Below, piece by piece: positions 1-22,196 of a stretch of 22,196 nt of DNA; position 1 is the stretch's first letter, and each line of letters opens with the position of its first letter. Made by a program: the position numbers and the translations under genes. The DNA lies in IMG/VR virus record IMGVR_UViG_3300016474_000800, positions 85,141 to 107,336 of that record; one strand, written 5' to 3'. The DNA comes from a virus. The notes beneath the pieces are model-generated. The model ran no database searches, was not told where the DNA came from, and saw only the letters and a list, made by a program, of their open reading frames with translations.

Positions 1-1959
1 TACTATTCGGCCGAATCGTTCAACACAAACACGGAATCAGATCGGTCGTTGAATAGTGAACGATATTTTGATAAAGGGTTTTTGAGTACGGGTGTGTGGA
101 TCAATCACAAAGCAGTAGTTCAGTCACTCGCGGCATCGGAAACGTTATTGGGTGGTATTTTGAACTTGTTAGATAGAATGAATTCTGCTACCATGAATTT
201 TTGGGAACTGACAATTGACGAGTCACAACCATTCGGTGATGAAGAAACCTCGTTAGATTATACTGTTATTGACGCGAATTATCGAGAAAACTCAAATTAC
301 GCGGTGGCAAACTTTTTGGAAGGAGACAAACGTGTTCATGTATTCAATCGGTATATCAGAAAGACTACCGATAACAAATTGTTGGGTTCCGATGTTATTG
401 AATGTAATGTAGATTTAGCGTTACCTAAACGTTTATTTACACAGATTGCAATAACTGGATTGGTAAGCCCACGGGACGCCGAATTAGCAATTTCTGGAAG
501 TGGTGACACTCTTGCAACGGAAAACCCACTACTTTCTGATCCAAACGATGCGTTACGTGAAATGTTTGCGATTACTTCATTAAATCCAAAAGACGATACT
601 CAACAAGGACCAGATGTAACGATTCCTTCTAAAATACAAAGACAACTGTTGTTGGAAAATACCACATGCGGAAAGGCAAATAGTCAAACAACGGCCGGCG
701 CCGGTGGTCTTGGGGTACGCGTGTCTTCTATAAATTCTGTTGATGGTATGAATCCACAAGTGGATGTTGTAACGATTGAAAAGTATACAAAAATATTGAA
801 CTCAGAACCGTGTACGACGACCTGTTCTGAAACTATCCAAAACGTACCAGAAACAAATTCACGAATAACTGATAATACAGTTACATATATTGCAAATACC
901 GGACAGTCAGTATCGGTACCGATTCAAAAAAATACACCACCTCGACTTCCTGCGGCAAAAACTCTATATGATAATGGATATAGAAATGGTCAACTATCTC
1001 CGACCATACTACAGTCGGTGGGTGGATCTGATTATTTGTACAGAGAAGTCGCAGAAAAATATTTGGAAATGGTCACTGAGGCAAGACGAAATCAAGTAGT
1101 TATTACACTTCGGGATTCTTATCGACCACTGGAGGAACAAATTAGTTTAATAACAACGCGTGGGTGGGCATCCGGTCCACCAGTTCAAGGCGGAAATGTA
1201 CGATTTTCTAAGGGTCAACCACGGGGGTTTGCTGCTACACCCGGAACATCAAATCATGGATGGGGAATTGCCGTGGATATAAATATTCCAGATCAAACAA
1301 GTGCAACATATCAATGGTTAAAAACAAACGCAAGACGTTATGGGTTTGCGGAAACAGTTGAGGGAGAACCGTGGCACTGGGAGTATGAACGTGCATTAAC
1401 AAAACCCGTACAATCCCCAGGCCCTGCACAAATACAGACGCCTACTACACCAAATGTATTGGATTCTACAAATCAATTTACCCGACCTACAACAGTGAAT
1501 TGTACACCGTGTATTCAAGCTCGCGATATATTACGTCAAGTTCAAGTTCAACGTCAAGACGCTGACGAAAAAAAATCAGTAGTAGACAAGTTGGTCAAAG
1601 AGTACGGATATCTGAAAGAAATTTTTAGATACATGGAACCGTTTCCTGAAGCAATGGTAACTAATATTGCAAAATCTTCCAATGGAGATTTGTCTAACGC
1701 ATTTGGCGCGGCCCCATCATCACTTTCTATTAAGGCAAATCTCACACTTCCGGGTATTAATGGTCTTCGTGTGGGTGAGTTGTTCTGGATTGATAGAATC
1801 CCCGCCTTCTATCGGGCATTTGGGGCATTCCAAATATTGAGTATAGAAGACGTTATTTCTCTTTCTGGATGGCAAACAAAGATTAACTCTCATTTCAATT
1901 ACTTGGGTGGGGCATGGAAACGGGCAATGGCAGAGAAACTACAACGAGCGACACGATGA
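1..1959 (+). CDS. 5'-truncated virion structural protein (baseplate hub / tail-associated lysin) with an inserted M15-family D-Ala-D-Ala carboxypeptidase/endopeptidase domain
   Basis: The frame is open from base 1 (YYSAESF...), so the gene starts upstream of the window. M15B motifs: SYRPLEEQ, AATPGTSNHGWGIAVDI (SxHxxGxAxD), EPWHWEY. The domain is flanked by P/T-rich linkers. The C-terminus LTLPGINGLRVGELFWID...FQILSIEDVISLSGWQTKI resembles hub (gp27/gpD-like) C-termini. Confidence 0.72.
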   Translation, partial: YYSAESFNTNTESDRSLNSERYFDKGFLSTGVWINHKAVVQSLAASETLLGGILNLLDRMNSATMNFWELTIDESQPFGDEETSLDYTVIDANYRENSNYAVANFLEGDKRVHVFNRYIRKTTDNKLLGSDVIECNVDLALPKRLFTQIAITGLVSPRDAELAISGSGDTLATENPLLSDPNDALREMFAITSLNPKDDTQQGPDVTIPSKIQRQLLLENTTCGKANSQTTAGAGGLGVRVSSINSVDGMNPQVDVVTIEKYTKILNSEPCTTTCSETIQNVPETNSRITDNTVTYIANTGQSVSVPIQKNTPPRLPAAKTLYDNGYRNGQLSPTILQSVGGSDYLYREVAEKYLEMVTEARRNQVVITLRDSYRPLEEQISLITTRGWASGPPVQGGNVRFSKGQPRGFAATPGTSNHGWGIAVDINIPDQTSATYQWLKTNARRYGFAETVEGEPWHWEYERALTKPVQSPGPAQIQTPTTPNVLDSTNQFTRPTTVNCTPCIQARDILRQVQVQRQDADEKKSVVDKLVKEYGYLKEIFRYMEPFPEAMVTNIAKSSNGDLSNAFGAAPSSLSIKANLTLPGINGLRVGELFWIDRIPAFYRAFGAFQILSIEDVISLSGWQTKINSHFNYLGGAWKRAMAEKLQRATR

Positions 1960-2366
1960 TTGATCAATCAGTACTTGAGATGATGTACGGAAATACGGCA
2001 AAAAGAAAAACGGTAGAAAACCTGTTAAAGAATACTCCATCACCAGTTACGCCGGTGATCACACAGTCGGACGTATTACGCAAATATTTCACACGATATT
2101 TTGTACGGCCAACGAGTGATAAAACGAGAGTTATGGAAATTGATGAGTCACAATATATGCAGTTTAAAGAAAATCCCATTTATGTTACAACACAAATTAA
2201 ATGGAAAATAGTTGGTAAACAAGAATCTGACACTACCCCATATGGCGCACGTATTTACGGGGTAAAAGACACCAACATCAAAACTGTGTCGGTGGCGGAC
2301 TTGACATTCGGGGGACTCACTAGGTATATTAGAGACTACCTAGAGTTTTGGTTTTCCGAGGATTAA
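1956..2366 (+). CDS. Hypothetical phage protein (~136 aa)
   Basis: ATG at 1956 overlaps the upstream stop (ATGA); the stop overlaps the next start (TAATG). Confidence 0.75.
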   Translation: MIDQSVLEMMYGNTAKRKTVENLLKNTPSPVTPVITQSDVLRKYFTRYFVRPTSDKTRVMEIDESQYMQFKENPIYVTTQIKWKIVGKQESDTTPYGARIYGVKDTNIKTVSVADLTFGGLTRYIRDYLEFWFSED

Positions 2367-3658
2367 TGAGTATATCAATAGTTACGACACCTGAACAATA
2401 TTCTACATTAGTACGACGAATGGGTGGGGAAGAATGTATTCTTACCCCACTTTTTCGTGATATACGTTTACATCCACGTGCTAATACATTACTATGTGTT
2501 GGTATTACGTTTTTTAATTACGAAACGTATGTCGTTTCCATGTCGCACCAAGACGCACCACAATTTGATTGTCCATCGTCTTCCACCATGTTTGTGAGTG
2601 GATTTCGTCTCCCCGGCATTTCTAGCAGAATCGCAGAAACTATATTGTATTCTACACAACAACCCATTCCTGTGGTTGATGAAGAATATACACCGTTTGT
2701 AAAAGATGTTCTACATACATTTTCTAAAATCAAAGACGCGCATCGTATCGTACCGTTAACCGTGTGGGCAGACATTCTACACAGACATAATACAAAGTTA
2801 TTAGACGGGACGATACGACATCAGTTCATGCTCAACACCCCTGTACTTGAAACATTTGATGCCAACTTGAACACACTGTATCAGATCGAAGAAAACGGGA
2901 TTGCGGTAAATGAAGAACTGTTTAAAGAAAAGTTTCCACATACGCGGACCAATATCAGAGATGGTCTTGTATATTCACATTATAATATGTACACCACAAC
3001 GACCAGACCAAGCAATCGGTTTGGTGGGGTGAATTATTCTGCGTTAAATAAATCAGATGGAAGTAGAGATGTGTTTATCAGTAGATATGAGAGTGGAACA
3101 CTGGTTCAGTTTGATTTTGATGCGTACCACATTCGTTTGTTGGCAAATTTACTAGACGTAAAGTTACCGTCAACATCGTTTCACACGGAAATGGCCAAAT
3201 TGTATTTCAAGAGTAACGATGTCACGGACGAAATCTATACAAAAAGTAAGCAACTCACATTTGAGTTGATGTATGGATTAACGGACGAAACGCATGACAT
3301 TGAATTATTTGAAAAGGTAAAATGTTTACGAAACTCATACAAAGATAACTCGACCTTAACGTTGGCAACAGGAATAACACTTCCATCGAATCAGTTGACG
3401 GAAAATAAACAGTTCAATTATTATGTTCAATCATTAGAAGCGCAGTCCACTATTCCGAAACTTCAAGTTATTCAAAATATACTCAAAAACACCACAAACC
3501 ATATAGTTTTGTATACTTATGATAGTGTCTTACTTGATATGCATTCTGTTGATATGGATGTTGTTGGACACGTACAACACATTTTAGAAGAACACGGTAA
3601 GTTTCCTGTACACATCCATCACGGTAAAACGTACGGGCAATTGGAGAGATATACATGA
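2366..3658 (+). CDS. Reduced DNA polymerase family A-like protein
   Basis: TTTTRPSN (TxTGRLSS-like), motif A FDFDAYHIRLLA, motif B SKQLTFELMYG, motif C YTYDSVLLD. Start placed at the TAATG overlap (2366). Confidence 0.8.
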   Translation: MSISIVTTPEQYSTLVRRMGGEECILTPLFRDIRLHPRANTLLCVGITFFNYETYVVSMSHQDAPQFDCPSSSTMFVSGFRLPGISSRIAETILYSTQQPIPVVDEEYTPFVKDVLHTFSKIKDAHRIVPLTVWADILHRHNTKLLDGTIRHQFMLNTPVLETFDANLNTLYQIEENGIAVNEELFKEKFPHTRTNIRDGLVYSHYNMYTTTTRPSNRFGGVNYSALNKSDGSRDVFISRYESGTLVQFDFDAYHIRLLANLLDVKLPSTSFHTEMAKLYFKSNDVTDEIYTKSKQLTFELMYGLTDETHDIELFEKVKCLRNSYKDNSTLTLATGITLPSNQLTENKQFNYYVQSLEAQSTIPKLQVIQNILKNTTNHIVLYTYDSVLLDMHSVDMDVVGHVQHILEEHGKFPVHIHHGKTYGQLERYT

Positions 3659-4665
3659 ATATTGGTATAGTTGGACTAGGGTATGTGGGAAATGCCATAT
3701 TGTTTGCTGCAACTCTAGCAAAACAGAAAAATGTATTTACCTACGATATAGATGAATCAAAAAATCCAAATTGTTCGTCTTTACCTGATCTAGTGAAAAA
3801 TAGTGATTTTATTTATATCGCCGTTCCAACTCCCATGAACTTACACACGGGCGAATGTGATACTAGAATCATATCAACCGTAATAAAACAAATCGTCGAT
3901 TGTGCAACTACGTCTAAAGTCTTAATTATCAAGTCAACAGTCCCACCCGGCACCACAGAATTTTTTCAACAAGCGTATTCCAACCACACATTTCTTTTCA
4001 GTCCAGAGTTTTTGACTGAAGCAAATGCAAATACGGATTTTTTAATTCAACATACCGTGTATGTAGGCAAACCACCGCTGGCAAATATGTGGATTGCGGA
4101 AACGGTTGGACAACAACTTCGTAAATTATGTCGTGGCTCGTATAGCGTGCAAATTCATGACGCGACAACTCTTGAATTATACAAGTATGTCACAAATGCA
4201 TTTCTTGCAACAAAAGTGTCCTTTGCAAATGAGATGAAAACTATCTCAGACAAACTTAAAGTTGATTGGAATAGTATTGCGTCGTTATTAAAACGAGATA
4301 GCAGAATGGGAACAACTCATTGGGACGTACCCGGACCAGATGGTCACTACGGTTACGGTGGGACGTGCGTATTACCTAATACACATATCGTTACACCCAC
4401 CGGAAATGTGGAAATTCAACACTTAAATATTCGTGATGAGGTAATAAGTGTTGATGAACGATTGAAGTCCACGGATACTAAAAAAATTCTAGAAGTAATT
4501 GAATTGGATTATGATGGCGATTTATATGAATTTGATATAGGGACTGGAACATTTACCTGTACGCCAGACCATTTAATTCCAGTGATACGTGATGGAGTAA
4601 ACTTATTAATTCCTGCGAAAGATGTTCGTTTGACTGATTGTGTGTATACTTATGTAAAGGAGTAA
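3655..4665 (+). CDS. ugd: UDP-glucose/GDP-mannose dehydrogenase family N-extein (aa 1-237) fused to split-intein N-fragment (aa 238-336)
   Basis: Rossmann IGIVGLGYVG, IAVPTP, IIKSTVPPGTT, SPEFLTE, KYVTNAFLATKVSFANE, GYGGT. This is followed by intein block A CVLPNTHIVT and block B TCTPDHLIPV. Confidence 0.93.
   Translation: MNIGIVGLGYVGNAILFAATLAKQKNVFTYDIDESKNPNCSSLPDLVKNSDFIYIAVPTPMNLHTGECDTRIISTVIKQIVDCATTSKVLIIKSTVPPGTTEFFQQAYSNHTFLFSPEFLTEANANTDFLIQHTVYVGKPPLANMWIAETVGQQLRKLCRGSYSVQIHDATTLELYKYVTNAFLATKVSFANEMKTISDKLKVDWNSIASLLKRDSRMGTTHWDVPGPDGHYGYGGTCVLPNTHIVTPTGNVEIQHLNIRDEVISVDERLKSTDTKKILEVIELDYDGDLYEFDIGTGTFTCTPDHLIPVIRDGVNLLIPAKDVRLTDCVYTYVKE
4366..4662 (+). mobile_element. Split intein N-fragment (IntN, 99 aa, Cys1)
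   Basis: Starts at a Cys right after GYGGT. Contains HINT N-terminal blocks (C1, 'VEIQHLNIRDEVIS', 'YDGDLYEF', TxxH, 'IPAKDVRLTD') and ends in a stop codon. Confidence 0.92.
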
Positions 4666-4684
4666 ACATGCCCCGGAGAAACTT

Positions 4685-5461
4685 ATGTTTGAGTGTTGGG
4701 TAAAAGTCAGTAAAGACGGACAAATAAAATCAAAGTCTATTGGTCGTTGGATTTGTGATTCATGTGGGGACTCATTTGAACGTTTAAAGATAAATCATGA
4801 TAGAGCCAAAAAACGTTCCGTTTATAATGGCGCGGATGTTTGCAGAAAATGTGTTAATAAGTTTGTAAATAATACCGATGAATATAAACATAAACAACGA
4901 ACATCGCAATTACGATTATACGAATTAGACCCAGACCGTAAAATTCGTATATCCAATACACTACGAGCCAATAAAGTAAACGTTGGTGAAAAAAATGGAA
5001 TGAAACGGCTTGACGCACGAAAAAAAGTTTCGGAGAGTAGAAAAAATATGTCCGCAGAAAATAGAAAAATATATTCTGATGCGCAACGAAACGCGTGGGC
5101 TACTGGTAAATTTGCTGATGTGAAGGTTGGGAGGTGTAAATGGTATGCAATAACCACCCCAAATGGCCCTATGAAAGTTCAAGGAACATGGGAACTAAAA
5201 TATGCAGAATATTTACTTGAGAATAATATATCTTTTTATGCGCATCGGGGGAGAATTGCATATATAGATTCTACTGGAACAGAACATTCATATTATCCAG
5301 ATTTTTATTTACCCGACGAAGATAGATATGTTGATATAAAAGCGTCATACATTTATGATATGACAAGAGAGAAATTTGAACTTATTAGAGCGCAGTATCC
5401 CAATCTGAAATTGGATATAATTGGTTATAAGAAAAGATTCAATACGTGGGAGTATTTATGA
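4685..5461 (+). CDS. Free-standing putative homing endonuclease (Zn ribbon + NUMOD3-like region + PD-(D/E)xK nuclease domain)
   Basis: CDSC...CRKC; basic GEKNGM region; C-terminal QGTWE...YYPDFYLP...YVDIKA. It sits between the intein halves and has GGAG 6 nt upstream of its ATG. Confidence 0.8.
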   Translation: MFECWVKVSKDGQIKSKSIGRWICDSCGDSFERLKINHDRAKKRSVYNGADVCRKCVNKFVNNTDEYKHKQRTSQLRLYELDPDRKIRISNTLRANKVNVGEKNGMKRLDARKKVSESRKNMSAENRKIYSDAQRNAWATGKFADVKVGRCKWYAITTPNGPMKVQGTWELKYAEYLLENNISFYAHRGRIAYIDSTGTEHSYYPDFYLPDEDRYVDIKASYIYDMTREKFELIRAQYPNLKLDIIGYKKRFNTWEYL

Positions 5462-5604
5462 TCAAATCTGCTTTGATAAAAAACATTACAAAAACATCGT
5501 ATAAAGGTAAGGTTTATAATTTAGAATTAGAAAGTAAAACCACATCTTCTGAAAAAGAAGACCAGTATTTTATTGATGCAGGTTCTGGAATGGTCACTCA
5601 CAAT
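5458..5604 (+). mobile_element. Split intein C-fragment (IntC, ends His-Asn; +1 residue Cys at 5605)
   Basis: MIKSALIKNITK...VYNLEL...VTHN|C. Confidence 0.92.
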
Positions 5605-5757
5605 TGCCTTCCAAAAGATATTTCGGAACTTATAGATTTAGCTAAAACTATGAAAGTTGATACCCCAATATTGTCGGCGGTGTGGAATAGGAATGTGGAA
5701 GTGGATCGGCCAGAACGTGATTGGGAAACTTCAAGAGGTAGGGCGGTAAGTGAATAA
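5458..5757 (+). CDS. ugd: Split-intein C-fragment (49 aa) fused to UDP-glucose dehydrogenase C-extein (50 aa)
   Basis: ATG 5458 (ATGA overlap, GGAG upstream). Block F YKGKVYNLEL and block G MVTHN are followed by CLPKD, which completes the UGDH catalytic motif GYGGTCLPKD. Confidence 0.93.
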   Translation: MIKSALIKNITKTSYKGKVYNLELESKTTSSEKEDQYFIDAGSGMVTHNCLPKDISELIDLAKTMKVDTPILSAVWNRNVEVDRPERDWETSRGRAVSE

Positions 5758-5810
5758 ATAATGTGTTATAGATTTCTATACACTATTTATATCAAGATCG
5801 TACCCCCTAT

Positions 5811-6221
5811 ATGGATGTTTTTATGAATGAATCCACTCAACTATTGTGTACGTTTGTTGACCGACACAATGTACAAGATATTATTGATATTATTTACAAC
5901 ACATATATGTTACCTTTTAATAAGATATATGTTTTAGAAAACACCGATAATGCAGATCAACTGGTCTTGACATATAACGTTGGCCGTGTTATATCGTTAA
6001 CACCGTCTGTATTGTCTACCATCTCTGTACATCGAAAAAAGCAGACGAATACTATTTATACCATAAACGCAATAAATCGTTTGATTGAATCTAAAAATAA
6101 CGGAGTTTTGGACAAAACCTATCGTATAAATTGGGAAGAACTCCAAAACACGATATTAGTTACGGCGTATGGAAAATTAAAAATCGTAAACACTAGACTC
6201 TTAAACGTCATAAACTTATAA
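5811..6221 (+). CDS. Hypothetical phage protein (alternative start 5823)
   Basis: 136-aa ORF (QLLCTF...ISVHRKKQTNTIYTINAIN) filling the gap before the SSB promoter. Confidence 0.75.
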   Translation: MDVFMNESTQLLCTFVDRHNVQDIIDIIYNTYMLPFNKIYVLENTDNADQLVLTYNVGRVISLTPSVLSTISVHRKKQTNTIYTINAINRLIESKNNGVLDKTYRINWEELQNTILVTAYGKLKIVNTRLLNVINL

Positions 6222-6242
6222 GAATTTTTGCCGCGATCCCTC

Positions 6243-6271
6243 TTGACATCACGGTAAGATACCATTACATT
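6243..6271 (+). promoter_or_regulatory. Sigma70-type promoter for ssb
   Basis: TTGACA (6243-6248)-N17-TACATT (6266-6271), intergenic. Confidence 0.75.
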
Positions 6272-6289
6272 ACTATGTGATGGGAGTAC

Positions 6290-6340
6290 TAAACACTCAT
6301 TAAACACTCATTAAACACATTTAAACACCGAGGTAAACAC
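6290..6340 (+). repeat. Five TAAACAC direct repeats in the ssb leader
   Basis: Copies start at 6290, 6301, 6312, 6322 and 6334; the last ends 2 nt before the ATG. Confidence 0.9.
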
Positions 6341-6342
6341 GC

Positions 6343-7155
6343 ATGTCTTTAAACTTCAATCTACTAAAAGAAAAGCTAAGCAAGATGGACCGACAGAAGT
6401 CGGAGCAGAAGGACTCTTTGTGGCGTCCACCCGAAGGTAAGAGTATCATTCGTATTGTCCCCCGAAAGGAAGATCGTACTTACCCATTTGTGGAACTAAG
6501 TTTCCACTATGGTTTTGGAAAGAAGCCGTATCTTTCGCCGACATCATACGGACGCCCTGACCCGATTGTTGAATTTGGAAAGGCAATCGTCGATGAACTG
6601 TTTCAGAACAACAACAACCCCACCAAAGATGAGATGCGCGAAACTTATGCACGCGCGAAACCGTTCAGCCCATCCCTACGAACATTTATCCCTATCATTG
6701 TACGCGGAGAAGAAGATAAGGGCGTTCGTTATATGAGTTTCGGGCAGACTGTATTTACAGATATTGCCACAATCATGAACGATGAAGATTATGGGGATAT
6801 TACTGATGTAAAGAGTGGCACGGATATCGTGGTGGAATATATTCCAAAAGAGAAGTCTGATACGAAGTATGCAAAGACGAAGGTTTTTGCGAAACGTAAT
6901 CAGTCTCCGCTGGCGGACTCCCCTGAAAAGATTAACGAATTCTTAAACAACCAACCCGATCTAACGGAAATCTTCAAGGAACCGACCTACGAGGAACTAT
7001 TAACGGTGTTGTCAACGTATTTGGGTACGGATGTTCCGGTGGATGAGCCAACGGTTAATGTGCCGTTAACTTCTGCTACTGCCACGAAGTCCGTAGAAAC
7101 CAAGTCCAAGGCCGTTGATGACTTTATGGACGAATTCGACCAAGCCTTTAACTAA
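6343..7155 (+). CDS. Single-stranded DNA-binding protein (T4 gp32-like)
   Basis: LWRPPEGKSIIRIVP, PFVELSFHY, FIPIIVRGEEDKGVR, YGDITDVKSGTD; acidic/aromatic tail DDFMDEFDQAFN; adjacent to recA. Confidence 0.82.
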   Translation: MSLNFNLLKEKLSKMDRQKSEQKDSLWRPPEGKSIIRIVPRKEDRTYPFVELSFHYGFGKKPYLSPTSYGRPDPIVEFGKAIVDELFQNNNNPTKDEMRETYARAKPFSPSLRTFIPIIVRGEEDKGVRYMSFGQTVFTDIATIMNDEDYGDITDVKSGTDIVVEYIPKEKSDTKYAKTKVFAKRNQSPLADSPEKINEFLNNQPDLTEIFKEPTYEELLTVLSTYLGTDVPVDEPTVNVPLTSATATKSVETKSKAVDDFMDEFDQAFN

Positions 7156-7161
7156 TATAAC

Positions 7162-7190
7162 TTGACAAACGATGGATGACTCACTATATT
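7162..7190 (+). promoter_or_regulatory. Sigma70-type promoter for recA/uvsX
   Basis: TTGACA (7162-7167)-N17-TATATT (7185-7190). Confidence 0.75.
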
Positions 7191-7213
7191 ACGTAGTGGG
7201 TCATCCATCGTTT
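7167..7213. terminator. 20-bp stem-loop after ssb (terminator/processing hairpin) overlapping the recA promoter
   Basis: AAACGATGGATGACTCACTA / TAGTGGGTCATCCATCGTTT, one G-U pair, 7-nt loop; U-tract is weak. Confidence 0.55.
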
Positions 7214-7228
7214 ACTATAGGGAATTAT

Positions 7229-8371
7229 ATGACAACAAAAATCGCAAAGAAAACCGTGCCGGGAACAGATCGTGATGAGTTAGCAGAACTTATTGCGGAA
7301 TCTCTGAACAAGATGAACAAAGATAGTGATAGAATTGCATATTTTCTGGACGGCAAGGAAAGCACCCCGACAGACTTTACCGATTTCGTAAGTACCGGTG
7401 CTGCCATTCTTGACGTAGCAATTAGTAATCGACCGCACGGTGGTATTGCTGCCGGCCGCATTACTGAGTTGACGGGACTGGAAGGTAGTGGAAAGTCATT
7501 GATCAGTGCGCAGTTAATTGCAAATACACAAAAACGTGGTGGTGTCGGGGTACTCATTGACACAGAAACCGCAGTCAACCCAGAGTTTTTCCGTGCAATT
7601 GGTATTGATACAAATAAGTTAGTGTACGTACATTTACAGACAGTTGAAGAAATCTTTGATGCCGTCACTACGATCATTGAAAAAGTTCGTAGTGGAAAGG
7701 ACAAAGACAAGTTAGTCACAATCGTAGTTGATTCCGTTGCTGCTGCCTCCACCAAAAAAGAAATGGAAGCAGATTTTGGAAAGGATGGATATGCTACTGA
7801 TAAGGCAATTATCATTTCTAAAGCAATGAGAAAGATTACTGGATTACTTGGTAGAGAACGTATCGCGTTAGTATTTACTAACCAACTTCGTCAAAAGATG
7901 AATGCTCCTGCGTTCTCTGATCCGTGGACCACCAGTGGTGGGAAAGCAATTGCGTTTCACGCATCAACGCGACTTCGATTGTCGCAAATGGGAAAGATCA
8001 GTAACACACACGGTGATGTTATTGGAATAAAAGTCAAGGCAAACATCATCAAAAACCGATTAGGCCCGCCACACAGAACCGCAGAGTTTGAAATTTATTT
8101 CAACCGGGGTATAGACGATACGACAACGTGGTTGTCGATTATGAAGGAAAATAAGTTGTTGAAGCAAACGGGAGCGTGGTATACCTATACCGATCCCGTA
8201 TCTGGAGAAGAAACAAAAATGCAGTCAAAGGAGTTTGCGAAATTTTTGGCAGATGATCCGGAACGTAAAGAAAGACTGTATAATCAAATTTGTGATATTT
8301 TGATCATGCGGTACCAAACCGAATTTGATCCGGATGCAATTAATTTATTGGAGGGATCTGATGATGAATGA
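7229..8371 (+). CDS. recA: RecA/UvsX recombinase
   Basis: Walker A GLEGSGKS, IDTETA, Walker B IVVDSVA, FTNQLR, TSGGKAIAFHASTR. Start moved to 7229 because 7172 lies inside the promoter/hairpin. Confidence 0.93.
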   Translation: MTTKIAKKTVPGTDRDELAELIAESLNKMNKDSDRIAYFLDGKESTPTDFTDFVSTGAAILDVAISNRPHGGIAAGRITELTGLEGSGKSLISAQLIANTQKRGGVGVLIDTETAVNPEFFRAIGIDTNKLVYVHLQTVEEIFDAVTTIIEKVRSGKDKDKLVTIVVDSVAAASTKKEMEADFGKDGYATDKAIIISKAMRKITGLLGRERIALVFTNQLRQKMNAPAFSDPWTTSGGKAIAFHASTRLRLSQMGKISNTHGDVIGIKVKANIIKNRLGPPHRTAEFEIYFNRGIDDTTTWLSIMKENKLLKQTGAWYTYTDPVSGEETKMQSKEFAKFLADDPERKERLYNQICDILIMRYQTEFDPDAINLLEGSDDE

Positions 8372-8543
8372 TGTAGATCTGAACAGGATAGTGCAGTTAG
8401 TGATGAAGGCATATCACAACTCTTATAACCATTATAACCAAGGCACACCGACTAGTGATGTAGTTGAATTATATGTTCGCAGGGCATTAATGGAAGAATT
8501 TGGTTCCACCAAGAACGGCACAAAAACACTTTTACAAGGATAA
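8361..8543 (+). CDS. Small hypothetical protein (~60 aa)
   Basis: GGAGG at 8350-8354 precedes ATG 8361/8364; overlaps the recA end. Confidence 0.6.
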   Translation: MMNDVDLNRIVQLVMKAYHNSYNHYNQGTPTSDVVELYVRRALMEEFGSTKNGTKTLLQG

Positions 8544-8549
8544 GTTATT

Positions 8550-8756
8550 ATGAAAAACAACACCGTATACCAATTCGTATTGTTTTACAACCCAACATCA
8601 AAAGAACTTCACGAAGAAACCTCTCCAGAAATCATTGATAGTGGGTTTGTCATTGCACCGGATGTAGAACGTGCGAAACTGATTGCCTCTAGAAAATTAA
8701 CAGCAGATTGGGATGCGTTTATTACTGATATTCAGGTATTAGTTCGCCCTTTCTAA
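8550..8756 (+). CDS. Small hypothetical protein (68 aa, ends VLVRPF); probably also a 136-aa -1 frameshifted form ending at 8959
   Basis: The ORF ends on C CCT TTC TAA; the -1 frame is open from 8747 to 8959. Confidence 0.75.
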   Translation: MKNNTVYQFVLFYNPTSKELHEETSPEIIDSGFVIAPDVERAKLIASRKLTADWDAFITDIQVLVRPF

Positions 8757-8848
8757 GTAGCCCCAACCCGTTTGAGGGTGTGTTGTTAACGATTCCTCCT
8801 GTCGAGGAAAGGGGTTCGTTAGCAATACGCCCTCAAATTGGTTGGGGC
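8747..8848 (+). promoter_or_regulatory. Candidate programmed -1 frameshift signal (slippery heptamer + stimulatory hairpin)
   Basis: X XXY YYZ heptamer C CCT TTC (8747-8753), 6-nt spacer, hairpin 8760-8848 with more than 30 bp. Confidence 0.72.
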
Positions 8849-8951
8849 ATACCCACTATACCCGGAACGATCTCGCCATACGTGGGACCGGTATCCGTAG
8901 GAAACTCTTACACAACGACAACTCTACGATTTACTGACACTACTACTGACA

Positions 8952-9989
8952 ATGGATAATTTACAAGAAGTTTTCCAAAACATGAAGTTTGGTGTAAATG
9001 AAAAAGGTATGTCGTACAATGGTAATGTGTTAATTATTGACGCATTAAATACATTTCTTCGATCATACGCCGCCGTACCCTCAATGGATGACAATGGAAA
9101 TCACATTGGGGGTATGGTGGGATTTTTTAAGAGTCTTGGATTCGCCATTCGCACGTTTAAACCAACCCGCGTAATTGTTGTTTTTGACGGAAAGGGTGGG
9201 AGTCAACGCCGACGAAAAGTATACCCTGACTACAAAAAGAACAGAAAACCCCCCGTGCGGTTAAATCGGTCGTATGATCTAACCACAGATGAGCAAGAAC
9301 GTGATAACATGAAATATCAATTGGTAACACTCATTGAAATGATTGAATGTTTACCAGTAACTTTGATGGCACTTGATAATGTTGAAGCAGACGATGTTAT
9401 TGCGTACTTGACACAATTAATTACCGCAGAAAACGGGAAGAGTTTGGTATACTCAACTGACAAGGATTTCTTTCAACTCGCATCACCATCCGTTACAATC
9501 TATAATCCAGTAAAGAAAAAAACATTTACTGAGGAAATTATTTTGGAAGAATTCGGTATTCACCCAAAACATTTTCACTTTTTCCGCGCGTTGAACGGTG
9601 ACGCCAGTGATAATATCAACGGTGTGAAGGGAGTTGGACAAATAACCCTCAAAAAGTTGTTACCGGAGTTATCAGATCCGACTGCACAAATGAATGTTGA
9701 TTTTATTCGTCAAAAATATTCTACGAGTAAAAAAGTACCAAAACTAATAACAACGATTTTAAATAACGTAGAATTGATTGATCGTAATTTGTATTTAATG
9801 AATCTACATGAAGGGGTAATTTCGGCAGACTCCCGACTTAAAGTGGCTAACTTGTTTCACCAAACAAAACCCACGTTACAAAAGTATGACTTGACAAAGT
9901 TAATGATACGTTCTAAGTTACTAAATGCGTTTCCATCATATGATACATGGATAATGCAAACGTTTGTTCCTTTAAGTAGATTTCAATGA
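8952..9989 (+). CDS. 5'-3' exonuclease / flap endonuclease (T4 RNase H / PolI N-domain-like)
   Basis: LIIDALN, VVFDGKG, RRKVYPDYKKNR, VEADDVIA, STDKDFFQL, GDASDNINGVKGVG. Confidence 0.93.
   Translation: MDNLQEVFQNMKFGVNEKGMSYNGNVLIIDALNTFLRSYAAVPSMDDNGNHIGGMVGFFKSLGFAIRTFKPTRVIVVFDGKGGSQRRRKVYPDYKKNRKPPVRLNRSYDLTTDEQERDNMKYQLVTLIEMIECLPVTLMALDNVEADDVIAYLTQLITAENGKSLVYSTDKDFFQLASPSVTIYNPVKKKTFTEEIILEEFGIHPKHFHFFRALNGDASDNINGVKGVGQITLKKLLPELSDPTAQMNVDFIRQKYSTSKKVPKLITTILNNVELIDRNLYLMNLHEGVISADSRLKVANLFHQTKPTLQKYDLTKLMIRSKLLNAFPSYDTWIMQTFVPLSRFQ
9891..9919 (+). promoter_or_regulatory. Possible internal sigma70-type promoter for the helicase
   Basis: TTGACA-N17-TAAGTT inside the exonuclease 3' end, about 77 nt before the helicase ATG. 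Confidence 0.4.
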
Positions 9990-9995
9990 GGTTAT

Positions 9996-11384
9996 ATGAT
10001 GCAAGAAAGTGATGTACAAGTAGACAATCTGACAAAATTTGGACCTGCATTTCAGGTCAAAGTGTTGGCAAATTTAATAAATTCTGCACCGTTCTTACAA
10101 CAGTCGTTGGATGTATTGAATCCCAAGTTTTTCGATACTGATGCGGGCCGTTGGATTGTCGGTACAACGATTGACTATTACCAAGAATATCGCACGACTC
10201 CGACCCTTGAAGTTTTCAAAATTGAACTAAATAAGCAAACTGATGAAATACTCAAGGTTGCTGTTAAAGAACAGTTACGTTCTGTCTTTCAACGAAAGAA
10301 CGATGATGATCTTGAATACGTAAAAAATAGTTTTTTGGAATTTGCAAAACAGCAAGCACTTAAGACTGCCATTATCAAGTCTGTGGATCTTTTACAGATG
10401 GGTAAATACGGGGATATTAAATCACTAGTAGATACTGCCTTAAAGGCAGGTCAACCCCGAAACATTGGGCACAACTGGAAGGAAGATTTCAATATTCGTC
10501 TAAGTGGAAATGCGCGTATTGTAATTCCTACTGGATGGCCCGCGCTTGATAGTTTGATTGGTGGTGGATTAGGCGCAGGTGAGTTGGGTGTATTCGCTGC
10601 GCCGCCAGGTATCGGTAAAAGTTGGTTGTTGTCTACGATTGGTGCGAACGCGGCGCGTGCAGGACGAACGGTGGCACATTATACATTAGAACTAAACGAA
10701 AATTATGTCGGGCTTCGATACGATACAATCTATACGGGTATTGAGTCTGGAAAACTTATTGACAACGCCCAGAGGGTGTTAGAAACGGTAGAATCCATAC
10801 CGGGAAATGTGATTGTTAAGTATTATGCCGCACGTACAATTACAACCAATACGATACAAGCTCATTTTGAAAATTTGATCAGTAGTAAGATCAAACCCGA
10901 CATTATCATTATTGACTATGCCGATTTGATGAATTCATCTACACGGTTGGATAATCAATATCAAGAAATGGGCCGCGTATATGAAGAATTACGAACAATG
11001 GGAGCCGAACTTAAGGTACCATGCTGGACTGCGTCACAAACACAACGTAGTAGTACACAAGATGATGTTATCGAAGCCGATAAGATCGCAGATAGTTTTC
11101 AGAAAATTATGACCGCAGATCTTGTTGTCTCACTAAGTAGAAAGTTGGACGATAAGAAAAATCACACAGGTCGAGCGCACGTCATTAAAAACCGATTCGG
11201 AAAAGATGGTGTTACCTTCCCGATGCACATGAATACTGAAATTGGTAAGATTGAAATTTTTGACGAATATTCGCCTGATGGTGAAACGATTAATCGACAA
11301 ATGCAGAGCAGCCACGAAGAAGTTAAGAAGGCGCTTGCTAAGAAGTTTAATCAGTTACACGGTGATTTAAGGGACATTGGATGA
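9996..11384 (+). CDS. DnaB-like replicative helicase (T4 gp41-like)
   Basis: IPTGW, Walker A APPGIGKS, YTLELNE, IIIDYAD, WTASQ, KNRFG. Confidence 0.93.
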   Translation: MMQESDVQVDNLTKFGPAFQVKVLANLINSAPFLQQSLDVLNPKFFDTDAGRWIVGTTIDYYQEYRTTPTLEVFKIELNKQTDEILKVAVKEQLRSVFQRKNDDDLEYVKNSFLEFAKQQALKTAIIKSVDLLQMGKYGDIKSLVDTALKAGQPRNIGHNWKEDFNIRLSGNARIVIPTGWPALDSLIGGGLGAGELGVFAAPPGIGKSWLLSTIGANAARAGRTVAHYTLELNENYVGLRYDTIYTGIESGKLIDNAQRVLETVESIPGNVIVKYYAARTITTNTIQAHFENLISSKIKPDIIIIDYADLMNSSTRLDNQYQEMGRVYEELRTMGAELKVPCWTASQTQRSSTQDDVIEADKIADSFQKIMTADLVVSLSRKLDDKKNHTGRAHVIKNRFGKDGVTFPMHMNTEIGKIEIFDEYSPDGETINRQMQSSHEEVKKALAKKFNQLHGDLRDIG

Positions 11385-11426
11385 CTATTTATATGAACCT
11401 ATGACACCAAAATTTGGAGATATAAG

Positions 11427-13280
11427 ATGTTGACTTTAGAAGCAAAACTACTATCAGAAATTACTTCGTTTCTCAAATACGCAAAGTATTTACCAGACAA
11501 GCAACGCAGAGAAACGTGGGATGAGTTGGTAGATAGAAATGAAAATATGCATATTAAGAAGTTTCCGCAACTTGAAAATGAAATTCGTTGGGCATATGGG
11601 TATGTTCGGAGAAAGGAAATTTTACCGTCCATGCGTTCTATGCAATTTGCCGGGAGGCCAATCGAACTAAATAATGCCCGAATTTATAACTGTTGTTTCT
11701 TACCGATAGATCACCCCGATGCTTTTAGTGAAGTCATGTTTCTTCTATTGTCGGGTACTGGTGTAGGCTACTCGGTACAACGTCATCATGTAGAAAAACT
11801 CCCCGATATTCACAAACCTACCAAGACACGCCGATACTTGGTTGGTGATTCTATTGAAGGTTGGGCGGATGCCGTTAAAGTATTGATATCTGCGTATATG
11901 CGTGGAAAAGCACTTCCGCTGTTTGATTTTAGTGATGTTCGTCCGAAAGGTGCAATGTTGGTCACCGCCGGCGGAAAAGCGCCTGGGCCGGAACCATTAA
12001 AGGATTGTTTACATAATATTCAAAAGATTCTTGATCGTAAGGAAAATGGTGAACAATTATTGTCAATTGAAGTGCACGATATTCTTTGTTACATTGCCGA
12101 TGCGGTATTGTCCGGTGGTATTCGTCGATCAGCAATGATCAGTCTCTTTGATTTGGACGATGAGGATATGTTGACCTGTAAGTTCGGTAACTGGTGGGAA
12201 TTAAACCCTCAACGTGGTCGTTCAAATAACACTGCGGTAATCGTTCGACATAAGATTGAAAAAGAAGTATTCTTAAATCTCTGGAAGAAAATTGAACATT
12301 CCGGTTCTGGTGAGCCAGGATTCATGTTTACGAACGACCCAAATTGGGGATTGAATCCATGCGCTGAAATTTCGTTACGACCATTTCAATTTTGTAATCT
12401 ATGTGAGATTAATGTATCGAATCTTCGGGACCAAGAAGATTTGAACAATCGTGCCCGCGCATCTGCGCTCATCGGAACGTTACAAGCGAGTTATACCGAC
12501 TTTCATTACCTACGTGACATTTGGAAGAAAACCACAGAAAAAGAAGCGTTAATTGGTGTAGGACAAACTGGTATTGCAACCGGGAAAGTTTTACAATTGG
12601 ACAATGAAGAAGCAGCACGCGTGGTCAAGAAAGAAAATGAAATTATAGCAGGAAGAATTGGTATTAACAAAGCTGCACGTACCACCACCGTCAAACCAAG
12701 TGGTACTACTTCTCTAGTCCTCGGAACGTCTTCGGGAATTCATGCGTGGCATAATGATTACTATATTCGTAGAATCAGAATTGGTAAGAATGAAAGTCTA
12801 TACACATACCTTCTGCTAAATCATCCTGAATTGTTGGAAGATGAATTCTTCAAACCACACCAACAGGCCGTTATTAGTATTCCACAACGCGCACCTGAGG
12901 GAGCAATTACTCGTCAAGAATCTGCATTAGATTTATTACAACGTGTAAGTCATGTGTGGAATACATGGGTCCGTTCCGGACATCGTAAGGGAGAAAACAA
13001 AAATAACGTATCCGTCACGGTGTCTATTAAACCAGATGAATGGGAACCGGTTGGTGAATGGATGTGGGCAAACAAGGAAAACTTCACTGCGTTATCTGTA
13101 CTACCGCACTCGGATCATAGTTATATCCAAGCTCCCTTTACCGATTGTACAAAAGAAGAATACGAAGAGTTGGTATCACATTTACATGCAATTGATTTAA
13201 GTCAGGTGATAGAGGTAAGTGATACTACTAATCTGTCTGGAGAGCTCGCGTGTTCGGCCGGTGGATGTGAGGTCGTATGA
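11427..13280 (+). CDS. nrdJ: Class II (adenosylcobalamin-dependent) ribonucleotide reductase
   Basis: RRETWDE, LPSMRS, YNCC, GTGVGYS, GGIRRSAMI, NPCAEI-CNLCE, TTVKPSGT, C-terminal ACSAGGCEV; no beta subunit gene nearby. Confidence 0.92.
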   Translation: MLTLEAKLLSEITSFLKYAKYLPDKQRRETWDELVDRNENMHIKKFPQLENEIRWAYGYVRRKEILPSMRSMQFAGRPIELNNARIYNCCFLPIDHPDAFSEVMFLLLSGTGVGYSVQRHHVEKLPDIHKPTKTRRYLVGDSIEGWADAVKVLISAYMRGKALPLFDFSDVRPKGAMLVTAGGKAPGPEPLKDCLHNIQKILDRKENGEQLLSIEVHDILCYIADAVLSGGIRRSAMISLFDLDDEDMLTCKFGNWWELNPQRGRSNNTAVIVRHKIEKEVFLNLWKKIEHSGSGEPGFMFTNDPNWGLNPCAEISLRPFQFCNLCEINVSNLRDQEDLNNRARASALIGTLQASYTDFHYLRDIWKKTTEKEALIGVGQTGIATGKVLQLDNEEAARVVKKENEIIAGRIGINKAARTTTVKPSGTTSLVLGTSSGIHAWHNDYYIRRIRIGKNESLYTYLLLNHPELLEDEFFKPHQQAVISIPQRAPEGAITRQESALDLLQRVSHVWNTWVRSGHRKGENKNNVSVTVSIKPDEWEPVGEWMWANKENFTALSVLPHSDHSYIQAPFTDCTKEEYEELVSHLHAIDLSQVIEVSDTTNLSGELACSAGGCEVV

Positions 13281-13534
13281 GACAGGTATTGAAGTTTTCG
13301 GCAAACTGGTGCCAACCGTGTAAAATGTTGGCACCAGCATATGCTTCATTTATTGAAGCATATCCAGATATAGAATTTCAATCAATAGATGTTGAAGAAA
13401 ACCGCGAACTAACCGAAGAGTTTTCTATCAAATCGGTACCCACCGTAGTCTTTTTAAAGGACGGGGTCGAAGTAAAACGTTTGGTTGGAGTGCAATCTAA
13501 AATAACTTATATCGAAACACTAGACACACTCTAG
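13277..13534 (+). CDS. Thioredoxin
   Basis: FSANWCQPCK, IKSVPT; ATGA-coupled to nrdJ. Confidence 0.92.
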   Translation: MRQVLKFSANWCQPCKMLAPAYASFIEAYPDIEFQSIDVEENRELTEEFSIKSVPTVVFLKDGVEVKRLVGVQSKITYIETLDTL

Positions 13535-13887
13535 TGTTAAACAAAATAGAAACATCGGTATATAACATCTTAAAGGACTTGAAAGCAAGGTTTACGTTAC
13601 AGGTCATGATTGATAGATATAACGTTGACTTTTTGGTGGATAACAAGTACATTATAGAATGTTATGGTGACTTTTGGCATTGTAATCCCCAACGATATGG
13701 GCCAGATTATTATAACAAAAGCAAAAAAAAGACTGCTAAAGAAATTTGGGCACGAGACAAAGAACGTCAAGAACGATTTAAGTCTCTGGGATACGAGTTT
13801 TTGAATATTTGGGAACACGATCTTCGTAACAATCCAAAAAAAGTAAGAAAAAGAGTGAAGAATTTTTTAAGAGGAAATATTACATGA
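13534..13887 (+). CDS. Vsr/DUF559-like endonuclease
   Basis: YNVDF...IIECYGDFWH...RDKER...GYEFLNIWEHD; GTG start overlapping the upstream TAG. Confidence 0.8.
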   Translation: MLNKIETSVYNILKDLKARFTLQVMIDRYNVDFLVDNKYIIECYGDFWHCNPQRYGPDYYNKSKKKTAKEIWARDKERQERFKSLGYEFLNIWEHDLRNNPKKVRKRVKNFLRGNIT

Positions 13888-14258
13888 TACAAGAAATCAC
13901 ACAACGTGATATTGTAGAACACAATATATTAAACGGTACGGACTTAGTTGTTTTAATGTTTTATGGTCCTACTTGTGGTCCATGTCGTGCAACGATACCG
14001 TATTATGAGCAAGTTGCACAATTCTATACAGAAAAACAGGCTCGGATACGGTTTTACAAAATTAATGCGTGGGAACCGGAAGAACAGAAGACATACATTA
14101 CTGAAGTCTGGAAGGTGACAGGCGTCCCGACATTTAAACTGTTTAACCATGATATTGTTGTCGCAGATAAAGTGGGTGGTGGTGATTTCAATGAACTTCA
14201 TAAGTTAGTACACAGTGCTATTGATGAATCATTCAAATTATTTGAGGAGAAGATTTAA
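13884..14258 (+). CDS. Thioredoxin-like protein
   Basis: FYGPTCGPCR, VTGVPTF. Confidence 0.85.
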   Translation: MIQEITQRDIVEHNILNGTDLVVLMFYGPTCGPCRATIPYYEQVAQFYTEKQARIRFYKINAWEPEEQKTYITEVWKVTGVPTFKLFNHDIVVADKVGGGDFNELHKLVHSAIDESFKLFEEKI

Positions 14259-14678
14259 ATGAAAGTAAAACGACTATCCCCTTCCGCAAAGTTACCGACG
14301 AAGGCACACGCGGGCGATTTAGGTTATGACTTATATGCATCACAACCAACAACAATATGGCCGGGAGAAACAACGTTGATAGAAACTGACATCGCGATTC
14401 AGTTTCCACCCGGCCTTGGTGGTATAATCAAAGATCGCTCATCCATTGCAACTAAACGCCACTTATTTACAGTATCGGGTGTTATTGATAGTGGGTATAT
14501 TGGGGCGATTAAAGTTGCAATACACAACGCATCGGAACATATTCAAGCTGTCGCCGTTGGGGACAAGATCGCACAAATGATTTTAACAAGTGTTATTAAT
14601 TCCGATCCCGTGGAAGTGGATGAGTTAATATCACTAGATAATAGAGGGGTTGGTGGATTCGGAAGCACCGGGTCTTGA
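14259..14678 (+). CDS. dut: Trimeric dUTPase
   Basis: GYDL, RSS, GVIDSGYIG, GDKIAQ, RGVGGFGSTG. Confidence 0.96.
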   Translation: MKVKRLSPSAKLPTKAHAGDLGYDLYASQPTTIWPGETTLIETDIAIQFPPGLGGIIKDRSSIATKRHLFTVSGVIDSGYIGAIKVAIHNASEHIQAVAVGDKIAQMILTSVINSDPVEVDELISLDNRGVGGFGSTGS

Positions 14679-14703
14679 CTAACGTGATGTGGTGTTATAC
14701 ATT
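14675..14703 (+). promoter_or_regulatory. Sigma70-type promoter for the family B polymerase
   Basis: TTGACT (14675-14680)-N17-TACATT (14698-14703). Confidence 0.65.
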
Positions 14704-14729
14704 TCGTGTATGACACCACATTTCATTTT
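14687..14729 (+). terminator. Intrinsic terminator-like hairpin after dut
   Basis: ATGTGGTGTTATACAT-TTC-GTGTATGACACCACAT (16 bp, two G-U pairs) followed by TTCATTTT. Confidence 0.6.
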
Positions 14730-14734
14730 ATACT

Positions 14735-17353
14735 ATGGCATATCAAAATATTTACATCGACTCCTCTAACGACGAGCAAGTCGTATATGTGTGGGATGAC
14801 ACTAATGGGTTATTAACCTATCCGTGGTCCCAATTCAATTACGCTTATACCGAAAATCCAAACGGCAAGTTCTTAAGTATGGATGGAAAAAAACTCAAAA
14901 AGGTATACGGTAATTTTCGTAATAAACCAAATTTTTATGAAACTGATCTTCCACGGGAGACTCGGGTATTAACTGACTTATATCTACGAGAAGATGAACC
15001 TTCTGTGGGGAATATTGTCATGTTTTTTGACATTGAGGTGTCTATGAAAACTGGACTACCCAATGTTAAAACGGCAAATAATGAAATTACATCTATTGCG
15101 ATGTTTGATCCACTAACATCGAAGTATACGGTTTTCGTGCTTGATGAAGTACAACGATACACAAACCGACACTCAGACGAAGTTGACGTAATATTCTGCG
15201 GTACAGAAAAACAATTATTGTTGGAGTTCATGTCCCTGTATGAACAAATTCAACCAACGATTATTACTGGATGGAACAGTAATGACTTCGACGTTCCCTA
15301 TCTCTACAAAAGAATACAAAACATTTGTGGGAGTAGTATTGCCAACCGTTTGAGTCCCATCGGGAAGGTCAAGTATTCTGATGCCAAGGAGAAGTATAGA
15401 ATTGCAGGAGTATCATCACTAGACTACCTTGACTTGTACAAAAAGTTTACGTATGTACAACAACCCAACTATCGACTTGATACAATTGGACGAATAGAAG
15501 TTGGTATGGGGAAGGTCGCGTACGAGGGGTCATTGGACCAATTATTCTGTGACGATCTAGATAAGTTTATTGAATATAACTTACAGGACGTACGTATTAT
15601 TGTTGAGTTGGACAAAAAGTTAAAACTCATAGAACTTGTTCGTGGTATATGTCACATTGGACACGTTCCATATGAAGACTATTATATGAGTTCTCGTTTT
15701 CTTGAAGGTACAATTGTTACATACCTTCACCGTCAAAATATCATCGTGTCCAACAAACCCACCGATTCTAAGGAAAAAATGGAAGCGTTGGATGCCGGGG
15801 AAGAAGGGTTTACCGGTGCGTATGTGAAGGTGCCCATGCCTGATGTATACGATTGGATATATTCACTTGACTTACAGTCACTTTATCCAAGTATCATCAT
15901 GAGTTTAAACATTAGTCCCGAAACAAAGTTTGGATTTGTTAGAAATTGGGATGTTGATAAACACATTAATCGCGAGATACAAGAGTATGATGTTGAACCG
16001 TTACGCAGTGCTAAAAAATATGTATTGGACCACGACTCGTTTGTTACGTTCATGCAAGAAAACAATCTATCAATCAGTTCTAACGGTGTATTGTATAACA
16101 ACAATACAACAGGCATTATCCCAGAAGTACTTGACATTTGGTTCAAACAACGAGTCGAATACAAAAACACCATGAAGAAGTATGTGAATGAGGGAAATAA
16201 AGAACTCGCGGAATACTATGATCGTCGTCAACATATCCAAAAGATCTTCCTAAATTCACTATATGGGGTGTTAGGCCTTCCCGTGTTTCGGTTCTATGAT
16301 GTTGATAACGCGGCTGCCGTCACGTTGTCTGGGCAAGACGTTATTAAAAACTCTGCACGGTTTGTGAATAACTTGTATAAATCAAAAAATGTTGTACCGA
16401 AGACAAAAGGGTGGACGGATCGTTATTGGAATGTCTTAAAGAAGGACGCGAAAACGCGAAAATTACCGACACCCGACTATCCAGACAACTCAGATCACTG
16501 CGTATATATTGATACTGACTCTTTGTACTTTTCGTCAAATGTATTTGTAGAAAAATTCTCGTCAGACGAAGAAAAACTTCAATCAACCATTAAGATTGCT
16601 CGGGCAGTAGAATCCACGTTGAACAAGTTTTATGATACTCTTGCACAAGACTTTTTCTTTTGTAAATCTCATAGATTTTATATCAAAGGTGAGTCTATTG
16701 CAAAAACCGGCGTGTGGACCGGGAAGAAACGATACGCGTTAAGTAAAATCTATGATCTAGAAACAGATAAACCTGTGTCAAAAACAGTCTTCAAAGGACT
16801 TGATGTTGTTCGTTCATCATTTCCAAAAGCATTTAAAGAATTTCTTTCTATCATTCTGAATGATTTTCTACAAAAGGCTGACAAGAACACAGTTGATCAA
16901 CGTATTTTGACATTCAAAAATTCATTGGTTGATCTAAATTATTTGGATATTGCACGAAATACTACTGCGAATAACGTATCGCAATTTAGTGCAAACACTA
17001 CAACCGCCGTGAATTCGTACAACCCGAGTACACCATTACACATTAAAGCAGCAATTGCATATAACAAGATGTTACGTTATTATAACATTCACGACAAATA
17101 TGTTCCTATTAGAGATGGTGAGAAGATCAAGTATGTGTACTTAAAAAACAATCCATTATTTATCGAAGCGTTGGCGGTTAAGGGATATGATGATCCACAG
17201 GAAATTGTACAGTTTATTGAACAATACATAGACCACGACACGTTGTTTGAGGCAGAGTTGAAAAATAAACTACAAGATTTATATGAAGCCCTAAACTGGG
17301 GTAATCTCCCGACGAATATTAATCAAAACGCTATGGACTTTTTTCAATTTTAA
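14735..17353 (+). CDS. Family B DNA polymerase with 3'-5' exonuclease (T4 gp43-like)
   Basis: ExoI FFDIEV, ExoII GWNSNDFDVPY, ExoIII YNLQDV; DLQSLYPS, KIFLNSLYG, YIDTDS, KKRY, KGLD. Confidence 0.96.
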   Translation: MAYQNIYIDSSNDEQVVYVWDDTNGLLTYPWSQFNYAYTENPNGKFLSMDGKKLKKVYGNFRNKPNFYETDLPRETRVLTDLYLREDEPSVGNIVMFFDIEVSMKTGLPNVKTANNEITSIAMFDPLTSKYTVFVLDEVQRYTNRHSDEVDVIFCGTEKQLLLEFMSLYEQIQPTIITGWNSNDFDVPYLYKRIQNICGSSIANRLSPIGKVKYSDAKEKYRIAGVSSLDYLDLYKKFTYVQQPNYRLDTIGRIEVGMGKVAYEGSLDQLFCDDLDKFIEYNLQDVRIIVELDKKLKLIELVRGICHIGHVPYEDYYMSSRFLEGTIVTYLHRQNIIVSNKPTDSKEKMEALDAGEEGFTGAYVKVPMPDVYDWIYSLDLQSLYPSIIMSLNISPETKFGFVRNWDVDKHINREIQEYDVEPLRSAKKYVLDHDSFVTFMQENNLSISSNGVLYNNNTTGIIPEVLDIWFKQRVEYKNTMKKYVNEGNKELAEYYDRRQHIQKIFLNSLYGVLGLPVFRFYDVDNAAAVTLSGQDVIKNSARFVNNLYKSKNVVPKTKGWTDRYWNVLKKDAKTRKLPTPDYPDNSDHCVYIDTDSLYFSSNVFVEKFSSDEEKLQSTIKIARAVESTLNKFYDTLAQDFFFCKSHRFYIKGESIAKTGVWTGKKRYALSKIYDLETDKPVSKTVFKGLDVVRSSFPKAFKEFLSIILNDFLQKADKNTVDQRILTFKNSLVDLNYLDIARNTTANNVSQFSANTTTAVNSYNPSTPLHIKAAIAYNKMLRYYNIHDKYVPIRDGEKIKYVYLKNNPLFIEALAVKGYDDPQEIVQFIEQYIDHDTLFEAELKNKLQDLYEALNWGNLPTNINQNAMDFFQF

Positions 17354-17354
17354 T

Positions 17355-18176
17355 ATGTCAGACCTCGCCACAGTTGTATATACAAATAAAAACAACCTTC
17401 CAATTGTCAAATTATTTTTACAACAGTTTATGAAACATACTTCTACACGCTTTCATGAACAAAGTAAATTGTATGTAGTTCTGAACGAAATTCCTGACAA
17501 TGTTGTTGATCTAGGCAGTACTGTAGAAATTATTAACGCAAATGTTCCGTTTGAGGGAAACGGTGGTCACTTTAGTAAAACGGTTGAGTACGCGTTACAT
17601 CATATCACCGAACCATATATTTTTTGGTTTTGTGATGATTACCTCTTGACAGATGATATCGACGAACAACGGTTGGACTTATTACTGACCATACTGAAAC
17701 GTGAACCGATTGATATGTTTACGTTTGCATCAATTGTTCAACACAGTGGGTATAAATCAACCACGTTCAATGAATTTGATGGGGAAACTTTTTACCACGT
17801 TGATGATGACTACCTACACAAGTTTAGTGTACAACCGTGTATATGGAAACGCACGTCATTATTAGACGTTGTTCAAAATAATACCATTACATTACATGAC
17901 TTGGACTGTAGTAGAATAATGAACAAAGAAAAATATAATGTAGTGTGTACACCGTATAGAATTTATGATGTGTGTCCCACTTGCCCGCAAAAATTCATCA
18001 TACAGTACATTGAAATAATACGTCACGGAGTTTTTCAATTAGAAGAAAACGGGCAAGCATATTTACCCCCATATCAAGAATTTCTCACAAATTTCATTTT
18101 GGATAATGAACTACACATAAATGAATCGTATAGAAAATATTTTGGTTTTGATCCTACAACTTTGACGAGGCGTTAA
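17355..18176 (+). CDS. Putative GT-A fold glycosyltransferase
   Basis: EPYIFWFCDDYLL acidic motif after a beta strand; FSVQPCIWKR. Confidence 0.5.
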   Translation: MSDLATVVYTNKNNLPIVKLFLQQFMKHTSTRFHEQSKLYVVLNEIPDNVVDLGSTVEIINANVPFEGNGGHFSKTVEYALHHITEPYIFWFCDDYLLTDDIDEQRLDLLLTILKREPIDMFTFASIVQHSGYKSTTFNEFDGETFYHVDDDYLHKFSVQPCIWKRTSLLDVVQNNTITLHDLDCSRIMNKEKYNVVCTPYRIYDVCPTCPQKFIIQYIEIIRHGVFQLEENGQAYLPPYQEFLTNFILDNELHINESYRKYFGFDPTTLTRR

Positions 18177-18709
18177 TGCTTAATGAATTGTTTCTTTCGT
18201 TTACATTACTTCTTCAACCACCCACCATCGTAAGTCAACCAATTTACAAAAACGCGATGTTTCGTGATACTACAATAAATTACATTATACTACACGCAGA
18301 CCAAGGTGGTAACGAGTCGTCTGTGTTTTCTTTTTTACGGAAACGAAAAGACTCATATCACTATTATATCACACGGTCTGGTAAAATTTATAAATGGTTA
18401 GATCCCAAATATAAGGCAAATCATGCCGGGGTGTCCATGTGGAATGGTACCTTTCGTATGAACGATAAAAGTATTGGAATATGCTTACAGAATAAAATAC
18501 CACAACAATATACATCAGAACAATATAAGTCGTTGGTGTGGTTAATTTTACAATTATACGACCGATTCCCGGATTCCCGTGATCTTCCGGTATTAGGGCA
18601 CAGTGACGTTGCCATTCCACGCGGTCGAAAAAGTGATCCCGGAAAACACTTTAACTGGAAGTTATTATATATTAATTTAACTGGAGACTTGACAAATGGA
18701 AGACAATGA
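18176..18709 (+). CDS. N-acetylmuramoyl-L-alanine amidase (Amidase_2 family) with hydrophobic N-terminus
   Basis: IILHAD, SYHYYI, ANHAG, SIGICL, GHSDVA, RKSDPG. Confidence 0.9.
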   Translation: MLNELFLSFTLLLQPPTIVSQPIYKNAMFRDTTINYIILHADQGGNESSVFSFLRKRKDSYHYYITRSGKIYKWLDPKYKANHAGVSMWNGTFRMNDKSIGICLQNKIPQQYTSEQYKSLVWLILQLYDRFPDSRDLPVLGHSDVAIPRGRKSDPGKHFNWKLLYINLTGDLTNGRQ

Positions 18710-18717
18710 GGTAGATT
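18689..18717 (+). promoter_or_regulatory. Possible sigma70-type promoter
   Basis: TTGACA-N17-TAGATT, matching the TAnATT -10 seen at three other sites. Confidence 0.5.
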
Positions 18718-18848
18718 ACGAGAGTTGTATAATATGTGGTGTTATAACAGATATTCCCGTCACTCTTAATATTGATTATCGCTTACATTATATTGAGGGA
18801 GCTGGACAACTATGTCAAACTTGTTTTCACAAACTAACTCATGACTAA
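18696..18848 (+). CDS. 50-aa putative zinc-ribbon protein (not in ORF track)
   Basis: MEDNEVDYESCIICGVITDIPVTLNIDYRLHYIEGAGQLCQTCFHKLTHD; two CxxC motifs; GGAG upstream. Confidence 0.75.
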   Translation: MEDNEVDYESCIICGVITDIPVTLNIDYRLHYIEGAGQLCQTCFHKLTHD

Positions 18849-18850
18849 TT

Positions 18851-18967
18851 ATGACAATCGAAATACTCATTGGTGCTGCTATTGCAATGTTCGTTGTTGA
18901 TGTACTGGTGTTTTTTCCAAGTTGGAAGGCGTTTATCAATTACTTTAGAAACAGGAAGAGTACATGA
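18851..18967 (+). CDS. 38-aa single-pass membrane peptide (not in ORF track)
   Basis: MTIEILIGAAIAMFVVDVLVFFPSWKAFINYFRNRKST; starts 2 nt after the previous stop; ATGA overlap with the ATPase gene. Confidence 0.65.
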   Translation: MTIEILIGAAIAMFVVDVLVFFPSWKAFINYFRNRKST

Positions 18968-20076
18968 CTTATTTTATCCGGCGTGGTGACGCGTTTTCGC
19001 TAACAAACAGTAAAAACCTTAATATCCACGAAACACTTCCACCTGCCACGTACACTATTAAAGTATCTGATGATGGTGAACTATATCTTAAGTTAACCGA
19101 TTCATTCTCTATTACTACAAAACTGTATGGAGATATCGAAAAGCGAACAGATCGTATCCTAAATACGTTTTCCTCACGTAACGCATCCACTGGCGTTATG
19201 TTAACCGGAGAAAAGGGATCTGGTAAGAGTTTGCTAGCGAAACTATTGTCAGTTCGCGCACAGGAGGTTGGCATACCGACTATTTTAGTCAACGCCCCTC
19301 ACACCGGTGATAGATTCAATTTATTTTTACAATCAATTTCACAACCAACGATTGTGTTATTTGATGAGTTTGAAAAGGTATATGATACCTATGAAACTCA
19401 ACACCAGTTATTGACGTTGTTTGACGGTGTTTTCAATAGTAAAAAACTATTTGTACTGACTTGTAACAACAAGTATGCGGTAGATTCTCATCTGAAAAAT
19501 CGCCCGGGTAGAATTTTTTATTCTATGGAGTACAATGGTCTTAGTGCAGAGTTTATTGTTGAATACTGTGGAGACAATCTCAATAATACGAGTTATATAC
19601 AAAAAATTGTAAATATTTCTTCGATGTTTCACCCGTTCAACTTTGATATGTTGAAGGCGTTGGTCGAGGAAATGAATAGATATGATGAGACGCCAGAACA
19701 GGCGCTTGAGTTTCTAAACATTAGACCTCAACTTGACGAAGCACATGAGTATTCTGTTGAACTAACCATACCAAACATTACGGTTACACCACGTAATCCC
19801 AAGTGGAGTGGCAATCCGTTCAAGAACTCAATTAGAATTGAGTATCAAACACCAGCCGACAACAACTCCAACAAACAACTAACTCCAGTGATCACATCCC
19901 CCGTTGTATGGGACAAGAACGACCTAGAGTCGTCCCAGACGATGATTACATTTGAGGCAAGTGAGTTGATGGGTACTTCCAATGGAGCTATAACTTTTCG
20001 GAAAGCAAATGGGGCAACATTGAGATTAACACCCCTTCAAAAACCAGAGTTTAATTATTCACAGTTGGCATTCTAA
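18964..20076 (+). CDS. AAA+ ATPase
   Basis: Walker A GEKGSGKS, Walker B VLFDEFEK, sensor LTCN, NRPGRI. Confidence 0.9.
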   Translation: MTYFIRRGDAFSLTNSKNLNIHETLPPATYTIKVSDDGELYLKLTDSFSITTKLYGDIEKRTDRILNTFSSRNASTGVMLTGEKGSGKSLLAKLLSVRAQEVGIPTILVNAPHTGDRFNLFLQSISQPTIVLFDEFEKVYDTYETQHQLLTLFDGVFNSKKLFVLTCNNKYAVDSHLKNRPGRIFYSMEYNGLSAEFIVEYCGDNLNNTSYIQKIVNISSMFHPFNFDMLKALVEEMNRYDETPEQALEFLNIRPQLDEAHEYSVELTIPNITVTPRNPKWSGNPFKNSIRIEYQTPADNNSNKQLTPVITSPVVWDKNDLESSQTMITFEASELMGTSNGAITFRKANGATLRLTPLQKPEFNYSQLAF

Positions 20077-20094
20077 CATTAAGAAGATCATTAA

Positions 20095-20292
20095 ATGCGT
20101 AAGATGAAATATATTCTAGTAATTGCGGCACTTGGGTTGACCGCATGTTCTACAAGGGAAGTGCAAGTTGTACATCTGAAAGCAGACACTACGTATGTGA
20201 TATCATCTACTGATGGATATGTGTGTAGTGGTCTACGTAATCCTGCTCCAATTAAGGGAACAAAAGTACGATGCGCATGGACTGCACGATGA
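20095..20292 (+). CDS. Small lipoprotein (alternative start 20104)
   Basis: MKYILVIAALGLTAC signal peptide with LTAC lipobox; two further Cys residues. Confidence 0.75.
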   Translation: MRKMKYILVIAALGLTACSTREVQVVHLKADTTYVISSTDGYVCSGLRNPAPIKGTKVRCAWTAR

Positions 20293-21386
20293 AGATCATT
20301 AAATCTAGTGATTGGCTTATTTCTGAAAATAAGAATGGTGGTGAGAAGTTTTGGCAACTCCACATTCTTCGCGATGGAAATGACTACTATACCCAAACTT
20401 CATGGTATCAAATTTCCAAGACAGGTCGTGAGACAAAGATGCAACACTCCGAACCTTATTATGCAACACCCACTAATGTCGGCCGTGCTAACGAACGTAA
20501 TTCCAAGGCACAAGCAGAATTTGAGTTTGATGCCATTCTGAAAAAGCAAAGAGATAAGGGGTTTCGTGCTAAGGGTGAACGAAAGAACGTTCGTCCTATG
20601 CCGATGTTGGCACACAAGTTCCAAGATCACAAGGGTAAGTTAAACTTTCCTGTGCACGTTCAACCAAAGTTGAATGGCATGCGTATGTTGTTTGATGGTA
20701 ATGTTGGATGGAGCCGTGGGAATAAGGAAGTGATTCCCGAAGTCATTCAACACTTGCAGTTTGACACGGGTGGATATATCCTTGACGGTGAGTTGATGCT
20801 TCCCAACAACGTACTATTGCAGGAGTCTATGAAGGCGATTAAGAAGTATCGTCCAGAATTGTCACCAGACCTTCTGTACCATGTGTATGATATTGTAGAT
20901 AATACTCGCACCTTTGAAGAAAGAACGGACCTTATCAAAACGCTATCCGCATTTTTCCCAAAGAATGTGGTGGTGGTTCCTACCTACATCTGTCATAACG
21001 AAACTGATGTAATGAAGTACCACAAGCAGTTCACAGAGGCCGGATACGAGGGTACGATGATTCGTGACCCTCAGATGGGATATGAAATCGGTAAGCGTTC
21101 CTATTCACTTTTGAAACTCAAGGATTTCGTGGACGAGGAGTTCAAAATTACAGGATTTGAACAGGGAAATGGTTCTTTTGCAGAATCCATTATATTTATA
21201 TGTGAGTCCAATGGAAAGACCGTCAATGTGGTTCCGGAAGGAACGATGCAACACAAACAGTCACTTTGGAAAAAGAGAAATACGTTGCTAGGTAAATGGC
21301 TCACTGTTAGATACTTTGAAAAGAGTAAGGACGGTATTCCGATTTTTCCTGTCGGGGTGGATGTCCGTGACTCTGGAGATTTTTGA
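20289..21386 (+). CDS. ATP-dependent DNA ligase
   Basis: PMLAHK, motif I QPKLNGMR, ILDGEL, YHVYD, YEGTMIR, RSYSLLKLK, C-terminal OB fold ...GIPIFP; ATGA overlap at 20289. Confidence 0.92.
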   Translation: MKIIKSSDWLISENKNGGEKFWQLHILRDGNDYYTQTSWYQISKTGRETKMQHSEPYYATPTNVGRANERNSKAQAEFEFDAILKKQRDKGFRAKGERKNVRPMPMLAHKFQDHKGKLNFPVHVQPKLNGMRMLFDGNVGWSRGNKEVIPEVIQHLQFDTGGYILDGELMLPNNVLLQESMKAIKKYRPELSPDLLYHVYDIVDNTRTFEERTDLIKTLSAFFPKNVVVVPTYICHNETDVMKYHKQFTEAGYEGTMIRDPQMGYEIGKRSYSLLKLKDFVDEEFKITGFEQGNGSFAESIIFICESNGKTVNVVPEGTMQHKQSLWKKRNTLLGKWLTVRYFEKSKDGIPIFPVGVDVRDSGDF

Positions 21387-22105
21387 TGTGGAAACGAATT
21401 TGTCCAAGTTGTAACAAAGAGATTGAATACAAAAAGCGGGATTCTTATAACAAAGCTGTACGATTGAACCGAATATGCTCCAGTTGCGCCAATAAGAAAA
21501 ATCGTAAAGACTATGCTCAGACATACGCTACAAGAGCAATCGTAAAAAAGAAATTAAAAAAAGCAAAATTAGATTTCCCTGCAGGAAAGAAAATTGGTGG
21601 GAGAGTTGTTATATCCGATGAAATAAAAACTGGAATTGATGTCGGCAGAACAAAAAAACATGAGTGGTATGTTGAAGTTAGATGTGAATGTGGAAAGCAA
21701 GAGTGGGTTAGAATACACGCTCTCAGACAAGGTAAGGCAAATCTATGTAAGAAATGTCAATTTAAAGGAGAACGAAGCTCCACATTTGTTGGATATAAAG
21801 ATATGCCGGGACGAGTTATGAGTCGTATCAAAGGGTCAGCCTCTGCTAGAAAGCATACAAAAAACACTATTGATTTTGACGCACAATTCATATATGAACT
21901 TTTTTACAAACAAAACGAAAAATGCAACATATCTGGAATTAAACTTGATTGGGATACTGCATCTTTAGATAGAATAGACTCATCATTAGGATATACGAGA
22001 GATAATGTTCAATGGGTTCATTCTGCCGTGAATAAGATGAAGTTGAATATGACCGACAATGAACTTATAAAGTGGTGCAAACTAATAACAGAAAATAATT
22101 CGTAG
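21386..22105 (+). CDS. Free-standing HNH/His-Me finger-type putative homing endonuclease
   Basis: CPSC/CSSC and RCECG Zn motifs; C-terminal CNISG...ASLDRIDSSLGYTRDNVQWVHSAVNKMK; TGATG overlap with the ligase. Confidence 0.78.
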   Translation: MWKRICPSCNKEIEYKKRDSYNKAVRLNRICSSCANKKNRKDYAQTYATRAIVKKKLKKAKLDFPAGKKIGGRVVISDEIKTGIDVGRTKKHEWYVEVRCECGKQEWVRIHALRQGKANLCKKCQFKGERSSTFVGYKDMPGRVMSRIKGSASARKHTKNTIDFDAQFIYELFYKQNEKCNISGIKLDWDTASLDRIDSSLGYTRDNVQWVHSAVNKMKLNMTDNELIKWCKLITENNS

Positions 22106-22120
22106 CTGGGGAGAGTTTTA

Positions 22121-22196
22121 ATGAAAACCGTTGAATGGTTGTTTCAAATAAAAGAAACTGAGGATTTGTTTGAAACGTGCCAAGAAATTGAGGATG
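22121..22196 (+). CDS. Start of a 3'-truncated hypothetical protein
   Basis: GGAGAG then ATG 22121; MKTVEWLFQIKETEDLFETCQEIED runs open to the window end. Confidence 0.55.
   Translation, partial: MKTVEWLFQIKETEDLFETCQEIED

Follow-up and report, generated by a model that had tools for sequence, protein, structure and literature searches.

In the current study, we analyzed a short gene in a 22,196-nucleotide stretch of viral DNA (the window) and compared it with its relatives. This comparison indicates that the gene very probably undergoes a conserved, programmed −1 ribosomal frameshift, which would yield a folded core protein of 68 residues and a 136-residue isoform composed of the same core plus a disordered tail. 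The gene comes from an uncultured freshwater phage, where it lies in a DNA-replication block. The recoding cassette is present at its 3′ end, has its nucleotides preserved throughout the family, is followed by a −1 frame that is kept open, and is lost in a relative in which core and tail are fused in frame. A sequence-only reading of this DNA had proposed −1 recoding that gives 68- and 136-residue isoforms, a proposal now supported by the conservation of the heptamer, the open frame, the stem, and the natural fusion. Because the slip signal has been kept in some twenty distant relatives, both forms are very probably made.

When the sequence was reread, the heptamer position, the stop codon, the hairpin, the 68-codon −1 frame, and the overlap with the exonuclease gene were for the most part as that reading had placed them. 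It erred in calling the stretch after the gene the largest apparent intergenic gap; among gaps between ORFs of at least 60 residues, the interval 8757-8951 measures 195 nt versus 254 nt for 18710-18963. The features of the locus are as follows.

8364-8543, plus strand: upstream 59-residue ORF, a separate gene (in frame with the 68-residue gene here, not in relative L022)
8536-8540, plus strand: Shine-Dalgarno sequence AAGGA of the 68-residue gene, 9 nt 5′ of its ATG
8550-8756, plus strand: zero-frame gene, whose folded 68-residue product belongs to an unnamed phage family ending in VRPF-stop (HMM search, fold prediction)
8734-8736, plus strand: putative, weakened Shine-Dalgarno-like element AGG (GAGG in relatives), 10 nt 5′ of the heptamer
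8747-8753, plus strand: slippery heptamer C_CCT_TTC, X_XXY_YYZ in the zero frame (codon comparison; efficiency class from PMC4066793)
8754-8756, plus strand: zero-frame stop TAA, adjoining the heptamer (TAA or TAG in 21 of 21 lineages, TGA in none)
8760-8848, plus strand: long hairpin, proposed stimulator, starting 6 nt 3′ of the heptamer (folding)
8753-8959, plus strand: −1 frame extension of 68 codons plus TAA, the putative Thr/Ser/Gly/Pro-rich tail of the 136-residue trans-frame isoform (open frame, 3-nt indels, GWG motif)
8906-8926, plus strand: short motif of the Ser-Tyr-x4-Leu type near the tail C terminus, common to 7 other lineages
8952-9989, plus strand: 5′-3′ exonuclease gene, its ATG lacking a Shine-Dalgarno sequence and the gene overlapping the tail stop codon (possible termination-reinitiation coupling)

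Read-through of the TAA at 8541, which would join the upstream ORF to the 68-residue gene, was considered and rejected; L022 carries a 1-nt indel there, and because the frames differ in that lineage, no read-through link exists between the two.

Probable slip site and candidate upstream element

The gene ends in the codons CGC CCT TTC TAA. We compared this junction across 21 lineages (25 to 68% identical), gathered either through similarity of the protein or with a codon-neutral pattern at the DNA level; a search with a closer subset of the family alignment gave one IMG/VR locus and nine metagenome loci. Away from the slip site, these genes use all codons for Arg and Pro. At the slip site, 19 of 21 lineages encode Arg by CGC, a codon used for 12 of the 51 other Arg residues in these genes (p = 1.5e-7), and all 20 Pro codons are CCT, compared with 13 of 54 at other positions (p = 1e-9). 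The 21 lineages are related, so that these counts do not represent independent events, but the control codons were drawn from the very same sequences. The slip-site Phe is free to vary (TTC in 9 lineages, TTT in 12), as position Z of the heptamer allows, and an invariant Pro elsewhere in the protein is encoded by all four of its codons. The heptamer is thus kept at synonymous sites in 19 of the 21 lineages, and among the 21 no synonymous change was found that destroys it where the shift is needed. The codon-neutral pattern also gave seven chance matches outside the family; these have other Arg/Pro codon pairs, and their −1 frames are open for only 2 to 30 codons, except for one that enters a different long gene.

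A second, candidate element lies upstream. Of the 21 lineages, 16 have GAGG 10 nt ahead of the heptamer, and the corresponding Glu codon is GAG in 16 and GAA in 3; elsewhere in the same genes, GAG accounts for only 36 of 114 Glu codons (p = 2e-5). The window has CAG in place of this Glu codon and therefore reads CAGG, leaving AGG where the relatives have GAGG. Shine-Dalgarno stimulators of −1 shifts act 9 to 14 nt upstream (PMC5009743).

In E. coli, heptamers of the H_HH.U_UU.Y class rank with the most efficient, and C_CC.U_UU.C is named as a high-level site (PMC4066793). By this literature, the heptamer C_CCT_TTC of the 68-residue gene would belong to the efficient class.

Two lineages depart from the pattern. 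L044 (CGG TCT TTT TAA) and L050 (CGG CCT TTT TAG) lack a perfect X_XXY and keep T_TTT plus the stop codon. Given their CGG codon, tandem slippage may not be the only mode of shifting, and a mechanistic variant deserves mention in which a single peptidyl-tRNA-Phe slips on U_UUY with the stop codon in the A site (a "shifty stop"), leading to the same product. That the zero-frame stop adjoins the heptamer in 21 of 21 lineages, that L044 and L050 nonetheless have long open −1 frames, and that U_UU.C and U_UU.U come second and third among E. coli tetramers in their tendency to shift (PMC4066793) all fit such a mode. However, CGC and CCT are fixed in 19 to 20 of 21 lineages; such fixation would be expected only where it is important that the P-site tRNA-Pro re-pairs on CCC, and we consider the single-tRNA variant unlikely. 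Tandem slippage on the full heptamer is the mechanism that we prefer.

The downstream hairpin

The hairpin at 8760-8848 has a basal stem of 9 bp (8760-8768/8840-8848), a second helix (8770-8792/8816-8838) in which a run of 14 bp includes three G-U pairs, and a small stem at the apex, altogether about 40 bp. It is far more stable than expected by chance (z = −6.9 over 221 nt; z = −11.2 for the 110 nt 3′ of the heptamer). The minus strand folds more weakly than the plus strand, and for this reason the G-U pairs point to a plus-strand RNA. Natural variation touches this structure in several ways. The basal stem has two compensatory pair changes in L022, and the C8769A substitution, the common allele in other samples, pairs the single mismatch in the stem. 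In L024, a close variant, the upper hairpin is not kept, and 4 of the 9 substitutions in the 3′ arm disrupt pairs. Contigs aligned to the window carried known variants only, and the sequencing runs listed for this phage include no RNA run.

Structure 3′ of the heptamer is also seen, on average, across the family. In the 70 nt that follow the stop codon, the mean folding z score is −1.52 (21 lineages, p = 4e-4), compared with −0.09 for control windows within the ORF (paired p = 0.0055). A stem begins 3 to 7 nt after the heptamer in most lineages, with unrelated stem sequences; it is weak in some, and by the folding test on the 21 lineages, L031, L034, L043, and L065 had no significant structure after the stop.

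Might the hairpin serve some other purpose? No terminator-like site was found in 8000-9500, nor a T-run after 8848, and because no U-tract follows it, the hairpin is not a terminator. A search of Rfam 15 returned no match at gathering score for the hairpin region; at a permissive E value, the sole match, below threshold, was a plant microRNA precursor model (a generic resemblance between long hairpins). It could instead be an RNA processing or stability element (e.g., an RNase III site) or a small RNA, with the gap noncoding and the open frame incidental. The great stability and plus-strand specificity of the hairpin, and its lack of a U-tract, would suit such a role, as would two population variants that improve pairing yet alter an amino acid in the −1 frame. 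On the other hand, 20 further lineages, whose sequences are unrelated and whose GC contents go down to 27%, also have the open frame, indels come in threes, an in-frame fusion exists, and no Rfam family was matched at gathering score. We regard a purely noncoding gap as very improbable; a processing role could in any case coexist with stimulation of frameshifting, the function that we propose for the hairpin.

The open −1 frame and its tail

In the window, the −1 frame is open from 8729 to the TAA at 8957-8959, giving 68 codons after the slip site; over the same stretch, the other two frames each contain 4 stops, and the −1 frame stays open in only 3% of dinucleotide shuffles. In the family it is open in every lineage as far as the contig reaches, that is, for 42 to 130 codons in the 19 lineages that could be read to a stop and for at least 34 and at least 41 codons in the two that end at a contig edge. 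The early −1 stops that the sequence-only reading had named as grounds for refutation were absent from the stretches read in all 21 lineages. The summed log10 p value for an open frame is −16.5 over ten lineages. Tail-region GC, measured in ten of the 21, is 27 to 64%; in GC-rich lineages, the open frame alone is weak evidence (p = 0.2 for L043).

The 195-nt stretch might also be read as a separate small gene that starts within the hairpin, at GTG 8780 or TTG 8783 behind GAGG 8774-8777. These −1 frame start codons and the GAGG are indeed present at 8774-8783, but the candidate starts are buried in the 40-bp stem. Moreover, the −1 frame contains no ATG, GTG, or TTG in L028 (73 codons, tail GC of 27%) or L056, none past the slip site in L022, and no start codon in the 41 codons of L045 that precede the contig end. 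A separate gene would also leave unexplained the fixed CGC CCT codons and their loss in the in-frame fusion, and we think it highly unlikely.

This fusion (P0004/L026) has core and tail in one frame and reads GAA ... AGA CCG TTT ATG at the junction; heptamer, stop codon, and GAGG are all absent from this single case. A search of longer proteins and a search with the P0004 tail returned only P0004 itself as an in-frame fusion. The existence of a relative with core and tail in a single frame could be taken to mean that one ancestral ORF has been split by a 1-nt indel, through assembly error or gene decay. However, the same frame arrangement is seen in independent assemblies from several studies, and in 20 other lineages the break falls always exactly at the slippery heptamer; the probability of such an artifact is, in our judgment, negligible. 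Programmed slippage at the heptamer is the reading under which we consider the tail below.

In 16 relatives that lack the VRPF gene, the interval between recA and the exonuclease gene is filled by a single ORF, and we therefore asked whether the 68-residue gene and its hairpin interrupt such an ORF as an intron or a mobile insert, or as a gap that ribosomes bypass. The tails of these single ORFs are not significantly similar to the VRPF tails (mean z = 0.01), and the VRPF gene is accompanied by its own tail even where the surrounding genome is unrelated. A group I intron signal was looked for and not found, and the sole possible Phe landing codon for translational bypass is not kept in L024. 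These candidates were rejected.

The tails themselves have diverged greatly. Their sequences can barely be aligned, and since BLASTP finds no match between them, the evidence that they are coding is mostly the open frame. A GWG motif is present in four tails (the window, L022, L030, and L044) and is not accounted for by the stem, and local alignment gives z scores of 2 to 4 for several pairs of tails; together these show weak conservation at the protein level. In keeping with an open frame, L024 has two 3-nt insertions in the tail region. A motif of the Ser-Tyr-x4-Leu type occurs in 8 of 20 tails, compared with 0.7 expected in shuffles, the pattern having been picked after the data were seen. 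In a model of the in-frame fusion, the tail has no secondary structure (pLDDT of 56 to 68, with no alignment depth for the tail). The tail may be a disordered segment in the nature of a docking peptide.

Core protein, proposed mechanism, and known systems

The 68-residue protein belongs to an unnamed phage family that ends in VRPF, as judged by sequence and fold matches over its whole length. An HMM search gathered 55 cluster representatives (E values down to 9e-23), nearly all with the VRPF-stop C terminus. The core is modeled as beta-beta-alpha-alpha-beta (pLDDT of 91), and three viral clusters in the ESM Atlas, labeled "hypothetical protein," match it with TM scores of 0.81 to 0.84. Neither the core nor the upstream ORF nor the tails had a match in Pfam or PHROGs; among GenBank phages, nothing matched 8300-9300 at the DNA level or two family members by tblastn; Foldseek with the core found nothing in the PDB below an E value of 0.3; and a wide VIA-align 2 fold search reached a best Z of 6.8 (PurS, ribosomal-protein-like), which is noise level. 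Within the ESM Atlas, the core weakly resembles the YdfE_N domain of RecE-type exonucleases (TM scores of 0.62 to 0.67), a lead only.

Across the family, the neighboring genes encode RecA, the 5′-3′ exonuclease, a clamp-loader-like ATPase, AAA_24 and DUF669 proteins, ribonucleotide reductase, and GMP reductase. The earlier description of the gene as nonstructural is upheld by these replication, recombination, and nucleotide-metabolism genes, and the neighborhood suggests a role for the protein in phage DNA replication or recombination. A tail assembly chaperone of the gpG/gpGT type is not indicated, given the lack of Pfam and PHROGs matches and the position next to recA and the 5′-3′ exonuclease gene.

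We propose the following mechanism. The cassette at the last two codons of the gene would be complete for the bacterial −1 type. A ribosome with CCU in the P site and UUC in the A site would be held by the hairpin 6 nt downstream and by the stop codon next in line, and a fraction of ribosomes would slip back one base, both tRNAs re-pairing on CCC and UUU. Slipped ribosomes would then read CUA in the −1 frame, followed by the 68 codons. In most relatives, the GAGG 10 nt 5′ of the heptamer would have the spacing for Shine-Dalgarno stimulation, an element reduced to AGG in the window. One start codon would in this way give two proteins, the 68-residue core and a 136-residue form with a Thr/Ser/Gly/Pro-rich, presumably disordered tail bearing a motif near its end. 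In the lineage of the window, shifted ribosomes may also be delivered to the exonuclease start codon. The frameshift may gate exonuclease translation, which would fit the stop/start overlap and the missing Shine-Dalgarno sequence. Such coupling cannot be the family-wide purpose of the shift, because in other members the tails adjoin unrelated genes with Shine-Dalgarno sequences of their own.

Among the closest known systems is E. coli dnaX (tau/gamma), where an X_XXY_YYZ heptamer is preceded by a Shine-Dalgarno-like element at a distance of some 10 nt and followed, after about 6 nt, by a stem-loop (PMC5009743). The 68-residue gene has this layout, with a candidate counterpart of the upstream element. 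The dnaX heptamer is A_AAA_AAG, whereas here it is C_CCU_UUY; the phage protein is unrelated, and the upstream element is weakened in the window. Moreover, the shift shortens the product of E. coli dnaX, while it would double that of the 68-residue gene. In some bacteria, the long dnaX product arises from the shift and the zero-frame stop adjoins the site (PMC5009743), the same arrangement as in our gene. In lambda gpG/gpGT and the tail assembly chaperones of long-tailed phages, a small ORF likewise acquires a C-terminal extension through a −1 shift close to its 3′ end, and two proteins with a common N terminus are made in a fixed ratio (PMC5009743). The 68-residue gene is of another family, however; its heptamer is immediately followed by a stop codon and then by a strong hairpin, and it lies among replication, recombination, and nucleotide-metabolism genes and not beside a tape measure gene. 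The protein of phage T7 gene 10A/10B gains some tens of residues when ribosomes shift to −1 within a few codons of the stop. The T7 gene resembles ours in this respect, but it encodes a capsid protein and uses another, imperfect heptamer; it is mentioned solely for its G_GU-type site in PMC5009743. Lastly, IS3/IS911 OrfA-OrfAB share the bacterial −1 shift with heptamer, downstream structure, and often an upstream Shine-Dalgarno-like element (PMC4066793, PMC5009743); these genes encode transposases, their sites are mostly A_AAA_AAG, and what the shift adds is a catalytic domain.

Well-documented phage frameshifts are nearly all in virion or tail-assembly genes, whereas the gene described here lies in a block devoted to replication, recombination, and nucleotide metabolism, and members of its family occur in many uncultured phages whose composition ranges from AT-rich to GC-rich. 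With all parts of a dnaX-like cassette, and with the in-frame fusion as a natural control, it makes a clean system for C_CCU_UUY shifting on bacterial ribosomes. That the phage would need both the bare core and a core with a disordered, motif-ended tail provides a handle on its partner and function. The frameshift tail would also explain a recurrent "intergenic gap" of 150 to 300 nt that gene callers leave empty, and because the tail fills this gap, a joined CDS annotation would be appropriate for these genomes.

It is tempting to extend this scheme further, namely, to view the Arg-Pro-Phe end as a general recoding junction that receives different C-terminal modules, through a −1 shift in most members and a +1 slip on UUU_U in a sister subfamily, with the −1 shift in the lineage of the window also setting the number of ribosomes that arrive at the exonuclease start. 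We hold this broader view tentatively and think it somewhat less probable than its converse. The sister subfamily (L037 and L039 to L042) ends in CCC TTT TGC GGG TAA and has a conserved +1-frame ORF of 55 to 111 codons directly after; because conserved residues in this ORF precede any start codon, ribosomes may enter it through a +1 slip on UUU_U.

The probable frameshift cassette and its locus

It is highly probable that the 68-aa gene is a genuine and conserved case of −1 programmed ribosomal frameshifting. The window in which it lies makes up the final 22 kb of a viral contig of 107 kb in IMG/VR, drawn from freshwater and wastewater metagenomes. The plus-strand genes around it leave little space between them, and the gene's own Shine-Dalgarno sequence (AAGGA, 9 nt 5′ of the ATG) is good.

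Features around the 68-aa gene in the window (coordinates, strand, feature)
6343-7155, plus, gp32-like SSB
7172-8371, plus, RecA, intact in the window
8364-8543, plus, 59-aa ORF between recA and the 68-aa ORF
8550-8756, plus, 68-aa ORF, the core protein
Between the 68-aa ORF and the exonuclease, 195-nt stretch without a called gene
8906-8926, plus, window copy of the Ser/Thr-Tyr/Phe-x4-Leu tail motif
8952-9989, plus, 5′-3′ exonuclease, the next called gene after the 195-nt stretch
3′ of the exonuclease, plus, DnaB-type helicase, then class II ribonucleotide reductase

The ORF ends CGC CCT TTC TAA, which, as the sequence-only reading had claimed, places C_CCT_TTC in phase at 8747-8753 with the stop adjoining. 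The long hairpin that it had described (8760-8848, starting 6 nt 3′ of the heptamer) is also present and folds far more stably than dinucleotide shuffles (z = −6.9 for a 221-nt segment and −11.2 for the 110 nt 3′ of the heptamer). The hairpin folds better on the plus strand than on the minus strand because of its G-U pairs, matches no Rfam family and is not followed by a U-tract; a terminator-like site was looked for at the locus and not found. Between the slip site and a TAA (8957-8959) that overlaps the exonuclease start (ATG at 8952), the −1 frame was confirmed to run through 68 codons without a stop, and the other two frames of the stretch hold 4 stops apiece. Less exact was the statement that this is the largest intergenic gap: 18710-18963 is larger, with 254 nt in which neither strand has an ORF of at least 60 aa and an Rfam search gave no match at gathering score.

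Comparative tests of the cassette

Searches of Pfam and PHROGs found no family for the 68-aa protein, and neither the literature searched nor GenBank phages yielded a description of the VRPF family or its frameshift. A profile search of 1.84 billion representatives returned 55 relatives, nearly all of 59-70 aa and sharing the C terminus V-x-V-R-P-F-stop; those looked up were all metagenomic “hypothetical proteins.” We compared the DNA of 21 lineages, chosen blind to codon use: some through the identity or similarity of their proteins, others through a DNA pattern for E-V-x-V-R-P-F-stop that was neutral as to codons. Their core identity to the window protein runs from about 25% to 68%, and GC content in the tail region, measured in ten lineages, from 27% to 64%.

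Across these homologues ending in VRPF the heptamer is kept at synonymous sites in 19/21 lineages. For the Arg codon before it, 19 lineages use CGC and 2 use CGG, against 12/51 CGC among the other Arg codons of the same genes (p = 1.5e-7), and the Pro codon is CCT in 20/20, against 13/54 elsewhere in those genes (p = 1e-9). The Phe codon varies freely between TTC (9) and TTT (12), as is allowed at position Z, and the stop that follows is TAA in 11 loci, TAG in 10 and TGA in 0. An invariant Pro near the N terminus, taken as a control, uses all four codons. In a co-occurring relative, a 33-nt island of nucleotide identity surrounds the slip site, between flanks unlike those of the window. Outside the family, seven chance matches to the pattern have different Arg/Pro codon pairs (e.g., AGA CCA, CGG CCG and CGT CCT), and their −1 frames are open for just 2-30 codons, except one that enters a different long gene. 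The sole member with a zero-frame tail (P0004, from locus L026, three runs) reads GAA ... AGA CCG TTT ATG; heptamer, stop and upstream GAGG are thus all absent exactly where they are not needed.

Wherever a contig reaches far enough, the −1 frame is open in every family lineage, for 42-130 codons, as the earlier reading would have it; the shuffle probabilities for ten lineages give a summed log10 of −16.5. Two lineages (L028, with 73 codons and a tail GC of 27%, and L056) have no ATG, GTG or TTG in this frame, and a third (L022) lacks them 3′ of the slip site. In L024, a close variant of the window, the stretch carries about 20 substitutions and two insertions, both of 3 nt, and the gaps in the nearest recA-exonuclease lineages (195, 201 and 186 nt) are each a multiple of three.

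The 70 nt 3′ of the stop have a mean folding z of −1.52 against shuffles (p = 4e-4), with most lineages more structured; control windows inside the ORF average −0.09 (paired p = 0.0055). Stem starts lie 3-7 nt 3′ of the heptamer, and the stem sequences of different lineages are unrelated. Covariation of the hairpin, the remaining expectation, held for its basal stem, where the window's subgroup has two compensatory pair changes (L022) and one wobble change (L030). The upper part is less constrained: in the 3′ arm of the L024 hairpin, 5/9 substitutions keep pairing and 4/9 break pairs. Every contig from four other samples carries A at 8769 and the window's C is unseen there; this A pairs with T8839, closing the sole mismatch of the lower hairpin, and changes Pro to Gln in the −1 frame. 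Upstream, 16 lineages have GAG and 3 have GAA at a Glu codon 7 codons from the ORF end (36/114 GAG among other Glu codons of the same genes; p = 2e-5), which places GAGG 10 nt 5′ of the heptamer. Shine-Dalgarno-like stimulators of −1 shifting are active 9-14 nt upstream (PMC5009743). The window has CAG at this codon, so the element is weakened in the window itself.

Probable mode of slippage and related variants

In E. coli measurements, H_HH.U_UU.Y heptamers belong to the most efficient −1 sites; high-level shifting has been noted for C_CC.U_UU.C, and among tetramers U_UU.C takes second and U_UU.U third place (PMC4066793). The most likely mechanism would be a tandem slip of tRNA-Pro and tRNA-Phe from CCU UUC to CCC UUU, with the hairpin and the slowly decoded stop downstream both favouring it; the next codon would be CUA (8753-8755) and the predicted product 136 aa. 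The E. coli dnaX site shares this architecture (Shine-Dalgarno-like element, weakened in the window, then heptamer, ca. 6-nt spacer and stem-loop), and lambda G/GT and T7 gene 10 share its logic, in that a C-terminal extension is produced in fixed proportion. From the tail assembly chaperones the 68-aa gene differs in both homology and position.

Two loci replace CGC with CGG (L044:1070-1290, CGG TCT TTT TAA; L050:4620-4830, CGG CCT TTT TAG). Both have an imperfect X_XXY, yet their −1 frames are open for 69 and 64 codons, and in both a five-T run precedes the stop. These CGG codons point to slippage of one tRNA on U_UUU, ahead of the stop, as an alternative that may also work.

A sister subfamily ends VRPFCG-stop.

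Loci of the VRPFCG subfamily
L037:1690-1906
L039:650-1018
L040:1690-1888
L041:1690-1993
L042:290-624

In 5/5 loci the last 33 nt (GAGGTT...GCGGG) are identical, with one synonymous difference in the preceding block, and the end carries CCC TTT TGC GGG, then TAA. Directly 3′ lies a +1-frame ORF, conserved and 55-111 codons long, with the motif KPDP-x-Y-x-P-x-VG-x-WFW; its conserved start is upstream of any start codon, and a Pfam search found no family match for it. UUU_Y is +1 prone in bacteria (reviewed in PMC5009743), and to judge by its sequence this subfamily possibly undergoes a +1 slip on UUU_U.

The predicted products and their gene context

The core is confidently predicted to fold as beta-beta-alpha-alpha-beta (pLDDT 91); its close structural matches are confined to viral hypothetical clusters of the ESM Atlas, and a fold search of the PDB gave no score above noise. 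The tail is rich in Thr, Ser, Gly, Asn and Pro, with scattered Trp/Tyr. BLASTP between tails gave no alignments, composition-corrected local alignment gave z scores of 2-4 for several pairs, and a GWG motif occurs in four lineages, partly at places outside the stem. Ser/Thr-Tyr/Phe-x4-Leu, a pattern picked post hoc, falls in the last 25 residues of 8/20 tails, against 0.7 expected. Modelling of the natural fusion gave a tail devoid of secondary structure, at low confidence and with zero alignment depth for the tail. We infer that the tail may act as a disordered tether bearing a short motif for docking.

Across the family the gene neighbours belong to DNA metabolism, not the virion: RecA, 5′-3′ exonuclease, clamp-loader-like ATPase, AAA_24, DUF669, ribonucleotide reductase, GMP reductase, metallophosphoesterase and a DenV-type (Pyr_excise) pyrimidine-dimer excision enzyme. 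In the window, L022 and L030, the tail stop overlaps an exonuclease ATG that lacks a Shine-Dalgarno sequence, which most window genes have. Sixteen relatives (L002-L017; exonuclease ca. 70% identical) lack the VRPF gene. A single 82-109-aa ORF, a homologue of window ORF 8364-8543 extended by a Thr/Gly/Pro-rich tail, there spans the recA-exonuclease interval (ca. 250-330 nt upstream of the exonuclease start), and its stop overlaps the exonuclease ATG just as in the window. Where this ORF is longer, it contains a GC-rich in-frame insert with a hairpin fold. The stop/start overlap, the missing Shine-Dalgarno sequence and the recurrence of that overlap in relatives without the VRPF gene make it plausible that exonuclease translation is coupled to the upstream reading frame in the window's lineage, in which case frameshifting would limit it. 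Coupling is not why the family retains the frameshift, as shown by one locus in which the tail ends 24 nt 5′ of the exonuclease start (L031) and another in which it ends before an unrelated gene with its own Shine-Dalgarno sequence (L028).

In two close relatives of window 7172-8371, recA is split (L022:1022-3805 and L024:1-1825), its pieces being called separately as RecA N-part, an intein-splicing-like ORF (faint Pfam match), a 281-aa ORF (weak ROS/MucR match) and RecA C-part; in these relatives the 68-aa gene is identical or 65% identical.
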